IMG/VR virus record: IMGVR_UViG_3300049273_000019
Location: 1 to 58,890 of that record
Length of the DNA stretch: 58,890 nucleotides
DNA from: a virus
Taxonomy: Duplodnaviria; Caudoviricetes
Strand: one strand, 5' to 3'
A program made the translations under genes and the position numbers. The notes beneath the pieces were generated by a model. It saw nothing but the letters and a program-made list of their open reading frames with translations, searched no databases and had not been told where the DNA came from. This document shows, one piece after another, positions 1-58,890 of this stretch (positions are counted from its first letter, which is position 1; the number at the start of each line of letters is the position of its first letter).

Positions 1-168
1 CTAGTCCGCTGAGAACTCTGGGTTGATCCCCTCATGGTGAATCCGTGACAGCTCCTGAGAGATCACCAGCAGCGCCTTGACCTCGGCAATCTTCAACTTT
101 TGATCCACCGTCAAGTCCTTCGCCTCCTGCTCAGTTTCGCTGAGGTAGTCGAAGGTCTCGTGCCACAT
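1..168 (-). CDS. Small acidic hypothetical protein (55 aa)
   Basis: 3' part of ORF 1..426; ATG at 168 preceded by AGAAAGGGCGGG; helical, protein-like composition (MWHETFDYLSETEQ...). Confidence 0.55.
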   Translation of the reverse strand: MWHETFDYLSETEQEAKDLTVDQKLKIAEVKALLVISQELSRIHHEGINPEFSAD

Positions 169-220
169 ACTCACAGGCCCGCCCTTTCTGTCGCTGTTGC
201 GGACGTTCACGGTATCGCCG

Positions 221-700
221 CTAGCCCGGTAGCACGCCGCGCCACTCACGCGGGTCGTCCTCGCCTGACCGGCGCCAGTAAATGACGATGTCGCTAGACC
301 GCGACGTAAGCCGACGCTGCCACGAGAACGGGATGGTGTCTTGCGCGGCGATGGTCTGCGGGCCCGCACCAATAAGGCTGCCATCGACCTCGATCTCGAC
401 TTCAAAGGCGTCTTCGTCTGTGTCATTGGTCAGGGTGAACGTCGCGTCGCCTGTGCGTCCGAGAACCCATCGCTGTTCGTACCGGGCGGCGGCTTCGGCG
501 AGTTCGTTGGCACGGTCCGCAGCATCCGCTGAACGTTCCGATGCTGCGGCGGATCGCTCGGATGCATCGGCTGACCTTTTCGCCTCGCGGTTGGCATTGC
601 GCGATAGCCGAAGCGCCAGCCCGGACATCACTACGGAAGCAGCGATTGCGATCCAGGCTGCGGCATCGCCCCACTGAACTGCATCCCAAGGAATGTTCAT
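221..700 (-). CDS. Single-pass membrane protein (N-terminal TM, coiled coil, beta-rich C-terminus), moron-like
   Basis: WGDAAAWIAIAASVVMSGLAL TM segment, SA-x-A-x-ERSA coiled-coil repeats; same architecture as 24629..25237. Confidence 0.75.
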   Translation of the reverse strand: MNIPWDAVQWGDAAAWIAIAASVVMSGLALRLSRNANREAKRSADASERSAAASERSADAADRANELAEAAARYEQRWVLGRTGDATFTLTNDTDEDAFEVEIEVDGSLIGAGPQTIAAQDTIPFSWQRRLTSRSSDIVIYWRRSGEDDPREWRGVLPG

Positions 701-799
701 GGCGCTACGGTAAGTTCAAACGGCTCCGTCCGTAGTCAGCTCGGTCGGGGACCACTTGCGGCGGGGAGCATCCGATTGGGAGTTCCAGAGGCATAACAG

Positions 800-869
800 T
801 TGCATGCAATCCTCCACGAAGTTAAACAAAAACCGGAGTACAGCGCGATAAAGTCGCAGGTCAGGAAGT
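800..869 (+). promoter_or_regulatory. CRISPR leader (type I-E style)
   Basis: A-rich tract GAAGTTAAACAAAAACC, -10-like TAAAGT at 849-854, ends GCAGGTCAGGAAGT directly before repeat 1, as in actinobacterial I-E leaders; left boundary approximate. Confidence 0.75.
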
Positions 870-1202
870 GTGTTCCCCACGCACGTGGGGGTGATCCATC
901 ATGGGCTGGTCCCAAGAATCAATGCGCCGCGTGTTCCCCACGCACGTGGGGGTGATCCCGCGGACCCCAGGTCCACCGGTGCCACCGTGCTGTGTTCCCC
1001 ACGCACGTGGGGGTGATCCCCAGGACCAGATCAGGCCGTCGTCGGTGATGTCGTGTTCCCCACGCACGTGGAGGTGATCCGGGTGGGTGCCGTGGCTGAG
1101 GTAGTCCTGCCGCGTGTTCCCCACGCACGTGGGGGGATCCATGCGCTGTCAATCTCGGGTGGAAGAACCGTGCCTGTTCCCCGCGCACGCGGGGGTAATA
1201 CC
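870..1202 (+). CRISPR. Type I-E CRISPR array, 6 repeats and 5 spacers, no cas genes in window
   Basis: 28-bp repeat GTGTTCCCCACGCACGTGGGGGTGATCC at 870, 931, 992, 1053 (1 substitution), 1114 (1 deletion), degenerate terminal copy at 1174; five unique 33-bp spacers; 61-bp period. Confidence 0.97.
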
Positions 1203-1386
1203 GGCACGCTCGCCGGCGAACGGCTGAACGTCAGCCCGATGACCGCTGACGACCTAGCCGGCGGGGTGGCGCTGACTGACGCAGGGCCCGCCGATCAGCG
1301 TGACAGGTTGCTCTACGACCCACGCCCCGGAATCAAGGACCGTCTGTACTGGTCGAAAGAGATGCCCTGACCTCGGACACGAGTAA

Positions 1387-1421
1387 CCGGCCCCGCCTTC
1401 CAGTCGGAAGGGCGGGGCCGG
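1387..1421. terminator. GC-rich hairpin, probable bidirectional terminator between array and lysis operon
   Basis: CCGGCCCCGCCTTCC-AGTC-GGAAGGGCGGGGCCGG between convergent units. Confidence 0.7.
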
Positions 1422-1447
1422 CTCGGTGAAGAGGATGTGCTGCCAGC

Positions 1448-1624
1448 CTAACGCTGGCCGGTGCCCGGCCAGCACGACGGCGGGCGGAACCCAGGCTCAG
1501 GGTTTCCCTGCTGGCCGGGAGCGCACGGCTTGCTGGTCGCACCGTTCGGCTCGGATAACACGGGAGCACCGGAGACGGCCAGCAGAGCTCCAGCGACAGC
1601 CAAGACCGCGAGGAGTCGCTTCAT
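1448..1624 (-). CDS. 58-aa putative secreted peptide (not in ORF track)
   Basis: MKRLLAVLAVAGALLAVSGAPVLSEPNGATSKPCAPGQQGNPEPGFRPPSCWPGTGQR; strong RBS GGGGAGGTGA; signal-peptide-like N-terminus; two Cys. Confidence 0.7.
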   Translation of the reverse strand: MKRLLAVLAVAGALLAVSGAPVLSEPNGATSKPCAPGQQGNPEPGFRPPSCWPGTGQR

Positions 1625-1628
1625 CTGT

Positions 1629-1979
1629 TCACCTCCCCTCAGGACTGATCTCGATCAACGCCGACCGTGGACCGGAATACGTCTTGTTTGCCCACGACTG
1701 CGGCTGGATCTGAAAATCGATGGGCAGACCGGTCATCTGCTGGCCGAGCGCACAGAACGCCAGCGTGACCGCCGACAGCTTCTTGTTGCCCTCAGTGCCG
1801 TGAGGCTTGCCGAACTGAGACTCGAACTCGTCGTCCGGCAGGATCAGGCGCACGTCCACGTCCCGCCATGCCTTGCTGTCCAGCGACGACCCGACCTGGT
1901 AAGCGGTGTGGCCGAAGTAATCCTTGATGATCACACCGAACTTGTGCAGCCAGATACCGGCCGGCATCCCCGTACTCAT
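1629..1979 (-). CDS. Minimal nucleotidyltransferase-fold protein
   Basis: VGSSL..WRDVDVR (GS plus DxD) and downstream PIDFQ Asp; ATGA overlap with upstream gene. Confidence 0.65.
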   Translation of the reverse strand: MSTGMPAGIWLHKFGVIIKDYFGHTAYQVGSSLDSKAWRDVDVRLILPDDEFESQFGKPHGTEGNKKLSAVTLAFCALGQQMTGLPIDFQIQPQSWANKTYSGPRSALIEISPEGR

Positions 1980-2626
1980 GACTCGGAACCCGGAGTATTC
2001 CGGTACCGGTGCCGGCGACGCCAGAAATGCGCCGGCAGCCACAGCGCGGCAACTCCCACCAGGCCGCCGACCACTGCGAAGACCACCTCGACTTCAACGT
2101 TCGCGGTGATCATGTCTGTCCAGGTCTCCGTCACGGCGCTGCCGTCGGCGGCCGCCCAGATCTCCATACCGACCGGGACGAGGATCAACACAGTCGCGGC
2201 GAGGAACACCCGCCGCCACACCCTGCTCGGCCGGACCTGAGCGGGATCGCCTTCGTGTAAGGACGTGAACGCGGCGACCGTGCGGGCCGACTGCACCCCG
2301 TCTCGCGTGTCGTCCGGGTAGTGGATCCTGGTCCCCGGCCGGTTCGGGTAAACGGGCGGGCCAGTTTCCAGTCCCAGCGACAGCACCCAGCGTCCCAGGC
2401 CGCGCGCCACCCGGGCCGCCCGGCCTTCGCCGGTACGGGTTTCCAGCCACCGGCCCGCGCCGTACACCACGGCGGTGGCGACCACCGCGACGACCTCGAC
2501 CACCAGCGTCTGGTCCGCCGGCACCCCCAACGTGTTCAGGCGTAGCAGCGCCCACGCTGCGATATGACCAATAGCCAGCGGCCACAGCGTGCGGACCCAC
2601 GCAGCCAGCCGGTCAGGCAAGAACAT
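1976..2626 (-). CDS. Holin-like multi-TM membrane protein
   Basis: About 4 hydrophobic segments; downstream of endolysin; GGAGG RBS before ATG 2626. Confidence 0.65.
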   Translation of the reverse strand: MFLPDRLAAWVRTLWPLAIGHIAAWALLRLNTLGVPADQTLVVEVVAVVATAVVYGAGRWLETRTGEGRAARVARGLGRWVLSLGLETGPPVYPNRPGTRIHYPDDTRDGVQSARTVAAFTSLHEGDPAQVRPSRVWRRVFLAATVLILVPVGMEIWAAADGSAVTETWTDMITANVEVEVVFAVVGGLVGVAALWLPAHFWRRRHRYRNTPGSES

Positions 2627-2651
2627 GTGAACCTCCGGAGATGATGGACGC

Positions 2652-2870
2652 GTGGGCGTCCGCGAGACGTGCCCCGAGTGCGGGGCGAAGTGGTCACCGC
2701 GCCGGACCGAAGACCTGTGTCCGGGGTGTGGGCGGCCGTCCAGCACGGTGATCGAACAGGCACCGGTCCACTGCGGTACAGGGATGCTGCCGGGATACGA
2801 CGGACAGCGGAGGGTATGGCGCTGTGACGTGTGCGGGGCTCAGTCGAGCGGGCCCGCAGGTTCCCGATAA
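2652..2870 (+). CDS. Small Cys-rich (zinc-ribbon) protein, antisense to lysis operon
   Basis: CPEC, CPGC, HCG and CDVC motifs in 72 aa. Confidence 0.45.
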   Translation: MGVRETCPECGAKWSPRRTEDLCPGCGRPSSTVIEQAPVHCGTGMLPGYDGQRRVWRCDVCGAQSSGPAGSR

Positions 2871-3457
2871 CAGGGGCCGGCGTTGGTGTCGACCGTGCCG
2901 TCGGTGTACTCGACGCGCCAGCGCCAGTCACGGCCGTCCGCGCGGCGGCACTCGACGCCGGCGATACCGCGCCCGTCGGTGCCGTCCTCCCCCACCGGGC
3001 CGGCCGGTCCGGGCGGGCCAGTAGCTCCAGGCTCACCCGGTACGCCGCCGGCGCCGGGACTTCCCGCCGGGCCTGGTGATCCAGGTGGACCCGGCAGGCC
3101 ACGTTGCCCCTGGTCTCCCAGGCACGGCCCGCCATCAGCCGTGGTCCGGTCCGTGTACGTCACCTGCCAACGACCCGCGACGCACGCGACCCGCGAAACA
3201 CCCCGACCCGGCGGCCCAGCCGGACCCCGGAACTTGGGGTCGTCAAGCAGATCGGACGGATCCGGCGCGACCGGTGCCTGCCCACGGTCCCGGGCTGCCT
3301 TCTGTTCAGCGGCCAACGCTGAGGCGAGCGCGTTGACCTGCTCCGCCTGCACCTGAACCGCGTGCACGATCCACCCAATCAACACAGCGAGGATTGCCGC
3401 AGTGGCGACCCATGCCCAATCTCGCCACCCCCAGTACCGGACGCGTCGGATCATCAT
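2840..3457 (-). CDS. Membrane-anchored collagen-like protein (lysis cassette)
   Basis: N-terminal TM, G-X-Y repeats, GRGI..VEC...YTDG motif. Confidence 0.85.
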   Translation of the reverse strand: MMIRRVRYWGWRDWAWVATAAILAVLIGWIVHAVQVQAEQVNALASALAAEQKAARDRGQAPVAPDPSDLLDDPKFRGPAGPPGRGVSRVACVAGRWQVTYTDRTTADGGPCLGDQGQRGLPGPPGSPGPAGSPGAGGVPGEPGATGPPGPAGPVGEDGTDGRGIAGVECRRADGRDWRWRVEYTDGTVDTNAGPCYREPAGPLD

Positions 3458-3654
3458 CTCGGCTCCACGAATTTCAGCACGATGGTCACGATCAGGACGA
3501 TTACCGGGACGATGACGGACAGGATGAGCCGCCGCTCCAGCAGGTGGACCGCCTCACGGAGCTTCTCGGCTTCACGTTCCAGCCGGTCGATGTCCTTCTC
3601 ATGCCGCGCCTGGTTCCGTGCCAGCTCGGCTGTGGACATGTCATCGGGCACCAC
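3454..3654 (-). CDS. Small coiled-coil plus TM protein (lysis cassette)
   Basis: Coiled coil followed by C-terminal hydrophobic helix; overlaps neighbour. Confidence 0.75.
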   Translation of the reverse strand: MVPDDMSTAELARNQARHEKDIDRLEREAEKLREAVHLLERRLILSVIVPVIVLIVTIVLKFVEPR

Positions 3655-3680
3655 CGCCCCCTCTCAGGTGCGACGCGGCG

Positions 3681-4694
3681 CTACCGGTCTTGCCGCAGGG
3701 TCCACCGGCCGGACAGCACCTGCGGTGCAGGCCGGTCCGACGGTGAGTCCGCGGAAGGGAACACCGCCACTGACACGCGCAACAGGTGGTCGGTGCCGAG
3801 GTTCTTGGAGATGTTCGCGGTGGCGTACTGGCGACCCCCGGTCGCCGACGCATCAGCCACGATCTCAGACCAGCGGCCGACCGACTTCCCGTCTCGCCAG
3901 GTGTGCATGTCGTACCGGACCTGGTACGAGTCCCCCGGGACCAGACCCTCAAGTTCCAGTTGGGCCTGGGCGTCGACCCACCCGCTGGTCGGGGGGTTGT
4001 ATCCGGGGAACGCGCCGCCGTCACGGTGCGCGTTGCTGGGGTCTGCGTGCTCGGCGTCCCACAGGATCTCCACGAACCGGCCCCACGCCAGCGACTGCGG
4101 CTGGGTCTTGCCGAGGGATGTACGGATGGGCATGTCGTCCTCCTGGTCGATGAGCATCCCGGCGACCTCGGCGCGGAACTCGGGCATGTCGAAAGTCGGA
4201 TCCGGTTTCCCGGTGGTCGACCATTCCTTGTGACCGAGCACCCGGCCGGCTGGCCACCCTTCGTGCTGGCAAATCGCGGCGCACAGCGTCACGTACGCGT
4301 CGTACATCGCGGGCGGGTACGGGTCCCCGGAACCGTCGTCAGCCGCCTCAATGCCGATCGTCTTCCCGTTGCCGTACCAGCCCGGATACCCGGCCACGCG
4401 GGCGTTGCCGGTGCCCGCGTTGTTGGACACCCCGGACGCGACCACGTAGACGATCGCGTCCCGGGACAGGTAGTAGTTCGCGATAGGACCGGCGAGCCCT
4501 TCCCGGCCGTACGTGACGACGCGCAGGCCGCCGGCGGGGTAGCTGGAGGCGGACTCGGCGGTGTGGTGGCAGATCACCACTCTCGGATCCAGCGGCAACC
4601 CCCACCCGTCGATCAGGCCACCGCGGGTCTTCCACCCGTCGACCTCTTTGACTCGCAGGCCGGCGTCGCGGGCGACGTCCGCCAGCCACAGCAT
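3681..4694 (-). CDS. Endolysin, N-acetylmuramoyl-L-alanine amidase
   Basis: ICHHTA, IGIEA, GHKEW..GKPDP Amidase_2 motifs; start ATG 4694 (MLWLADVARDAGL). Confidence 0.92.
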   Translation of the reverse strand: MLWLADVARDAGLRVKEVDGWKTRGGLIDGWGLPLDPRVVICHHTAESASSYPAGGLRVVTYGREGLAGPIANYYLSRDAIVYVVASGVSNNAGTGNARVAGYPGWYGNGKTIGIEAADDGSGDPYPPAMYDAYVTLCAAICQHEGWPAGRVLGHKEWSTTGKPDPTFDMPEFRAEVAGMLIDQEDDMPIRTSLGKTQPQSLAWGRFVEILWDAEHADPSNAHRDGGAFPGYNPPTSGWVDAQAQLELEGLVPGDSYQVRYDMHTWRDGKSVGRWSEIVADASATGGRQYATANISKNLGTDHLLRVSVAVFPSADSPSDRPAPQVLSGRWTLRQDR

Positions 4695-4698
4695 CCGC

Positions 4699-4863
4699 TC
4701 ACCCACGACCCACCCCCTCGCCTGCGGCCTGGCCACCCTGGTCGCCGTGGTGGTCGTCCTCGAGTTCGTGGGCACACGCGTTCGGATCGTCGGAACCGCC
4801 TTCGGCCGCGAGCGCGTTCGGGTCGTCGGGGATGACGTCGGGTCCGTGATTGGGCTCGGACAT
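4699..4863 (-). CDS. 54-aa acidic protein upstream of endolysin (not in ORF track)
   Basis: MSEPNHGPDVIPDDPNALAAEGG...; GGAGG RBS. Confidence 0.55.
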   Translation of the reverse strand: MSEPNHGPDVIPDDPNALAAEGGSDDPNACAHELEDDHHGDQGGQAAGEGVGRG

Positions 4864-5000
4864 CAGGACCTCCCTGTTGAGTTGTCAAATGTCGGACAGT
4901 GATCCGACATGGACTGAGTGCTACCAGGCGTGTCCTACCGACGTGTCACCGTCGCCTCGCGCCGCGCACAGTGCCGGCGCGGTCGCCCGTGGAGCACCTC

Positions 5001-5576
5001 ATGGATTCGCGTTGTCTGCGCTACCTCGCACCCGCCCTGTTCGCCGCCGCCGTGCTGCTCGGACTGGCCTCGCCCGCACAAGCGGACGATGGATACGGCC
5101 GGTGGACTGGCACGACGGTCTGTGTCGACGATTGGACCCACGCCCCACGCTGGAAGGTCGCGGAAGCAACACATCGACTTGACGACGCGCTCAGCGTCGA
5201 TCTGATCTACAGCGCGGGGTGCGACGGGTACGACCAGGTGGTGACCGTCTACGACGGGAACTACGGCCTCCGGTACGGCCGGTGGACAGGGGTCGTGGAG
5301 TACGACAAGACGGCCGGTCGGATCGTTGGGGCGAGGGTGTTCCTGAACAACCGATACGCTCGGAACTGGACGCCTGACCAACTGGTCACGGTCACGATGC
5401 ACGAACTGATGCACGCCCTCGGAGCGGGGCACAACCACCGTCCGGACTCCGTCATGGGTCCGGCCCATACCGCGAAGCTGCACCGCGCGCCGACGGCGTA
5501 CGACGTGGCGGAGATGTACCGCCGGTACGCCCCGCCAGCACGCCTCGTACGGCCGGCCTGGAGGTACGTGCCCTAA
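5001..5576 (+). CDS. Secreted matrixin/metzincin zinc metalloprotease (moron)
   Basis: Signal peptide ending ASPAQA; HELMHALGAGH zinc motif; SVM Met-turn. Confidence 0.88.
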   Translation: MDSRCLRYLAPALFAAAVLLGLASPAQADDGYGRWTGTTVCVDDWTHAPRWKVAEATHRLDDALSVDLIYSAGCDGYDQVVTVYDGNYGLRYGRWTGVVEYDKTAGRIVGARVFLNNRYARNWTPDQLVTVTMHELMHALGAGHNHRPDSVMGPAHTAKLHRAPTAYDVAEMYRRYAPPARLVRPAWRYVP

Positions 5577-6169
5577 AACGGGATGACGCTGATCGTCCTG
5601 TTCTTGAACAGGACGGTTCCGCCTACGTTGAACTTCGCATACTCCAATTTGAAGTTATGCAAGCCCTCGTTCAGCCCTTTGCCGGCGTCGAGGAACGCAA
5701 ACGAAGTTGCCGAACCTGAGATACCGGCGGTGTGACCGAGGTACGCCGCGCTCTGGGTATCGATGAAACTGGACGAGCCAGAGACCCTCACCGCTGCGAA
5801 ACCGGCGTTATCCCCGGTTACCGCCAGCGAAACGGAAATCAGCACAATGCAACGCCGTGACGAGCCGATCGGCACGTCGGAGATCTGCGGCCCCACGGTC
5901 GCAAGGTCGCTCCACGTCGTGGACGTGACTTCCTCATCGGGGAGAACCGTCGCAGCGGCCTGTCCGAACGCGAGCGTCGCTAGATCCACAACCTGATCAG
6001 CAGCGTCGGCAATGGTCAGCCGGCCGCCTCTGATGTGCAGGCCCCCGGCACCGATCTGTGCCGCCTCCAGCCGGCGGGCCGCTTTGAGCTGCTGGACGTC
6101 CCGCTGGAGTTCGTGTAGTTGACGCACGACGTCGCCTTTGGAGAAAGCAGCGTCGGAGATCACTCCCAC
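5573..6169 (-). CDS. Minor tail protein
   Basis: N-terminal coiled coil plus beta-rich domain; end of tail module. Confidence 0.75.
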   Translation of the reverse strand: MGVISDAAFSKGDVVRQLHELQRDVQQLKAARRLEAAQIGAGGLHIRGGRLTIADAADQVVDLATLAFGQAAATVLPDEEVTSTTWSDLATVGPQISDVPIGSSRRCIVLISVSLAVTGDNAGFAAVRVSGSSSFIDTQSAAYLGHTAGISGSATSFAFLDAGKGLNEGLHNFKLEYAKFNVGGTVLFKNRTISVIPF

Positions 6170-6172
6170 AGG

Positions 6173-8851
6173 TCAGCCTTCCACCGCGAGCCAGCGGAAC
6201 GTGATCTGCGTGGTGATGACCGCGCCTGACGCGTCGAACCACCTGCTCCGGAACTTGGTCTCGTCGATGCCGTCGACCATGTGCTGATAGGGGCTGTTGC
6301 CGCCGCTGATCGGTGACTCCCCCTCCAGAGTGACGATCGCCGGCACGAAGCCCGAGTTGTGTGTGACCGTGAGGTACCCCGACGAGTTCGGCGTGCCGGT
6401 GACGGTTCCGGTCTTCACGAGTTTCTCCTCATCGATCGGACGGATGTCAGGGCCCGGTTGCAGCAGGATCGGGCGTACCCGGCCGTCCCTGGTGTCGAGT
6501 TCCCAGCCGATCACCCGGGCCTGCGTCTGGATGCGGTTCGGGTGACGGTGGCCGATCAGGTCCAGTCCGGCGTCGTCACCCAACAGCCAGTCCACGTTCA
6601 ACCGCGGACTGGCGTCCCACCTGGACAGGACCTGCCATGTCACCGACCCGCCAGCGAGCCGCGCCAGTTCGGCGGCTGCGTGCGCGTCCAGGTCGGCGAC
6701 CGTCAGCGGTGTCGACGACGTCGGCGTGAACCTGCGCTCCCACCTGGCCTTGCCGGCTGGTGTGCCGACTGCTGGGGTGGATTGTGGCCGGGCGGCGCCT
6801 TCGCCGATCCCTGTGGCGATCACGTAGTCGGCGGCGCGGCCGTCGGTGTGGTCTTCCACCAGTGTGTATGTGGCTTCGGAAGCGGCCCGTGATCCGAACA
6901 CGCTGGCGGCGGTCACCGTGAACACCGGGTTCGGCGTAGGGGACGCCGTGCCGATGCGCGGCCGAATGCGGATGATCTTCGCCACCGCTCTGCGCTCCGC
7001 CGTCACCCAGTCAAGGTCAACCGTCCACTCCGGACCATCCCGGACGGCCATCAGCTCCCGCAGCGCGCGGTACAACGACACGTCGTCCCGGTCGCGGTAG
7101 CCGCGGTTTCGGAGCCGACCGGTCGGCACCGCGTCGATGATGAAGTTGCCGCCGGCCTTGTTAGCTTCGGCGGCGAGACCAGCACCGATCACGCTCACTT
7201 CGTCGTGTGCCGTCCACGCGTGGTCTCCGACGTAGACGTGCTCCAGGTAGCCCTCGACCGAAACGCAGCCGAGTACGAGGTCAGCGTCAGTGCCACCACG
7301 GCGGATCATCGGGATGCCACCCCACGATGGGACGTCGTGGACCACCTGCACCAACATCGTCCGCCGCGGCGTCGTCGCGGATTCCAGCAGGTCGATCGGG
7401 ACGTGGCCGGGCCCGCTCAGCGGGATCGGCACTCGCAGCTCCGTACTGGTGTACGCGCCGAGTACCCGGGACGTAGGCCCCTGCACATCCGGCAGTTCGG
7501 CGATCACGTCGCCGGATTCGAATTGGCAGGCCAGCCAGGTGACCCTGGTCCGGATTTCGGCGTGTGCGACTGACGGTGGGGCAGCTGGTGGCGGTTCGGT
7601 GAGGTCGACGGTGACCGCGTGGGATCGCCACGGGATCGTGCCGACGTATCCGGTGGCCGTGACGGTGATGAAGTCGCCGGTGTCAGCGACGTCGACGATG
7701 CCGTACTGGTTCCGGCCCGGTAACCAGCCCAGGTCGTACTGTGATCCGCTGCCGGTGCTCGGTGTCGCGTCCAGGCCGGCGGCCTGGAAAATCGGGAAGT
7801 GGCCGTGTGGGTTCGCGGCTGCCGAGCACAGGCCCAGGGCGTGGCTGTCGGCGGTGATGCACCACATCTGGGTGGCCCACCCAGTGTCGGTGAGCATCTG
7901 CGCGATCTCGTCGCGTTCCACGGTGTACCCGCCGGACCACGAGTCGGGGATCGTCCCCAGCCAGGGCGTGGGGTTCAACCACACCAAGAATTCGGCGTCG
8001 CTGGTCTCCAGGACGTTGCGCATCCACGACTTCTGAGCGGTGCCCAACATCGTCTTGGCGGCCGTGTCCGGGTCACTGGAAGGGCTCCGGTCGCTACGGG
8101 TGTCGGACAGGATGAACAGCACCCGGCCGCGCTGCCACGACTGGTACACCGGTTGCGCCCCGGTACCTGCCGGCAACGCGAAGCTGGGCACCCGAAGCCG
8201 GTGCACGCGACACGCGTTGTCCCTGCCGGGCGCCGTCCTATCGGAGTCGTTGGGTCCGAAGTCATGGTCGTCCCAGATGTACGACCACGGCATGGCCTTC
8301 GCCAGCAGTTGCTGGTTCGGTTGGAGCAGGTTGTCGTCGATCAGCCGGTGGTACGTCGCCTCGGACGCGTCGGGGACGTACACCCCGGAACCGGGGTCGT
8401 AGTACGCCCAGTCACCGAGGTTGACGAAGAATCGGGGCGTCTTCGGGTGAGTCGCGATCGTCGCGAAAACCGGGTGATTTGACAAGCGGTTCGGGACGAG
8501 GACCGCGCCCTGCCCGGGGTACTGCGGTGTCGCACCCGCGTCACCGGCGACCGCGAACGCGAACGACTCTGGTTGACCAACCTGTCCAGCGGTGCGGAAT
8601 GTGCCAATCCAACTGGTATCGAGCACGCCGGCGTCCTCGACGCCGTACCAATGGTCGGTGACGGCCGGCAGCCCGGCGAGGTCGACGATCCCGGCCGAGT
8701 TCACCGTGGCGACTGGCCCGAAATACTCCGCGTTGGACAGGTCGGCGTTGGTGGCTACCACGATGCGGACGTCGCCCGTACCGGTCGCCTTGACCGAGAC
8801 CCGGGCGGTGGAGGATGTGACCCCGCCAGACCAGGCATTGACCGTCGTCAA
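6173..8851 (-). CDS. PhoD-like metallophosphoesterase fused to baseplate hub/minor tail protein
   Basis: NLGDWAYYD, WDDHDFGPND, DTRSDRS, TMLGTAQKSW and ADSH PhoD motifs (aa ~1-415); Pro-rich linker; then Gp37-like hub (WLACQFESGDVIAELP...GPEWTVD). Confidence 0.85.
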   Translation of the reverse strand: MTTVNAWSGGVTSSTARVSVKATGTGDVRIVVATNADLSNAEYFGPVATVNSAGIVDLAGLPAVTDHWYGVEDAGVLDTSWIGTFRTAGQVGQPESFAFAVAGDAGATPQYPGQGAVLVPNRLSNHPVFATIATHPKTPRFFVNLGDWAYYDPGSGVYVPDASEATYHRLIDDNLLQPNQQLLAKAMPWSYIWDDHDFGPNDSDRTAPGRDNACRVHRLRVPSFALPAGTGAQPVYQSWQRGRVLFILSDTRSDRSPSSDPDTAAKTMLGTAQKSWMRNVLETSDAEFLVWLNPTPWLGTIPDSWSGGYTVERDEIAQMLTDTGWATQMWCITADSHALGLCSAAANPHGHFPIFQAAGLDATPSTGSGSQYDLGWLPGRNQYGIVDVADTGDFITVTATGYVGTIPWRSHAVTVDLTEPPPAAPPSVAHAEIRTRVTWLACQFESGDVIAELPDVQGPTSRVLGAYTSTELRVPIPLSGPGHVPIDLLESATTPRRTMLVQVVHDVPSWGGIPMIRRGGTDADLVLGCVSVEGYLEHVYVGDHAWTAHDEVSVIGAGLAAEANKAGGNFIIDAVPTGRLRNRGYRDRDDVSLYRALRELMAVRDGPEWTVDLDWVTAERRAVAKIIRIRPRIGTASPTPNPVFTVTAASVFGSRAASEATYTLVEDHTDGRAADYVIATGIGEGAARPQSTPAVGTPAGKARWERRFTPTSSTPLTVADLDAHAAAELARLAGGSVTWQVLSRWDASPRLNVDWLLGDDAGLDLIGHRHPNRIQTQARVIGWELDTRDGRVRPILLQPGPDIRPIDEEKLVKTGTVTGTPNSSGYLTVTHNSGFVPAIVTLEGESPISGGNSPYQHMVDGIDETKFRSRWFDASGAVITTQITFRWLAVEG

Positions 8852-8854
8852 CGG

Positions 8855-10084
8855 CTACGCCTTCGGGAACGTGATCGGGATACGGATCGTGTTCCCGTTG
8901 GTTATCAGACCACCTGGCGTCCAGGACCGGATGTCCACCGTGCCGTCCGTGTTGAAACGGACCTCGCCGTCGCTGATGCCGTCACCGCAGGACCCGTACC
9001 AGGTTTGGATGGGCCGCCACCCGGCCGGCAACGTCGCACACACGGTGTCGGCGATGTTGCCGCTGGAGCTCGGGGTGATGTCCGCGCCGGTGCGGGCGAC
9101 GGAAAGCAGACCCACGATGAACGGCCCCCACCGCCAGGCGTTGAAGGCGCTCAGCGAGAAGCCGCTGGCGGCGGTTGCTCCGGAGCTGGTGGTGGAGACA
9201 ACGCTGGTGACGACATCCCAGCCGGTGCCGTTGTACCGTTTCAGTTCGTCGCTGTCCCAGTGATCCGCATACGTGCCTTCGTACAGACCCTGCGTGGGCA
9301 GTTCGACAACGCTTCGGACGGGCAGGATCCCGCCGACAGCGACGGTCCACAGTGCGTTGACCGTCACGGTAGGGCTGCCGCCGCCGCTTACTGGGACGTC
9401 CACTGTGGCGATCCGAATAGCGCCGGTCGGCACCGCCGGTTCGCCCGGGCTCGGCGCCGCCGTCCCTTTCACCACATAGGACCGCACCCTCCGTTGCCCG
9501 GACGCGTCCTCATCGTGGTCCTCGACACCGATCACAACGATGTCTTTGCGGGGGTTCGCCTCCGCGTCCACCAGGCTGTGTGACTCCGCCTGCAGCGCGA
9601 AGTCGTACGGTCCGGCGAGGGCGTTGACGCCGGGGTCGATGACGCCGAGGTTGTGCTGCACCGTGACTGTGGTCCCGGAGATGGTGACCGCCGCTGATCC
9701 TCCCGGGCGCAGACCGGAACGGGCACCGAATCGGGATATGGCACCGGGGTGTTTGAGCACCGCGCCGAGGCGGCGCATCTCAGCCGCGGTGTATACGGGG
9801 GTGGCCCGGTACACGGCCGCACCACCATCGGCGGTGAACAGCATCGGAGAGTCTCCGGGGGCGGCCGCGATCGCGAACGAGTTCGCGGTGACGTCGCGGG
9901 CGTAGTAGATGGCGTTGGTGCTCAGCACGCCAACCGCGCCGCCGGTCAGGGTGTCAACTACTACCGGGTCGCCCGCGACCAGGCCGTGAGCCGCGATGGT
10001 GAACAGGTCGGTGGCAGCGGCGATCGTCGCCGTGCCGATGGTGGCGCCTTTCCCGGCCTTGATCCACGCCGGTTTGTCGACCAC
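8855..10084 (-). CDS. Minor tail protein / receptor-binding candidate
   Basis: NPRKDIVV motif, LPAGWRP C-terminal fibre motif; position in tail module. Confidence 0.8.
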   Translation of the reverse strand: MVDKPAWIKAGKGATIGTATIAAATDLFTIAAHGLVAGDPVVVDTLTGGAVGVLSTNAIYYARDVTANSFAIAAAPGDSPMLFTADGGAAVYRATPVYTAAEMRRLGAVLKHPGAISRFGARSGLRPGGSAAVTISGTTVTVQHNLGVIDPGVNALAGPYDFALQAESHSLVDAEANPRKDIVVIGVEDHDEDASGQRRVRSYVVKGTAAPSPGEPAVPTGAIRIATVDVPVSGGGSPTVTVNALWTVAVGGILPVRSVVELPTQGLYEGTYADHWDSDELKRYNGTGWDVVTSVVSTTSSGATAASGFSLSAFNAWRWGPFIVGLLSVARTGADITPSSSGNIADTVCATLPAGWRPIQTWYGSCGDGISDGEVRFNTDGTVDIRSWTPGGLITNGNTIRIPITFPKA

Positions 10085-10165
10085 AGTGTTCTCCCTCCGA
10101 CGTAGATCAGGACTTCAGGCCAGGTACCAGACCGTCACGCACACCGGCGGTCGCCGGTGGCCTGG

Positions 10166-11032
10166 TCACCACCAGGCGGACCGCCACGTGGCGGTCAACT
10201 GGGCCGCTGCCTGGTACTCGGCGGCATGGAACGAGAGCTCGTGAGCCGCGGGTGGAAGTTCGAAGAACTCCCCTGCCGTGTCGCCGCGCCTGCTGTTGGT
10301 CGGGATGCCGTTGAGCAGCACCGACTTGGCGGCGGTGTCGACGTCCAGCCACTGCCCCACTGCCAAGGTGATCGCGAACCGGAGGGTCTTGACCGTGCCG
10401 TCGGCGGTCCGTAGCACGACCCGTGGGTCGGTGACCGGCCCATCGATCCGGAGCAGCATCGCCGTGTCGGCGGTGCCGTCGTTGATGACCGTTGCGATCC
10501 CGCCGACCTGCGTTGACTCGATGGCCAGGGGCACCGTCACCGGCACCGAGAGCCCACCTGTGTAGACCGGCAGGCTCAGCACCGCGGTGGACTGGTCGCC
10601 GGCGTAGATCAGCGGGTTGAGCGCGACGAACGCGGCCTGGGTGACGGCGTACCCGAGCCCGATGTTCTCCATGTCCGGGTCGGACATCCGTGGCCGCCCG
10701 GACATGATGTACTCACGGCCGCCGAGGCAGAAGCGCATCTCGACGTCGCTGACGCTGTCGCCGACCGGCCGGAACGCGGCCGCCAGCCGCTGGTGTGATT
10801 CCATCCATCCGGTGACGTCCCGGCGGGCCCGGTTCTCGGCGAGGATCCGCATCGGCACGACGCGGGCTTCTGCCCACTCGGCGCCGGACCAGCCGCCGTG
10901 TGCCCAGGCTCGCTCGCCCGATCCGGTAGCTCGTGCGTTCAGCCGGAATGGGTTGAAGCCGCCGATCCGGTAATCAGTGTTCGGGCCCATGAGAAGGTCC
11001 CGGATCTGCACCTGGCCCTCAGCGAGCGGCAT
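10166..11032 (-). CDS. Distal tail (Dit) protein
   Basis: Directly follows tape measure (TGATG overlap); ends WRSAWW. Confidence 0.8.
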   Translation of the reverse strand: MPLAEGQVQIRDLLMGPNTDYRIGGFNPFRLNARATGSGERAWAHGGWSGAEWAEARVVPMRILAENRARRDVTGWMESHQRLAAAFRPVGDSVSDVEMRFCLGGREYIMSGRPRMSDPDMENIGLGYAVTQAAFVALNPLIYAGDQSTAVLSLPVYTGGLSVPVTVPLAIESTQVGGIATVINDGTADTAMLLRIDGPVTDPRVVLRTADGTVKTLRFAITLAVGQWLDVDTAAKSVLLNGIPTNSRRGDTAGEFFELPPAAHELSFHAAEYQAAAQLTATWRSAWW

Positions 11033-13647
11033 CAGATGGCCCCGCGCGATGCGAGTTCGTCCTGTATCTGGCGCACCGAGAATCGGTCGGTCCAGGCTTG
11101 GACGTTGAGGTTTTCGACAGTCACACCGCCGCTTGCTGCGGCTGGTTGCTGCTGTGGACCCCAGGTGACGTGTCCGCCGAGCCACTGGGTGACCACGTGT
11201 CCGGCGATGTCACGGGACCTGGCCAGGTCACCGTCCTTGGGAATGAACGCTTCCCCGCGCGTCTCGGGTTCTGCGAACGCATACAGGGGACCGTTCCCGG
11301 GAAAGACCGATGCCTCGTCGAGTAACCCGACACGTGCCTCGCGGATGCCGCCCCACCGCTCCGGGATACGCCCCTCAGGCAGCCGGGCGTACGTGTCGCC
11401 CCGGATATCGGTGTAGATCACGATGCGGCGCCCGTTCAACCACTGGAGCTGGCCCCGCAACGCCTTCGCCATCGCCTGCGCGGCTCCGAGTCCGGGTGTC
11501 TTGATGTTCACGGTGACCGAATCCGGCATTCGAGCGAAGGTCCCGATCAGGCTGTCGACCTGCGCTTCGGTCAGACCGGCGGCCCGTAGCGTCGCCCTCA
11601 ACGCGGAGATGTGCCGCTGATACTCGGCGCTGGCGGCCTCAACGCTGCCGGTCTCCTGATATTTCGCCTCGGCTGCGGCGGCGGCCGCTTCCACCGCGTC
11701 CAGCAGGGCCTGCTTGTTGGCCCTACCCTTCTCGGTGTTCGCGTCCATCGTCCGGCCGTTCGCCCGCAGACTCTCGGTCAACGCGTCCGCGGACTCCAGG
11801 GCCGCGATCTCAGCACGGGCGTAGTCGATCGCGCCGCCGTTCAATTCGTCGAACACGCTGATGAGCGAACGGCCCGCGGCCGCCGCCGCTTCCAGACCCA
11901 CCGCGAGGAGTTCCGCCCCACTTGCCGCCTCGACGCTGGCCGTCTTGGATCCGTTGAGCGCGGCAAAATATTCGGGGAACGCGACCTGCAACTCTCGCAG
12001 GGAGATGCCTTGCTTGGCGGCGGCAGCCCGAAGCCGCTCAAACGCCGCTTCGGCCTGGTCGGCGTGCCCACCTTGGACCAGCTCGGCCAGGGCGCCGTCG
12101 AGGTTGGAGATGTTCTCCCGGGCGTGCAGGACGCTGTCGTCCACCACGGATCCGAGACCGGTGAGACCTTCGATCGTCTCGGCCAAACCGGTGCCAAACC
12201 GGGACCAGCCGTCGTCGGCGAACACGAGGATGTCGTCTTTGAACGCCGACATGTCCGCGCCGAGGGCCCTGGTGGTCTCGCCTGCGATGCGGCCGGTGTC
12301 GCCGTACCTGGCCAGGTCAGCGGTCAGCAACCGCAACCGATCGGATGAGAGGGTCGTCGAGTCGCCGAACGCTGCGGAAGCGATCTGCAGGCCGGCGAGG
12401 ATCGCAGCGAGGCGACCGAGCCCGGACGCGGCGCCCGCCCCAGCGGGGCCGAGCTGCGACACCCGCGTGAGCGTGGCCTGGGTGGCCACACCCAACCGGA
12501 CCACCGCCGTGGTGGCCGGGCCTGCCACGGCTGCCAGCAACACCACCGTGGCCACCACCGCTTGGACGGGCGCCGGCAACACGGCGAACACGTCCGCGAC
12601 CACACCCACCGCACTGGCCAGGCCCTGGATCGAGGACACCAGGACCATCACGGCGGCCTGCGAACCCGGCGAGGCAAGAACGGTCAGCAAAGCGCCAGAC
12701 AGCGTCGACAACGCGTCCAGCAGCCCACCCACCGCGTCACCGGCCCCGCTGAACAGGCGCTCCAGATCCCCGGACGCCTGCATCTGCCCGATCGTGGCCC
12801 GCCAGTCCACCACCAGCCGGGACAGGTCACCAACCAGCTCCTCCACGAACCCGGACCCGGCCTCGCTCAAATCCAGCCAGAAACCGACACCGTTCTGCGT
12901 CAGCGTGTTCAGCCGCTCCAACGTGCTGTTGGTCCGCGCGAGGATCCGGTCGATCTGGTCGACCTGCTCCGCCTCGGACAGATACTCCAACGTGGAACTG
13001 GTGACCTCACCCAACGTGCCGGAGATCGCGCCCAACCGGCGGTCCAGCGTGGGCAGAGTGGACCCCGCCAGGTCCTCAAAATCTCCAGCCAAACGCGACC
13101 AGAACTGCTCCTGCATCGTGACCCGCAACCCCGACAGCTGCGCACGCACACCGAGCAGCTCACCCACCATCGCCCGCGCCGACGGGCTGAGATCACGCAT
13201 CGCCGCACCGAACTCACGGCCGTCCTCAGCAGCCGCCTCCAAAGCGGTGCCCATCCCCGCGAACGCCGGCGCCACCGCCGCGGCCGCGATCGCACCGGCC
13301 GTGATCGCCGCCGGGATCCCCAACAGCGCCCCGGTGGCCGGGCCAGCCACTCCGGACAGCGCGCCCACCACGGCGTGGAACCCACGCAGTGAAGACGAGG
13401 TGCCATGCGCCGACCGGGAGACCTTGTCCAAATCGCCGCTGAGCCGATCCCCCATCCGCGATGAAGCTTTGTCGAGGTCGCCGATCCGGACCACCAACGT
13501 CTTCAGGCTTTGGTCAGCCGACCGGGACGAGGCCTCCACTTTGGACCCGAACTCGACCGACTTGGCAGCCGACTTGTCATACGCCCGGACCAGCGACGAC
13601 TCATCGCCCTTGATCTTGACCGTGATCGACCGGACCACACGGCTCAC
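11032..13647 (-). CDS. Tape measure protein
   Basis: 871 aa, Ala/Gly-rich helical; C-terminal FAEPETRGEAFIP; follows chaperones. Confidence 0.9.
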   Translation of the reverse strand: MSRVVRSITVKIKGDESSLVRAYDKSAAKSVEFGSKVEASSRSADQSLKTLVVRIGDLDKASSRMGDRLSGDLDKVSRSAHGTSSSLRGFHAVVGALSGVAGPATGALLGIPAAITAGAIAAAAVAPAFAGMGTALEAAAEDGREFGAAMRDLSPSARAMVGELLGVRAQLSGLRVTMQEQFWSRLAGDFEDLAGSTLPTLDRRLGAISGTLGEVTSSTLEYLSEAEQVDQIDRILARTNSTLERLNTLTQNGVGFWLDLSEAGSGFVEELVGDLSRLVVDWRATIGQMQASGDLERLFSGAGDAVGGLLDALSTLSGALLTVLASPGSQAAVMVLVSSIQGLASAVGVVADVFAVLPAPVQAVVATVVLLAAVAGPATTAVVRLGVATQATLTRVSQLGPAGAGAASGLGRLAAILAGLQIASAAFGDSTTLSSDRLRLLTADLARYGDTGRIAGETTRALGADMSAFKDDILVFADDGWSRFGTGLAETIEGLTGLGSVVDDSVLHARENISNLDGALAELVQGGHADQAEAAFERLRAAAAKQGISLRELQVAFPEYFAALNGSKTASVEAASGAELLAVGLEAAAAAGRSLISVFDELNGGAIDYARAEIAALESADALTESLRANGRTMDANTEKGRANKQALLDAVEAAAAAAEAKYQETGSVEAASAEYQRHISALRATLRAAGLTEAQVDSLIGTFARMPDSVTVNIKTPGLGAAQAMAKALRGQLQWLNGRRIVIYTDIRGDTYARLPEGRIPERWGGIREARVGLLDEASVFPGNGPLYAFAEPETRGEAFIPKDGDLARSRDIAGHVVTQWLGGHVTWGPQQQPAAASGGVTVENLNVQAWTDRFSVRQIQDELASRGAI

Positions 13648-13677
13648 GCCACCACCACCTTCCCTTCAACGTTCGGG

Positions 13678-14097
13678 TCAGGTGGTGGTGCGTGCGGGCC
13701 GGAACCGCAGGCCCCGGTGAAGGTGCCGGTCCTCACCGCTGGCGTAGTTGTCACGGACCGCGTCCAGGACTCGACACGCCTGGCAGATCACCTGCTCAAC
13801 CGTCCACGTGCCAGACGTCGCCGGGTTGTGCGCTTCCTCGGCGGGTTGGCCGCATCCGCCGCACCGGGTGGCCTCATCGCGGATGAACGCGATCGCCCAA
13901 CCACGGTCCTCGTCGGTCCATTCCGGGTCCCATGTGGTGACCGACCGGGCCATCCGGCCCGCGCTGTCGTATTCGTACTCGGTGACGGCTCGGCGCCGGG
14001 CCCCCAGAAAATGGGACCGTGACATGCCCCAGCGGGCAGCCGCCGCTAGCTCTTCGTGGTCTGAGCCAGAAGTTCGGAGGCGGCGGAAGAGAAAGGG
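13678..14097 (-). CDS. Tail assembly chaperone, frameshift extension (gpGT-like)
   Basis: -1 frame entered at slippery heptamer C CCT TTC (14097-14091); PEWTDEDRGWAIA and CxxC motifs. Confidence 0.7.
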   Translation of the reverse strand, partial: PFLFRRLRTSGSDHEELAAAARWGMSRSHFLGARRRAVTEYEYDSAGRMARSVTTWDPEWTDEDRGWAIAFIRDEATRCGGCGQPAEEAHNPATSGTWTVEQVICQACRVLDAVRDNYASGEDRHLHRGLRFRPARTTT

Positions 14098-14576
14098 ACG
14101 CGGGTGCGGCCCTCGTTGACGTTGAAGGCCAGGTCGCCGAGGGCTACCACGTCTCCGTAGGCGAGGCGTCCGAACAAGACGAGCGCTTTCTCCACGGTGA
14201 CGACTGGATCCACGCAGCAGGCCTCCAGCAGCTTCGCCCGGTACGCGTTGAGCCGCCTGACGTGTTCCGACTCCGAGTCGCCGTCCCGCTTTTTGGGCAT
14301 CTTGGCCCGCAGGTCGGGCCACTCCTCGGAGCCGAGAGCGCGCACCGTGAACGTGTGCTCGTGGCGTCGCATCTCCTCCTGCAGCTCGCTCATCTGCTCG
14401 GCGATCGTCACCGCGGCGGGTGCGTCGTCGCCGAGTGACACCCGTTGCCTGGGTGCGTGCGTGAGTTGCGCTTCCAGTTCGCGGTAGCGAGCGACCAGGT
14501 CGCCACGGACGCAGATGGTGAGCGAGTCTTCGGGGAGTTTCGCGTCGTCGATGATGTCGTCGATACTCGTCATCAC
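14046..14576 (-). CDS. Tail assembly chaperone (gpG-like)
   Basis: Between major tail and tape measure; ends VPFSSAAS. Confidence 0.8.
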   Translation of the reverse strand: MMTSIDDIIDDAKLPEDSLTICVRGDLVARYRELEAQLTHAPRQRVSLGDDAPAAVTIAEQMSELQEEMRRHEHTFTVRALGSEEWPDLRAKMPKKRDGDSESEHVRRLNAYRAKLLEACCVDPVVTVEKALVLFGRLAYGDVVALGDLAFNVNEGRTRVPFSSAASELLAQTTKS

Positions 14577-15064
14577 GCCGCCACCAACGCCCGGATGTCA
14601 GTCCTCTCAGCGTCTTCGACGAAGAACGGCTGCCTGAAGATCCACAGCCCGTCAGGTGCAGGCGCAGCGGGGTCGGATTCCCCCGATTCCAACCGATACA
14701 CACGGACTCGCTGCCCGGCGGCCCACGCGTCGGCCTTGGGGATGCCTTCCCGGATCACCAGGAATCCCAGGGTGCCGAAGGGGAACAGGTCCCAGGGTCC
14801 ATCGGGGCCGCTGGCGGACTGGTGCTGGAACGTGATCATCACGTCGTAGTCGACCCGGCCAGCCTTGGCCGCGTTCTTCCTTGACCCGAGATTCGACGCG
14901 TTTACCTTGCTGGTGGATGACTTGATGTCGAGGCCGTCGGGTGTGATCCAGTTCTGGATGTCCGTGGCGGCGGTCAACTCCGGAACCGCCGGTGCTGAGT
15001 GGTTCGTCAATGCCGCGGCCCACGTGCACCGGACCTTGCCGTCGATCAGGATGACAGCCATCAT
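14573..15064 (-). CDS. Major tail tube protein
   Basis: P.VPELTAA, ITPDGL, GFLVIREG..WAAGQRVRVY typical of actinophage tube proteins. Confidence 0.85.
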   Translation of the reverse strand: MMAVILIDGKVRCTWAAALTNHSAPAVPELTAATDIQNWITPDGLDIKSSTSKVNASNLGSRKNAAKAGRVDYDVMITFQHQSASGPDGPWDLFPFGTLGFLVIREGIPKADAWAAGQRVRVYRLESGESDPAAPAPDGLWIFRQPFFVEDAERTDIRALVAA

Positions 15065-15399
15065 CGCTCCTTGTCAGGGTCGGTGGCCGCAGCGGTCCGG
15101 GCCGACTTGCGTGGGGTTCGTTTCGTGGTGTCCTGGCTGTCGTCGTGCGGCGAGTCGGGGACAGCCTCCGGTGCCGGCGCTGGTTCGGAGGGCTCAGTGC
15201 CGGTCTCTGGCTCGGCATCGGCGTCCCGGATCGGATCGGCGTCCACATAGTCAGCGAGGTCGAAGTCCCGATGGTCGTCGTCACGCCACTCGGACACGCG
15301 AACCCAGCCGCCGGACTCGTGGAACACGAGGGCAGACTCCGCCACCACCGTCAACTGGATGGCCGAGGCCTCACCACGGCGGATCACACACCAACGCAT
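15061..15399 (-). CDS. Hypothetical structural-module protein
   Basis: In operon; low-complexity C-terminus. Confidence 0.6.
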   Translation of the reverse strand: MRWCVIRRGEASAIQLTVVAESALVFHESGGWVRVSEWRDDDHRDFDLADYVDADPIRDADAEPETGTEPSEPAPAPEAVPDSPHDDSQDTTKRTPRKSARTAAATDPDKER

Positions 15400-15405
15400 C
15401 AGCGG

Positions 15406-15747
15406 TCACACCCTCAACGCGAGTACGGTCAGGGCGGTGACACCGGAGTAGGTCAGTGCCGCTTTCCCGGTGGTCGGGTTCACCGCCGACGGCGGCACGT
15501 AGATGCGCCGTTTCCCACCCGATGCGGGCACCGAGACAGGGGTGATGGTGCCCGGGTTACCAGAGGCAGTCTTGCCGGGGTCTGCCACAGAGACGGTCTG
15601 CGCCGCAGAATGGCCGTTGACGACCTCGATCCAACACCGGCCAGTCAAAACGTCAGCGGCGGACAGGTCGTCACCGCCAGCGGCGGCCGAGCTGGGGGTG
15701 GGGTCCACGCCCGCCGCAGTGACGGCGTAGACCTGCAAGGTGGCCAT
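15406..15747 (-). CDS. Small beta-rich virion protein
   Basis: GGAGG RBS; in neck/tail cluster. Confidence 0.7.
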   Translation of the reverse strand: MATLQVYAVTAAGVDPTPSSAAAGGDDLSAADVLTGRCWIEVVNGHSAAQTVSVADPGKTASGNPGTITPVSVPASGGKRRIYVPPSAVNPTTGKAALTYSGVTALTVLALRV

Positions 15748-15764
15748 GATTCCTCCGGTAGGGC

Positions 15765-16193
15765 TCAGGTGCGGGTTGCGGTGAACTCGTACTCGCAGAT
15801 CGCGTAAAACAAGGGCTGCCCGGTGGCGGGGTCCCTGGACGTCTCGTCCGGACGCACCATCGGCGGCGGACCCGGCTGGCTGATCGGACCGCAGTCGTAA
15901 CCGGCCACCACCGGGACCTGGCCGACGAGAGTCTGCGCACCGTCAGCCGCTCCCTGGGTCTCGTCCGGGTCGCGGCCGACGAAGGTGATCTGGCAGGCCC
16001 ACGTGGCAGCAGCGTGTTCACCGTTGAGTCCGGTCCGCTGCGCCCACGGCGTGCGCGGGTACAGGACGGCATGCGGGTAGGTGGGTTCGGCGGGGGCACG
16101 GCCGATGTGGACGGTGACGGTGGTGCCGTCGTAGACGGTGCCGAGCATCGCCCCGAACTGGGTGGTGAGGACCCTGCCCTCGACCGCCGTCAC
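15765..16193 (-). CDS. Tail terminator-like protein
   Basis: PYPHAVLY-like motif, QITFVG; follows gp10-like gene. Confidence 0.7.
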   Translation of the reverse strand: MTAVEGRVLTTQFGAMLGTVYDGTTVTVHIGRAPAEPTYPHAVLYPRTPWAQRTGLNGEHAAATWACQITFVGRDPDETQGAADGAQTLVGQVPVVAGYDCGPISQPGPPPMVRPDETSRDPATGQPLFYAICEYEFTATRT

Positions 16194-16543
16194 CGGCCCT
16201 CCATCCCCAGCATGCTGATCTCCCCGGCCGCCTCCACCAGCTCGGGGAAACGCCGGTCCGCCGCTGGACGCATGAACGGCTGCGGAGCCATCCGCGACGT
16301 GCCCAGTTCGACGTATCCGCCGTACTCAGCCTCGGGACCGATCTCTGCGGTCAGGGTCGTCTCGTCAACGTCGGTGGTGATGGAATTCTGGAGGAACCCA
16401 GTGTCGACCGGGGCGAGTACCTTGCCGTCGGCTTCGATATCGAGAGCGGTCTTGCTGATGGCCAGGCCGAACAGCGGATGGACGGCGGCCCCTGTGGTGG
16501 TGAAGTCCCTGATCAGATGGTCCAAGCCCTCCACATCGGACAT
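16190..16543 (-). CDS. HK97 gp10-like neck protein
   Basis: APVDTGFLQNSI, YVELGTSRMAPQPFMRPA. Confidence 0.9.
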   Translation of the reverse strand: MSDVEGLDHLIRDFTTTGAAVHPLFGLAISKTALDIEADGKVLAPVDTGFLQNSITTDVDETTLTAEIGPEAEYGGYVELGTSRMAPQPFMRPAADRRFPELVEAAGEISMLGMEGR

Positions 16544-16679
16544 GCGATCACCCCCTTGACCAGGTTGGGTAGGCCCGCCGCCGTGCGGATGCTCCGCAAT
16601 AGGTCCCGGACTGGTCGCTGGAGTTCACAGCGGAGCCGCGCCGTTTGACGCCTACGCGTCAGTGGTCGGCGCGGTCAGG

Positions 16680-17108
16680 TCACGGGGTTGGTCGCTGGAG
16701 CTCGCAGCGGAGGACCTGCTCCCACACCAGCGACCCAGACTCGACGTCGACAACCCGCATCACGGCGTCGGCCAGGATCCCGCTGGTGGCGGCTGTGACA
16801 CGCACCTGGTCACCGGGCCGGGGTGCGACCGGACCGAGCGGGATGGTGACCTGGTAATCGCCGATCCCAACCTCACGCTCCCCGAACGGCTGATGCGTGA
16901 CGGTCTTCGTGGTGCGCTGCACCCGGCACGCACCCGTGTAAATCACCGGCGGGTCGCCGTACGTGGATTGGCGGAGTGTTTCGCTGTACCCGGCCGGGGC
17001 ATCGCCCGGGCGGGTGATCTCGCAGGTGGCCGTCATCGCGCCTTCGGGAACACCACGGTGGTGGTCCTCCCACCCAGCGGGGATGACCCGCGAGTTCGGC
17101 AACGGCAC
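16680..17108 (-). CDS. Head closure protein (DUF6093-like)
   Basis: MTATCEITRP, IYTGACRVQ, PGDQVRV. Confidence 0.75.
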   Translation of the reverse strand: MPLPNSRVIPAGWEDHHRGVPEGAMTATCEITRPGDAPAGYSETLRQSTYGDPPVIYTGACRVQRTTKTVTHQPFGEREVGIGDYQVTIPLGPVAPRPGDQVRVTAATSGILADAVMRVVDVESGSLVWEQVLRCELQRPTP

Positions 17109-17122
17109 CGCGCGCCCCTCCC

Positions 17123-17479
17123 CTACTCCGCGAGTTCCGCCGTGGACCACCAAGCGGACGGGTCAAAGTCCACAATGTCGATCCCGGCCGGGGACGCTTC
17201 TCTGTCGGCCTGGTCGCGGAGCGCGACGGCTCGCTCCCGCAGTTCTTTCGCTACGGCCGGCCCGTCCGTTTGCAGGTCCTGGGTACGAATCTTCTTGGAG
17301 ACCAAGGCTTCGTTGGACGCGAGGGTTTCCAACGCCAGCGCGGCGGCGGCCTTCACCACGCCGCCCTCCAGGTTGAGGAACGCCTGGATTTCCACGTCGG
17401 TGAAGGTGAAGCTGCCCTCGGTGGTGTCGGCGATCAGCAGCCGCACCTGCCCGACAGATGTTTCCAGGTCGATCGGCAC
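17123..17479 (-). CDS. Head-tail adaptor
   Basis: GQVRLLIADT, FTDVEIQAFL, IRTQDLQTDG. Confidence 0.8.
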   Translation of the reverse strand: MPIDLETSVGQVRLLIADTTEGSFTFTDVEIQAFLNLEGGVVKAAAALALETLASNEALVSKKIRTQDLQTDGPAVAKELRERAVALRDQADREASPAGIDIVDFDPSAWWSTAELAE

Positions 17480-17555
17480 CCGTCACCACCTCCCTCGCGA
17501 TTGCGGTGGGGTCCCGGCCCCGGATTCCGGGACCCCACACGCCGCGCCAGCCCCG

Positions 17556-17864
17556 CTACGTGCTGGCGCTCTTCCCCCTGGCCCGCCGTGTGCCCCGCTC
17601 GGCGGCCTTCATGGTGGTCTTCTTCGCCGGCTTACGGCCGGCCGGTTTCGGCACCGGTTCCTTGACCGGTTCCGGGGCTTGGTCCTCGGGGGTTGTGGCG
17701 AGAGGAGCTGGTTCCCGCACCTCTACCGGCTCTCCCCCATCCGCGGTCGGCTCCCCCTGCGTGGGAGCGGGCAGGCGGTCTCGGATATCCCGCAACACGT
17801 CGAGGATGTCCTCCTGACCCGCGAGCATCTGCCCCAACAGGACGTCGTTCTGATCGGTCGCCAC
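17556..17864 (-). CDS. Hypothetical protein after major capsid
   Basis: In operon; Pro/Lys-rich tail. Confidence 0.6.
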   Translation of the reverse strand: MATDQNDVLLGQMLAGQEDILDVLRDIRDRLPAPTQGEPTADGGEPVEVREPAPLATTPEDQAPEPVKEPVPKPAGRKPAKKTTMKAAERGTRRARGKSAST

Positions 17865-17866
17865 GA

Positions 17867-19045
17867 CTACAGCGCCGCCGTGGTCCCGTCGCTGGCCACA
17901 GCCATCTTCGGGTCCATCAACGTGCCGCCGACGACGTGCCGCACCTTGTACTCAATCGAGTCGGTGTCGAAGTCGCCCTCCGTCGGGTTGATCAGCCCAC
18001 CGCCGACCCGCATCGCATTCGGCGTCTTGACGAACGTCGCCGGCTGCTCGTTGCCCCGCAGGAAACCCACCTCCATCGCGGGCCGACCCCGGCCCGGGTC
18101 GGCCGCCAAGTACCAGCTCGTGTCGCCGTTCGCGGTGGCGGCGAGGATGGGCAGCCACGGGTTCACCAGGATCCGCAACCGGTTCTTCAGCCAGTTGTTT
18201 GACCGGACCACCCGGCCGCTGACCTCGGTGAACTCAATATCCACCGCGTTGATGATGTTGTTCGCCGTCACCTCCAGAGCCGGGGGCACGACCAGGTGCA
18301 TCATCTCGATGTAGATGGGGTTCCCGTCGGGGTCCCGCTGCTTCGACACCTTGGTGAAGGCCTCTTGGAGACTCCCCGTCGACAATTTCGCGGTCATGAT
18401 GTTGCCGTTACCGGCCGTGAAAAACGCCGTGTTCGGACCCGACACACCCGCGTACAGCGCGGTCGCGAACCGCTCCTCGGTACGCCTGGCCGCTGCGGCG
18501 AGGACGTTCGGGGATTCCCGGAACGCGTCCAAGTCGTCGTTGACGAAGTCTTCCCACGAGAACGGCATCCGCCGGCCGTACTTCTCGGCGGCGTACTCGT
18601 ACTTGCCTTCGACCCGTCCGGCCGCCGGGTACTCCTGCACCTGGCCAACCTTGTCGAGGACCGCACCGCCACCGTCCATCGTGAAACGCTTGACCTTCCG
18701 GAAGTCGCGGACGGTGCCGCGCCGGGCGATCTGCTGCCACGCGACTGGCCACTCGTCGTACGCGGCCAGGAGCTGGCGGTCCAGCACGTCCCCGAACAAC
18801 AACGGGAAGTCGCTGGTGGTCATGGCCTCTTGGAAGCGGTGCATCGCCAGGTACGACCCGCCGAGGACGTCCTGGTAGAGGTGCACGGTTTCCAGGAGCG
18901 CCTGGCGGTATCGGGGGTTGTCGGTGCGGCGGCGGCCGACGCGGATGCCTTCGCCCGCGAACACGCGGTTGGAGTCGAATCCCGTGGTCGAGCTGTATGA
19001 CTCGACCAAATCCAGGAAGGTCGGAGTTTCGAGAAGAGTGGTCAT
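17867..19045 (-). CDS. Major capsid protein (Mu gpT-like, HK97 fold)
   Basis: EAMTTSDFPLL, KYGRRMPFSWE.FVNDDL, LVVPPALE, FDTDSIEYKVRH. Confidence 0.93.
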   Translation of the reverse strand: MTTLLETPTFLDLVESYSSTTGFDSNRVFAGEGIRVGRRRTDNPRYRQALLETVHLYQDVLGGSYLAMHRFQEAMTTSDFPLLFGDVLDRQLLAAYDEWPVAWQQIARRGTVRDFRKVKRFTMDGGGAVLDKVGQVQEYPAAGRVEGKYEYAAEKYGRRMPFSWEDFVNDDLDAFRESPNVLAAAARRTEERFATALYAGVSGPNTAFFTAGNGNIMTAKLSTGSLQEAFTKVSKQRDPDGNPIYIEMMHLVVPPALEVTANNIINAVDIEFTEVSGRVVRSNNWLKNRLRILVNPWLPILAATANGDTSWYLAADPGRGRPAMEVGFLRGNEQPATFVKTPNAMRVGGGLINPTEGDFDTDSIEYKVRHVVGGTLMDPKMAVASDGTTAAL

Positions 19046-19055
19046 CTGGTGCTCC

Positions 19056-19409
19056 TCAGTATCCGATCTTCACTTGGATCTTGGTCTGTGCGCCGGACGC
19101 GACAGCAGCAAGGGCGTACCCGAACCGCTTCCCCGCCGTGTTCACGTTGAGCTTGGGCGTCGCGGCCGCGTTGTAGTAGACGATGTCGCCGGCCGCGATC
19201 GCGGTGTTCGCGGTGCCGTTGTGCCCATGCACCGTCAGCTCAGCCACGCCGTTCGTCTTCACGGTGGTGATGCCGTCGGCGCGTTCGTCGGTGAGCGCGA
19301 CACCGGGCAGGTTCCCGAAAAGCACCGGGTCACCTGACGCGGGGGTTGCCGGATCCGTCACCGCGAGGGGGATCTGGACACCCTCGTCATAGATGATGTT
19401 CTTCGCCAT
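19056..19409 (-). CDS. Capsid cement/decoration protein (DUF2190-like)
   Basis: MAKN..., SGDPV..G.LPGVALTD, FGYAL. Confidence 0.85.
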   Translation of the reverse strand: MAKNIIYDEGVQIPLAVTDPATPASGDPVLFGNLPGVALTDERADGITTVKTNGVAELTVHGHNGTANTAIAAGDIVYYNAAATPKLNVNTAGKRFGYALAAVASGAQTKIQVKIGY

Positions 19410-19410
19410 G

Positions 19411-20955
19411 TCACATACGTCCCTTCGCGGCGCGCGTAGCTGCGCTCTCCGACAGGCCGAGGCTGCTGAACGCACCAGCCAGCTGCTTCTCCAGGTCCGC
19501 TTCGGACGGGCCTTGAGTGCCAGTGCTGCCGAGGCCGCGTACCGAGCCGACGCCCTGGGCTTCGAGTAACGCCGCCGCGTAGGTGGACTCGGCCTCGATC
19601 GCGGCGGTGATCTGCGCGGTCAGCGCGTCACCGTCGACCTCACCGGATTCGGTGAGCGGCACGCGGCCGATGACCCGGTCGCTGATCCTGGGCACAAGCA
19701 GCGGCCGGACATGAGCCGGCACGTTCGACTCATCCAGCGCGGTGGTGATCTGTTCCCTGGCGGTGTTGTCAGCGCGGAGTTGCCGTACCTCCGCCAAGGC
19801 CTGCGCTTCGCGGGCTTCGGCCGCTTCACGCTGCCGCTGGGCAGCGGCCAGGGCCTGCGCACGGGATTCAGCGGCGTCCCGCTCGGACCGGGCGAGCGCG
19901 AGCTGCGCCTCGGTCGCGGTGGTCGGCGTTGGGGTGGTGTCGGGCCCGCCGGCGGCGGGCGTGCTGTTCTGCCCGGTGGTCACCGGGTTGCTGGCCGGCG
20001 CCTGGCCGGTCGGGTGTGACATGGATTCCTCCGTGGTGAGAGATGCGGACGACGCCGGCGGTGTCTCCCCGCCGCCGGTCGTGCCCGTGGTGCTCGTACT
20101 GGTGCTGGTCTCGGCGGCCGCAGCGGCGACCGGTGTGGCTTGGGGTTCGTCCCACAGGTCCCGCTGGTACAGCTGAGGGACGTTGGTTTCCAGGTGCGCG
20201 GTGAACGCAGTCAGCGCGTTGCCGATGCCGGTGGAGAGCGCGATGCGTTCGTCGCGGGTGAGCCGACCGTCGCCGTACATGTGGTCTGCGAGTTCGGTGA
20301 AGGCGAGATGTAGCCGGGCTTCGAACCACTGGCCGACGTTCCGCGCTTCGCGAGCCTCGCCGGCGGATTCGAGGACCTCCATGACTCGGCCGCCCCGACC
20401 GGCGCGGGTGACGAAGTCGACGGAGATACCTCGTTCCAGCTTGTCGATGATCATTCCGGTGCGGCCGTCGGCTTCGCCGTGGTGACCGGTGGCCAGGGCA
20501 CGGATGGACACGCCGATCGCGTCAGCCTTCTCGTTGATCGCGGGGGCGTGTTCCCCGAACACACGGGCGGTAGCCACCAGGCCGCCGGATCGCGCGTCCC
20601 AGGTTGCGTTGTCCTCCAGGACGGCGGCGAGATCCCGTACCGACCGTTCCGGGCGTTCCGTTTCCTCGGTGTCGGTGGGGTGGTCCAGGTACATGTGTGT
20701 GCCGGCTGGCCACACCCTGTCCCGGCCCGCCTGTTGGAGGACCTCGCGGGAGTAGTAGCCGGTGGCTCCCCATCCGGGGGTGATGAGCAGGACCCGGCGG
20801 CGCACGCCAGCACCGTCGCCGGCCGGCTCGAAGAGGCGGCCGGTGACGGTTTCCGTGATCGATACCTGCGTCGTGCTGTCGACGGTGTGCTCGATGACGG
20901 TCGCCGACTCTCCGACTCGGAATGTTGGTGTGCCGTTGCGGCGGCGCTTGCCCAT
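19411..20955 (-). CDS. Capsid maturation protease/scaffold fusion
   Basis: YLDHPT..E..RPERSVRDL, GVSI, SVDFVTRAGRGG; coiled-coil C-terminus. Confidence 0.85.
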   Translation of the reverse strand: MGKRRRNGTPTFRVGESATVIEHTVDSTTQVSITETVTGRLFEPAGDGAGVRRRVLLITPGWGATGYYSREVLQQAGRDRVWPAGTHMYLDHPTDTEETERPERSVRDLAAVLEDNATWDARSGGLVATARVFGEHAPAINEKADAIGVSIRALATGHHGEADGRTGMIIDKLERGISVDFVTRAGRGGRVMEVLESAGEAREARNVGQWFEARLHLAFTELADHMYGDGRLTRDERIALSTGIGNALTAFTAHLETNVPQLYQRDLWDEPQATPVAAAAAETSTSTSTTGTTGGGETPPASSASLTTEESMSHPTGQAPASNPVTTGQNSTPAAGGPDTTPTPTTATEAQLALARSERDAAESRAQALAAAQRQREAAEAREAQALAEVRQLRADNTAREQITTALDESNVPAHVRPLLVPRISDRVIGRVPLTESGEVDGDALTAQITAAIEAESTYAAALLEAQGVGSVRGLGSTGTQGPSEADLEKQLAGAFSSLGLSESAATRAAKGRM

Positions 20956-21064
20956 AACGGGGCCTCCCAGGGGCCGAATGGAAAGTGAGATAGGACGGAC
21001 GCCTCATGGCACTGACCGGAGTGATCTCATACGGTGGCGACCTGTTCACTGCCTGGAGGCATCG

Positions 21065-21550
21065 ATGACCGACACACCATCGGCCGTTCGGAAATCCCTT
21101 AGCCCACTCGTGATCGCTTTGGCGGCGCTCGTCATCTCGCTGGCCGTGGCCGCAATCGTCCTCGTGCGACTCATCGGAGACTCGGACCCGACGAGGACGG
21201 TGTTCCAGCATCCAGACTTCGACGTGTACGGATCGATCGAACTCAACGACGGTTACAACAAGTGGGAGCCGGATACCCCGTGCGCTGCGAAGTCGGGCTA
21301 CGACGACGTCCAGGAAGGAACCGAGGTGGTTATCAGCGACGCGGCCGGCACGACGTTGGCAGTCGGTCAACTTGAGGCGGGGAAGGTCGTACGCAGTGAG
21401 GCTGGATTCAACGTGTGCGAGTTCAGGTTTCAGGTCTCGGGTGTCCCAGGTGGACACTCCACATATCGTGTCGAGATTTCTGATCGAGGCGATTTCCACT
21501 ACAACCAAGATGAAATGACACGTGGGGTCGTCCTATACCTCGGTTTCTGA
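21065..21550 (+). CDS. Membrane-anchored extracytoplasmic protein (antisense moron)
   Basis: ATG 21065 after GGAGG; N-terminal TM; GYDDV..G..V.I.DAAG, C.F.F.V.GVP, Y.VEIS.RG. Confidence 0.8.
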   Translation: MTDTPSAVRKSLSPLVIALAALVISLAVAAIVLVRLIGDSDPTRTVFQHPDFDVYGSIELNDGYNKWEPDTPCAAKSGYDDVQEGTEVVISDAAGTTLAVGQLEAGKVVRSEAGFNVCEFRFQVSGVPGGHSTYRVEISDRGDFHYNQDEMTRGVVLYLGF

Positions 21551-21554
21551 CCAC

Positions 21555-22610
21555 TCACGCTGCGATATCGCGGATCGGGCGGGGTATGTACGAGTCCCGC
21601 CACGCGGCGGTGGAGCGGCGCACCGCAAGCTGATCCCAGGTCATCCGCCCGCTCTTCAAGGCTTCCAGCCGGCCCGGCCCCATAATCGCGGCCTGCTGCT
21701 CCTCAGGCAGCGCCCAGAACCGGACCTGTGCGTCGGGGATCAAGTCCGGTGGCTCCTTGACCTGGAGTCCCAGTTCAGCCCAGCTCTTCGTCTTCGGGGC
21801 GCGGGTGCAGCGGCCCTGCTGGTGGTCCAGCGGCCCGGGTTCGTAAGCGGGGTGGACGGTGCCATGCATCCCCCAACAAGCCGGGCAGGTCCGACCCGAT
21901 AACGCGCTGATCCACACCCAGCCAGCGATGACGTCCTGGTTGGCCTGGTGGGTGTACGCGGCGGTGGCCCGGTACGCGTCGAGGGTTTCAGTGCGGGCGA
22001 TGACCATTGCCCGGGTGAGTCCGCCGTTGAACCCGCCCTCGACCCGCTTGAGCATCTCTCGCGCGGTCACACGCGGGTTGCGGCCCAACGCGACGCCGCG
22101 GACGAGTTCGCGGCGTACCGCGTCGCCGGCGTCGCGGGACAGCGGCCTGGTGGTGGAGGTGATCTGTTGCGTAGTGCGGCCGACGATCAGCTCCAGCGCG
22201 GATGGTTGGAGGCGCTGGGCGAACGTCTTGGTCGCGGCGGCGATCTCCCCGGGTGGGAGCTGGGTGGCGAGGATCCGCGGTTCGATGTCCACCGTGGTAT
22301 CGACCGCACCGGTGGCAACGGTGGTGACCTCGGTGACCGTTGCGGCGGCGAGCGCGGTGAGGGCCTGGTCGCTGGTTTCCAGCGCCACCTGCAGGCGGTG
22401 AATCCGCGCGAGTTCCCACGCGTAGGGCCACCTGCCGAGATGGAACGCGAGGGTGACGATGTCGGTGATCGCGTCGGCCATCGCCTGGTCGAGGTCATCA
22501 ACCGCGGCGACCCATGCCCGGGTGAGGTTGCGTACCGCCTGGTCGGCCGCGACGCCGATCGAATTGCGGAGCTGGCGGATCAGCCGCAGGGTGTCACGTC
22601 GGATCGCCAC
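21555..22610 (-). CDS. Minor head protein (MuF/SPP1 gp7-like)
   Basis: RAMVIARTE, RTCPACWGMHG, DHQQGRC. Confidence 0.88.
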   Translation of the reverse strand: MAIRRDTLRLIRQLRNSIGVAADQAVRNLTRAWVAAVDDLDQAMADAITDIVTLAFHLGRWPYAWELARIHRLQVALETSDQALTALAAATVTEVTTVATGAVDTTVDIEPRILATQLPPGEIAAATKTFAQRLQPSALELIVGRTTQQITSTTRPLSRDAGDAVRRELVRGVALGRNPRVTAREMLKRVEGGFNGGLTRAMVIARTETLDAYRATAAYTHQANQDVIAGWVWISALSGRTCPACWGMHGTVHPAYEPGPLDHQQGRCTRAPKTKSWAELGLQVKEPPDLIPDAQVRFWALPEEQQAAIMGPGRLEALKSGRMTWDQLAVRRSTAAWRDSYIPRPIRDIAA

Positions 22611-22917
22611 AGCAGGTCCCGACCCCGTCCGGTGGCGGTGTGCGCAGTTCGGTGAGCCGTTCCACCATTCGAGGGACCAGTGCGCCGTTCACCTGGTCGG
22701 TGACCAGCTTGCCGGCTGCTGCATCGCGGACGTACACCCGATGACGGATCACGTCAGCGCCGTCGACGTGTTCGACGGTGATGGGCTCACTCATCGGCAC
22801 GTCGTAAGGGTCCACGCCGTTGCTACACAGCCAGTCACCGACAACGTCGGCCTGGTAAAACGGGATCGGCGCGTCCATGCGCCACATCACTGGAGTTGGT
22901 CCCGGCCACTTCCTCAC
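22594..22917 (-). CDS. Hypothetical protein
   Basis: Overlaps both neighbours between portal and MuF. Confidence 0.6.
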   Translation of the reverse strand: MRKWPGPTPVMWRMDAPIPFYQADVVGDWLCSNGVDPYDVPMSEPITVEHVDGADVIRHRVYVRDAAAGKLVTDQVNGALVPRMVERLTELRTPPPDGVGTCCGDPT

Positions 22918-24569
22918 CCGCCTTCCTCGTCCGGGTCCCCCGGATCGTCCAGGTCGTCATCCGGGTCGTCGTCGGCCATCCGGCCCATGCCCGCGTCAGC
23001 AGGATCGCCACCACCCCGATCCAGCCCGGCAGCCTGACCGCCTGGACCGCCGAGCGGCGGCGGTACCGGCCACAGGAACGTCCCGTCGTCGTCGGTCATC
23101 CGGGCGATGACCTGGTCCGTGTCCCGCACACCCAGCGCGGTCAGCAGCAGGCGGAGGACCAGGTCCGGTGGCACGGTCCCGGTGCCGGCCGCCTCGACCA
23201 CGGCCTTCACGACCGTCGCCGGATCGACATCGTCGAGGTCGGGGAAGGTGACGTCGATGGTGGTGTCGCCGCCGCCCGCGAGGGTTAGCGTTTCGCGGCC
23301 GTACTCGTCCCGGCGGAGGCTCCCCCGCAACGGACCCTGCGGCGCCCGCACGGCTTCGCGCACGACATACCGGCACAGCCGTTGGATCGCTTCGGTCCAC
23401 ACCTCACGACGCATGCCCATCGCGAGCTCGGTGGGCTGGTCGAGGGTCTCGGCTACGGCACGGGCACCGGTCTGTCCGGGGTCGGAGAGCAGCATGGTGA
23501 CCGGGACGTCGAGGGCGGCGGCGACCATCATCGCGAGGGGCCGGCCTGACTCCGAGTCCAATGTGGCGCCGGACTTGGAGACGGCCTCCAGTCTGGAGCC
23601 GGGGTTGAGCAGCGCGGTCGCCCCGGCCGCGTTCGGCTCCCCCGTAGCCGGGTTGGCGGACGGCGCGGCGGCGATCTTCGCCCTCGCCTGCGCTTGCGCC
23701 CGGCCCGGGGTGGTGACCGCCCACGCGATCCGCGACAGCGCCCGCATCAACCGCGCCCAGTCAGTCAGGAACTCCCGGTACGCACCGGCCCAGTCGATCG
23801 CCGCGTACGCATCGCCGATCCCGAACCGCCACCCGTCGTCGTCGTTGACCTTCACGTGCAACACCGGGGAGTCCCACCGAACCTCAACATCACCGATGCG
23901 GCGGGGCCGGGCCTGGGGCCGGTAGTCCAGGTCCGGGTAGTACGCCTCACGCGGTGCTGCTGTCGGCCGACCGTCCGCGCCGACGGTTTCCTCGACCCAC
24001 CGCCGCAGGTAGTACCAGGGTTCGGACCGGTCATCAGGGTTGCGGATGATGTCAGCGACCTCGTCGAATGGCAGGGTGCGAACCTGGACCTTGCCGGTGC
24101 GGGGCAGGGTGAACGCGGCGAGGAACCAGTTCCCGTCCGTGAACAACGACCTCTCGGCGCGTTGTTGGGCGACGCTGCCGGTGAACGACCGGGCGTTCCC
24201 CTCGTCGTCCCAGAACTCCTGCACCACGGTGTTGACGTCCTGGTCGCCGTCGTCGCTGCCGGTCGCGCGGGCGGTGACCTCCACGCCCTGGCCCCACACG
24301 TACGCGGTCCTCAACCCAAGGCCCCGCTTGATCAGCGGGTGCTTGATCGCGTACAGGCGGCATCCGGCGGCGATCTGACGGAGCCCGTCGCGGCTGAACT
24401 CCAGGTCGGCCTGGGCGAAGAGCCGCTGCCACCCGGGCTCAGACAATCGGGCTTCGAGTTCGGCGATGGACTCGCGGAGCAGTTCGACGTTGTTCCGTTC
24501 GGCGGTGACCTGCTCTCGCAACTCTGTGACCTCGGTGGCGGTGGCGGGTCGGGCGAACGGATTGCGCAC
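22914..24569 (-). CDS. Portal protein
   Basis: 551 aa after terminase; HPLIKRG, DGNWF, GARAVAETLD.PT. Confidence 0.88.
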   Translation of the reverse strand: MRNPFARPATATEVTELREQVTAERNNVELLRESIAELEARLSEPGWQRLFAQADLEFSRDGLRQIAAGCRLYAIKHPLIKRGLGLRTAYVWGQGVEVTARATGSDDGDQDVNTVVQEFWDDEGNARSFTGSVAQQRAERSLFTDGNWFLAAFTLPRTGKVQVRTLPFDEVADIIRNPDDRSEPWYYLRRWVEETVGADGRPTAAPREAYYPDLDYRPQARPRRIGDVEVRWDSPVLHVKVNDDDGWRFGIGDAYAAIDWAGAYREFLTDWARLMRALSRIAWAVTTPGRAQAQARAKIAAAPSANPATGEPNAAGATALLNPGSRLEAVSKSGATLDSESGRPLAMMVAAALDVPVTMLLSDPGQTGARAVAETLDQPTELAMGMRREVWTEAIQRLCRYVVREAVRAPQGPLRGSLRRDEYGRETLTLAGGGDTTIDVTFPDLDDVDPATVVKAVVEAAGTGTVPPDLVLRLLLTALGVRDTDQVIARMTDDDGTFLWPVPPPLGGPGGQAAGLDRGGGDPADAGMGRMADDDPDDDLDDPGDPDEEGG

Positions 24570-24628
24570 TGGCGTACCTCCGATTCCCGATACTGTGTCC
24601 GCCAGAACTGACGTGAATCGAGGCGCGT

Positions 24629-25237
24629 ATGCCGATCATCGTCACCGCGGTCGAGTGGGGTACGGCGCCCGACTGGGTGGCAGCAGTGGGCAGTGTTGGC
24701 GCCATGTTCCTGGTGGGTGGCGGCCTGCTCTGGGAAGTTCATCGGCGCCGGGTCGACGATGAGCGATTGGCGGTTGAGCGTCGCGACGACGAAGCCTCAC
24801 AGGCTCGACTCGTCACCCTCCAAGCAGAGGGGCATCCGGCGACGGATTGGCGGGGCGATCCGTTAGGTGGCGATCCGTTGAATGGTGTCACTGCCGTGGA
24901 AGTCACGGTGACCAACGACAGCAGTGCGCCGATTCTCAACCTCGATCTACGTGAGCTGCGGTTCGCTGCCGACGACGTGGACTACTCCGGCCAAGCGGCT
25001 ACGTCCGACTCCCGCATGCACCTTCGACTTGCTGCCCACTCCAACTGGACGGCAAGTTTCCACTTCAGCTCACCGCGTCCACTGTCGGAAGGACCCCGCT
25101 ACCGGTACCAGCTTGAATTCACCGATGCTCACGGCCGGCGGTGGCGTCGCCGTGGGACTGAGCAACCCGTCAGAGTCATCAACGCACCAGCGGTGACTCC
25201 CGACAACCGCGACGAAGGCGACCTCCAACCGACCTGA
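24629..25237 (+). CDS. Single-pass membrane protein (antisense moron between terL and portal)
   Basis: WGTAPDWVAAVGSVGA TM; SQARLV; FTDAHGRRWRR. Confidence 0.75.
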   Translation: MPIIVTAVEWGTAPDWVAAVGSVGAMFLVGGGLLWEVHRRRVDDERLAVERRDDEASQARLVTLQAEGHPATDWRGDPLGGDPLNGVTAVEVTVTNDSSAPILNLDLRELRFAADDVDYSGQAATSDSRMHLRLAAHSNWTASFHFSSPRPLSEGPRYRYQLEFTDAHGRRWRRRGTEQPVRVINAPAVTPDNRDEGDLQPT

Positions 25238-25246
25238 CGCATCGAC

Positions 25247-26698
25247 TTATACCGGACTGATGTCGTAGTCGTCATCCGTCTCGTCCTCCACCACCTCATC
25301 AGGTGGCGGCAGCGTGGCGGCGGTGAGCATCACCGCGTCAGCCCGGTCCGGGGACGGCAGCCCGCGTTTCCGCATGTCGTCCTTGGACTCGATCAACACC
25401 TGACCGCGTGCGGTGAACTTGTACTTGACCGCGCCCAACTGCGCGGCGAGTTCATCGTCGTCGGAGTCCAGGTCGATGTCGCCCTGCTCGAACCGCTCCC
25501 GCAGCCCCCAATACCACTCGGCACGGGCGTTCGCGAAGTGCTCCGAGTCGAGCGCGGCAGCGCCGGCCTGCATGTCCAACACGTCGTGGCCGTCGTCGAG
25601 GAGCTGGTCAACCACACCGCCACCGACGCCGACGCCGTCGACCCGGATCTCGTCTGCTTTGGTTTCGCGCTTCGCGGCGATGACCCTGCCGGTGGTCTGG
25701 GTGGTGGACTGCTTCGACCACTCGCCGTGCAACCTGACCACCGGGCCCCGGCGGAGGTAGATGACCGTGCGATCGGACCCGTACCGGGCGACGTCGACAC
25801 CGAGGATGCACTGGGGCCCTGGTTGGAGGTCGCGTTGCTGTGCGGCGAGGATCAGCGACGGTGGGATCAGAACGTCCTCGCCGATGTCGGGGAAGTCGCC
25901 GAGGACCTTGGACACGTACCGGGGTGATTCTTCGCCCCAACGGTGTTTCTTGTCCTCGACCCACTCGGGGTCGAGCAGCAGTGGCCGCAGGCCGTCCGGC
26001 ACCGGCTCATCGGTGAAGTTCGGGGTGTCGAACGCGGAGATCTGGATGATGGCCCACCCGGACCCGGGCTTGCACACGTTCGCGAACTCGGTGGACGGGT
26101 CGTCGGGGTTCCCGATCGCGAGGATGCGGCAGTCCGCGTTTGTGGTGATCGCCTCGACCGCCGTCCACAACTGGGTGGGGATACCGCATGCCTCGTCGAG
26201 GATGACCAGGACGTAGCGGCGGTGGATGCCCTGGAAACCGTGTTCGTCTGTGTCGGCGGGTTTACGGCCCCAACCGACCAGGGTGCCGTCATCCAGCTTC
26301 CACTCGTCGGATTGCAGCACCCGCCCGGGGAGTGGGTTGCCGGCAGCGTTCGCCTTCTTCGCTGCGCGGCGGATCTCTTCCCACAGGATGCCGTTGACCT
26401 GCTTGTATGTGGGCGCTGTCGAGACGATGAAAGCTTCGCCGGGTGGGTGGGTGTCGACCCACCAGGCGGCGATCCGGGAGGCGATGAACGACTTGCCGGC
26501 GTCGTGGCAGGACTTCACGGCGGTACGCCGGCTCTTGACGACGCTATCGGCGATCTCCTGCTGCTTGGACCACAGGTGTTCCCCGAGCCGGGTCTTGACC
26601 CATCCGACGGGGTCGGTGACGTACGGGGACGGTGGTGGCGGTATCCAGCGGCGGAGGCAGGCTGCCCAGGCGGCGCGGTCGAGGTCGGTGATGGTCAC
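25247..26698 (-). CDS. terL: Terminase large subunit
   Basis: SCHDAGKS Walker A, VILDEA Walker B, IGNP, GVDVARYGSD nuclease motif, SPDRADA. Confidence 0.95.
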   Translation of the reverse strand: MTITDLDRAAWAACLRRWIPPPPSPYVTDPVGWVKTRLGEHLWSKQQEIADSVVKSRRTAVKSCHDAGKSFIASRIAAWWVDTHPPGEAFIVSTAPTYKQVNGILWEEIRRAAKKANAAGNPLPGRVLQSDEWKLDDGTLVGWGRKPADTDEHGFQGIHRRYVLVILDEACGIPTQLWTAVEAITTNADCRILAIGNPDDPSTEFANVCKPGSGWAIIQISAFDTPNFTDEPVPDGLRPLLLDPEWVEDKKHRWGEESPRYVSKVLGDFPDIGEDVLIPPSLILAAQQRDLQPGPQCILGVDVARYGSDRTVIYLRRGPVVRLHGEWSKQSTTQTTGRVIAAKRETKADEIRVDGVGVGGGVVDQLLDDGHDVLDMQAGAAALDSEHFANARAEWYWGLRERFEQGDIDLDSDDDELAAQLGAVKYKFTARGQVLIESKDDMRKRGLPSPDRADAVMLTAATLPPPDEVVEDETDDDYDISPV

Positions 26699-26753
26699 GG
26701 AGGGAGTCGCCTCCCCACCTTCAACCCCTTATTTCACCTAGTATCGTTAAGCC

Positions 26754-27086
26754 ATGGCTGACCCATTGGAGCGGGTCACCAAGCCGACGCTCGACGTGTT
26801 GGAGGCTCTCCTAGAAGCCCCGGACCACACGCTGCACGGCTGGGTGATCGTGAAGACAACCGGGCGATCCGGGCCGACGGTCTACAAGATCCTGGAACGG
26901 CTCGCCGCAGCGGGATGGCTTGACCGGTGGTGGGAGGAACCCGGACCGGATGAGAACCGTCCACGGCGGCGGTACTTCCACCTCACCCCGAACGGGGCAG
27001 TGCGAGCTCAGGCTCTTGTCGCTGAACGCCGCCCACAGGCTGCGGCGAAGCTGCGGCTCGCCTTCGGCTGTGGCGGTGCGAGGTGA
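26754..27086 (+). CDS. PadR-family transcriptional regulator (likely leaderless)
   Basis: HGW.I...TG..GPTVYKILERL..AGWL...WEE, RPRRRYFHLT; TATCGT -10 six nt before ATG. Confidence 0.9.
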   Translation: MADPLERVTKPTLDVLEALLEAPDHTLHGWVIVKTTGRSGPTVYKILERLAAAGWLDRWWEEPGPDENRPRRRYFHLTPNGAVRAQALVAERRPQAAAKLRLAFGCGGAR

Positions 27087-27556
27087 GCGGCACGACATGG
27101 GCGTTCAGCGTCATAGCACTGATAGTGGCCCCCATCGCGGTGAATCTGCTCTCAAGCGAGATATCCGACTGGAGTGCAGCACTTGCCCCGAAGATCGCTC
27201 GGTTGGCAGCACGATGGTCCACCGATGATCCGGACCTTGCCGCGACACGCGCTGACGAGTGGGCGGAACTTGTGTACTCCTGCCCTGGCAAGGTGACGAA
27301 ATTCGCCTATGCCGTCAGCTTTCTTCCGTGGGGGGCCGGCGGCCAACTTTCCAGGCTGACGAAGCGCGTGATTGCGTACCGAGGTCGCCTAGGCGCTCGA
27401 ACCAAGAAACCAGAAATGGACAAAAAAGCACCTTTGGGTAGGGACGAAATCACAGTTGTCAAACGCGTCACCGTGATGAATAAGTACGAAGCGCCGTCTT
27501 CCGACCTCCCGCTGATCCCTCACCGGAAGTTCAACGAAAATCTCACCCAGCGGTGA
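27083..27556 (+). CDS. Membrane protein coupled to PadR
   Basis: GTGA overlap; N-terminal TM; RADEWAEL motif. Confidence 0.65.
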   Translation: MSGTTWAFSVIALIVAPIAVNLLSSEISDWSAALAPKIARLAARWSTDDPDLAATRADEWAELVYSCPGKVTKFAYAVSFLPWGAGGQLSRLTKRVIAYRGRLGARTKKPEMDKKAPLGRDEITVVKRVTVMNKYEAPSSDLPLIPHRKFNENLTQR

Positions 27557-28199
27557 GGCGACCGTCGCGGAGGAACCCGTGGTAGTCCTCCGCCTGGATG
27601 CTGCCAGCCCCCGCGCCGCACGTGTCCCCGTCCTTGTCGACGGTGACCCGGCCGGTGCGAGGGTCACCGTGGCGGACCCAGCACCGGTGGCTGTTGTCGT
27701 CCGGGTGGGTGCAGTTGCTCGCGCGGCCGTCGACAAACCAGTCCCGGCCGTTGGGCAGGCGGACCATGAGAGCGATGCCCTCCGGGCCGCGCCACGCGTC
27801 GCGCATCCACCAGGCATCCCACATGGCCCCAGGCGGCGCCGGATCCGGCCCACCTACGTCACTGGCCTGCCGTTCGCGCAGTATCACGAGGTCGCCGGTG
27901 TCGGCACGGCGGTAGATCAGTTCCTGCCAGTCCTGCCAGGGGCAGTCGGAAGGGAACTGGTAGCCGCAGCGGCAGGTGGTCGGCCAGCGGGGGTCGTCGC
28001 GGGGGGTGAACAGGCGGGCGGCGAGCACTCGTCCGGTGCCGTTGCCGGTGAAGACGGCCGGCTCAACACCGGTGTAGACGAGAGCGGAGTGGTAGCCGGT
28101 GTCGCAGGTCCAGCCGTCGCCTGTGCGTGCGTACCGACGCAACCCGGCGGCGATGTCGCTCGTCTCTTCGAGCCAGAACGTGCGAGTTTCCGGGTACAT
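27543..28199 (-). CDS. Hypothetical protein with DUF6527-like C-terminus
   Basis: PGAMW, W.VDGRASNC, SI...YHGFLRDGRL. Confidence 0.65.
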   Translation of the reverse strand: MYPETRTFWLEETSDIAAGLRRYARTGDGWTCDTGYHSALVYTGVEPAVFTGNGTGRVLAARLFTPRDDPRWPTTCRCGYQFPSDCPWQDWQELIYRRADTGDLVILRERQASDVGGPDPAPPGAMWDAWWMRDAWRGPEGIALMVRLPNGRDWFVDGRASNCTHPDDNSHRCWVRHGDPRTGRVTVDKDGDTCGAGAGSIQAEDYHGFLRDGRLTAG

Positions 28200-28498
28200 C
28201 AGCAGTCCGTGCGTGGTGCCGCAAGGGTGGGCAGGTCGATGACTGGTGTTCCGGGGACCGGTTTCCACTGGCCCGGTCCCTCGCCGGGCGGTACGTCGTA
28301 CTCGACGAAGAATCCCCGGTCGCTGGGGGTGAACACGAACAGGTGAACGTGGTCCGGGCTGGACAAGGCTGGTACCTGGCCGGATTCCACGCCGCGCGGG
28401 TCGAGCGAATCGACGGTGGCGATCACCACCGCGGCCCGTGGGGCGTGTAGGCCGCGTTTGCCGCGGTAGTGGACCAGTTGTGCGAGGCAGGGTTCCAC
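28199..28498 (-). CDS. Conserved phage hypothetical protein
   Basis: VHY, RAAVV, VHLFVFTP; GGAG RBS before GTG 28498. Confidence 0.65.
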   Translation of the reverse strand: MEPCLAQLVHYRGKRGLHAPRAAVVIATVDSLDPRGVESGQVPALSSPDHVHLFVFTPSDRGFFVEYDVPPGEGPGQWKPVPGTPVIDLPTLAAPRTDC

Positions 28499-28633
28499 CC
28501 GGTGCTCCTCCGGACTGTGGGTTGCGGAGTGGTCGGGTCCGTGCCCGTGGTACACGGACCCGGCCGATGCCCAGGAATCGGCAGGTGGCCCCGGGCAGGC
28601 GGGCGACTCGTCCACGGCAGCCGCAAATGGGTA

Positions 28634-28709
28634 GGTGGCGGGGGCAGGATTTGAACCTGCGACCTCTGGGTTATGAGCCCAGCGAGCTAACCGGCTGCTC
28701 TACCCCGCT
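28634..28709 (-). tRNA. tRNA-Met(CAT), initiator type
   Basis: AGCGGGGTAGAGCAGCCGGTTAGCTCGCTGGGCTCATAACCCAGAGGTCGCAGGTTCAAATCCTGCCCCCGCCACC; three G-C pairs in anticodon stem; unpaired A1/C72; ends CC without terminal A. Confidence 0.95.
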
Positions 28710-28922
28710 GCGGCGCCAGGGAGGTCCCACCCGCATCCTGCCCTGGGGGGGTTAGCGAATGCGGGTGGGACCGGTGCGGCATCCCCGGTTGCGCGGCCCG
28801 ATGGTGCAATGCACGTTGGTGGCGATCCCTCCAGGGGTGATGAGCGACGATGCCGGTCGGGAACTCCGGCGCCGGCCTGGCGGGGTGCAATACACCGATC
28901 GTTGACGCCGACCCTTGCACGC

Positions 28923-28946
28923 AGGTTGCTTGCTGTCAAGCAACCT
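28923..28946 (-). promoter_or_regulatory. Palindromic operator containing TTGACA at head of late operon
   Basis: AGGTTGCTTG-CTGT-CAAGCAACCT perfect 10-bp arms; minus-strand TTGACA inside. Confidence 0.55.
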
Positions 28947-29172
28947 CACTGTTGCCCGCAACCAAGTAAAGCCGTTCGGTAAGCGCCGCGACCTCGTGCA
29001 GGTCGTACAGGGTCCGGCGGGCGCCCTGGACGCGGCCGTACCGCGTGAGCTTCCCCCGGGACGCCCACGACCACACCGTGCCAGGGGCGATGGTCCGATC
29101 GTAGATCCGTCGCACATAGCCGATCACCTGGTCGGAGTCGACGAGGATCGGCTCTGGTCCCCCGCTTGCCAT
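28936..29172 (-). CDS. Small HTH DNA-binding protein (candidate late regulator)
   Basis: PGTVWSWASRGKL...TLYDL excisionase/MerR-like HTH; TACCAT -10 just upstream (leaderless). Confidence 0.75.
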   Translation of the reverse strand: MASGGPEPILVDSDQVIGYVRRIYDRTIAPGTVWSWASRGKLTRYGRVQGARRTLYDLHEVAALTERLYLVAGNSEVA

Positions 29173-29198
29173 GACGCGGATGGTAGACCCGCGCGGGG

Positions 29199-29693
29199 TC
29201 AGCCGGCCTTGCGCGGCCGGCCGGGTTTGCGTTCCCACTCAGCGATAAACCTGGCCACGGCCGTGCGCGGGTACAGGGGGCCTCTCACTCCTGATGGCAC
29301 GACCGGCGTCGGGAACCCCGCCATTTCGGCGACCTGACCCGCGCGCTGTTTGGATACGCCGAGCATGTCGCCGATCTGCATGTACCCGACCAGGTCGAAG
29401 CGCTCGCTGTCGGCGAGGTCACGGTCGTGCTCGTCCATCGGCAGTACCCGGACTCCTTGTGGGTCGATCGGCACGCCGAGCGCCTGGGCGGCGACGTCGC
29501 GGGCAATGCGGAGTGCTCGGTCGACGGCGGCGCCGAGGGTGCGCGCTTCGACCTCAAACCGGAGGATCAGCCAACCCCGGCCGGTGTCGTGGCTGACGAT
29601 GGCGCACCCCGGCAGGTTGCGGGTAAGGGCGTCGACCTGGTCGTCATTGAGTTCCTGGGTGTGGGCGAGGTCGACGTCGGCGTGCCATAGCAT
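29199..29693 (-). CDS. HicB-like/HTH regulator, paralog 1
   Basis: C-terminal LVGYMQIGDMLGVSKQRAGQV...GFPTP HTH; ends WERKPGRP. Confidence 0.8.
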   Translation of the reverse strand: MLWHADVDLAHTQELNDDQVDALTRNLPGCAIVSHDTGRGWLILRFEVEARTLGAAVDRALRIARDVAAQALGVPIDPQGVRVLPMDEHDRDLADSERFDLVGYMQIGDMLGVSKQRAGQVAEMAGFPTPVVPSGVRGPLYPRTAVARFIAEWERKPGRPRKAG

Positions 29694-29777
29694 GGTGGTG
29701 TTCCCCTTTCTCTTGTCCGTGTCAAACAGGGTTTGGGGACCGGCCCGGGGGTCGCGCTGGTCGCGGCCCCCGGGTTT

Positions 29778-29953
29778 TCAGTCCGTCTCCCGGTCGGATG
29801 GCAGGAAGACCAGTCCTGCGCCAAGCGAGGCGTGGTTTTGGCGGTCACCGTGATCGACGCGGTGCGGAAGACCCAGACGCCGCGGCGGGCCTGCCTCACC
29901 TGGAACCCTTGGCGGACCGCGTCGGCGACGGGGTGGCCCATCCGGTCGGGCAC
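29778..29953 (-). pseudogene. HicA-like toxin, apparently frameshifted near C-terminus
   Basis: AAGGAGGTG RBS; AVRQGFQVRQARRGVWVFRT..ITV...TP...QDW resembles actinobacterial HicA-like proteins, then the frame runs on; GC hairpin separates it from the HicB-like gene. Confidence 0.45.
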
Positions 29954-29965
29954 TTATTGCACCTC

Positions 29966-30063
29966 CTTTCTCTTGTCCGTGACAAGGGAAAGCCTATCAA
30001 TAACCCTTGTCCTAGACAAGAGTTATTGGTAAACTTGCAGGTGACACGGACAAGAGAAGGGAG
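29966..30063. promoter_or_regulatory. Mirror-symmetric bidirectional promoter/operator 1
   Basis: Palindrome AATAACCCTTGTC-CTA-GACAAGAGTTATT; plus strand TTGTCC-17-TAAACT, minus strand TTGTCT-17-TAGGCT; leader motif 30 bp either side of centre 30013. Confidence 0.8.
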
Positions 30064-30070
30064 TCACCTG

Positions 30071-30316
30071 ATGACCAACACCTCCGCCGAGCCGAAGGGC
30101 CTCTCCCCCGCGTGCGAGAACGAAACGCATCGGGACTGCACCAATGGCCACGTGGAGTGCGCGTGCTGGTGCCACCGCCCGGTCGGGCCGATGACCGCAG
30201 CCAGCATGGCCGAGGTTTTCAACGCGGGGATGGCAGTCGGCCTGGAGCTCACCCTTTCCCGTTTGCGGCGGGTGATCGCCGAACTTGAGGAGCGGTTGGA
30301 CAAGGTCACGAAGTGA
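30071..30316 (+). CDS. Small Cys/His-rich protein (81 aa)
   Basis: ACENETHRDC...CACWCH then coiled coil; preceded by leader motif and RBS. Confidence 0.75.
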   Translation: MTNTSAEPKGLSPACENETHRDCTNGHVECACWCHRPVGPMTAASMAEVFNAGMAVGLELTLSRLRRVIAELEERLDKVTK

Positions 30317-30319
30317 CCT

Positions 30320-30364
30320 GACAAGAGAAAGGGCCGGGTGTCCCGGCTCTTTCTCTTATCTTTT
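30320..30364 (+). terminator. Intrinsic terminator
   Basis: GACAAGAGAAAGGGCCGGG-TGT-CCCGGCTCTTTCTCTTATC followed by TTTT. Confidence 0.6.
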
Positions 30365-30469
30365 GAGTTGGATACGACACGGACAAGAGAAAGCTGAACC
30401 GGCGGAGTTCGGGATGGACCTGACCGCTGCCACACACACGCTTCCTTGACGCGTACGCGTCAACCACAG

Positions 30470-30503
30470 GAAGGCCCCCGCTGTGTGGCTGGCGGGGGCC
30501 TTC
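30470..30503 (-). terminator. Hairpin terminator after regulator paralog 2
   Basis: GAAGGCCCCCGC...GCGGGGGCCTTC. Confidence 0.6.
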
Positions 30504-30519
30504 ATCGTTCAACAGTGAC

Positions 30520-31026
30520 TCAGGCGGTGGTGGTCTTTCGGGGACGACCGGTCGACCGATCCCAGTTCTCGGCGAACTCCGCGACGGCCGTCCTGGAAAA
30601 CTGCGGTCCGTGCCGTCCGCGAGGTGGCACTAGGGGGCGAGGGAAATCGTCCCGCTCGGCGAGTTGGGACACACGCTGCCGACTAACTCCGAGAAGCTTA
30701 CCCATCTCGGTGAAGCCGATCACGTCGAGTACGCCGGTCTCCTCCAGCCCCTGGTCGTGGTCCTCGGCAGTGAGCACACGAACGCCGCACGGCTCCGGTT
30801 GCGGCTCACCGAACGCGGCAGTTGAGGCCGCCTTTGCGGAACGGAGCGCCTTGTCCACCGCGGCGCCGAGGGTGCGGGCTTCGACTTCGAACCGGAGGGT
30901 GAGCCGACTGCGACTCCGGTCGTGCACGGTGACGCCGTACCCGGGCAGACTCTCGGCGAGCCGGCCGGCCTGCTCCTCGGTCGGTGCGCTGTCCCGGTGT
31001 AGCTCCACGCCTGCGTGCCATCGCAT
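30520..31026 (-). CDS. HicB-like/HTH regulator, paralog 2
   Basis: Shares LRFEVEARTLGAAVD.ALR with paralog 1; LGVSRQRVSQL...DFPRP HTH. Confidence 0.8.
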   Translation of the reverse strand: MRWHAGVELHRDSAPTEEQAGRLAESLPGYGVTVHDRSRSRLTLRFEVEARTLGAAVDKALRSAKAASTAAFGEPQPEPCGVRVLTAEDHDQGLEETGVLDVIGFTEMGKLLGVSRQRVSQLAERDDFPRPLVPPRGRHGPQFSRTAVAEFAENWDRSTGRPRKTTTA

Positions 31027-31155
31027 GGAGGCGTCCTTCCTATCCTTGTCCGCGTCGAGCCTTATCGTAGCTAAAGACTTTCTTTGAGCAATACTTTATA
31101 GGACGGGAACACGCGCGGGCCCCGCCCGTTGACCGGGCGGGGCCTGTGCGGAGGC

Positions 31156-31299
31156 CTACAGCGCGCCCACCTCCAGGACATCCGCCTGGAGTTCCGCGAC
31201 ATCCGGCGGGCCGTAGAAGCAGGCCGTGCACGCGCAGTCGTCACCCTCGCAGTTGTCGTGGGTCTCGCGCCAGCACGCGTCGCATAGCTCGTAACCCAT
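31156..31299 (-). CDS. 47-aa Cys-rich acidic protein (not in ORF track)
   Basis: MGYELCDACWRETHDNCEGDDCACTACFYGPPDVAELQADVLEVGAL; own promoter, leader motif, RBS and downstream hairpin. Confidence 0.7.
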   Translation of the reverse strand: MGYELCDACWRETHDNCEGDDCACTACFYGPPDVAELQADVLEVGAL

Positions 31300-31319
31300 C
31301 GCTGATCTCCCCTCTTCTC

Positions 31320-31402
31320 TTGTCCGTGTCTGCGTTAAGCATACCCGAAAACCCTTGCATAAAGCAAGGGTTTTCGGGTAAACTCAGAGGTGACACGGAC
31401 AA
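31320..31402. promoter_or_regulatory. Mirror-symmetric bidirectional promoter/operator 2
   Basis: 17-bp perfect arms TACCCGAAAACCCTTGC-ATAAA-GCAAGGGTTTTCGGGTA; TTGCAT-18-TAAACT (+) and TTGCTT-18-TATGCT (-); GACACGGACAA symmetric on both sides. Confidence 0.85.
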
Positions 31403-31419
31403 CGGGGAAAGGGTTACCA

Positions 31420-32148
31420 ATGACCATCGCGTTCAGCGCCGACACCGTCGAGATCACCAGCTCCAGCCTTGTGGCGGCCCTTGAGCGAGCCTGGAACGCC
31501 ATCCAGACCCGCAACGGCGACGTCCCCGCAGCGTTCTTCACCGTCGGCTCCGGCAGCATCGGAATGCGGGGCGCGCTGGTGCTCGGCCACTTCGCGGCCG
31601 GCCGCTGGACGGTCGGCGACCAAGACGGCGTGCACGAAATCTTCATCGGCGGCGAAGGCCTGCGGCGTGGTGCGGTCGGCCTGCTCGGCACCCTGCTACA
31701 TGAGGCCAGCCACGCCACGGCTCACCAGCGCGGGATCAAGGACACGTCGCGAGGTGGCCGGTACCACAACCGGCGGTTCGCGGCGATCGGCCGCGAGTTG
31801 GGCATCGACGTGGCACAGCACCCGGTGATCGGCTGGTCGCTGACCACCGTCCCCGAAACAACCCAGGAGCTTTACCGCGACGTCCTGGTGGAGCTGGACG
31901 TGGAGTTGACCGCGTACCGCCGGTCGGAGAACGGCGTGGTCGTCACTGGCGGCGGCGGGCAGGGCGACGGTGACCGGGCCAGCGGTGGCACCGCCACACC
32001 GGCCGGGCCGAAGGGCAAGTCGCGCAATGGTGTCGCCGCGACGTGTGGGTGCGGGCGGAAGATCCGGGTGTCGGATTCGACGTACGCGTCCGGCCCGATC
32101 GTCTGTGGGCTGTGTGGCCAGGCATTCAGCTCCGGGGTTGACGCGTAG
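31420..32148 (+). CDS. SprT-like zinc metalloprotease with C-terminal zinc ribbon
   Basis: TLLHEASH, DTSRGGRYHNRRF, CGCGRKIRVS...CGLCG. Confidence 0.85.
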   Translation: MTIAFSADTVEITSSSLVAALERAWNAIQTRNGDVPAAFFTVGSGSIGMRGALVLGHFAAGRWTVGDQDGVHEIFIGGEGLRRGAVGLLGTLLHEASHATAHQRGIKDTSRGGRYHNRRFAAIGRELGIDVAQHPVIGWSLTTVPETTQELYRDVLVELDVELTAYRRSENGVVVTGGGGQGDGDRASGGTATPAGPKGKSRNGVAATCGCGRKIRVSDSTYASGPIVCGLCGQAFSSGVDA

Positions 32149-32243
32149 GTGTCAGCGCGGAAGTCCGCCCCGGCCTGACGGGAAGGTCGGGGCGGCGCTT
32201 TGTGCACGGGAGGAACTGCCGGTCGCGTGGCGTGTGCGCCAGT

Positions 32244-32303
32244 AAAACCCTTGCTTCATGCAAGGGTTTTCGGTACCATGGAACCAGACACGGACAAGGG
32301 AGG
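32244..32303 (+). promoter_or_regulatory. Promoter/operator 3 with leader motif
   Basis: AAAACCCTTGC-TTCAT-GCAAGGGTTTT; TTGCTT-17-TACCAT; GACACGGACAAGGGAGG. Confidence 0.8.
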
Positions 32304-32309
32304 TACACC

Positions 32310-32807
32310 ATGGGACACCACGCACAAGTCCAGCTCATCCGGCATTTCCTGGCCGACATTGACCGGCCGGACCACGAAGGCGAACCCGACTGGGATGCGC
32401 TGATCCAACCGACCAGGCGGCTGTGCGAGTGGGTCCAGGGCATCGCCGCAATACGCCTCGACGGTGAGGAACCCGGGACCGGTGAGCCGTTCATTGTGGA
32501 GAACGACGACGCCTGGTCCACGGTGCGCGGTCTGGTCAACGACGCCAGGGGCCTGGTCGGCGCTTCGGAGTCCGGGCCGGTGACGAAGGTCTACAACCGG
32601 GACGCGATCAGCGACGCTCTGAACCGGGCGGCGGAACAGGTCCTCGATCGCATAGGTAACGGCGAATGGTCCACCGATTTGATCAATCTCCTGGTGAACG
32701 CCAGCCTGCACTACCTCGACAACCCGGGCGATGACCTGGCCGCCGCGATCGATGCGAACTACGACGAGGACGCGAACACTGTGCTCGGCTGGATCGGCGA
32801 GAGCTGA
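32310..32807 (+). CDS. Acidic hypothetical protein (165 aa)
   Basis: GGAGG RBS before ATG 32310; Asp/Glu-rich. Confidence 0.75.
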   Translation: MGHHAQVQLIRHFLADIDRPDHEGEPDWDALIQPTRRLCEWVQGIAAIRLDGEEPGTGEPFIVENDDAWSTVRGLVNDARGLVGASESGPVTKVYNRDAISDALNRAAEQVLDRIGNGEWSTDLINLLVNASLHYLDNPGDDLAAAIDANYDEDANTVLGWIGES

Positions 32808-32809
32808 GG

Positions 32810-33043
32810 GTGGCCGCGATGACCTACGACGACGCCTTGGCCGAACTGGATGCTCTGGGTGCGGCACGCGCTTCCGACCCGGCGATCATGGCAGGGTTCT
32901 GTGACTCGGCTCTGCAAATCGCGGTCGGGGCGGTCTCGCCTCGCCTGGTCTGGGAAGGCGCGCAATCGCGTGGCATGACCGCGCTTGAGCTGGCTGCGCT
33001 GTGCGGTACGGATCCAGGCGCTGTAGCAGACCTGATGTGGTGA
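32810..33043 (+). CDS. Small acidic hypothetical protein
   Basis: Directly follows previous gene. Confidence 0.65.
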   Translation: MAAMTYDDALAELDALGAARASDPAIMAGFCDSALQIAVGAVSPRLVWEGAQSRGMTALELAALCGTDPGAVADLMW

Positions 33044-33173
33044 AGTCGAGGTATCAAGCCCGTCCTCATGGGGGTGCCGATGCTCGGCACCACCCGGCCT
33101 CCGGGCGGCCCACATCGCTGGGGCGCCCGGGACGTGTCCATTCGTCACCCGCAGCCGTAAATGCAGATGGTGG

Positions 33174-34235
33174 CTACTCGGCTGGCTTGACCAGGATGGT
33201 GGCCGCAGGGTCAACGTCATTGGCACAGGCCAAAGTGGGTAAGTCGTGTCCGGCAAGTCCGGCGAGCTCCAGAGCCGCTTGTCCTGACAGGTGCGCGGAG
33301 TGAATCGACTGCCCGTTGGTGATGGCGGCGTAGAACTGGGCCGCATAGGTGATGGCGTCCCCGTCCTCGATCTCGGCGGACATGCCAATCGCGAACGGCA
33401 CAACATCCTTGACGAGCTTCTCAGCCTGGAGTGCTGAGTCGCAGGAGTTGAGAAGCACCAGCAGCGGCGGATCGTCCGTCGCCGCAATCGCTCTCGCAAA
33501 AGCCCGCGCCGAGACGATGACACCTTCATGAGGCTCGTCGCGTTCGTCCTCGAACACGATCAGCTCTTCGGCGCTGTGACCGGAGAAGTGGACCACATGG
33601 GGACGAAACCCCGTAATGCCGTCGAGAAGATCCTCGGTCGTCGCAGCCGACCTCGCGTCGAAGTCGACGAGGTCGCGATGTCGGGCCATCTGCACTGCCT
33701 TCCGGATCCGCTTCTGTTCCCGCCCTACACGAAGGTCGCCCTCAGACGCCGCGCCCAAGAGCAGTACCCGCAGCCGCTCCGCCTTAGGCGGAGGGAGCTC
33801 CCTCAACGCGCGAGTCACAAGATTCTCGGTCACGTTGAGCCTTTCATGGATTGCTGTGTTTTCAGCGGCTGCCCAGCGTGCCGCCTGCTGTTGGTCCCGT
33901 TTACGACGACGCTCCTCGGCGGCAGCCTCAGACTCCTCGGCTTTGCGCAGCTTCTCTCGCAGTGTCTGCTCTTCCCTGGCGTACCGAGAAGCCTTTGTAT
34001 CCCACTGGTTAGCATTATTTCCCGCTGATGCTGCCTCGCGTTCGTAACGTTCCGCCTCGCGGATCTTGCTGTTCACGGTGCCGAGACTCTTCGACTTACC
34101 GGCCGCCGATCGCGCTTGGGACGCCGCAGTTCGTTTCTGGCTTTCCTTCGTTCGGTACTCACGTGCCTTACGTTCGGCGTCCGTGCGTTGCTTGCCCTTG
34201 CGTTCCAAGTCTCTGCGGTACTGGCTTGCGCTCAT
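33174..34235 (-). CDS. CHAT (caspase-like) domain protein with N-terminal coiled coil
   Basis: HVVHFSGH and LLNSCDS catalytic His/Cys motifs; AIGM..EI.DGDA..YA.QFY. Confidence 0.9.
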   Translation of the reverse strand: MSASQYRRDLERKGKQRTDAERKAREYRTKESQKRTAASQARSAAGKSKSLGTVNSKIREAERYEREAASAGNNANQWDTKASRYAREEQTLREKLRKAEESEAAAEERRRKRDQQQAARWAAAENTAIHERLNVTENLVTRALRELPPPKAERLRVLLLGAASEGDLRVGREQKRIRKAVQMARHRDLVDFDARSAATTEDLLDGITGFRPHVVHFSGHSAEELIVFEDERDEPHEGVIVSARAFARAIAATDDPPLLVLLNSCDSALQAEKLVKDVVPFAIGMSAEIEDGDAITYAAQFYAAITNGQSIHSAHLSGQAALELAGLAGHDLPTLACANDVDPAATILVKPAE

Positions 34236-34296
34236 TACTATCCCCCCACTGCGCTTGGCGGTTGTTGACACTACTCAACTTGGACGGACAAAAGGA

Positions 34297-35439
34297 TCAA
34301 TTCGCGAAGAGAGTGCCGAGCAGGTGTACCGGTGACCGATCCAGGGCACACCGCGAACGGTCGTACCGGCGTGTGGTCCGCGGGTCGGCGTGTCCCAGGT
34401 AGTCCTGCACATCCGGCAGCGTGGCACCGCGTTCCAGCGCGGCCGTGGCCGCTGTGTGCCGCAGCGAGTGAGGCGACAGCGCGGCGGCCTGGGGGATGCC
34501 AGCGGCCCGCGCGGTACGTCGCACCAGCCGGAACAGGTACGGCTGGGTGAGCCGCGCACCGGTGGAGGTGGCGAACAACGGGCCCGCCAACCCAGCGACG
34601 GTGACACCGGCCCGGCCGGCGCGGTCCTCCAGGTACGCGTCGAGGTCCCTACCAACCGCCGCCGGGATCGGCAGTTCCCGCCGACGGTTCCCCTTGCCGC
34701 GCACAGTGAGGGTGCGATGCCCGGCGTTGTGTCGCACGTCAGCCACGTCGGCGCGGAGGAGTTCGCCGACACGGAGTCCCAAGTCCAAGAGCATGCCGAG
34801 CATGGCGACGTTGCGCTGCGCCTGGCGGGTCGCGTCGGCGCGGGCAGCGGCAAGGAACTCCCTCGCCTGGCCGATGGTCAGCCACGCCGTCGACGACGTG
34901 TCGTGATCCACCTTCGGGCGTTTGACCGCCTTGACCGGGTTGACGGTGGCGGCCTCATTGTCGATCAGGTAGCTGTACCACGAACTGACTGCGGACAGCC
35001 GACGCGCGACCGTGGACTTCGCGGGTGGCGGATTCGTGCGGGTGGCCAGGCGCCGGGTGTACGTGTCGACGTCGGCCCGGCGTACAGCCAGTGGATCCAG
35101 GTCGGCCGCGGCGCACCAGGCGAGCCAGTCGGCCAGGTCCCGGAAGTACGCCCTGCGGGTGTGGTCGGAGGCGAACTGGGCAAGCCAGGCCGCGGTGAGT
35201 CCGGCCGGGGTATACCGGGCATCCGGTGCGGTGTCGGGCAGCGGCAGGGTGAGGACGGCGCGGACGATGTCCTGGTCGGTGGTGGCACCGGTGCGGGGGC
35301 GTGGCAGCCGGCTCACGGTCCGCTTAAGGCCTGCCGTGGCGGGCGGGGGTTCGGTAGCGGTGGCAATACGGCCGGTGACGGCAGCGGTGTCATGATCGGT
35401 TAAGGCCACGGATGCATGATAAGGGTAATTATCATGCAT
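34297..35439 (-). CDS. Tyrosine recombinase, XerC/D-like (true start may be GTG 35408 or later)
   Basis: GLRVGEL, VRGKG, PHSLRH, LGHADPRTTRRY: full catalytic set; N-terminal core-binding domain. Confidence 0.93.
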   Translation of the reverse strand: MHDNYPYHASVALTDHDTAAVTGRIATATEPPPATAGLKRTVSRLPRPRTGATTDQDIVRAVLTLPLPDTAPDARYTPAGLTAAWLAQFASDHTRRAYFRDLADWLAWCAAADLDPLAVRRADVDTYTRRLATRTNPPPAKSTVARRLSAVSSWYSYLIDNEAATVNPVKAVKRPKVDHDTSSTAWLTIGQAREFLAAARADATRQAQRNVAMLGMLLDLGLRVGELLRADVADVRHNAGHRTLTVRGKGNRRRELPIPAAVGRDLDAYLEDRAGRAGVTVAGLAGPLFATSTGARLTQPYLFRLVRRTARAAGIPQAAALSPHSLRHTAATAALERGATLPDVQDYLGHADPRTTRRYDRSRCALDRSPVHLLGTLFAN

Positions 35440-35442
35440 CCG
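35409..35442. other. lox/dif-like recombination site candidate
   Basis: CGGATGCATGATAA-GGGTAA-TTATCATGCATCCG: perfect 14-bp arms, 6-bp asymmetric core. Confidence 0.7.
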
Positions 35443-35481
35443 GTTTGAGCGTGGGATGCCTGATGCGCCGCGACCCGACCG

Positions 35482-35858
35482 TCAGTCCGACTCGGGTTCG
35501 TCGCCTACCGATGAGGCTCCTCGCTCGCGTGCGCAACCCTCGCAGAGAGTCAGGTACCAGTTGCCGGTGACGACGAGCGATCCGGCGGAACCGCACTGCT
35601 CGCAGGTCTGCGCTGACCGCGTCTGCGCGGCGTCGACGAGGTCACGCATCACCTGCCTAGATTCAGGGTCCAGGTGGTCAGACGTCTGGTAGTAGAAGCG
35701 GAGCGTCCCGAACTTCTCCTTGACCTGCGTGACCGTGTAGCCGGGGTCGATCGCGGCCAGGTCTCGGTCGGGTTCGGCGAGTCGTGCGTTCCATCCATCC
35801 GGCGTGGAGACGCCGTCCCAGCCTGGGCATACTCGGGCTTCCAGGGTCGAAGATCCAT
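35482..35858 (-). pseudogene. Conserved phage protein (QVKEKFGTLRFY family), 1-nt frameshift near start
   Basis: Frame reading LEARVCPGW...QVKEKFGTLRFYY...TCEQCG...TLCEGC has no in-frame start; ATG 35858 with GAGGTG RBS is one base out (377 nt). Confidence 0.65.
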
Positions 35859-35868
35859 TATTGGCACC

Positions 35869-36348
35869 TCACAGTGACAGCGGTGGCCAGTCTCCTGGCT
35901 GCGCGGGTCGCCACCTCGGGTCGTAGTCGCCGAGGTCGGCGTACCGCAGCGCGAGGAGCCTCAGCACGCTCCTGGCGAACTGGGCGGCGGCTCCTGCCCG
36001 CTCACGTTCGGTTTCGGCGTCCCCGTGAAAGTAGGCATCCTCAGCACGTTGGATGGTGCTCTCGCACAGGTCGACAATGCGGTGCCGCGCCTCAGCGTCC
36101 GCGATGGTGCGCTGCGGGTCGTTGCGGGCGATGTGCAGCGCCTCCTCGATGGTGGGTGCCCCTTCGCCGCTGAAGCAGACGGTGCGCTGGTACACGTCTG
36201 CGGTGCGGGCTTCGGTGACGACTTCGACTCCGCCACCTCCGTCCGCTCGCCAGCGACCGCCGAGGGGACCGATGGCTTCCTCAGCGGTTCGGGCGTCGTC
36301 GCTGATGTGGGTGCGGATGAAGTCGGCTAGCGGGTCAACGTCGGCCAT
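35869..36348 (-). CDS. DUF6221-like protein
   Basis: LADFIR..I.DD, HIARNDPQRTIADAEAR, LRLLALRYAD..DYDPRWRP. Confidence 0.8.
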   Translation of the reverse strand: MADVDPLADFIRTHISDDARTAEEAIGPLGGRWRADGGGGVEVVTEARTADVYQRTVCFSGEGAPTIEEALHIARNDPQRTIADAEARHRIVDLCESTIQRAEDAYFHGDAETERERAGAAAQFARSVLRLLALRYADLGDYDPRWRPAQPGDWPPLSL

Positions 36349-36396
36349 GTAGCGATCCTGCCGGGCGTGAGGATGCCGCCACAACGGGGCCACCTG

Positions 36397-36675
36397 TCAG
36401 AAGGGTGGCTTGCCGCTGCCCGTCAACTCAAGACGGGCGAGTGGAGACTCGCTGCCCATCCGCGTGCTGGTGATGAGTACGGTGCCCTCCCGGCCGTCCG
36501 GCATCCGGATCGTCGCCTGCCCACTGTTCGTGAGCGGTGCATCCGCTACCGGCATCGTGGCCGTGCCTCCCCACTCACCCAGGCCGCCAGGGTTCCGCCG
36601 ACTCCACAGGCTCGCGTTGATGTCGACCTCTCCCTCATCAGTGATCAACGTCGCTCGCGTGTTGAACTGCCCCAT
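36397..36675 (-). CDS. Small beta-barrel protein (DUF4873-like)
   Basis: WGG, IRMPDGREG, LTGSGKPPF. Confidence 0.6.
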   Translation of the reverse strand: MGQFNTRATLITDEGEVDINASLWSRRNPGGLGEWGGTATMPVADAPLTNSGQATIRMPDGREGTVLITSTRMGSESPLARLELTGSGKPPF

Positions 36676-36699
36676 GGCACTTCCCCCCTCGGAGATCAA

Positions 36700-37431
36700 T
36701 CACGATTCAATTGCCTCAGCCCGCCAGACTTCAAGGATGTCGCCGCCGAACGGGTTCGGGCCCCTCATCTGGACACGGACTCCTGCCTCGAACTTCTCAG
36801 CGAGTTCGCTCAACCGTTCCGCCCCAGCACTCGGCCATCCGTGGGCGAACGCCCACGCGTACACATCTTTGGGGGGCAGCGCATAGCCGCCCTTCTTAAG
36901 GATTCGCAACACCGCCACAGCATCTCGGTGGTCAAGAGCACCGGCGAGGTGGTTGGACTGATTGACCCTGCGCGTGAGTTCTCTGAGCCCCGCCACAACC
37001 ACCCGGTCCAGGTTGGGTGTCGCGGCAAGCAAGGAGGCAGGACCCAGCAGTTCGGGGTTCGCAGCGGCCTGCCAGGCGTCGGTCTCGCCCTCAGCCCAAG
37101 GAACAACACAGAGCGCCTTGGTGCCTGGATCGTCGGCGATCTCACCGAGCTTCACCCGAGTGGGCCACGCTGCCAGGACCGGTCCGCTTCGCCAATCACC
37201 AAAGCCGCCTCCGCTACGCCCGGTACGGACCGCAACGTCGAACTCCCGCGTGAACGCGTCCAGCAGTGCGTTGCCTCGTACCTCCCGCATACCAGGGGCA
37301 AACACGAGGGGCTTGCCGCCCTGTTCATCGGTTTTGGCGAGAATCCAGTCCATCCCGTCTCGCAGGCCCTGGTCCCCGTGTTCCGGGCCGGCTGTGATGG
37401 CGCACGGGTAGTCGCGTGTCACTTCGAACAT
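36700..37431 (-). CDS. Hypothetical protein with DUF1889-like C-terminal helical domain
   Basis: LRELT..VN.SN.L...D...AV..L..L...GY...P..V.AWA..HGW; leaderless-type start at 37431. Confidence 0.6.
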   Translation of the reverse strand: MFEVTRDYPCAITAGPEHGDQGLRDGMDWILAKTDEQGGKPLVFAPGMREVRGNALLDAFTREFDVAVRTGRSGGGFGDWRSGPVLAAWPTRVKLGEIADDPGTKALCVVPWAEGETDAWQAAANPELLGPASLLAATPNLDRVVVAGLRELTRRVNQSNHLAGALDHRDAVAVLRILKKGGYALPPKDVYAWAFAHGWPSAGAERLSELAEKFEAGVRVQMRGPNPFGGDILEVWRAEAIES

Positions 37432-37558
37432 TCGACCAGCATGCCAGGGGGCAACGACACTTCTGGATCCGCAGTCGACTGGGAGAAATCCCCCGGTTTG
37501 CAGGCGGCACCTGATCATCGCCGCCTGCAACCGGCCACCTCACGGGCAGCCCATCGGG

Positions 37559-38545
37559 TTACGGTCCACCGACGGCTGGGTCTGTGTACTGCTCGTGCAT
37601 CTCCCGGACCACAGAAACTGCGAGCATCACGCCAACCAGCGCGTTACGCGGCGTGTACTGGACGGCACCTGCGGCATGGACCGTCGCGTGCCTGTTGAAC
37701 AACGCCGGTACCCGGTCGCCCTTCTCTCGCTTGAACTGCTCCAACGCGGGCCCAAGTGGCGCCATGGTGGCGTAGTACCGCAACCGCACGAGTTCGTAGT
37801 CGTCCGTGGCCGCCACCTCGCGCCAGTACTTGTAGCGGCCGTTTTCCCTAAGCACAGTGTCCAACACCGCACACGCTGCGGCCTGTGCTGGACCGTCCAG
37901 TCCGCGCTCCAGTGCGGTGATGGCCTGCCTGAGCAGATCTACCTGTTCCACGTACCGGCCAGCAGCCGCTTGATCCAACAGCGTCTGGCAGTCTTCGAGT
38001 ACTTCAGGCTGGTGGTCGACGAGAATGTCGAGCCGGTTAGCCGGATGGGCAGAGATCATGGTGGAGAGGATTGTGGCGCGTGGTACCCAAGCCACCGGGA
38101 TGCCGGCGCGGGCCATGTCGACCAGGTCACGGAGCCGTAGGCCCTCTTCCACGTCGCGCCAGTTGGCTGGCGACACCCGGTCCAAAAAACCGTCCAGCCA
38201 ATCGCGCAACTGAGCCTTGAGCCCCATATCGGCCAGGAGTCTGCCGTAGTCGACGGCCAACTTGCGATGGATACCGCTCTGACTCAAGGCCCGGGTGAAC
38301 TTGGCCCGGTGGAGGGCGGAAAGCCGAGCAAAGGACTCACTGCGGGTGAATGAGTGGAAGTTAAAGATCTTGAAGCGATCTGGCAGGGCCTTACCCATAG
38401 TTAGCCACGGCCTAGGGGTGATCTGCAAGGAACGCCGAACCCCATCCCAGTAGCTACTCGACCCAAAGTTGAACTGGAACGGTCGAGGCCGTTCCGGGCC
38501 CTGCCCGTGACCCTCATCTTCCGGAGTATCGTCTGGATTCCTCAT
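37559..38545 (-). CDS. Hypothetical protein with C-terminal HEPN-like R-x4-H motif
   Basis: FNRHATVH near C-terminus within an all-helical domain; lower GC than flanks. Confidence 0.55.
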   Translation of the reverse strand: MRNPDDTPEDEGHGQGPERPRPFQFNFGSSSYWDGVRRSLQITPRPWLTMGKALPDRFKIFNFHSFTRSESFARLSALHRAKFTRALSQSGIHRKLAVDYGRLLADMGLKAQLRDWLDGFLDRVSPANWRDVEEGLRLRDLVDMARAGIPVAWVPRATILSTMISAHPANRLDILVDHQPEVLEDCQTLLDQAAAGRYVEQVDLLRQAITALERGLDGPAQAAACAVLDTVLRENGRYKYWREVAATDDYELVRLRYYATMAPLGPALEQFKREKGDRVPALFNRHATVHAAGAVQYTPRNALVGVMLAVSVVREMHEQYTDPAVGGP

Positions 38546-38806
38546 TTGAGTACCTTTCCCGTAATGCCCTCCTTCCAGGTTGGGTAGAGGGTCGATGAGA
38601 GGATACACGCGCAATACTCGACGATTCGGGGCTTGAGGTACCCGCTAAAGCGGCTGGCTTACAAAACGCACTCGGACCAAGATCTACTGGCAGTTGAAAT
38701 CCGTACCTTCAAAAGCCTACTTTGGCATGGCTGTCCGATTTTTGATCTAGTTAATACACAAGCCTCGACTGGATTACAGACCCAAAAAGCCCTGCTGTGT
38801 TTCGCA

Positions 38807-40108
38807 TCACGCTGCTCCCTTCCGTTCGATCAGCCACGGCGGCAGCGGCACCAACCGCACCGTCCACGCCGGCCGGCCGTGCTCCAGTGGAGCGAACGCG
38901 CCGAGCTGCCACCGCGGCCGGCTCCAACCGGCCAGGGACCCGTCCTCTGTGGTGGCGTACATCTGAAGCCACGCCGCATGCGGACGGCGCGGGTGCGGCC
39001 AGGCCTCGGCGGTGGCCGGCACAAGCGCCGGGTCGACGCCGTGACGGCGCAGCCACGCCACCAACCGGGAATCAACCGCTGGTTCCTCCATCGGGTTGAT
39101 GGGGTTCGGACCAGCACACCCGGCCGGGCAGATCCCCCGACCAGTCGCCACCTGGACCAGGCCGTCGAGGGTGGCCACGTTGAACAACTCGGGCACCAAC
39201 CCGGTCCAGCATGTGCGGCACCAGGTTTCCCGGATCAAGCATCCGAGCCAATACCACCGCAGCTTGTGCCACTCGGTGCCGCACCTCGGGCAGCGCACCA
39301 CGTCCACGTACGGATCGGTCCACAAGTGGGTGCCACACAGCGCCTCAGCGTCCGCGTCGTGGTCGTACCGGACAGTGGGGCACCGTCCAAGGTGCATTTC
39401 ATCTCGTGCTTCACCGGCGGCGACACGGGCGGCTGTGTGGAGGTTGCGAAGCTGGGCTGCGAAGTCGGCGATGGCGGCGAGGTCGTCAACCGCCTGGTCG
39501 AGGTGAACGGTCAGGTACCGGATCGCTCCCTCGAGCACCGGTGGTGCACTCGGCGCGGGGAACCGGGCGTCCCATTCGGCGGCCCTGGGGTCGTCGGGCC
39601 GGTCAGCGGGGTTGCCGGCGGGTCCGATGCCGAGCAGCACCCGCGACCCTTGGGCGGTCCGGGCCCGGGCAGCGATGTTGAGGCGGAGCTGGTGCAGTTC
39701 GCGGCGTACCGGCGGGCACAACCGGACGGGCCGGCACGGGCCCTGGTCGTCGACGAGAGTGCGCGGCCGGCCGGTGGAGTGGCCGAACGCGACCCGCCAA
39801 CGCTGCTCCCACCCTGTAGCCCACACCTGGATGGGTGACCGGCCGCCCGATTCGCCAGCGAGGAGGAACAGCGGTTCACCCGCCACCGGTGCGGGACTGT
39901 GCGCTCCGGAGCCACTGACCCTACCGGCGGCAGGTGGCCGTTGCCCGGGGATGAGCGCCAGGTTGAGCGGCGCGGCCGCGAGGCGGGGCAAGTCGCGGAG
40001 CTGCTCACCCATCCTGGTGCGGCACGAGTCGCACACGGGCGGGCGCACAAGCCGGCGTTCCCGGCCACAGGTACGGCAGGCGGCACGCCGTACCGCGACG
40101 TCGGTCAT
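38807..40108 (-). CDS. Zinc-finger-containing phage protein (late-regulator position)
   Basis: CRTC/CDSC N-terminus, GRCP...CGT.L...VRCPRCGTEW. Confidence 0.65.
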   Translation of the reverse strand: MTDVAVRRAACRTCGRERRLVRPPVCDSCRTRMGEQLRDLPRLAAAPLNLALIPGQRPPAAGRVSGSGAHSPAPVAGEPLFLLAGESGGRSPIQVWATGWEQRWRVAFGHSTGRPRTLVDDQGPCRPVRLCPPVRRELHQLRLNIAARARTAQGSRVLLGIGPAGNPADRPDDPRAAEWDARFPAPSAPPVLEGAIRYLTVHLDQAVDDLAAIADFAAQLRNLHTAARVAAGEARDEMHLGRCPTVRYDHDADAEALCGTHLWTDPYVDVVRCPRCGTEWHKLRWYWLGCLIRETWCRTCWTGLVPELFNVATLDGLVQVATGRGICPAGCAGPNPINPMEEPAVDSRLVAWLRRHGVDPALVPATAEAWPHPRRPHAAWLQMYATTEDGSLAGWSRPRWQLGAFAPLEHGRPAWTVRLVPLPPWLIERKGAA

Positions 40109-40298
40109 GGCGTGTCTCCATCTCTGCGGCGGTCGAGGAGTTCGCGGATCTGGTCAGCGCAGTCAGGGCAGCATCGGCACAAGGCGGTGATCCATCCTTG
40201 GCCGCACAGACAGCATTGGGCGTACCCGCCGCAGCCTGGGCACAGCAGGTCCGGGTGTCCGATCAAGACCGGGTGCGGGTAGACGCGTTCGACGATCA

Positions 40299-40523
40299 CT
40301 ATGGTCCCCAGTCGTAGTCTTCCCGCGGCGGTGTCGGCCAGTAGATGTGCGTAGGACGCCGGCGTCGCCGCCTCCTCCACCACCACGTAAGCCGCCGCTG
40401 AACACGTCGCCACCACGGCGATCGGAGTCGAGCAGGGTCCAGGTCCCGGTACGGGACATCCCCCATGTGCAGCCAGTTCGACGGCGACTCGTCCCCGGCC
40501 CCAGCCGGCTCTGCTTCCGTCAT
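40299..40523 (-). CDS. Small Arg/Trp-rich hypothetical protein
   Basis: ATGA overlap with upstream gene. Confidence 0.4.
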   Translation of the reverse strand: MTEAEPAGAGDESPSNWLHMGDVPYRDLDPARLRSPWWRRVQRRLTWWWRRRRRRRPTHIYWPTPPREDYDWGP

Positions 40524-41266
40524 GCCGGTATCCCCTTCGCCTCCGTGATCGCGCGGATCTCCGTCGCGATCGCATCCACCACCACCGGGTCCCCCGGGTC
40601 CACACCAACCCGCTGCAGCACCGCCCGCATCACCCCGAACAACATCGCCCCCTGCTGCTCCGCCAGGCGCACTTGACGCTCCGCCAAGCCCGCGGAGACG
40701 GCCTTCGCAGCGAAGCCAGCGCACCGCTCCCGCTCCTCCGCCTCCAGCTTCGCCAAACCGCGGATTCCCTCATCCACCGCGTACAGCCGGCCGAGCCGGT
40801 CCGCGTCGTACCGGTACCCGATCAACGCGGCCACGCCGCCCGTCGTGAAGATCCTCTCCAGGTCCGCGCGGGCACGCTGCACGGCCGGGTCCTCAGCGAC
40901 CAGCTCCCCGTCCTCCGTCCACTCCTCCGGCGGCTCCGGCACCACGAGGGCTTGCGCCTCGTGCGCCTGGCGGAGCCGCTCGGCCGCCTCATATGCCTCC
41001 CCCAACAGGCGGCCGTACAGCTCACACCGAGCCCTCGACTGGGTGACCAGACGGAGCAGAGTTTCCCCGGGGTCCGCGAGTTCGGTGTGTCCGTTCAGTC
41101 CCCACTTCCGGAGTTCCACCACCACCCGGCCCTCGGCCTTCGCCTTCGCGGTCGCCTTACCGACGTGATGCCGGCAGGCATCTTTGCCAGCGAGCGCGGG
41201 TGCTTTGCACGGAGTCCCGTTCCGTCGACGCTTCGTGCACCTGGAGTCTTGAGGCTTGTGGTTCAT
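40520..41266 (-). CDS. HGGxSTG-type protein, putative terminase small subunit
   Basis: RCTKRRRNGTPCKAPALAGKDACRHHVG, DP.ETLL, AGLAERQVRLAEQQG. Confidence 0.7.
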   Translation of the reverse strand: MNHKPQDSRCTKRRRNGTPCKAPALAGKDACRHHVGKATAKAKAEGRVVVELRKWGLNGHTELADPGETLLRLVTQSRARCELYGRLLGEAYEAAERLRQAHEAQALVVPEPPEEWTEDGELVAEDPAVQRARADLERIFTTGGVAALIGYRYDADRLGRLYAVDEGIRGLAKLEAEERERCAGFAAKAVSAGLAERQVRLAEQQGAMLFGVMRAVLQRVGVDPGDPVVVDAIATEIRAITEAKGIPA

Positions 41267-41303
41267 GTGGTCGCCTCGATTCGTAGGGTTGGGGCCGTAC
41301 GGA

Positions 41304-41789
41304 TCACTCGGGTCGCCACTCCTGCCGGTAGTCCTGGTGGCCGGCGTACACCGCGCCGACCGCACGAATCAGCCCGACAAGCACCGGCTGCATGGCGTCC
41401 AGGTAGTCAGCTTCCCGGCGGACAGCGCGCTGTCGGACATCCGGGAAGCCCGCGCCTGTCCACTCCCCTGTGCGTTCCTGGTGCTCGATATCGGCGTCCA
41501 GTTCGGCTACCGCGCGTGTGTGCCGGACCTTGGCTTCAGACCACCGTTCGTAGGCGTCCAGGATCCGCCGCTTGACCTCCACCTCACGGAGCACCCGAAC
41601 CTTCGCTATCCGCAGGAATCGCTCGCAGGGGTACCCGGTCGCGCCGGATGCTTCGATCTCGTACCCGTTGTAGCCGTACTCTTCGCTGTCGGACTGTTTC
41701 CTGGCTTCGGCGGCTTCGTCATCCAGCTGTACGCGGATGAACTCCACCATCTCGGCCATCGGTCCCATTGGGGTGTCGTTCTCACTCAC
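41304..41789 (-). CDS. DUF6221-like protein (second copy)
   Basis: VEFIRVQLDDE, RVLREVEVKRRIL, YAGHQDYRQEWRP. Confidence 0.8.
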   Translation of the reverse strand: MSENDTPMGPMAEMVEFIRVQLDDEAAEARKQSDSEEYGYNGYEIEASGATGYPCERFLRIAKVRVLREVEVKRRILDAYERWSEAKVRHTRAVAELDADIEHQERTGEWTGAGFPDVRQRAVRREADYLDAMQPVLVGLIRAVGAVYAGHQDYRQEWRPE

Positions 41790-41986
41790 GTGCCGCTCCG
41801 GAGCGGGGTGTCTGGCCCGGAGCAGGATGCCGGGATGCCGAGGGCTGGTGCGCCGTCGTGGGTAAGCCCGCCTGGCGGACGTTCACACTGCGGGCACAGG
41901 CCGAGCAGGACGGACGGTAGCGGGTGAAGGCGACGCTCGATGACGAGATCTGCGAGCGCGTCAGCGATGGTGACGAGGTCAGCCAA
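41786..41986 (-). CDS. Small hypothetical protein
   Basis: TTG start with GGAGG; overlaps neighbours. Confidence 0.45.
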   Translation of the reverse strand: MADLVTIADALADLVIERRLHPLPSVLLGLCPQCERPPGGLTHDGAPALGIPASCSGPDTPLRSGT

Positions 41987-42284
41987 GGTCGCCTCCGTCT
42001 CGGTAACGGACCGCGAAGCCTGGCAGTCCGAGCCCGAAGTCCGGATCGGAGGACGCGGGGCGTATCGGAGCGTGCAGCTCGGTCTCATCGACGGACACCG
42101 CCGGATGGGCAAAGCTGAGACCGGCTGGCGCATCGGAGAAACGGAACGGCTCATCGCAGTCGGCGCAGGCAACGCGGATGTCTGCGACGTAGCCGGTCGG
42201 AGCCTGGCCGTCCTCAGCGATGCGATTCACGGCCACCGAGGCAGCGAAGTTGTGGTGGTGGCAGGCGCGGTCTGGGTCAGCCAC
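41979..42284 (-). CDS. Hypothetical phage protein
   Basis: C.H.NF, CADCDEPFRF; operonic overlap. Confidence 0.65.
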   Translation of the reverse strand: MADPDRACHHHNFAASVAVNRIAEDGQAPTGYVADIRVACADCDEPFRFSDAPAGLSFAHPAVSVDETELHAPIRPASSDPDFGLGLPGFAVRYRDGGDLG

Positions 42285-42615
42285 GGTGTTCTCCGTCCAG
42301 GTCTGATGGGAGCGGCTGGTTGGCGACGGCCCGGAGATGGGCAGATCCGCAGGGGGACGTGCCGCACTGGGGGCAGAGCCGTAGCAGGATGTCGATGCCG
42401 CCGCTGGTGGACAGCAGGTCGGCCGGTGTGACGCCGAGGTAGTGGGCGATGCCGAGGAGTGTGGTGACGGTGATGTCCTGTCGGCCGGCTTCGAGGTTGG
42501 CGATGGAGGAACGACTCAGGCCCACCGCGGCGGCGAGTTCGTGTTGCAGTTGGCCGGCGGCGGTCCGGTAGGCCCGGATCCGCTGCCCGACATCTGCGAG
42601 GGTCGGATCAGCCAC
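42277..42615 (-). CDS. Xre/Cro-family HTH protein
   Basis: GQRIRAYR...QHELAAAVGLSRSSIANLEAGRQ. Confidence 0.88.
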   Translation of the reverse strand: MADPTLADVGQRIRAYRTAAGQLQHELAAAVGLSRSSIANLEAGRQDITVTTLLGIAHYLGVTPADLLSTSGGIDILLRLCPQCGTSPCGSAHLRAVANQPLPSDLDGEHRG

Positions 42616-42838
42616 GCTGGGCCTCCGGAGGATCGGGTGCGACACCGATCAGGGGGGCCGGAACGTCCGCGCGAACGATTGGGAATCCGTACGCCTGGGT
42701 TATCTCTGGCAGCACGTCGTTGGGCAGGACGAAGGTGAGCCTGCCCTTGTCGAATCCGGACTCTTTCAGGTAGCCGGTCAGGACGATCAGCGGAGCTATC
42801 GCCTGGAACTCGCCGTAGTAGTCGTCTTGGTCAGCCAC
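42608..42838 (-). CDS. Hypothetical protein
   Basis: GGAGG RBS; operonic overlap. Confidence 0.55.
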   Translation of the reverse strand: MADQDDYYGEFQAIAPLIVLTGYLKESGFDKGRLTFVLPNDVLPEITQAYGFPIVRADVPAPLIGVAPDPPEAQRG

Positions 42839-43076
42839 GGGTACCTCCCGCGAGGTCTGAGACGTACACCCGCGTATCCACCGTCAGCGGGTAGACGGTG
42901 ACAGGCTCGCCGATGCCGACCAGCGCCCACGCGATGTGGTTGCCGATGCAGATCCGGCAAAGCCGCGCCGGACGGCCGGGCGGGTTGCCGTCACGCATCT
43001 CGCCGTCGGCGTCGCGTTCCCGGCAGCCGTGGCAGTCGTTTCTGCTGTGCGGGTACGGCAGCACCGCGTCAGCCAC
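42831..43076 (-). CDS. Small Cys-rich hypothetical protein
   Basis: CHGC/CRIC; operonic overlap. Confidence 0.5.
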   Translation of the reverse strand: MADAVLPYPHSRNDCHGCRERDADGEMRDGNPPGRPARLCRICIGNHIAWALVGIGEPVTVYPLTVDTRVYVSDLAGGTRG

Positions 43077-43380
43077 GGTCGGACTCCTGTTCGAGGACGC
43101 ACCGGACCCCAGGCGGGTGCTTGGGATGCTCCACCTCGGTGCAGCGGTAGCAGCACAGGTCGCCTGGCGGCTCGCAGTGGACGTTGTGGAGGTCGCAGCA
43201 CCGGTCCCCGCCTTCGCGAGGCGAGTCGGCCGATGCCAGCCACTCCGTGAGGGCCGCACGCACATCGGTGGGCAGATCAGACGACCGCGGGCGTGAGGAC
43301 GACCAGCCGCGCTCTACGGTGATCTCCCAGCTGTCCCGGTACGCGTTGTGCGACTTGACCTGCGCGACGTAGGCGTTCAC
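43069..43380 (-). CDS. Cys/His-rich hypothetical protein
   Basis: CCDLHNVHCEPPGDLCCYRCTEVEHP. Confidence 0.6.
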   Translation of the reverse strand: MNAYVAQVKSHNAYRDSWEITVERGWSSSRPRSSDLPTDVRAALTEWLASADSPREGGDRCCDLHNVHCEPPGDLCCYRCTEVEHPKHPPGVRCVLEQESDRG

Positions 43381-44033
43381 CGGTCCCTGCCTTCCGGTTT
43401 CCATATCTCGCAGTCGCAGGTGTCGCAGTGCACTTCGTGGATACCGATCAGCGACACCAGTATCGACACCGTGTGACCGTTGTGGTGGACCTCCAGGGCG
43501 CTGCGCACGTCGGCCGGCATCGCTCGGGCGTAGCCGGCCTGCCAGATTTCCCACGAGATCGATCGCCACTGCTTGTGCACCCGGATTCCGGATTCCGAGG
43601 CCTCTGTGTGGTCCGGGTCCGCGCTCTTGGTGGGTCGGGACAGATCGGCAACGGACCGGGCCCGCAGCAGCGGATCGGAAGCGGTCAGCACCACCTGAGC
43701 GGCACAGCGGTAGCCGTACTGGTAGCCACCCTCGACGGTCTGTGTGGCGAAGTCGTCCGCTTGACGGATCTCGCGGACCGCCTCGCCTGGGTAGCCGGCG
43801 TCCGTCGCCCTGCGTTCCAGATCGCTCCAGCCTTCATCGCCGAGGTATGGCGGCATCCGGTGTACCTCCTCAGCGATTTCGGCGGCGATGACGGGCCGGA
43901 CAGCGGCGGCGATCGCGCGGATTTCAGCGGTCGAGAGCATGTCTCCGACCCGATACGACCCGCCCCCCGACGAGGGGGTTTCGGCAACGGCCCGTTCGAC
44001 TGGCGTGAGGCCGGGTTCGGTTGGGGATTTCAT
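43377..44033 (-). CDS. Hypothetical protein (N-terminus paralogous to 44982..45287)
   Basis: AVAETPSS...RVGDMLS...I.AIAAAV.PVI.AE. Confidence 0.6.
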   Translation of the reverse strand: MKSPTEPGLTPVERAVAETPSSGGGSYRVGDMLSTAEIRAIAAAVRPVIAAEIAEEVHRMPPYLGDEGWSDLERRATDAGYPGEAVREIRQADDFATQTVEGGYQYGYRCAAQVVLTASDPLLRARSVADLSRPTKSADPDHTEASESGIRVHKQWRSISWEIWQAGYARAMPADVRSALEVHHNGHTVSILVSLIGIHEVHCDTCDCEIWKPEGRDR

Positions 44034-44335
44034 CGGCTCGCTCCTTCTCGGTGGGCGATTTCGCTGCCCCGGACCACCCAGCTCACATCGCCGGCGAGGG
44101 TCGCCAGGTCGGAGTCGCCCGGCTCTGCTTCGGATACCTGATCGATCGTCAGCTTGGCCGATCCCGTGGCTACCGGGGTGATCCGCCAGATCCCGGCCGC
44201 GCTGTAGACGACACGCAGGACCGTGCCGTCGGAGAAAGCGATGAGGGAATCCGGTGGGTTGTAGGCACCGAATTCTTCGACAATATCACCGTCGATTTCG
44301 ATGAGGTCGTCACTGGCCCCATGGACAGTGATCAC
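44030..44335 (-). CDS. Conserved phage hypothetical protein (GASDDL motif)
   Basis: GASDDLIEIDGDIVEEF, FSDGTVL, GIWRI. Confidence 0.75.
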   Translation of the reverse strand: MITVHGASDDLIEIDGDIVEEFGAYNPPDSLIAFSDGTVLRVVYSAAGIWRITPVATGSAKLTIDQVSEAEPGDSDLATLAGDVSWVVRGSEIAHREGASR

Positions 44336-44661
44336 AGGCTTTTTCCTCCCCCATTGTTGGATTCAGTCAGACACAATTCACAGTCCGGGTTCTCCCCCGG
44401 CTCCCAGTGGCATTCAGGGCAGTACGACGGTTCGACTTCGTTGGCCATTTCCACCAGCACGTGCCGCCAAGGTGTCGTCCGGGGATCAGCCGCGGCTTCC
44501 CTCAACGCCTGCGCGGCGTGGTACGGGCGGGCAGCGTCGAGTACGCGGCGCACCTCGGCAGTGATGTCCTCCGGCATCACGTCGTCCCCGTACTCGGTGG
44601 CGTACTCCTCCAGGAGGACCCCGGCTACGGCCCGCTCACCAGGTGTCAGTCCCTCACCCAC
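44332..44661 (-). CDS. Hypothetical protein
   Basis: Operonic overlap; C-terminal CxxC pairs. Confidence 0.55.
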   Translation of the reverse strand: MGEGLTPGERAVAGVLLEEYATEYGDDVMPEDITAEVRRVLDAARPYHAAQALREAAADPRTTPWRHVLVEMANEVEPSYCPECHWEPGENPDCELCLTESNNGGGKSL

Positions 44662-44995
44662 AGAGCTGCTCCTCTACGGCCGAAACGTGGTACTGCGCCA
44701 CCCAAGACAACCGGGACTGACCGTCAAACCGGGGCGTGTCCCGAAGCACGACCAGTTCCACGTCAGGCATGCCCCACGAGAGGGACCACGACGAGTCGGG
44801 GCGCTCGGTCAGCGCGATCACCACGCCCGTGCCGTCCCTGAACGCCTCGGGGTACTGCTCGCCTCGGTGACGCACCCGCGTGCCGACCCGCAGCCCATCG
44901 TGCTGCTCGATGTCCCGGTATCCCTGGTCGTGGAGGTCCTGGAGGATCAGGAGTAGCTGGAAATCCTCGGGAGCTGTCAGCTCAGCCACGGTCAC
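44654..44995 (-). CDS. Hypothetical phage protein
   Basis: GLRVGTRVRHRGEQYPEA, WG.PDVEL. Confidence 0.6.
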   Translation of the reverse strand: MTVAELTAPEDFQLLLILQDLHDQGYRDIEQHDGLRVGTRVRHRGEQYPEAFRDGTGVVIALTERPDSSWSLSWGMPDVELVVLRDTPRFDGQSRLSWVAQYHVSAVEEQLCG

Positions 44996-45287
44996 CGCCT
45001 CTGGCAGCGATGCTCAACGCCTGGTCCGCTGCGTCCTGCGCACGAAGCTGGATCGCCCGGTACGCGGTCTCCAGCACGGAAACGGTCAACGGGTCCCGGC
45101 CGCGGTCGCGCATGGCGCGGATCTCGGCGGCGACCTCCTGCAGCACCTCCGCCCTGATCACCGGGTGGACGGAGGCGGCGATGCCTTGGATGTCCTGTGT
45201 GGTGAGCATGTCGCCGATCCGGTGCGACGGTCCCCACGAGGACGGGGCCTCAGCGACAGCGTGCTCGGTAGCTGTCAGGTCAGGCAT
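44982..45287 (-). CDS. Hypothetical protein
   Basis: Paralogous to N-terminus of 43377..44033. Confidence 0.55.
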   Translation of the reverse strand: MPDLTATEHAVAEAPSSWGPSHRIGDMLTTQDIQGIAASVHPVIRAEVLQEVAAEIRAMRDRGRDPLTVSVLETAYRAIQLRAQDAADQALSIAARGGDRG

Positions 45288-45951
45288 GGTGGGCTCGCTT
45301 TGGGGTGGGCCAGTCCTCGGCGGCGTGCTGCTCGGCCTTGGATAGGTGCTGGTCTGGGAATTCCGGCGCCGGGCGGGCGGGGACCGGGGCGGCGGTGGAG
45401 CCGCCGCACTTGTCGCATGGGATCGGCCGCACCTGGCCGAGAAGCACCGCAGCGTTCGCCCCGGGCGGCAGGGTTTCCCACACGATCCAGGGTTCGCGAG
45501 TCTCCGTGTCGGCGAGCTGGCCACACCCGGCGCACCGGTCACAACCGTGTCCGGTGTGGCCTTCCACGGCGGCCCACAGTCGGTCGAGGGTGGAGTCCGG
45601 GACCTCCACCGAGATCGACTTTGCGGACGGCTGCGACCCGTTCAGCGGCACCGGTGGGGCCGCCTCGTCAGTCTCTAGCACCGTCTCCGGTTGGTGTTTC
45701 CGGGCGACGGCCACCAGACGGTCGACGGCGTCGAGGAGTTCCCGCTGCTCCCGCAACCGGTCCGCGCCGCCCCGCAGGTACGCGGTCGGTTCGACGAGCG
45801 GGCCGAGGGTTTCCACCTGGGCGAGGTTGTGGCGGAGCCGGTCGACTGGGGCGGTGAGCAGGATCCGCACGCCGAAGGTGACCAGGGCCATGCCGGCGCG
45901 GTACTCGGCGTCGGTCATCGGCTCCGTGTCGGCATCGACCAAGTTGGTCAC
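45280..45951 (-). CDS. Hypothetical protein with zinc finger
   Basis: CDRCAGCG...EPW..W..LP...CDKCGG. Confidence 0.6.
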   Translation of the reverse strand: MTNLVDADTEPMTDAEYRAGMALVTFGVRILLTAPVDRLRHNLAQVETLGPLVEPTAYLRGGADRLREQRELLDAVDRLVAVARKHQPETVLETDEAAPPVPLNGSQPSAKSISVEVPDSTLDRLWAAVEGHTGHGCDRCAGCGQLADTETREPWIVWETLPPGANAAVLLGQVRPIPCDKCGGSTAAPVPARPAPEFPDQHLSKAEQHAAEDWPTPKRAHHA

Positions 45952-46283
45952 GAGGTTGCTCCTTGGGTGAGGTCACGGGTCGCGATGCGGATCACCGCGT
46001 CGGTGAGTTTGTCCACGCGGGTCCGTTCGGCGAGCAGGTCGTTGCGCATGGTCCGGGCGTCGATAGCCCCGCCGTAGTGGCGGGCGAGCGCGTCGAGCAG
46101 CGCCTGGGCGAGGCCGTCGGGAAGGCGCAGCGCGGGCTCGGATCGTGTGGCCGGGTCGGCGACGGCAGTGGTGAGATCCAACGGCTGAACCACATCCATG
46201 CCGCCCGGGGTGCTGATGGCGAGGTGGATCGCCACACCGTCGACGACGATGTCGGATTCGACCTTGGCTTTCCAGGTCGTCAT
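45948..46283 (-). CDS. Hypothetical phage protein
   Basis: ATGA overlap with rep gene; LLDALARHYGG, ER.RVDKL. Confidence 0.65.
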   Translation of the reverse strand: MTTWKAKVESDIVVDGVAIHLAISTPGGMDVVQPLDLTTAVADPATRSEPALRLPDGLAQALLDALARHYGGAIDARTMRNDLLAERTRVDKLTDAVIRIATRDLTQGATS

Positions 46284-47299
46284 GAGGCTCCTTGGACGAG
46301 ACGTAGGTGACTGCCGGGCAGGCGCCGGCGGCATGCGAAGCAGGCTGGGGTGCCGTCGGGTCGACGGCGGTTGGGGAGTCCGTGGGCGCAGCGGGCGGGT
46401 TGCAGTTCGACGACGCCGGCCGGCGGCTCGGGCGTCTTCTCTTCCCCCTCAAAATTTGGATCTTGGGGGCTCGCGCGCGCGACACCGTGAGGTTGTGTGT
46501 CTACCTCAGTAGTGGTGGAGGTTAGGTCTTGTGATTGGTCCTGGAAGTTACTGCGGAACGCCGTTCCCCGTACAACAGGAACGCCGTTCCCCGTACAACC
46601 GTCGTTTGGGGGAACGCCGTTCCCCGTACAAGTTTCGGCAGGGTCCGGTTGTACGGGGTCTACCGTTCCCTGTACAAGCGGGTTATCCACAGGTGGTACG
46701 GGGTCCCCCATTCCCCGTACAACGGCCGGGTCTCGTTCTCGTACGGGGACCGTCGTTCCCTGTACAACGGTCGACTCTCGTCCTTGTACAGGGTCTCCTA
46801 CGCCGACACCAACGAGGCGGTGTCCTGACGGTCCGCGCCTCCCGCCCTGTTGACGCGTAGGTGTCAACGGCGCGGCGGGTTTCCCCGAACCGCTTCCCGG
46901 ATCGCGGTCGGCTGGCGGAGTGCGCCGCCGGTTCGCCCCCCGGATCCGCTCCGACTCCATCTCGAACTGGCCCGGGGTGAACACGTCCACCTTGTCCAGC
47001 ACCCGGGCTGCGAGGACCAGGCGGTATTCGTTCGCGCCGCCACGGCGCCGCGCACCGGCCCGCACCAGTTCCAGTAATCCGACGGTGAGCAGTTCCTTGA
47101 TGGCTTTCTTGGCGGTCTTGTAGTCCACCTCAGCCGCCACGGCGATCGTGGCCAGGCCGGGGTATATCCGCCGGCCGGTGGACCAGTCGGCGTACGTGGC
47201 CACCACCACGGCGACGCCTTTCACCGTCCGTCCCAGGCGGGCGCGTCTTACGACGTCGAGCCACTCCCGCACCGAGACGTCCTCTTCGGCCATCGGCAT
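46280..47299 (-). CDS. Replication initiator (winged-HTH)
   Basis: ATYADWSTGRRIYPGLATIA...L...GLL...NEYRL; internal repeats; C-terminal CAHG...CFACR. Confidence 0.8.
   Translation of the reverse strand: MPMAEEDVSVREWLDVVRRARLGRTVKGVAVVVATYADWSTGRRIYPGLATIAVAAEVDYKTAKKAIKELLTVGLLELVRAGARRRGGANEYRLVLAARVLDKVDVFTPGQFEMESERIRGANRRRTPPADRDPGSGSGKPAAPLTPTRQQGGRRGPSGHRLVGVGVGDPVQGRESTVVQGTTVPVRERDPAVVRGMGDPVPPVDNPLVQGTVDPVQPDPAETCTGNGVPPNDGCTGNGVPVVRGTAFRSNFQDQSQDLTSTTTEVDTQPHGVARASPQDPNFEGEEKTPEPPAGVVELQPARCAHGLPNRRRPDGTPACFACRRRLPGSHLRLVQGAS
46555..46795. repeat. Iteron cluster with DnaA box: putative replication origin
   Basis: Three exact 21-bp GGAACGCCGTTCCCCGTACAA (46555, 46578, 46611), further TTCCC(C/T)GTACAA copies, inverted GTAC(G/A)GGG copies; TTATCCACA at 46683-46691. 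Confidence 0.85.
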
Positions 47300-47441
47300 C
47301 CCCCTTGTATGTGTGAAGACCGCGCAGCGGGATTCACCCCGCTGCGCGGTCTGTTCGATTGAGACTTCGCGGAGGCCCTCCCCGACCCCCGCCAGACCGG
47401 CACACGGCACCGGCTTTCCCGGTTCAGGTGCTGTCGGCCGG

Positions 47442-47774
47442 TCACAGCCCGGTCCGTTTCAGGGCTTGCCTCTCCTGTTCGTCGAGGCCTCCCCAGACAC
47501 CGGTGTCCTTGCCGGACTGGACCGCCCACTGGAGGCAGTCGTTGACGACCGGGCAGCGGCGGCACACCGCTTTGGCGTGCTCGGTTTGCAGCAGCGCGGG
47601 CTCAGAGGTGCCGATCGGGAAGAACAATTCCGGGTCTTCGTCGCGGCAGGCTGCACGGTCACGCCAGGAGTCGCCGCATTCGTGGCCGTCGAGGGCGTGG
47701 TCTGCTTCGTGTGGGGTCTGGTGGCCGCTGCTGGTGGTGCCGCAGTCGCAGACGCGGCGGTACAGGGTGCTCAT
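47442..47774 (-). CDS. whiB: WhiB-family Fe-S transcription factor
   Basis: WRDRAACRDEDPELFFP, AKAVCRRCPV..CL, GVWGGL.E.ER. Confidence 0.95.
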   Translation of the reverse strand: MSTLYRRVCDCGTTSSGHQTPHEADHALDGHECGDSWRDRAACRDEDPELFFPIGTSEPALLQTEHAKAVCRRCPVVNDCLQWAVQSGKDTGVWGGLDEQERQALKRTGL

Positions 47775-48820
47775 CGGGTCTCCAGCGGGAAGAGGTGGCC
47801 TTGCGCAGGTTCGGCGGGCGGTCGGCGGGTGCCGTCCAGGCCGTAGATGGCGGCGTGGGCCGGATGTAGTTGGGCGTACCGATCCCACGAGGTCATCCCG
47901 GCGAGCAGGGAGTCGCCCACTGCCACGCGGGGTTTCACGGTGGCGGGGATGGCGTCGAGTCGTAGCCGGTCGAGTAGGCCGGCGCGGTGCATCAGGTCCC
48001 CGATCACCACGACCATGCGGAGCCGCGCAACCGCGGTGGTGAGCGGGTCGATGTCGACCCCGGTGACGCCGGCGAGGATCCGCTGTATCGCGGTCGCCGG
48101 GTCGACCGGGTCCCACCCGGTGACGCTGGCGGTTCGGGCCTGTCGGGGGGCCAGGGTGCCGGTGGTGTACAGCTCGTACAGGTAGTCGACGAGCCGGATC
48201 AGGAAGTGCCCGCTGCCGCACGTCGGGTCGATCGCGGACAGCACCGGCTCGTCGCGGTACTCGTCGGCGGCCGGCAGCAACGTGAGGTCGATGATGAAAT
48301 CCGCGACGAAATGCGGTGTCTGGACGAGTGCGTGCGCCTTGCGCCTGGTGTCGCTCAGCGCCTGGAGCAGGTCCCCGACCCACCATCCCGTGATGGACGG
48401 CGGCTCGTGCCCGGTCGTGTCGTACGCGAAGGACGGCGCGTCATCGCTGGCCCACCAGTCGGCCAGGTTCCGGCACACCTCATTCGGTGGTATCACGCTG
48501 GCGGCGGGGTTCCACCTTGGATCGATCAGGCAGCGGGTGGCCGGGTGGATGGCCAGGGACGCGACCGCATGCCGCAGCCAGGCCCGCATCGCGTCGGGGT
48601 GCCCGGCGATGGGCGCGCGCCGGTCGACCGCGGCTTTACGAAGCCACGCGGCTACAAGCCCGTGGTCCTCCAGCCACGCGACCAGCGCGGTGGAGTACAC
48701 CCACGCCACGGCGACTTCCCGGCGGCGTTCCTCGGGCAGCTCCGGGAGCGATTCGGCCACTGCGTCCACGTGGCCTCGCACCGCCCGGACCAGGGTGAGA
48801 GGTAGCCCGTTGTCAGGCAT
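47771..48820 (-). CDS. Truncated BREX-2 PglX-like adenine methyltransferase (SAM-binding half only)
   Basis: AVAWV..EDHGLV, GDLLQALS..RRKAHALVQTPHFV.DFIIDLTL, IDPTCGSGHFL, GVDIDP, VGDSLL; no NPPY. Confidence 0.8.
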   Translation of the reverse strand: MPDNGLPLTLVRAVRGHVDAVAESLPELPEERRREVAVAWVYSTALVAWLEDHGLVAAWLRKAAVDRRAPIAGHPDAMRAWLRHAVASLAIHPATRCLIDPRWNPAASVIPPNEVCRNLADWWASDDAPSFAYDTTGHEPPSITGWWVGDLLQALSDTRRKAHALVQTPHFVADFIIDLTLLPAADEYRDEPVLSAIDPTCGSGHFLIRLVDYLYELYTTGTLAPRQARTASVTGWDPVDPATAIQRILAGVTGVDIDPLTTAVARLRMVVVIGDLMHRAGLLDRLRLDAIPATVKPRVAVGDSLLAGMTSWDRYAQLHPAHAAIYGLDGTRRPPAEPAQGHLFPLETR

Positions 48821-49190
48821 CGCCGGCTCCCAACAGGGCGGCGGTGATCGTCTCGATCGACCGGGGCCGCTGCTCGGGCAGCGGCGGCGGAACAGGGTGA
48901 TCGGCGTCCGGTCCTGGGCACCAGACGTCACGGCACCAGTGGATGCCGTACCACGTCACGCCGCCCTGAGCGGTCAGGGCGAGCGCGGCGAGACCACGGG
49001 CCATAGCCACAAAGGCCTCGCTGCAATGGGGGCCCCCGTACATCAGGTCGTCGCCGTGCTGGGCGATGATCTGGCCGCACTCGTGGGCGGTGTCGATGCG
49101 CTGGTCGACGGTGTGCCTGCGCATCCGGTGGATTTCCATCGGCACAGCGACCTGGAGCATGTCGACCAGAAGGGACGGTAGGGCAGTCAT
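48813..49190 (-). CDS. Conserved phage hypothetical protein
   Basis: IAQHGDDLMYGG, LAL...GGVTWYGIHWC. Confidence 0.65.
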   Translation of the reverse strand: MTALPSLLVDMLQVAVPMEIHRMRRHTVDQRIDTAHECGQIIAQHGDDLMYGGPHCSEAFVAMARGLAALALTAQGGVTWYGIHWCRDVWCPGPDADHPVPPPLPEQRPRSIETITAALLGAGDA

Positions 49191-49765
49191 CAGGGGCCTG
49201 CCGTTGCCGCGGAAGCGGTCAGAGGCGTTGTTGGTATGGGCCGTACCTTCAGCGGGTCGCCCAGCAGGACCGCGGCGGTGACCCGGTGGGTCTTCTCGTC
49301 CGCGGCGGGCAGCCAGTCACGCGCCCAGACGGAGAAGTACGCCTCGGCTGGCTGCCCGGCGCGGCGGCCGGCGTCGGGAGACGGGACCCATCCGGCGCAT
49401 TCACATCCCGGATCCGGGCAGGGCTTGCCATCCACGGCGTGCGGTGTGGACCGGTAGTGCGACATCGCCCCGGTCAGCATCGGGCAGGCCCGGATCGAAT
49501 AGGCCGCGCATTCGGGGTGCATTGCCGGCTCGGACGACATGCGCCGGTCGAGGTCCCGCTGGCGCATCAAAAACACGCTGGTGTCACCCAGCGGCTGGCC
49601 GTCGATCTGGCACAGCCGGTGGATGAAGCACTGCTCGACGCGGGTGTGGTGGACGGCGCCGAGGACGTACCGGCCGTCGCCGTGGTGGATGGAGATCCAG
49701 GGGACGACCAGACCCCCGACGGTGGGACGGTGCGCGAGTGTCGTGGGGATCGGGTGCGGGTTCAC
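49190..49765 (-). CDS. Conserved hypothetical protein (Cys/His motif)
   Basis: RPTVGGLVVPW, LCQIDG, EPAMHPECAAYSIRACP. Confidence 0.7.
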   Translation of the reverse strand: MNPHPIPTTLAHRPTVGGLVVPWISIHHGDGRYVLGAVHHTRVEQCFIHRLCQIDGQPLGDTSVFLMRQRDLDRRMSSEPAMHPECAAYSIRACPMLTGAMSHYRSTPHAVDGKPCPDPGCECAGWVPSPDAGRRAGQPAEAYFSVWARDWLPAADEKTHRVTAAVLLGDPLKVRPIPTTPLTASAATAGP

Positions 49766-49877
49766 GGACTGCCCTCCATCCTGACTGTCCAAAGTGACCG
49801 GACCAGACTAGACCAAACAATACCGACGCTTGTGCGTGCATTCCGTAGGCCGGCCGGCCGCGCACTTCTCGACCCCG

Positions 49878-50252
49878 TCACGAGTTCTCACCACCCGTGG
49901 CGAGCAGGCCCGCGTCGGCGAGCGCTTGAGCGGCGGCCCGGTGGGTGGCCGGGTCACCCGCGTAGCAGGTGCCAAGGACGGCGGCGGCCGCGTCGACCTG
50001 GTCGCGACCGGCAGGCTGCTCCGGTCGCCTGGCGGCCTGGTCGAGGAGGACGAGGACCAGGCCGACGAGCTGGATCGGCGGTGTGGCGGCGAGCCAGGCA
50101 ACGGTGCGGTTGGGGATGCCGATGACCGTGTGACCGCTGCCGACGGTGGCGCGGTACGCGCGGATCTCGTCGAGCATTTCCCGGATGTGTTCACGGTGGC
50201 GAGCGATGCCCTGGTCAGCGACGGCGATGACGGCGGGGTCGAAGTCGGTCAT
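49878..50252 (-). CDS. Hypothetical protein
   Basis: ATGA overlap with upstream gene. Confidence 0.5.
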   Translation of the reverse strand: MTDFDPAVIAVADQGIARHREHIREMLDEIRAYRATVGSGHTVIGIPNRTVAWLAATPPIQLVGLVLVLLDQAARRPEQPAGRDQVDAAAAVLGTCYAGDPATHRAAAQALADAGLLATGGENS

Positions 50253-51121
50253 GCTGCCGCCTCCCGGCCGGACGGCACGCCTGGCGGGATGCTGTGGGTG
50301 CGGCGCCACCGCGCCGCCGTCCGGGACGACACTCCGAGCCGGTCGCCGATCAGATCGTCCGTTTCACCACGTCGGGCGCAAATCTTGATGATCGCGGCGG
50401 TGGTGGCGTCGGTGAGACGGTGCGGCGGCCGGCTGCCGGTGCACACCAGGTCTACGGCGGCCCAGTCCACATCGGCCGGATCCGACCCCGCAGGGAGCAC
50501 CGGTTCGGCGGCCGGGTCGTCGATCGTCTCCAGATCCCATGCCAACGCGGGCATCCATCCGTACCGGGTCGCGATCCGGAGCGACGCGGCCGAGGTCCCG
50601 TGGGCGAACTCGAGTTCGTCGAACAGTCGGCAGATCCGGGTGGCGGTCCGGGTGCGGACCATCCGATGGTCGCCTCGCAGCCAACGCCACAACGTCGATG
50701 TGGTGGTGTCCAGCCGGCTGGCCAGGTACGGCGTGGCGTGAGCCTGCACCACCAGGGCCTGCAGGCGGCGGCGACAACCGGTGCCATCGATGAGCGCGTC
50801 GGCGCTGTGGCTGGTCGGGGAAGGACGTACGGCGAGGATCGCGGCGATGGCGGACCGGTACGCCAGGGGTCGACGTCCGTTCGCGATCTCGGCGACGGTG
50901 AGTCGGTTGACATCGGCGATCGCGGCGATCTGAGCCCGAGTCATGTCCCGGGACAGCAGGCGGTTGATGTGGTCTCGGGCCTCGGTGGTGTCTCCGTAGC
51001 CGTCCCACCGGCCGGTTCTGCGGAGGTTGTAGCGGAGCCGGCTGTAGGTTCTGGAGCGTTCGCGGCATCCGCCGCAGCCGGCGGCGTACCGGGGGTGCTG
51101 GTCACAGGTCGCGGCGGCCAC
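50249..51121 (-). CDS. Multi-HTH phage DNA-binding protein
   Basis: AR.HI..L, G.RRRLQAL, W.PALAWD..TIDDP, C-terminal LGVSSRT..RWR. Confidence 0.8.
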   Translation of the reverse strand: MAAATCDQHPRYAAGCGGCRERSRTYSRLRYNLRRTGRWDGYGDTTEARDHINRLLSRDMTRAQIAAIADVNRLTVAEIANGRRPLAYRSAIAAILAVRPSPTSHSADALIDGTGCRRRLQALVVQAHATPYLASRLDTTTSTLWRWLRGDHRMVRTRTATRICRLFDELEFAHGTSAASLRIATRYGWMPALAWDLETIDDPAAEPVLPAGSDPADVDWAAVDLVCTGSRPPHRLTDATTAAIIKICARRGETDDLIGDRLGVSSRTAARWRRTHSIPPGVPSGREAAA

Positions 51122-51328
51122 CTACGTCTCCTCGCGTTCGCCGAGGATGCGGTCGCTGATGTCGTCGACGACGGGCTCGTACTCGGATGCGTCGTCAACG
51201 TGGATGGCGTTGCGTTTCGGCCGTTCGCACCTGCAGAACGGCTCGCTGCGGTGGTCGCGGCCCAGCTCGGGATCCTCGTCGAATCGGTGCGGGGTGCCGG
51301 CCGGGCGGCGGGGTCGGGTTCGGCTCAT
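51122..51328 (-). CDS. Small hypothetical protein
   Basis: PH.F..D...DH...CRC..P..NA.H; GGAGG RBS. Confidence 0.55.
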   Translation of the reverse strand: MSRTRPRRPAGTPHRFDEDPELGRDHRSEPFCRCERPKRNAIHVDDASEYEPVVDDISDRILGEREET

Positions 51329-51378
51329 CGGCGTCCCTCCAGGGACTTGCCGACCCCAGGGAGGGGCCGGCGGGTGGC

Positions 51379-51861
51379 TCACTGGACGGTCGTGAAGGTG
51401 ATGTGCGGGGTGGGTGCGGTACGGACGTGGTCGCCGAGGATCCGGATGCCGTCGGCCCAACTGGGCATCCCGGCGATGGCGGGGTGCTCGGGTTCGTGGC
51501 CGTCCAGTCCTCGGAGGATGTCGGCGTGCATACCGGTGACGAACTGAAGCTGTTCAGGTGTCAGCGGCCGGAGTTCGATGTCGCACGGATCCGGTTGCCA
51601 GCCGGTGATGACGACCGGTCCGGCGTACGGCTGCTTGCCGGCGCCGAGGACGTAGAGCAGCACCGACCCGGCGACGTTGCGCGGGTACTTCTCCGGGAAC
51701 AACAACCCGCAGTCGTTGACGAACCCCGCAAGAGCCAGATCAGCACTCAGACGCACGCGTGCCCAGCCTTCGGGGCCGACCTCGGTGGTGAGCGCGGCGA
51801 GCGTGGGCGCGGTGTCGCGGGTGTGGGCGGTTCCGTCTGCGTCGATGACGACGTAGGTCAT
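51379..51861 (-). CDS. Hypothetical protein (DUF3846-like)
   Basis: FVNDCG...PRN..GS, YAGPVVITG. Confidence 0.65.
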   Translation of the reverse strand: MTYVVIDADGTAHTRDTAPTLAALTTEVGPEGWARVRLSADLALAGFVNDCGLLFPEKYPRNVAGSVLLYVLGAGKQPYAGPVVITGWQPDPCDIELRPLTPEQLQFVTGMHADILRGLDGHEPEHPAIAGMPSWADGIRILGDHVRTAPTPHITFTTVQ

Positions 51862-51934
51862 GGTGGGTCTCCTGTGTCGGGTTGGGGAGCCGGCGCGGCG
51901 GGGGTGGGGGGTGCGGGGCCGCGCCGGCTCCGGA

Positions 51935-53038
51935 TCACGTGGTCAGCGGGGTTCGCCGGGGCGGGTACTGATCCCAGGTCCGTCCGTCCAGCACACGTCC
52001 GGCGTGCCTCTTGCCGATGCGGCACATGGTGGGTCCGTCGTCGCCGAACGGTCTGACCCACTCCCGGGTCCGGCCCGGCTGGATCGGCGGCAGGCTCATG
52101 TATTCGCGGTGGCCGTCGAGCGGCAGCCAGTCGCCCCACTGCTTCAGGTAGAACGGGACGCTGGCATCGACGCACTGGTCACGTAGCGACCGGATCCAGT
52201 CGGGGTGCACCGGCCGGGCACCCGGTCCGGTCTCACCGCCGACAACCAGCCAGTCGATCTCTGGGAACGGACGCTCCACATACGTCACCGACTTGTCGTC
52301 TGTGGAACAGGCCAGGCATTCGTAGTGCGTGCCTTGGTGGTCGCTGTCGTGTCCGGTGTGGTCGTCCGGGTTGAGATTGATGGGCCCGAGCAGTGGTTCA
52401 GCGCTGACCCACCGGACAGCGGCCGGAGTATCGAGCAGCGCCGGGATCCTGATGTTCGCCCATTTCTGGTCCTCAGCCGAAACACCAATCCAGACATTGG
52501 GAAGCGGCCACGGAACTGCGTTGGACATTCCGGATTTCAGACCGGGTATGTACGTCGGGCTGTGCGGGGTGCTTGCCCATTCCATTACGGAACGGAAATG
52601 CTCCCCCGGAACGTGGCCGGAACGGCAGTGGCACTCGTCGCGGAGGACAGACCGCATCCGGGCATGGCGTTTGGTCAGGACGATGTACGTGTGTTGTGGA
52701 GTCGCGGCCATCACAGCCCACGCGCGGGCGATGAATTCCACCGGAACGTCCTTGTGGAACAGGTCCGACATCGAACACACGAAGATCCGGCGTGGTTTCC
52801 GCCAGTGCAGCGGCCAGTCCAACCTGTCCGGCAGTAACCGCACCTCGCCGTTGAAACGGCCGCCCTCGGCGAGGCCGGCGTACGCGGGGTTGTTGCGGAG
52901 CCTGCCTGCGGTGAGCCGGGCGGCGTAGCAGCGGTCGCATCCGGGTGACATGTGTTCGCAACCGGTCACGATCGGCCAGGTCGCGCCGGGTGTGCCGTCG
53001 TCGGCGCGGGTCCATTCGACCCTTGTGCGGTCAGCCAC
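51935..53038 (-). CDS. DUF5131 / phage Gp37-Gp68 family protein
   Basis: TW.IVTGCEHMSPGCDRCYA, IFVCSMSDLFH, VSAEPLLGP, GGETG, FYLKQWG. Confidence 0.92.
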   Translation of the reverse strand: MADRTRVEWTRADDGTPGATWPIVTGCEHMSPGCDRCYAARLTAGRLRNNPAYAGLAEGGRFNGEVRLLPDRLDWPLHWRKPRRIFVCSMSDLFHKDVPVEFIARAWAVMAATPQHTYIVLTKRHARMRSVLRDECHCRSGHVPGEHFRSVMEWASTPHSPTYIPGLKSGMSNAVPWPLPNVWIGVSAEDQKWANIRIPALLDTPAAVRWVSAEPLLGPINLNPDDHTGHDSDHQGTHYECLACSTDDKSVTYVERPFPEIDWLVVGGETGPGARPVHPDWIRSLRDQCVDASVPFYLKQWGDWLPLDGHREYMSLPPIQPGRTREWVRPFGDDGPTMCRIGKRHAGRVLDGRTWDQYPPRRTPLTT

Positions 53039-53457
53039 CGGTGGTCCCCCCTCCCCCGGCGGACTCCGGTGCTACGGGGGCTCTGACTGATGCGCTGAGG
53101 GAGAAGCGCACGGCATTTCGTGATGCACCGCCGGCACGTGGGCAACCGTGTCGTCGCACCTTCCGGATCCCAGAGGCGAGCCCCACACAGCGCACGGTCG
53201 GATTCGTCGCTCTCGGCGGCGTGGATCTCACTTCCTTTCGACGATCTGCGGAGGGCCCAGTGCTCGTGCACGGTCGCGAGGAGTGCTCGCTCCGCCCACA
53301 CCGCGATGTCGAGGATTTGGGAGGTGGTCAGTACAACCGCAGGGCCGTCGTTGTCACCGGGTGGCGCGATCCAGACCAGCGTCAGATCAACTCCGTCCTC
53401 AAGGACAAGACTTGCCCCGCGTCCGTCGGTGACGGTCAGGCAGCCGTCATCAGCCAT
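52966..53457 (-). CDS. Hypothetical protein
   Basis: Operonic position; H...ALCG...CRRC; 3' end uncertain. Confidence 0.45.
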   Translation of the reverse strand: MADDGCLTVTDGRGASLVLEDGVDLTLVWIAPPGDNDGPAVVLTTSQILDIAVWAERALLATVHEHWALRRSSKGSEIHAAESDESDRALCGARLWDPEGATTRLPTCRRCITKCRALLPQRISQSPRSTGVRRGRGDHRWLTAQGSNGPAPTTAHPARPGRS

Positions 53458-53752
53458 CGCTGGCCACCGCCTTTTCCTTGGTGTCCTCCGGCGGGTACGG
53501 CTGGCCAGCGGCGGCGGCCCATTCGCGGTAGTTGTCGAACGACCCGCTACGCGGCTTCCCGTCGATCAATGCGGTGGCGGCCGCGAGTGCGAGGGTGGCG
53601 TGCACCTGGGCGGCGCCGAGGTCGGCGGTGCGGTAGGCAAGCCGCTCCTCGGCTGTCAGCTTGGCTTTCCAGCCCCAGTCGGCGTCCATCCATTCGTCCG
53701 CTTGGCTGGCAAGTTGCTCTGCCTCGCGGTAGTGCTCGGGTCCGGTGGCCAT
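53450..53752 (-). CDS. Conserved actinophage hypothetical protein
   Basis: TGPEHYREAE.L...AQVHATLALAAATA. Confidence 0.75.
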   Translation of the reverse strand: MATGPEHYREAEQLASQADEWMDADWGWKAKLTAEERLAYRTADLGAAQVHATLALAAATALIDGKPRSGSFDNYREWAAAAGQPYPPEDTKEKAVASDG

Positions 53753-53754
53753 GG

Positions 53755-54351
53755 TCAGTCGACCTCCGTGAGCTGGGTGAGCTGGGTGATGGTCAGATGG
53801 ACTTCCCCCACCGATCCGTACTTCACGGGCTGGAGGGGGTCGCCGATGGCGATGTGAGGCCCGTCGAGGTGAGTCGGGTTGTCGTCAGGGATCAACCCGT
53901 GTCCCGGCAACGTCACCGGCCGACCGTGCTGGTCGGTGTACCGGCGCTCGGGACACAGACCGTCCACGATTGGTTTGAGCGTCGCGTGGTAGTTCGCCGG
54001 ATCGCGGCGGCGCCGGTTCCGGAACCGCAGCACAGCGTCGATCCGGACCCGGGCCAATCCTTTCGGCAGCCCGGCGCGGCGGGCGTGCATGAAGGCGGTG
54101 TTCCGCCACGTCCCGGCAAGCTCGGCATGGCTCCACCGATTCCGCCGATCGTTCGCGGACAGCCACGCGCACGGGGCTGGGATGACGAGTTGCCACTGCG
54201 CCTGACGGGTGGCGTCGATGTACACCCGGACCACGTCGGGCTGGGACCGCATAGGGTACGGCTCTGACACGCGTTGCATGCTCAGGGTGCGTTCCAAGTC
54301 GGCGACGGTGGCGGCGATCTCGGTAGGAGTGCCGATCAGGCGGATCTTCAC
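53755..54351 (-). CDS. RusA-like Holliday junction resolvase with small N-terminal domain
   Basis: LSANDR, RRRDPANYHATLKPIVDGL, GLIPDD. Confidence 0.75.
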   Translation of the reverse strand: MKIRLIGTPTEIAATVADLERTLSMQRVSEPYPMRSQPDVVRVYIDATRQAQWQLVIPAPCAWLSANDRRNRWSHAELAGTWRNTAFMHARRAGLPKGLARVRIDAVLRFRNRRRRDPANYHATLKPIVDGLCPERRYTDQHGRPVTLPGHGLIPDDNPTHLDGPHIAIGDPLQPVKYGSVGEVHLTITQLTQLTEVD

Positions 54352-54758
54352 CTGACACCACCGATCCGGGCGGCGATCCCGTTGCGTTTCGAACAGTGCG
54401 CGCACACCTGCTTGGGGTCGGCTCGTTCAATGGCCCGCCAGCAGCTGTTGTGCCAGCCGGGGTGGAGGGTGCCGTTGAGCGGGGTCCACACCCGTTCAGC
54501 TCGGGACCCCGGTTCCCCGTTGGTCTGGTGGTCTCGGATGCGGGCCGCGTACTGGTCGAGCAGCTCTACCTCGACGGCGTCGACGAGTTGGAGACGGTTG
54601 GCGGCACGCCGACGGGCGGACTGCCACGCCACCCAGTACCGGGCGGCGCGAGCCTCAGCGGAAGCCAGCGCCACCTGGTACCGCACCAGATCGGTGGGCG
54701 GCTGCGCCGCCGCACCGTGTCTGGTGCGGCGGCATAACCTGTGCCACAGGGCCTTCAC
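54348..54758 (-). CDS. Hypothetical protein
   Basis: RY.VAWQSARRRA; operonic overlaps. Confidence 0.5.
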   Translation of the reverse strand: MKALWHRLCRRTRHGAAAQPPTDLVRYQVALASAEARAARYWVAWQSARRRAANRLQLVDAVEVELLDQYAARIRDHQTNGEPGSRAERVWTPLNGTLHPGWHNSCWRAIERADPKQVCAHCSKRNGIAARIGGVR

Positions 54759-54946
54759 GACGCCCTCGCCGTGGTGGGTACCGGCATGGTGATCAGAGGT
54801 GCTGAGGCGTGTTCTACCAGCGCCTCGACGAGTTCCGGGCACGGCTTGTCCTGGCACTCCGACCACAAGCAGCAGCCGCAGAACAGGCACACCACGTCGT
54901 TGAAATCGTCGGCCTGGACCACAGCGGACAGGTGGCAATCACTCAT
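54755..54946 (-). CDS. Small Cys-rich hypothetical protein
   Basis: Overlaps recT stop and next start. Confidence 0.4.
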   Translation of the reverse strand: MSDCHLSAVVQADDFNDVVCLFCGCCLWSECQDKPCPELVEALVEHASAPLITMPVPTTARAS

Positions 54947-55862
54947 CGCCCAGCACCCCCTGTTGGCTGGGCTCGCCGTTGTTCGGAGCACCGTCGGGTC
55001 GTCCGTCGCCAGCCGTGCCGGTTGGGGCGTCTTCGGGGCCGTCGTCAGCGAGTTCCCCGTCGATGAAGTCGGGGTGGTCGGTGGCCTCGGCGGCATCCAC
55101 GGTCGGGGTGATGTCGACGCGCACGCCATCATCGGCGGCGAGAGCGACAGCCAGTTCCGTCGATTTGGGCATGTATTTCGCCAGTTGACGAATACAGGTT
55201 TTGTGGGCCATGCCCTCGAAGTTGTCGACCCACGGGCCGACGATTTTTCCTTCCTTGTTCCGGGCCGTGGCGTGCTGGTCCCGGTAGTTCTGCATCTCCC
55301 GGTGAGTCATCACGATGAAGGCGTGACCGTTGCTCGTGAATTTCACGATCGCGTAATAGGCAATCGGGTCGCCCCGGTCCGCGAAAAGGTTCGGTCGGTG
55401 GACGAGAGTGTCGGCGAGGCCGTAGTCGACGCTGAATTCGTCATTCTCGTGGACGGTGCGGGCGATCAGCGATGCGATCTTCCCGGACCTGTGCGCCAGG
55501 TCGATCATGCCCTGGTATCCGATGACGAGTTGCGCCTTGTAGCACCTGGAACGGTTGTCCCAAAACGGGATCAGCCAGGCATGTCCGAGCACCCCTGGGC
55601 GCAGCCCGAGTTGGGCGCAGGTCATCAAACTACCGAGGACGCTGGTGCCCTCACATTTCGCGAGGTTCCGGGTCATCCGCAGAGCGGTGAGGGCGTCCCG
55701 GATCAGTTGCGCGGCCTCGCCGCCCCTCGGCATCGCCGCCTGATACGCCTTCTCCATCTTGCGGATGTCGTCGGCGAGGCTGTTCGTGACTACGTTTCCG
55801 TTCTCGCGACGGGCTGCGAGGGCCGTTGCCGCGTCGGGTTGCTGGCGGTTACGGGGAGGCAT
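54939..55862 (-). CDS. recT: RecT-family single-strand annealing protein
   Basis: SVLGSLMTCAQLGLRPG..GHAWLIPF, IGYQGMIDLAHRSG, MAHKTCIRQL.KYMPKS. Confidence 0.95.
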   Translation of the reverse strand: MPPRNRQQPDAATALAARRENGNVVTNSLADDIRKMEKAYQAAMPRGGEAAQLIRDALTALRMTRNLAKCEGTSVLGSLMTCAQLGLRPGVLGHAWLIPFWDNRSRCYKAQLVIGYQGMIDLAHRSGKIASLIARTVHENDEFSVDYGLADTLVHRPNLFADRGDPIAYYAIVKFTSNGHAFIVMTHREMQNYRDQHATARNKEGKIVGPWVDNFEGMAHKTCIRQLAKYMPKSTELAVALAADDGVRVDITPTVDAAEATDHPDFIDGELADDGPEDAPTGTAGDGRPDGAPNNGEPSQQGVLGDE

Positions 55863-56849
55863 TTATGCCATCTCCTTCACGGAAAGGGAGCGGGTCTGCG
55901 GTGCCCGGTAGTCGTCCGGGTCAGGGAGAACGAGTGCGTGCGTCTCGGCCAGGTCGGTGGCGAGGCGTTGCCAATTCACGCGGCCGGACCGTGCGGACCA
56001 GGTCACGACGACCCGGCCACCGATCCGGCCGGCTTCGTGCTTGCCGAGCAGCGCCTTCAGCCCGGTGCCGGCTTCCTCTTTTGCGACCTTGGCGGCGACC
56101 TCGCGCTCGTGGGCTTCGAGGTATTGGAAGATCAGCTCAGTGGCGTCGGTGTGGTCCAGGTCGACCTCACCGGCTGTGGGGCGCGGGTAGAGGAACTGAA
56201 GGGTGTCCCTGTCCCCGGTTCCCAGCGGCGGCTCAACCCGATCGACGACGTGCCGCTGCCACCACTGCGACACCTGCGTCACCAGATCGGCCTCGACGAC
56301 CAGGTCGCGTTTGATGACGTAGTGGCGGACCCCCATACCGGCGATCAGCGCGACCACGTGAACGGCCGGGGCGTCCATCACGTGCATCTGCCACCGGGCC
56401 TGGAGTTCGTACCCGAGGGGGATCTGCTCGTCGGTCCACCCGTCCGGGATCCCGAATCCCGACGCGAGCCCGGCCGTCTTCGTCTCGACCAGCGGACCAG
56501 TGCCGGTGGTGCCGTCCGGTGAGCACATCCGCCACTGGTGTTCCGGGTGGGCGTACAGTCGCGCGGGGGTACGCACGACCGGTTGCCCGATCTGCCGGGC
56601 GGCCTGCCCGATGAGCCAGGGCTCCAGGTCGGTTCCCAGGTCGGCCGCCTCGGATGGGGTGTCGTCCGGTCGGCGCATGTCGAGTCGCTCGGCCCACACC
56701 TGCCACGGCGTGGTCCATTTCGAGAAGCCGAGCACAGCGCTCACGTCGCTGGCGCCGAGGCCTTGCCGGCGGGCGGCGAGGTACTCGTCCCGATTGGTGC
56801 CCCATCCGAGGACGGGGATGGCCTGCTTCGACATGGTGGCTGCGGTCAC
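55863..56849 (-). CDS. YqaJ-family exonuclease
   Basis: RRQGLGASD, SPDG, VETKT, Y.LQ..WQM.V. Confidence 0.93.
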   Translation of the reverse strand: MTAATMSKQAIPVLGWGTNRDEYLAARRQGLGASDVSAVLGFSKWTTPWQVWAERLDMRRPDDTPSEAADLGTDLEPWLIGQAARQIGQPVVRTPARLYAHPEHQWRMCSPDGTTGTGPLVETKTAGLASGFGIPDGWTDEQIPLGYELQARWQMHVMDAPAVHVVALIAGMGVRHYVIKRDLVVEADLVTQVSQWWQRHVVDRVEPPLGTGDRDTLQFLYPRPTAGEVDLDHTDATELIFQYLEAHEREVAAKVAKEEAGTGLKALLGKHEAGRIGGRVVVTWSARSGRVNWQRLATDLAETHALVLPDPDDYRAPQTRSLSVKEMA

Positions 56850-57256
56850 CGGACACCACCGGCGGTGTGGGCGAGCAGCCAGTCCTCGTTGACCACGAGT
56901 TCCACCTCGCGGGCGTCAACGCCGTGCAGGATCAGGACGAGGGCGAGCCTGTCGATGGCCCGGTTCGCCTCCCGGCGTTGGCGGACCAGTTCCTGGTTGC
57001 GGGCACGGGCGCGGGCGAGTCGGGTGTTGACCCGGCGGATCCGGCTGTCGTGGACGGCCCCGGCCAGCGCGGCGACGAACAGGAGCAGCGCCAGGACGAC
57101 GGCGGCCGCGACGGATGCGAGCACAGTGGTCACAGGTGTCACCGGTCCCACCTCCACGGGACGAACAAGGCGGCCACCGATCCGGCGCTGAGCAGGGCGA
57201 CCAGGGCGAACGGGATGTACGGCCAGTAGGCGACGATCTCGATCACTGCTCATCAC
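56846..57256 (-). CDS. Membrane-anchored hypothetical protein (start uncertain)
   Basis: TM segment plus coiled coil. Confidence 0.45.
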   Translation of the reverse strand: MMSSDRDRRLLAVHPVRPGRPAQRRIGGRLVRPVEVGPVTPVTTVLASVAAAVVLALLLFVAALAGAVHDSRIRRVNTRLARARARNQELVRQRREANRAIDRLALVLILHGVDAREVELVVNEDWLLAHTAGGVR

Positions 57257-57530
57257 CGCCTGCGGCGGCAGTCAGGTCTGCTTGGGCGGCGGTGATCTCG
57301 TGCCTGAGGAGTTGGGGGACCCGCTCAACGCCCCTCACCGCCTGTGACGCCGCGGCCACTCCCGCTTGGGCGTCGTTGGCGTCGGTCGGGGACAGTTCGG
57401 CCCGTCTGGTCAGGCTGTGGATCAGCGACTCAGCGTTTGTGAGAGACCGCTGTGCTTCAGTGAGCTGACGGGTCAGGATCTTGGCGAGCCTGTCAGCGTT
57501 GGCGAGAAAATCGGCGCGGTCAGTGTTCAC
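57243..57530 (-). CDS. Hypothetical protein
   Basis: Operonic overlap. Confidence 0.55.
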   Translation of the reverse strand: MNTDRADFLANADRLAKILTRQLTEAQRSLTNAESLIHSLTRRAELSPTDANDAQAGVAAASQAVRGVERVPQLLRHEITAAQADLTAAAGGDEQ

Positions 57531-57901
57531 CGGGCGTCTCCGATCAGGGCGGCGTGCCGCCCGAGGAGTGCCGGGCCGCCGATGGTGGAGGTGGACGGAG
57601 CGAGCAGTTCCAGCTCGGCGAGGTTGGCGAGCGCATCAAGCCACGCGGCGACCTCGTGCGCGTCGCCGATCCGGTCGGCCCACCCCTGGAGCGCCTGCAA
57701 CCGCATGCTGTACGCGGCGGGGTGGTCACGGTCGGGCCCGTTGATGCATCGCAGGTCGGTGGCGAGCCCGGCCACCAGGTTGAGCCACCGGTTGCGGGAC
57801 TCCGTGTGGGTGACGGCGAGCAGTGCGTTACACAGGTCGACGCCGTCACGGACGAGGGCGGCGGTCTGACGGAGCAGTTCGGTGGCAGTGCGGTAGTTCA
57901 T
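57527..57901 (-). CDS. Hypothetical protein (DUF6197-like)
   Basis: Operonic overlap; W.D......EV...L..LA. Confidence 0.5.
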   Translation of the reverse strand: MNYRTATELLRQTAALVRDGVDLCNALLAVTHTESRNRWLNLVAGLATDLRCINGPDRDHPAAYSMRLQALQGWADRIGDAHEVAAWLDALANLAELELLAPSTSTIGGPALLGRHAALIGDAR

Positions 57902-58275
57902 GACGCACTGTCCGATCCGGAAGGCTCCACCGACCCCCGGTATGAGGTCAGCGCCTCGTGCTCAGCCATGCGCCGCTGGTCGATGTGGATCACGGTGAAG
58001 CGGACCCCGCCGCTGAACTCGCGGCTCGCGTGCCAGTCTGATTCGCCGCGCATCACCGGAACGTCCATCGAGGCAGCGACACGGGCCACGGCGGCGTAGC
58101 CGGTGTCGTCGTCCACGTCGGAGGTGTGAACGTGGATCTCGTGTAAGAGATCCACCGGTACGTCAGGGTGCGCCTCCAGCCAGTCAGTCATCTGGCGCAG
58201 GCCTTCGATGATCGCGGCCCGCTTCGCAGGTTTGGCCGCGTAGAACTGACCCCAGTCGTTGGACGACGTGTTCAC
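57898..58275 (-). CDS. Hypothetical phage protein
   Basis: R.A.I.GLR.M.DWLEAHPDVP, A.R.F.G.V. Confidence 0.65.
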   Translation of the reverse strand: MNTSSNDWGQFYAAKPAKRAAIIEGLRQMTDWLEAHPDVPVDLLHEIHVHTSDVDDDTGYAAVARVAASMDVPVMRGESDWHASREFSGGVRFTVIHIDQRRMAEHEALTSYRGSVEPSGSDSAS

Positions 58276-58718
58276 CGGGCCACCTCCGCTCCAGAGCGGG
58301 AGCGCGGGCAGTGCTCGCACTCGGTGAAACCGGCGGCGGCCTCATCGGTCGGCATGATCCGGCCGCAGGTCGAGCACTGCGCCGGCATGGTCGCGGCGTT
58401 CGCGGCACGGGCCAGGTCGCGCCACCAGTCACGGCTGGCGGCGGGGATCTTGTGCCAGTCATCCCCGGCGAGGTCGGCCATGGCGCGGGCCATTCGCTCG
58501 ACGGTGTACGGGCTAGCGGTGAACACGCCGGCCACCACGGGCCACAGCGCGGGGTCGCGGTGATCCAGTTCGCAGCGAGTAACAACCGGATACGGATGCT
58601 GGTCGACGCGAGCGGTAGTGGTCCGGTACAGCACCTGGCCGACGTCGACGAGGGTGCCGACGTAGTAGGCCGGCTGCTGGTCGGTGGTGTTTCCGGTTTG
58701 GACATTGATTTCAGCCAC
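58272..58718 (-). CDS. Hypothetical protein
   Basis: Operonic overlaps. Confidence 0.5.
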   Translation of the reverse strand: MAEINVQTGNTTDQQPAYYVGTLVDVGQVLYRTTTARVDQHPYPVVTRCELDHRDPALWPVVAGVFTASPYTVERMARAMADLAGDDWHKIPAASRDWWRDLARAANAATMPAQCSTCGRIMPTDEAAAGFTECEHCPRSRSGAEVAR

Positions 58719-58890
58719 GGCCCACCGCCCATGGGTCGTCCAGGTCGCCCCGGTAGGTCTGCACCCGGGCGGGTGTCACACGCTGCAGCTCGGCACGGCG
58801 GAGCCGGGCCGCGCGGTGCCGCACGTGCTGGCCATACGCAACCGCAGCGACGGCCAGCAAAGCCATCACTGCGAGCAACGCGAAAGACAT
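58711..58890 (-). CDS. 59-aa membrane-anchored protein (not in ORF track)
   Basis: ATG at the last base of the window; hydrophobic N-terminus. Confidence 0.5.
   Translation of the reverse strand: MSFALLAVMALLAVAAVAYGQHVRHRAARLRRAELQRVTPARVQTYRGDLDDPWAVGRG

What the first reader, a model, noticed from the sequence alone, without database searches (positions are those of the whole stretch)
800..1421. Orphan type I-E CRISPR array with intact leader at the distal end of a prophage lysis module
Seen: a leader, 6 repeats and 5 unique 33-bp spacers, transcribed toward the lysis operon and sharing a hairpin (1387-1421) with it. No cas gene occurs in 59 kb. The gene on its other side (221..700) has the same architecture as a moron inside the head module (24629..25237). 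First spacer bases vary (A,C,C,G,A), as expected when a PAM-derived base is captured during I-E acquisition. Established: some phages carry cas-less mini-arrays that borrow host Cascade against rival elements. Inference: this prophage uses host I-E machinery against competitors and, because it keeps a leader, may still acquire spacers. I found no full-length spacer match in the window by eye.
Basis: partly seen in the sequence, partly recalled or inferred. Interest (0 to 1): 0.85.

Follow-up and report, generated by a model that had tools for sequence, protein, structure and literature searches.

The report
Cas-less CRISPR array beside prophage lysis genes
A real six-repeat type I-E CRISPR array with a normal-looking leader, but no cas genes, sits just past the lysis genes of an actinomycete prophage and is probably phage cargo, a rare but already known kind of arrangement.

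Summary
The array is real: a leader (701-869), six repeats (870-1201, + strand) and five unique 33-nt spacers, followed by a strong hairpin (1387-1421) shared with the convergent late/lysis operon. Five cas families were sought in the 58.9-kb record and none was found. The leader-repeat junction matches the junction motif found in 58 of 401 genomes of the family reached through Actinoallomurus liliacearum.

The window is a whole IMG/VR 'provirus' cut from an 891-kb contig. The array lies only 870 nt from a computed edge, and I could not see the flank, so whether the phage carries it is not proven. I put it at about 0.6.

Evidence for phage carriage:
- The gene beyond the array (224-700) belongs to a family that sits as a moron inside the head module of two related phages.
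- One Logan unitig joins array and phage, and breaks 86 nt outside the record edge.
- A second JGI contig holds genes from both flanks.

No spacer target was found in any collection searched. The 'same architecture' claim for 24629-25237 fails a profile test.

Cas-less arrays in prophages are known, so this is a new member of a known kind.

The parts
4..168 (-). 55-aa ORF, the last gene of the record. Its stop codon is window bases 1-3. It has no known family.
   Evidence: Translation. No Pfam or PHROG hit for the enclosing ORF and no tblastn hit in GenBank phages. The exact protein is on 2 JGI contigs, the longest 891,425 nt.
224..700 (-). 159-aa membrane-anchored protein: N-terminal WGDAAAW motif plus TM helix, an Ala/Ser-rich coil, and a beta-rich C-domain. 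It belongs to a small family of cargo genes of mobile elements.
   Evidence: Found. Family profile A1 hits 13 of 171 family genomes. Full-length member P0003 (BLASTP E 1e-10) is an opposite-strand moron in the head module of related phage contig L122. G166 and G092 copies lie beside a related prophage, an integrase and FtsK-like genes.
701..869 (+). CRISPR leader (GC 0.56). The conserved leader-repeat junction box GATAAAGTCGCAGGTCAGGAAGT occupies 847-869.
   Evidence: Leader alignment A3 with 10 arrays from family genomes. Junction motif in 58 of 401 genomes against 4 control hits. No sigma-70 consensus promoter was called.
870..1201 (+). Type I-E-style array. R1 870-897, S1 898-930, R2 931-958, S2 959-991, R3 992-1019, S3 1020-1052, R4 1053-1080 (stem mismatch), S4 1081-1113, R5 1114-1140 (1-nt deletion), S5 1141-1173, R6 1174-1201 (diverged, compensatory stem pair).
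   Evidence: The repeat folds into a 7-bp stem with a 4-nt loop. The nearest genomic repeat, with 1 mismatch, is the A. liliacearum array consensus.
1202..1386 (+). Trailer between the last repeat and the hairpin. The ORF-like frame ending at 1370 has no relatives.
   Evidence: 132 candidates, none scoring E <= 0.01.
1387..1421 (.). GC-rich hairpin between the convergent array and late operon. It is a likely two-way terminator without a U-tract.
   Evidence: -45 and -42.2 kcal/mol, z -5.35 and -5.37. Not called by the consensus scan.
1451..1624 (-). 58-aa secreted or lipoprotein-like peptide, the last gene of the - strand late/lysis run.
   Evidence: Translation. The exact protein is on 2 JGI contigs, like the two genes on the far side of the array.
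1632..1979 (-). 116-aa protein, a mobile moron. The motif GS...DVDV suggests a minimal nucleotidyltransferase (my reading of the sequence; no family hit).
   Evidence: Relatives found in 10 IMG/VR contigs at varied positions. No Pfam or PHROG hit.
1979..4775 (-). Distal end of the late operon: a 256-aa ORF with hydrophobic stretches (1979-2746), a collagen-like protein (2843-3457), a small TM protein (3457-3654) and an amidase_2 endolysin (3684-4775).
   Evidence: Pfam and PHROG results: endolysin phrog_880 at E 4e-39, collagen repeat at 2e-7. Translations.

Best explanation
This is a genuine type I-E CRISPR array (leader, six repeats, five spacers) that most likely travels as cargo in the distal 'moron' region of a temperate tailed phage. 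The phage is integrated in a soil actinomycete of the family reached through Actinoallomurus liliacearum.

The array has no cas genes of its own. It would be transcribed from its leader toward the end of the late/lysis operon and stopped by the shared hairpin. The pre-crRNA would then be cut by the host's Cas6e and loaded into host Cascade. Lysogens would thus gain immunity against whatever the five spacers match, presumably rival phages or plasmids.

The leader junction is of the host type, and the three leader-proximal repeats are identical while the distal ones are decayed. The array has therefore most likely grown by ordinary Cas1-Cas2 adaptation and could still do so.

Shown: the array, its polarity, leader homology, absence of cas genes, and physical linkage to the phage.
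Inferred: location inside the prophage, use of host Cas proteins, and any immune function.
For: Array anatomy and polarity.

Leader homology to large and cas-adjacent arrays.

No cas genes in the record.

Host-type I-E systems with near-identical repeats exist in the family. The A. liliacearum consensus differs by 1 mismatch, and Cas6e is present in 4 of 5 genomes checked. In the likely source run a second contig ends in a similar leader plus repeat, and a loose end shows the same repeat followed by a different spacer.

Phage context. Endolysin, tail, head, terminase, RecET and integrase genes fill the record.

Evidence that the far flank is phage-lineage DNA:
- The 159-aa gene's family has a full-length member (P0003, E 1e-10) as an opposite-strand moron inside the head module of related phage contig L122, which shares MCP at 56% and g21555 at 58%.
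- A C-domain homolog occupies the same slot in the related G166 prophage, and a full-length copy lies 4.2 kb past that prophage's endolysin.
- In G092 the family gene abuts a tyrosine integrase that is 39% identical to the window's.

Linkage. A single X1 unitig runs from 86 nt left of the record edge through the array into the phage, with no break between array and lysis genes. The 55-aa, 159-aa and 58-aa proteins are each on 2 JGI contigs.

Precedent. Contigs L124 and L125 carry an I-E-type 3-repeat mini-array between the portal and major head genes. Prophage-located arrays in C. difficile are expressed (PMC4556805, passages read).
Against: - The array is 870 nt from a computed provirus edge. 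The two genes beyond it are orphans with no PHROG or Pfam hit and no hit in GenBank phages.
- No att repeat was found in the window.
- The only integrase sits in the middle of the record, so the prophage ends are undefined.
- Short leader-bearing arrays are common in host genomes of this family. My regex found arrays in 17 of the 30 junction loci fetched, and 11 of those had 1-8 repeats.
- In G166 the family gene lies beyond a tRNA-Asn and next to XRE and FtsK genes, so it may belong to a second element.
- No close relative of the phage carries the array, and 0 other IMG/VR contigs hold the exact repeat or the leader-junction pattern.
- No protospacer was found.
- R4 and R5 are damaged, so only S1, S2 and one side of S3 are flanked by intact repeats.
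- The 29th base is non-canonical in 4 of 5 spacers.
Confidence: 0.6

Rival explanations
1. The array is a host chromosomal 'distant' I-E array, far from the cas operon, that happens to lie next to the prophage attachment site. The provirus caller ran about 1.4 kb too far. The true phage-host junction would then lie between the last repeat and the 58-aa gene.
For: Family genomes hold many leader-bearing arrays, often short and remote from cas genes. G064's 6-repeat array is on a different contig from its cas locus. The record edges fall at gene borders, as a gene-based caller would set them. The left 1.4 kb has the lowest GC in the record and holds orphan genes. Chromosomal arrays that work in trans are common (PMC7145637, passages read).
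Against: The far-side gene's family is found in phage head modules and beside integrases, not in conserved host loci. No DNA match to 1-833 or 1219-1808 appeared among the 150 listed matches in 201 family genomes; 415 further matches were not listed. The X1 unitig does not break between array and phage but 86 nt outside the record edge. No tRNA fragment or att-like repeat lies in 1202-1450.
Confidence: 0.22
2. The array and the two genes to its left belong to a second mobile element, such as an integrative conjugative element, that abuts the prophage. The array would be mobile cargo, but not this phage's.
For: In G166 the family gene lies past a tRNA-Asn and is followed by XRE and FtsK/SpoIIIE genes. 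In G092 it abuts an integrase and an FtsK fragment. G064's 6-repeat mini-array, with a similar leader and mixed 29th bases, lies beside type IV secretion genes: pilin, TrbL, PrgI, a VirB4-like ATPase and a coupling protein.
Against: Only about 870 nt and two small genes lie left of the array in the record. No conjugation or integration gene is visible there. Full-length or C-domain family members sit inside phage head modules in L122 and G166.
Confidence: 0.12
3. Wherever it lies, the array is no longer an immune device. It is either a decaying relic or a source of repeat RNAs that titrate or mis-load host Cas6e/Cascade, as a decoy or RNA anti-CRISPR that protects the prophage lineage.
For: R4, R5 and R6 are damaged. 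No target was found for any spacer. Four of 5 spacers have a non-canonical 29th base. A related prophage region in G010 carries 6-7 I-E-like hairpins with 21-25-nt 'spacers', which cannot be normal crRNAs. The RNA anti-CRISPR concept is recalled from memory and was not read here.
Against: Spacers are full length and unique. The period is exactly 61 nt. R1-R3 and the leader junction are intact, as in working arrays. Missing targets are normal for soil spacers, and IMG/VR and metagenomes were not searched with the spacers.
Confidence: 0.1

Closest known systems
Prophage-located, cas-less CRISPR arrays of Clostridioides difficile (type I-B)
   Same: Multi-spacer arrays inside prophage regions with no cas genes of their own. 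They have conserved leaders like those of chromosomal arrays and are served in trans by chromosomal Cas proteins. Five of the 12 arrays of strain 630 lie in prophage regions and all 12 are expressed (PMC4556805, passages read).
   Different: Type I-B in a Firmicute, with expression and interference shown experimentally. Here the type is I-E in an uncultured actinomycete, nothing has been tested, and the location inside the prophage is not proven.
Virus-borne mini-CRISPR arrays (Sulfolobales viruses SPV1/SPV2; phage and prophage mini-arrays of Faure et al. 2019)
   Same: Cas-less arrays on viral genomes whose repeats match the host's, thought to exclude rival viruses. The SPV arrays have host-like leaders (PMC6858448, passages read).
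   Different: Those arrays hold 1-2 spacers and their spacers hit related viruses. Bacteriophage mini-arrays are reported to have leaders unlike the host's (PMC7099407 and PMC6858448, passages read; Faure 2019 itself was not read). Here there are five spacers, a host-type leader junction and no known target.
Chromosomal 'distant' or orphan arrays working in trans
   Same: Short arrays far from cas genes with repeats compatible with a Cas system elsewhere in the genome. Orphan arrays average 8 repeats and distant arrays 13 (PMC7145637, passages read).
   Different: Those arrays are host DNA. That paper found 212 CRISPRs in 26,987 prophages, so a prophage location would be unusual.
I-E-type mini-array in IMG/VR phage contigs L124 and L125
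   Same: High-GC phage with a 28-nt repeat of the same family (GTGTTCCCCGCGCACGCGGGGGTGTTCC), 33-nt spacers, no cas genes in the 11.7 kb of L124 that I fetched, and the array on the strand opposite the structural genes.
   Different: It has three repeats, lies between the portal and head genes so it is unambiguously inside the phage, and has no canonical junction box abutting the first repeat.

Membership tests
Type I-E CRISPR array | 28-29-nt repeat with the I-E consensus (GTGTTCCCC...GGGG... handle) that forms a short stem-loop | tested here: met
   The repeat folds into a 7-bp stem with a 4-nt loop. It differs by 1 mismatch from the array consensus of A. liliacearum, whose arrays flank a Cas6e gene on the same contig. 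No Rfam hit.
Type I-E CRISPR array | Unique spacers of 32-33 nt, giving a 61-nt period | tested here: met
   Spacing is 61, 61, 61, 61, 60 nt with five different spacers.
Type I-E CRISPR array | AT-richer leader with a conserved leader-repeat junction upstream of the first repeat | tested here: met
   Leader alignment A3. Junction motif in 58 of 401 family genomes against 4 control hits. Leader GC is 0.56 against about 0.67 for the record.
Type I-E CRISPR array | PAM-derived, near-constant last repeat base (29th position) | tested here: not met
   The bases are A, C, C, G, A here, against G in 132 of 147 spacers of six large arrays of this repeat type. This bears on how the spacers were acquired rather than on whether it is an array.
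Type I-E CRISPR array | Cognate Cas6e, Cascade, Cas3 and Cas1-2 in the same cell, and mature crRNAs | not testable with these tools
   None in the record. No RNA run was found; the run search asked for DNA and returned 2 DNA runs.
Virus-borne cas-less (mini-)CRISPR array | Lies within the boundaries of the viral genome | tested here: inconclusive
   Phage genes lie on one side and a phage-lineage moron-family gene on the other. Unitig and contig linkage supports this. No att sites were found and the flank was not seen.
Virus-borne cas-less (mini-)CRISPR array | No cas genes on the element, and repeats matching the host's arrays | tested here: met
   No cas genes. A similar leader plus repeat, and the same repeat with another spacer, occur in other contigs of the likely source run. 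It is not shown that those contigs come from the same organism.
Virus-borne cas-less (mini-)CRISPR array | Spacers match related viruses or other mobile elements, not the carrier | tested here: not met
   No self-match. No target in GenBank phages or PLSDB plasmids, where all listed hits were repeat-driven. None in 21 genus genomes for S1, 161 family genomes each for S2-S4, or 301 for S5. IMG/VR and metagenomes were not searched with the spacers.

The most novel reading that the evidence does not exclude
A temperate actinophage carries an adaptation-competent type I-E array. Its leader junction is of the host type, and its leader-proximal repeats have been renewed while the distal ones decayed. 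The prophage would then be a portable immune memory that keeps growing in each host it lysogenises. It would form one end of a spectrum of I-E repeat cargo on mobile elements in this actinomycete family: a 3-repeat array in a phage head module (L124), a 6-repeat array beside conjugation genes (G064), and short-spacer hairpin clusters beside a related prophage (G010). Bacteriophage mini-arrays described so far are reported to lack host-like leaders.
Probability: 0.25. Interest if true: 0.7.

Novelty: new member of a known kind. Interest (0 to 1): 0.5.

Why it matters
If the phage carries it, this would be a type I-E, actinobacterial example of a prophage that lends its host ready-made CRISPR memory. 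Unlike the phage mini-arrays described so far, it has a host-type leader and so could go on acquiring spacers. That bears on how immune memory moves between strains and on phage-against-phage competition in soil. I found no report of such an I-E case in Actinobacteria, but only one search addressed that point. If it is merely host flank, the lesson is practical: computed provirus edges can pull in neighbouring arrays, and claims of phage-borne CRISPR need att-level evidence.

Tried and rejected
Reaching the host flank. All routes failed. The one read-laying run showed only 86 nt beyond position 1.

Att sites. No direct repeat links the array flanks, the integrase flanks, the tRNA-Met or the record ends.

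Close relatives of the phage.
- The endolysin has no close relative in IMG/VR.
- The PhoD-like tail protein and the nucleotidyltransferase-like gene gave only mosaic relatives.
- Six family genomes have portals at 56-59% identity but share only head and tail-shaft genes.

Spacer targets. None is convincing. The best ungapped matches are 27 of 33, one of them inside a phosphoglycerate kinase gene. Per genome only 3-5 first-look candidates were scored in most of these searches, so weak hits can be missed.

The profile test was negative.

The trailer ORF has no relatives. The protein atlas gave only unnamed actinobacterial clusters. Rfam gave no hit.

No RNA run was available, so expression is untested.

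Genome G126 was flagged as unpublished.

Supplements of the papers were closed and not seen. The tables of Faure 2019 and of PMC7145637 may list similar I-E prophage arrays.

Full report
WHAT IS THERE

The window is an entire IMG/VR 'provirus' record of 58,890 nt, with a CheckV completeness of 71%. At 870-1201 on the + strand lie six direct repeats with a 61-nt period. The unit is GTGTTCCCCACGCACGTGGGGGTGATCC, 28 nt long, and it folds into a 7-bp stem with a 4-nt loop. The repeats are separated by five different 33-nt spacers.

R1-R3 are identical. R4 has one change in the 3' half of the stem. R5 has lost one base. R6 differs at six positions, two of which are a compensatory pair (A..T to G..C) that preserves the stem. 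Decay toward the 3' end, the repeat orientation, and a lower-GC stretch upstream (701-869, GC 0.56) all fix the polarity. The leader is on the left, and transcription runs rightward toward a strong hairpin at 1387-1421 (-45 kcal/mol, z -5.4 on both strands).

On the other strand the phage's late genes arrive from the right:
- endolysin at 3684-4775 (phrog_880, E 4e-39);
- a small TM protein, a collagen-like protein and a 256-aa ORF with hydrophobic stretches;
- a mobile 116-aa gene at 1632-1979;
- a 58-aa secreted peptide ending at 1448.

The hairpin has no U-tract and the consensus scan did not call it.

IS IT A I-E ARRAY WITH A REAL LEADER?

The exact repeat occurs in one place among the species genomes scanned: contig 7 of Actinoallomurus liliacearum JCM 17938. 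The arrays there have a consensus one mismatch away, and they flank a Cas6e gene.

With that genome as centre, the last ~25 nt of the window's leader (GATAAAGTCGCAGGTCAGGAAGT) align with leaders of arrays of 22-34 repeats and with a cas-adjacent array. The junction motif, allowing up to 2 mismatches, occurs in 58 of 401 genomes of the family, against 4 hits of the reversed control. The leader is thus of the family's normal type.

No Cas1, Cas7e, Cas6e, I-E Cas2 or Cas3 HD domain is encoded in the record.

THE PAM-BASE ARGUMENT IS REVERSED

In six multi-spacer arrays of this repeat type the base after the 28-nt repeat is G in 132 of 147 spacers. In arrays of a sister repeat type it is nearly always C: 22 of 24 and 23 of 24 in two arrays, and all 15 repeat copies of a third carry it. 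A near-constant base is what PAM-derived capture gives.

The window's A, C, C, G, A (1 G in 5) has a binomial P of about 5e-4 under the large-array frequency. It points to non-canonical acquisition: naive, slipped, or by recombination. A 6-repeat orphan array in genome G064 shows the same mixed pattern of G, C, C, C, T.

WHAT THE RECORD IS

Nearly all genes run on the - strand. From right to left they are:
- early genes, including RecE and RecT at 54.9-56.8 kb, RusA and regulators;
- a tyrosine integrase at 34300-35439;
- tRNA-Met at 28634-28709;
- TerL, portal, protease, major capsid, tape measure and tail genes, then lysis.

Both record ends fall exactly on gene borders, as a gene-based provirus caller would leave them. 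The 159-aa protein encoded at 224-700 and other proteins of the record are on a JGI contig of 891,425 nt. The phage is therefore integrated, and the edge 870 nt from the array is a computed one.

I could not reach the parent contig. No att-like direct repeat joins the array flanks, the integrase flanks, the tRNA or the record ends. The integrase in the middle of a co-oriented early-to-late phage is unexplained. Relatives G187 and G202 have much less DNA between those modules.

IS THE ARRAY INSIDE THE PROPHAGE?

Evidence for:

(1) The gene beyond the array (224-700) is membrane-anchored, with a WGDAAAW motif, a coil and a beta-rich C-domain. It belongs to a small family found in 13 of 171 family genomes by profile.
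- A full-length member, P0003 (BLASTP E 1e-10), lies on IMG/VR contig L122. It is an opposite-strand moron between the g21555 homolog (58% identical) and the protease (51%) of a head module related to the window's, whose MCP is 56% identical.
- In genome G166, whose prophage has a portal 59% identical to the window's, a 91-aa homolog of the family's C-domain sits in the same head-module slot.
- In the same genome a full-length copy lies 4.2 kb past that prophage's endolysin.
- In G092 the family gene abuts a tyrosine integrase 39% identical to the window's.

(2) In the likely source run X1, a single Logan contig of 28,751 nt covers window 1-8000 with no difference. It starts 86 nt left of position 1. 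There is no break between array and phage, and the break coincides with the IMG/VR edge.

(3) The 55-aa, 159-aa and 58-aa proteins, which lie on both sides of the array, are each on 2 JGI contigs. The integrase, RecT and the head moron are each on 1. Run X2, from another study, holds array and phage pieces with 0 differences.

(4) I-E-type mini-arrays do occur inside high-GC phages. Contigs L124 and L125 carry three repeats between the portal and the major head protein.

Evidence against:
- The left genes are orphans.
- Short leader-bearing arrays are frequent in host genomes.
- In G166 a tRNA-Asn and then XRE and FtsK genes suggest that the family gene may belong to a second, adjoining element.
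- No other IMG/VR contig holds the exact repeat or the leader-junction pattern.

I put carriage by this prophage at about 0.6, host flank at about 0.22, and a neighbouring element at about 0.12.

FUNCTION

No spacer matches any of the following:
- the record itself;
- GenBank phages;
- PLSDB plasmids, where only repeat-driven hits were listed;
- 21 genus genomes for S1;
- 161 family genomes each for S2-S4;
- 301 family genomes for S5.

The best ungapped matches are 27 of 33, and one lies in a housekeeping gene. IMG/VR and metagenomes were not searched with the spacers, for the reason given under Tried and rejected.

Only S1 and S2 are flanked by intact repeats. The mechanism is therefore inferred: host Cas6e processing, Cascade loading, and interference against unknown elements. 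Past growth by adaptation is inferred from the repeat pattern.

COMPARISON WITH WHAT IS KNOWN

Cas-less arrays in prophages are documented.
- In C. difficile 630, 5 of 12 arrays lie in prophage regions, and all 12 are expressed with conserved leaders (PMC4556805, passages).
- Mini-arrays of 1-2 spacers on archaeal viruses and on phages and prophages target relatives. The phage cases reportedly lack host-like leaders (PMC6858448 and PMC7099407, passages).
- A survey found 212 CRISPRs in 26,987 prophages (PMC7145637, passages).
- Regulatory mini-arrays in prophages are described in bioRxiv 10.1101/2023.03.03.530964 (passages).

The present case would be a I-E, actinobacterial member with five spacers and a host-type leader. 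My searches turned up no report of such a I-E case in Actinobacteria. They cover only the held library, and supplements were closed.

VERDICT

This is a new member of a known kind, of moderate interest, and it hinges on one check: the flank of the parent contig or virion DNA.

Noticed in passing
window 34300-35439 (-), with 28.7-36.4 kb around it: The only integrase (tyrosine type, phrog_1 at E 1e-40) lies in the middle of the record, between co-oriented early and late modules. No att-like repeat was found. Relatives G187 and G202 have much less DNA between these modules, so this may be a nested integrative element, or an integrase not used for this integration.
   Followed up: partly
window 28634-28709 (-): tRNA-Met lies upstream of the terminase region. 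If colinear, the X1 Logan unitig that starts 86 nt left of the record ends about 31 nt into this tRNA.
   Followed up: partly
window 46555-46768: Five copies of a 22-nt unit (GGAACGCCGTTCCCCGTACAAC) are interleaved with four copies of a 27-nt unit. They look like iterons, an origin, or partition or regulator binding sites.
   Followed up: no
window 30000-30053, 31348-31402, 32244-32297: Three copies of a roughly 55-nt composite element (palindrome AAAACCCTTGC...GCAAGGGTTTT plus GGTAAACT..GACACGGACAA) lie upstream of + strand genes. They look like repeated promoter or operator sites of an immunity region.
   Followed up: no
window 1632-1979 (-): A 116-aa gene is 69-76% identical to genes in five IMG/VR contigs and 40-46% identical to genes in five more. 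Only the gene itself is conserved at DNA level, and it sits at different genome positions. It is a mobile moron. The motif GS..DVDV suggests a minimal nucleotidyltransferase.
   Followed up: partly
window 24629-25237 (+) and about 21060-21550 (+): Two opposite-strand ORFs with N-terminal TM segments lie inside the head module. The second occupies the slot that holds the 159-aa-family moron in L122 and G166.
   Followed up: partly
window 6176-8851 (-): An 892-aa tail-region protein has a PhoD-like phosphodiesterase domain (Pfam E 1e-12; phrog_24476 E 7e-105).
   Followed up: no
L045:10044-10394 (G010:C22, about 97.3 kb): Beside a prophage related to the window's, 6-7 I-E-repeat-like hairpins (CCCCGC-N4-GCGGGG plus ATGNTCC) are separated by only 21-25 nt and followed by a terminator-like hairpin. 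They lie between a phrog_10886 regulator and xis-like and integrase genes. G010 has Cas6e elsewhere. This may be a decoy or regulatory repeat RNA.
   Followed up: partly
L075/L018 (G064:C2, about 237.2 kb), with L062 and L063: A six-repeat orphan I-E array with a leader like the window's and 29th bases G, C, C, C, T lies between a WYL regulator and methyltransferase on one side and a type IV secretion module on the other. It is on a different contig from G064's cas locus, and the repeat handle there differs at 2 positions.
   Followed up: partly
L124:2781-2930 and L125:548-697: Two IMG/VR contigs (46,783 and 6,777 nt) carry an identical three-repeat I-E-type mini-array on the strand opposite the structural genes. 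In L124 it lies between the portal (phrog_332) and the major head protein. L125 carries a TerL homolog about 2 kb from the array.
   Followed up: partly
L128:4126-4340 (IMG/VR contig of 35,025 nt): A four-repeat array has a repeat identical to the window's R1 apart from the R6-type stem pair. It has a leader-like junction (ATAAACTAGCAGCTCAATAAGT) and the first three spacers start with C, T, G. It lies 2.4 kb from a DNA primase gene, and the contig GC is 0.55.
   Followed up: partly
window 1174-1201: The terminal repeat carries the G..C stem form typical of other arrays of the family (G064, L128), whereas R1-R5 share the A..T form. This suggests the first repeat changed once and was then copied by later acquisitions. 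A low-depth X1 contig shows R6-like repeats in another array (table 5c).
   Followed up: no

Follow-up and report, generated by a model that had tools for sequence, protein, structure and literature searches.

What does a prophage gain from a gene that encodes only the first part of PglX, the methyltransferase of type 2 BREX/Pgl defence? This question is raised by an open reading frame (protein P0001, here called half-PglX) in an IMG/VR provirus with terminase, portal, capsid/protease, tape measure, endolysin, integrase and RecE/RecT genes. We analysed the whole stretch of 58,890 nucleotides, referred to as the window; half-PglX lies at 47771-48820 on the minus strand, as do all features described below, and is open from ATG 48820 over 349 aa plus stop. 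The original prediction had recognised in it the N-terminal motifs of PglX in their usual order, including DPTCGSGHFL and VGDSLL, and profile searches bear this out. The NCBIfam model BREX_2_MTaseX (NF033451) matched residues 20-310 at model positions 43-320 of 1185 (E 2e-48), with a whole-protein score of 164.9 bits, below the cut-off of 400, and the PADLOC PglX model PDLC02529 matched at positions 47-331 of 1189 (E 2.5e-49); in the PADLOC scan no model other than methyltransferase models matched. The Pfam domains N6_Mtase (15.7 bits; cut-off 20.4) and MmeI_Mtase both remained below their cut-offs.

The catalytic and target-recognition parts had been described as missing, and this also holds. 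Nowhere in the protein is there a catalytic motif IV of the form [NDS]PP[YFW], and the target-recognition and C-terminal regions are absent, since the frame stops at residue 349. NPPY is present in all 25 full-length BREX-2 PglX proteins listed, where motif I stands at about residues 220-252, GDSL at about 314-335 and NPPY at about 338-406; from these positions and its own length, half-PglX therefore ends only a few residues from the expected NPPY site. In agreement with the claim that no remainder follows, the parts of five full-length PglX proteins from residue 341 onwards matched nothing in a tblastn search of the whole window (E<=1e-3). It is thus confirmed that half-PglX comprises the helical N-terminal domain of BREX-2 PglX together with its motifs X, I, II and III, and lacks NPPY and a target-recognition region.

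Gene neighbourhood and predicted fold

The start at ATG 48820 is preceded by GGGAG 6 nt upstream. An alternative GTG at 48931 would give a longer form, and the ATG is favoured because the consensus of the relatives begins at the ATG-form start. Both overlaps with the adjoining genes are as clean as originally described: the stop codon shares an ATGA with the start of a gene for a 110-aa WhiB-like regulator (47442-47774; Pfam Whib, E 5.6e-27, and PHROG WhiB-like families), and the start shares 8 nt, ATGCCTGA, with the stop of an upstream 125-aa ORF (48813-49190). The latter has no assigned function and no Pfam or PHROG match, and among the related loci described below its only relative lies near the type B gene of locus L040. 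Downstream follows an ORF (46280-47410) with weak similarity to replication initiators (phrog_270, E 1.7e-6; phrog_391, E 5e-4) and no match in a Pfam scan. Half-PglX thus sits in a phage early/replication block, adjoining whiB and a weakly Rep-like ORF, which agrees with the position near a replication gene that had been proposed; judged from this position, it may be expressed early, together with the replication genes. A promoter and terminator scan of 46000-52000 yielded nothing above chance. Around half-PglX, where the neighbours are phage early genes, no pglW/X/Y/Z-type defence locus was found.

The AlphaFold2 model of half-PglX is of high confidence (pLDDT 92.6, pTM 0.90). It begins with a helical bundle of the PglX/HsdM type (residues 8-187; 48260-48799), in which A37, W40, E51, D52 and L55 are conserved in short and full-length proteins alike. 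Within it lies the tripeptide QTP (residues 167-169; 48314-48322), which we take to be motif X as named in the methyltransferase literature; among 85 members of the short family P169 is invariant and Q167 and T168 are conserved to at least 90%, and all three residues are also conserved in full-length PglX. The first strand (196-198) leads into motif I, the SAM-binding loop DPTCGSGHFL (residues 198-207; 48200-48229), with D198, G202 and G204 invariant and P199, H205 and L207 conserved to at least 90% in the same 85 members. Motif II, GVDIDP (residues 254-259; 48044-48061), stands at the end of beta2 (252-256); here G254 is invariant and D258 and P259 reach at least 90% in the short family, and the position of D258 is N in 98% of full-length PglX. 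Motif III, VGDSLL (residues 301-306; 47903-47920), at beta3 (298-301), is the last element common with PglX, the NCBIfam match stopping at residue 310, and V301, G302, D303, L305 and L306 are conserved to at least 90% in the short family.

Beyond motif III the model shows two short helices (312-318 and 320-325), which form a family-specific cap (residues 312-325; 47846-47887) with the consensus EYAxLHPxLA and with Y315 and P320 conserved to at least 90% in the short family. This cap takes the place of the segment leading to NPPY and has no counterpart in the alignment rows of type B or full-length proteins. With three strands only, the model lacks the complete Rossmann fold (beta1-beta7, motifs IV-VIII). 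Half-PglX is a non-catalytic, stand-alone PglX derivative that keeps the cofactor-binding half of this fold (beta1-beta3), and with the retained motifs it may bind SAM.

Residues 5-328 of the model superpose on the solved type 1 PglX relatives 8C45, 8Q56 and 9EWZ (Z 13.3-13.6), as in the alignment with residues 1-493 of Salmonella PglX (8c45_A; Z 13.6, rmsd 3.3 Å, 268 aligned). The helical N-domain and the start of the Rossmann fold are likewise shared with MmeI (5hr4, Z 13.2), DrdV (Z 13.0), PacII (Z 13.7) and CamA (Z 14.7, SAM half); for SAH-bound CamA, the SAM half of the model aligned over 137 residues (Z 14.5, rmsd 2.7 Å), and a PDB sequence profile search returned a marginal CamA match only (E 0.009). 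Unlike half-PglX, however, the MmeI-family type IIL/IIG, type ISP, type I HsdM and CamA proteins, all gamma-class N6-adenine methyltransferases, are complete enzymes. PglX (BrxX) of BREX type 2/Pgl (NF033451) has the same helical domain and the same motifs in the same order, but extends over about 1185 aa, with beta4-beta7, NPPY, the target-recognition/C-terminal region and pglW/Y/Z neighbours that half-PglX lacks, whereas half-PglX carries the cap and a QxxLF tail and belongs to a separate clade.

The family of short PglX relatives

Searches identified 93 relatives of half-PglX with 42-77% identity, 204-478 aa in length and mostly of 336-406 aa. In a search covering all lengths, the eight best matches were proteins of 198-478 aa scoring at least 145 bits, whereas the best full-length PglX reached 113.9 bits at 39% identity; overall, short and full-length proteins share 29-42% identity. 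For the 30 loci read to their stop codons, the short proteins are not assembly fragments of longer genes. In the tree, two short types, A and B, are split from the 25 full-length rows by a branch with a value of 100, and the window protein groups with protein P0003 (99) inside type A (99). Type B is a sister subfamily that keeps NPPY (9/9 members examined), while type A is without strand beta4.

The 30 closest pairs gave dN/dS values of 0.22-0.47. Values over all pairs (465 pairs; median 0.62, maximum 1.19) were rejected as a measure, as a GC3 of about 0.87 and saturation compress dS. Conservation is restricted to the short family at 79 positions and common to full-length PglX at 42; motifs X, I and III and the signature of the N-terminal domain are conserved in both families. 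The 79 family-specific positions fit a new function as well as mimicry. Because relatives of the same length recur, form their own clade, show dN/dS below 0.5 in the closest pairs and conserve these 79 positions, random decay, which the original prediction had argued against, is not an adequate account. A search for full-length homologues, suggested as a check for a recent pseudogene, turned up the recurring, selected relatives of mostly 336-406 aa instead. These results support half-PglX as a stable, selected, truncated PglX derivative rather than a product of random decay or a recent pseudogene.

The relatives are spread over many actinomycete genera, where they lie in prophages and in other arrays of variable gene content; the carriers comprise 12 IMG/VR contigs and 22 genomes. 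Neighbours across the related loci are mosaic and include DnaB, DnaN, RusA, WhiB, DUF5131 and HTH regulators; such a mobile, variable gene context is typical of accessory or anti-defence genes. A whiB gene was present within 8 kb in 9/34 loci (two of which duplicate others), meaning that its adjacency is weakly conserved. No conserved partner gene was found in the 34 loci: even the most frequent neighbour cluster (c1) is limited to 7 of them. It has no Pfam match, looks by eye like an HTH/sigma-type regulator and is not a PglX remainder. Within 8 kb of these loci there was also no PglX remainder, except the NPPY stretch inside the type B ORFs.

Among 50,697 cultured-phage records, tblastn (E<=1e-5) gave no match to the family, and a megablast search with 44000-52000 of the window gave none. 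Out of 72,556 plasmid records, 35 had a match, all below 60% identity; the 20 of these 35 that were listed, at 29.9-33.0% identity, were annotated as full-length PglX or other DNA methylases or were unannotated, and none was a member of the short family. Our literature search found no publication on this family.

C-terminal tail and co-occurrence with BREX-2

The protein ends in a flexible tail of low confidence (pLDDT 58 over residues 331-340, 45 over 341-349). Ten residues from the end, this tail contains QGHLF (residues 340-344; 47789-47803), a peptide of the QxxLF clamp-binding type, though a weak version of the QLDLF seen in the family. According to the available text of PMC12309361, QL[S/D]LF or QxxLF is the clamp-binding consensus, with QLDLF binding the E. 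coli clamp at high affinity. In 40/94 family members the last 30 aa contain a Qxx[LM]F or hexapeptide motif, often QLDLF, and 23 of the 94 tails fit the strict form Q[LVIMA][DSGAE][LM]F. By comparison, the clamp-type patterns occurred in 0/991 internal windows, in an average of 0.8 (maximum 5) shuffled tails and in 0/58 full-length PglX proteins. As for the tails without such a motif, 23 carry AAFPLxDFxW and 27 carry neither, and the nearest relative of the window protein has QVELPTL. A phage dnaN gene lies nearby in three loci, all three of which carry clamp-type tails. By its peptide pattern, the tail of half-PglX may bind the sliding clamp. A complex prediction of the window protein (alignment A1) with DnaN of Streptomyces coelicolor (Swiss-Prot DPO3B_STRCO), run without controls, scored 0.19 (mark 0.32). 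Our literature search gave no report that links BREX to this clamp.

With regard to the putative target, a full BREX-2 PglX match over the cut-off was present in 8/22 carrier genomes compared to 17/301 genomes of a class-wide sample (Fisher p 4.6e-5). Within the family of carrier genome G010, 6/10 carriers and 39/191 others have a full PglX (Fisher p 0.0095), with carriers assigned by reading rows and at most three candidates scored per genome. These counts are based on PglX as the sole BREX-2 component searched, and both tests disregard phylogeny and genome size. The remaining 14/22 carrier genomes have no BREX-2 PglX over the cut-off. The short gene never lies beside a BREX-2 locus, being located either on another contig or 5.7 Mb from the full pglX.

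Possible roles of half-PglX

We consider it most plausible, with a probability of roughly 0.4, that half-PglX is a clamp-tethered PglX mimic with a retained SAM pocket that antagonises BREX-2/Pgl, as the sequence features and the co-occurrence suggest. Made together with the early and replication genes, it would dock on beta clamps that stay behind on phage DNA during replication and act there as a dominant-negative version of PglX. It could then occupy the partner or partners that normally engage the N-terminal half of PglX, or take over a cofactor-dependent licensing step of PglX, and BREX-2/Pgl would neither mark nor restrict the replicating element. In the available text of PMC12839542, the N-terminal domain of PglX is a proposed interface to other BREX components; its role, like the way in which BREX and especially Pgl arrests phage, is treated there as unsettled. 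SAM is reported as a cofactor of BREX defence in the available part of bioRxiv 10.1101/2023.02.27.530186. The more general statement, that actinomycete mobile elements carry a defence-derived dominant negative which rides the clamp and captures a BREX-2/Pgl partner or a SAM-dependent step, leaving nascent DNA neither marked nor restricted, is put forward tentatively.

Inhibition of BREX by viral proteins is known from T7 Ocr (a DNA mimic), T3 SAM lyase, ICP1 OrbA and a haloarchaeal virion protein, which, as far as the accessible descriptions go, block BREX, the role also proposed for half-PglX. No sequence family is common to half-PglX and factors of the Ocr/SAM lyase type (in Pfam and PHROG at E<=1, half-PglX matched methyltransferase-type or unknown families only), and our literature search found no BREX precedent for defence-subunit mimicry tethered to the clamp. 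In the accessible parts of the respective sources, Tn3-family TnpA, IS transposases, a group II intron protein and phage Mu MuC are mobile-element proteins that use a QxxLF-type peptide to reach the host replisome; half-PglX resembles them in its peptide pattern. Unlike half-PglX, these clamp binders are transposases, reverse transcriptases or transcription factors, none of them derived from a defence methyltransferase.

The clamp-type tail also suits a role in replication. Half-PglX could be an old PglX-derived SAM/SAH-sensing domain, tethered to the clamp as a replication-linked accessory or regulatory factor, that modulates phage or host replication, repair or replication-coupled transcription without any anti-BREX role. 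The motif points to the clamp and not to BREX, the gene lies in replication/recombination modules with DnaB, DnaN, RusA, Rep-like and WhiB genes, and the 79 family-specific positions and the carriers without BREX-2 PglX are in line with such a role. Phage Mu MuC would be a precedent for a phage protein using the clamp, reportedly for late transcription. However, the retained PglX-specific signature of the N-terminal domain and the enrichment of full BREX-2 PglX in carrier genomes argue against this alternative, as does the lack of a conserved neighbour hinting at a defined replication pathway; we regard it as possible but doubtful.

That the gene instead benefits the lysogen, as a component of superinfection exclusion or defence or as a positive or negative tuner of host BREX-2, for instance by damping PglX toxicity, appears improbable. 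All known copies come from integrated elements and uncultivated viral contigs and none from the cultured phages searched, the gene and BREX-2 occur together within genomes, and PglX is reported as toxic without PglZ in the available text of PMC4365076. Still, half-PglX is part of a co-directional early array of the lytic type and overlaps its neighbours, which is not a typical lysogeny or moron position, and its PADLOC matches are to methyltransferase models only.

Far less probable is a split, partner-dependent DNA methyltransferase, in which another protein would supply the catalytic half and DNA recognition. The conserved cofactor motifs and the NPPY kept in type B would suit such a subunit, but the window and the 8-kb flanks of the 34 loci hold no PglX remainder, no neighbour gene is conserved and type A is without beta4. 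If half-PglX were a functionless leftover of pglX decay that the prophage just carries along, the absent catalytic and DNA-recognition parts would be explained, yet this is barely credible given the same-length relatives across many genera, their separate clade and low dN/dS, the compact and confidently predicted fold with its own cap, and the motif gained in the tail.

Should the dominant-negative mimic indeed ride the clamp, the site of BREX-2/Pgl action would lie at the replication fork or behind it, and what the N-terminal domain of PglX does could be tested directly. Inhibition of BREX-2 by half-PglX would identify an interaction surface and place the defence at the replication fork. Half-PglX would then be the first known inhibitor of the type 2 system of actinomycetes, and the first of any BREX system to be built from part of that defence. 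As a natural, selected copy of the N-terminal domain and cofactor half-site, joined on prophages to a peptide of the replisome-targeting type, the protein could therefore serve as a probe just as it is. Even if BREX-2 is not inhibited by it, it would be unusual as half a methyltransferase fold kept as a stable, conserved, clamp-linked module. Two soil-metagenome runs yielded short contig pieces only, and in one of them (X2) the DNA is identical to the window over 47729-48432 and thus offers no sequence variation.

A truncated PglX gene and its predicted fold

The half-PglX gene occupies an open frame at 47771-48820 on the minus strand and encodes a product of 349 aa. Its ATG start, preceded by GGGAG 6 nt upstream, overlaps by 8 nt with the stop end of an upstream 125-aa ORF, and at the 3' end an ATGA is common to its stop and a WhiB gene (Whib, E 5.6e-27). 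The NCBIfam profile BREX_2_MTaseX (NF033451) matched the protein with an E-value of 2e-48, only at model positions 43-320 of 1185 and with 164.9 bits (cut-off 400), in agreement with the PADLOC PglX profile (2.5e-49, positions 47-331 of 1189). Pfam returned only N6_Mtase and MmeI_Mtase, both below threshold. The protein contains DPTCGSGHFL (residues 198-207) and VGDSLL (301-306), and it lacks any tetrapeptide resembling NPPY. Since NPPY follows GDSL by about 50 residues in the 25 full-length BREX-2 PglX proteins listed, half-PglX ends where the catalytic strand would begin. Neither the rest of the window nor the 8-kb flanks of 34 loci yielded a PglX remainder. The original prediction had described a real ORF with both motifs, lacking NPPY, overlapping its neighbours and followed by no remainder, and all of this was confirmed.

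The record is an IMG/VR provirus encoding terminase, portal, capsid/protease, tape measure, endolysin, integrase and RecE/RecT. Within it, half-PglX belongs to a co-directional early block, preceded by DUF5131, DUF3846, an HTH protein and two ORFs of unknown function and followed by WhiB and an ORF with weak similarity to Rep.

An AlphaFold2 model built with an 85-sequence alignment (pLDDT 92.6, pTM 0.90) comprises a helical domain (residues 8-187), three strands separated by helices (196-198, 252-256 and 298-301), two short helices (312-325) and a low-confidence tail. In structural alignments, residues 5-328 superposed on residues 1-493 of Salmonella PglX (8c45_A; Z 13.6, rmsd 3.3 A, 268 aligned), the model superposed on E. 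coli BrxX (9ewz; Z 13.5), and the cofactor half resembled SAH-bound CamA (Z 14.5, rmsd 2.7 A, 137 aligned). DrdV, PglX/BrxX and MmeI held the top Foldseek ranks. By this architecture and the superpositions, half-PglX consists of the PglX N-domain and the part of the Rossmann fold that binds the cofactor (beta1-beta3); the conserved motifs and the superposition suggest that it could bind SAM. This half-methyltransferase region also superposes on several short phage proteins (130-240 aa; BFVD matches such as A0A6J5KZC0, A0A345MN74, A0A8S5TY28 and Q58MW7 of Prochlorococcus phage P-SSM2), and phages may carry free-standing fragments of the cofactor half more widely.

Extent, conservation and origin of the short family

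A word-indexed search in the 191-611 aa band recovered 93 relatives (E<=2.6e-45, 42-77% identity, 204-478 aa), beyond which similarity fell sharply to PglX fragments at 29-35% identity. An exhaustive search of representatives of all lengths gave eight best matches of 198-478 aa with at least 145 bits, and the best full-length match (1185 aa) reached only 113.9 bits and 39% identity, which favours the original prediction, against which full-length homologues would have counted. Named sources include Spongiactinospora, Actinomadura, Glycomyces, Streptomyces, Micromonosporaceae and Dactylosporangium, and the annotation there is always "hypothetical protein". DNA scans located the gene on 12 IMG/VR contigs and in 22 species genomes, including Streptosporangium, Sphaerisporangium, Allonocardiopsis, Plantactinospora, Micromonospora, Virgisporangium, Rugosimonospora, Phytohabitans, Wenjunlia and others; two loci were found in both sets (L004 = L020, L009 = L030).

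Across the 85 aligned members (336-463 aa), D198, G202, G204, P169 and G254 are invariant, and conservation is 90% or higher at P199, H205, D258, P259 and V301-L306. Comparison with 53 full-length N-termini revealed 42 positions conserved in both, including the N-terminal domain signature (A37, W40, E51, D52, L55), the GDLxQ stretch, QTP, motif I, ARxR and DSLL, and 79 more, many of them aromatic, conserved in the short family only. Nei-Gojobori dN/dS, calculated from 31 coding sequences after leaving out L026 (in-frame stop), L041 (partial) and the duplicates L020 and L030, was 0.22-0.37 in the five closest pairs and 0.22-0.47 in the thirty closest. Pairs including the window are distant (dN 0.37-0.50, dS 0.8-1.3), and saturation of dS inflates the median over all pairs (0.62). 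Truncated homologues of similar length recur, and the architecture of half-PglX, its family and the selection on that family are well supported.

NPPY is kept in 6/83 members of 330-410 aa (P0059, P0070, P0080, P0091, P0092, P0095) and in the ORFs L012:8001-9164, L013:8001-9131 and L040:7941-9125; a fourth such locus is L041. These proteins form a sister subfamily, type B (about 395-405 aa), and extend about 45 residues further, through the helix past NPPY, and then end; the P0070 model (pLDDT 91.8) has an extra strand and two helices. In type A, which includes the window, an EYAxLHPxLA cap replaces this segment. Because all nine type B members examined keep NPPY, the strand may still serve some purpose there. 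A quick IQ-TREE tree of 69 rows (the window with 34 random draws from 76 type A members, all 9 type B members, and a random 25/53 full-length proteins cut 45 residues past NPPY; SH-aLRT only) separated short from full-length rows at 100, with type A (99) and type B (95) each on one side of a branch. These splits are compatible with a single ancient truncation, which is the simplest reading.

Two further observations concern related DNA. A second soil-metagenome run is identical to window positions 47729-48432 (0 differences over 704 bases), and the same element is therefore present in more than one sample. Streptomyces plasmid records (H5-H20, 287-518 kb) and loci L043-L056 encode ORFs about 30% identical to half-PglX residues 36-306, annotated as "DNA methylase" or "N-6 DNA methylase", which form a third, distinct PglX-like lineage.

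Genomic association, C-terminal tail and putative role

Immediate neighbours of the short-family genes are not conserved. Many loci encode phage early functions (DnaB, DnaN, RusA, WhiB, DUF5131, C5 methylase, helicase), and Micromonosporaceae-type loci carry DUF4192, M23 and A24 peptidases and DprA-like and ComM-like genes, suggesting a mosaic, mobile setting typical of accessory or anti-defence genes. A PglX match above the NF033451 cut-off was present in 8/22 carrier genomes, always on another contig than the short gene or 5.7 Mb away, and in 17/301 genomes of an even class-wide sample including the unpublished G036 (Fisher p = 4.6e-5, PglX only and uncorrected for phylogeny). Within the family of genome G010 (45/201 with a match, including the unpublished G510), full PglX occurred in 6/10 carriers versus 39/191 others, read by eye from the rows (p = 0.0095, likewise PglX only and uncorrected); carriers were detected there from at most three scored candidates per genome, omitting the ambiguous row G450. 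In G015 (C5:3003123-3006656), which also carries a short copy, and in G382, G401 and G503, the full-length BREX-2 pglX gene seems to be broken up across several frames or by stop codons; assembly error, decay or phase variation could be the cause.

According to a 2026 survey, the N-terminal bundle of BrxX/PglX is HsdM-like and is proposed to mediate contacts with other BREX components (PMC12839542). BrxB, BrxC, PglZ and PglX are described as co-purifying, not stably (PMC13326643), and S. coelicolor PglX, with NPPY at 378-381, as toxic without PglZ (PMC4365076). In the literature surveyed on the PglX N-terminal domain, phage-encoded or truncated PglX, anti-BREX proteins, decoys, mimics, and BREX with the sliding clamp, no account of the short family was found. 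A putative anti-BREX-2/Pgl role, as originally proposed, is the best single reading for half-PglX, with a probability of roughly 0.4. Nearly as likely, if tentative, is a BREX-independent role linked to replication.

Type A and type B proteins often end, a few residues from the C-terminus, in QLDLF, QLSLF or QLGLF, type B usually in one of the first two. The common bacterial clamp-binding motif is given as QL[S/D]LF, more generally QxxLF, with QLDLF showing an affinity of about 7 nM for the E. coli clamp (PMC12309361). Qxx[LM]F or the hexapeptide form lies in the last 30 residues of 40/94 members (23 in the strict form Q[LVIMA][DSGAE][LM]F), compared with 0/991 stretches of 30 residues from the interior of these proteins, an average of 0.8 (at most 5) over 1000 tail shuffles and 0/58 full-length PglX. 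Six members have only QLDLL-like variants, 23, mostly Micromonosporaceae-type, have AAFPLxDFxW (two of them also QPDLF), and 27 have none of these motifs. The tail of half-PglX in the window has QGHLF (residues 340-344), a weak variant of this putative clamp-binding peptide, and the tail of P0003, the nearest relative, reads QVELPTL. A dnaN gene is absent from the window (best tblastn E 1.2). Three related loci (L003, L010, L011) have a phage dnaN close by, and their tails are QTVLF or QLDLF. In the Micromonosporaceae-type loci L026-L039 (proteins P0056-P0089), LPGAAFPLxDFxWP replaces the QxxLF tail.

Other features of the provirus

A tyrosine-integrase-like gene (34297-35439, minus strand) lies mid-record and not at either end, with the early block on one side and the structural genes on the other, and a tRNA-Met gene is found at 28634-28709 (minus strand). 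The DUF5131 (phage Gp37/Gp68 family) protein (51935-53038, minus strand) has 367 aa and matches the 243-position profile end to end, and therefore contains about 110 residues of insertion; its relatives occur near half-PglX genes in L006, L010, L011 and L031. Downstream of the tape-measure gene, an 892-aa ORF (6173-8851, minus strand) probably encodes a tail protein that includes an enzymatic domain, because its residues 1-413 match a phosphodiesterase/hydrolase PHROG (E 7e-105).
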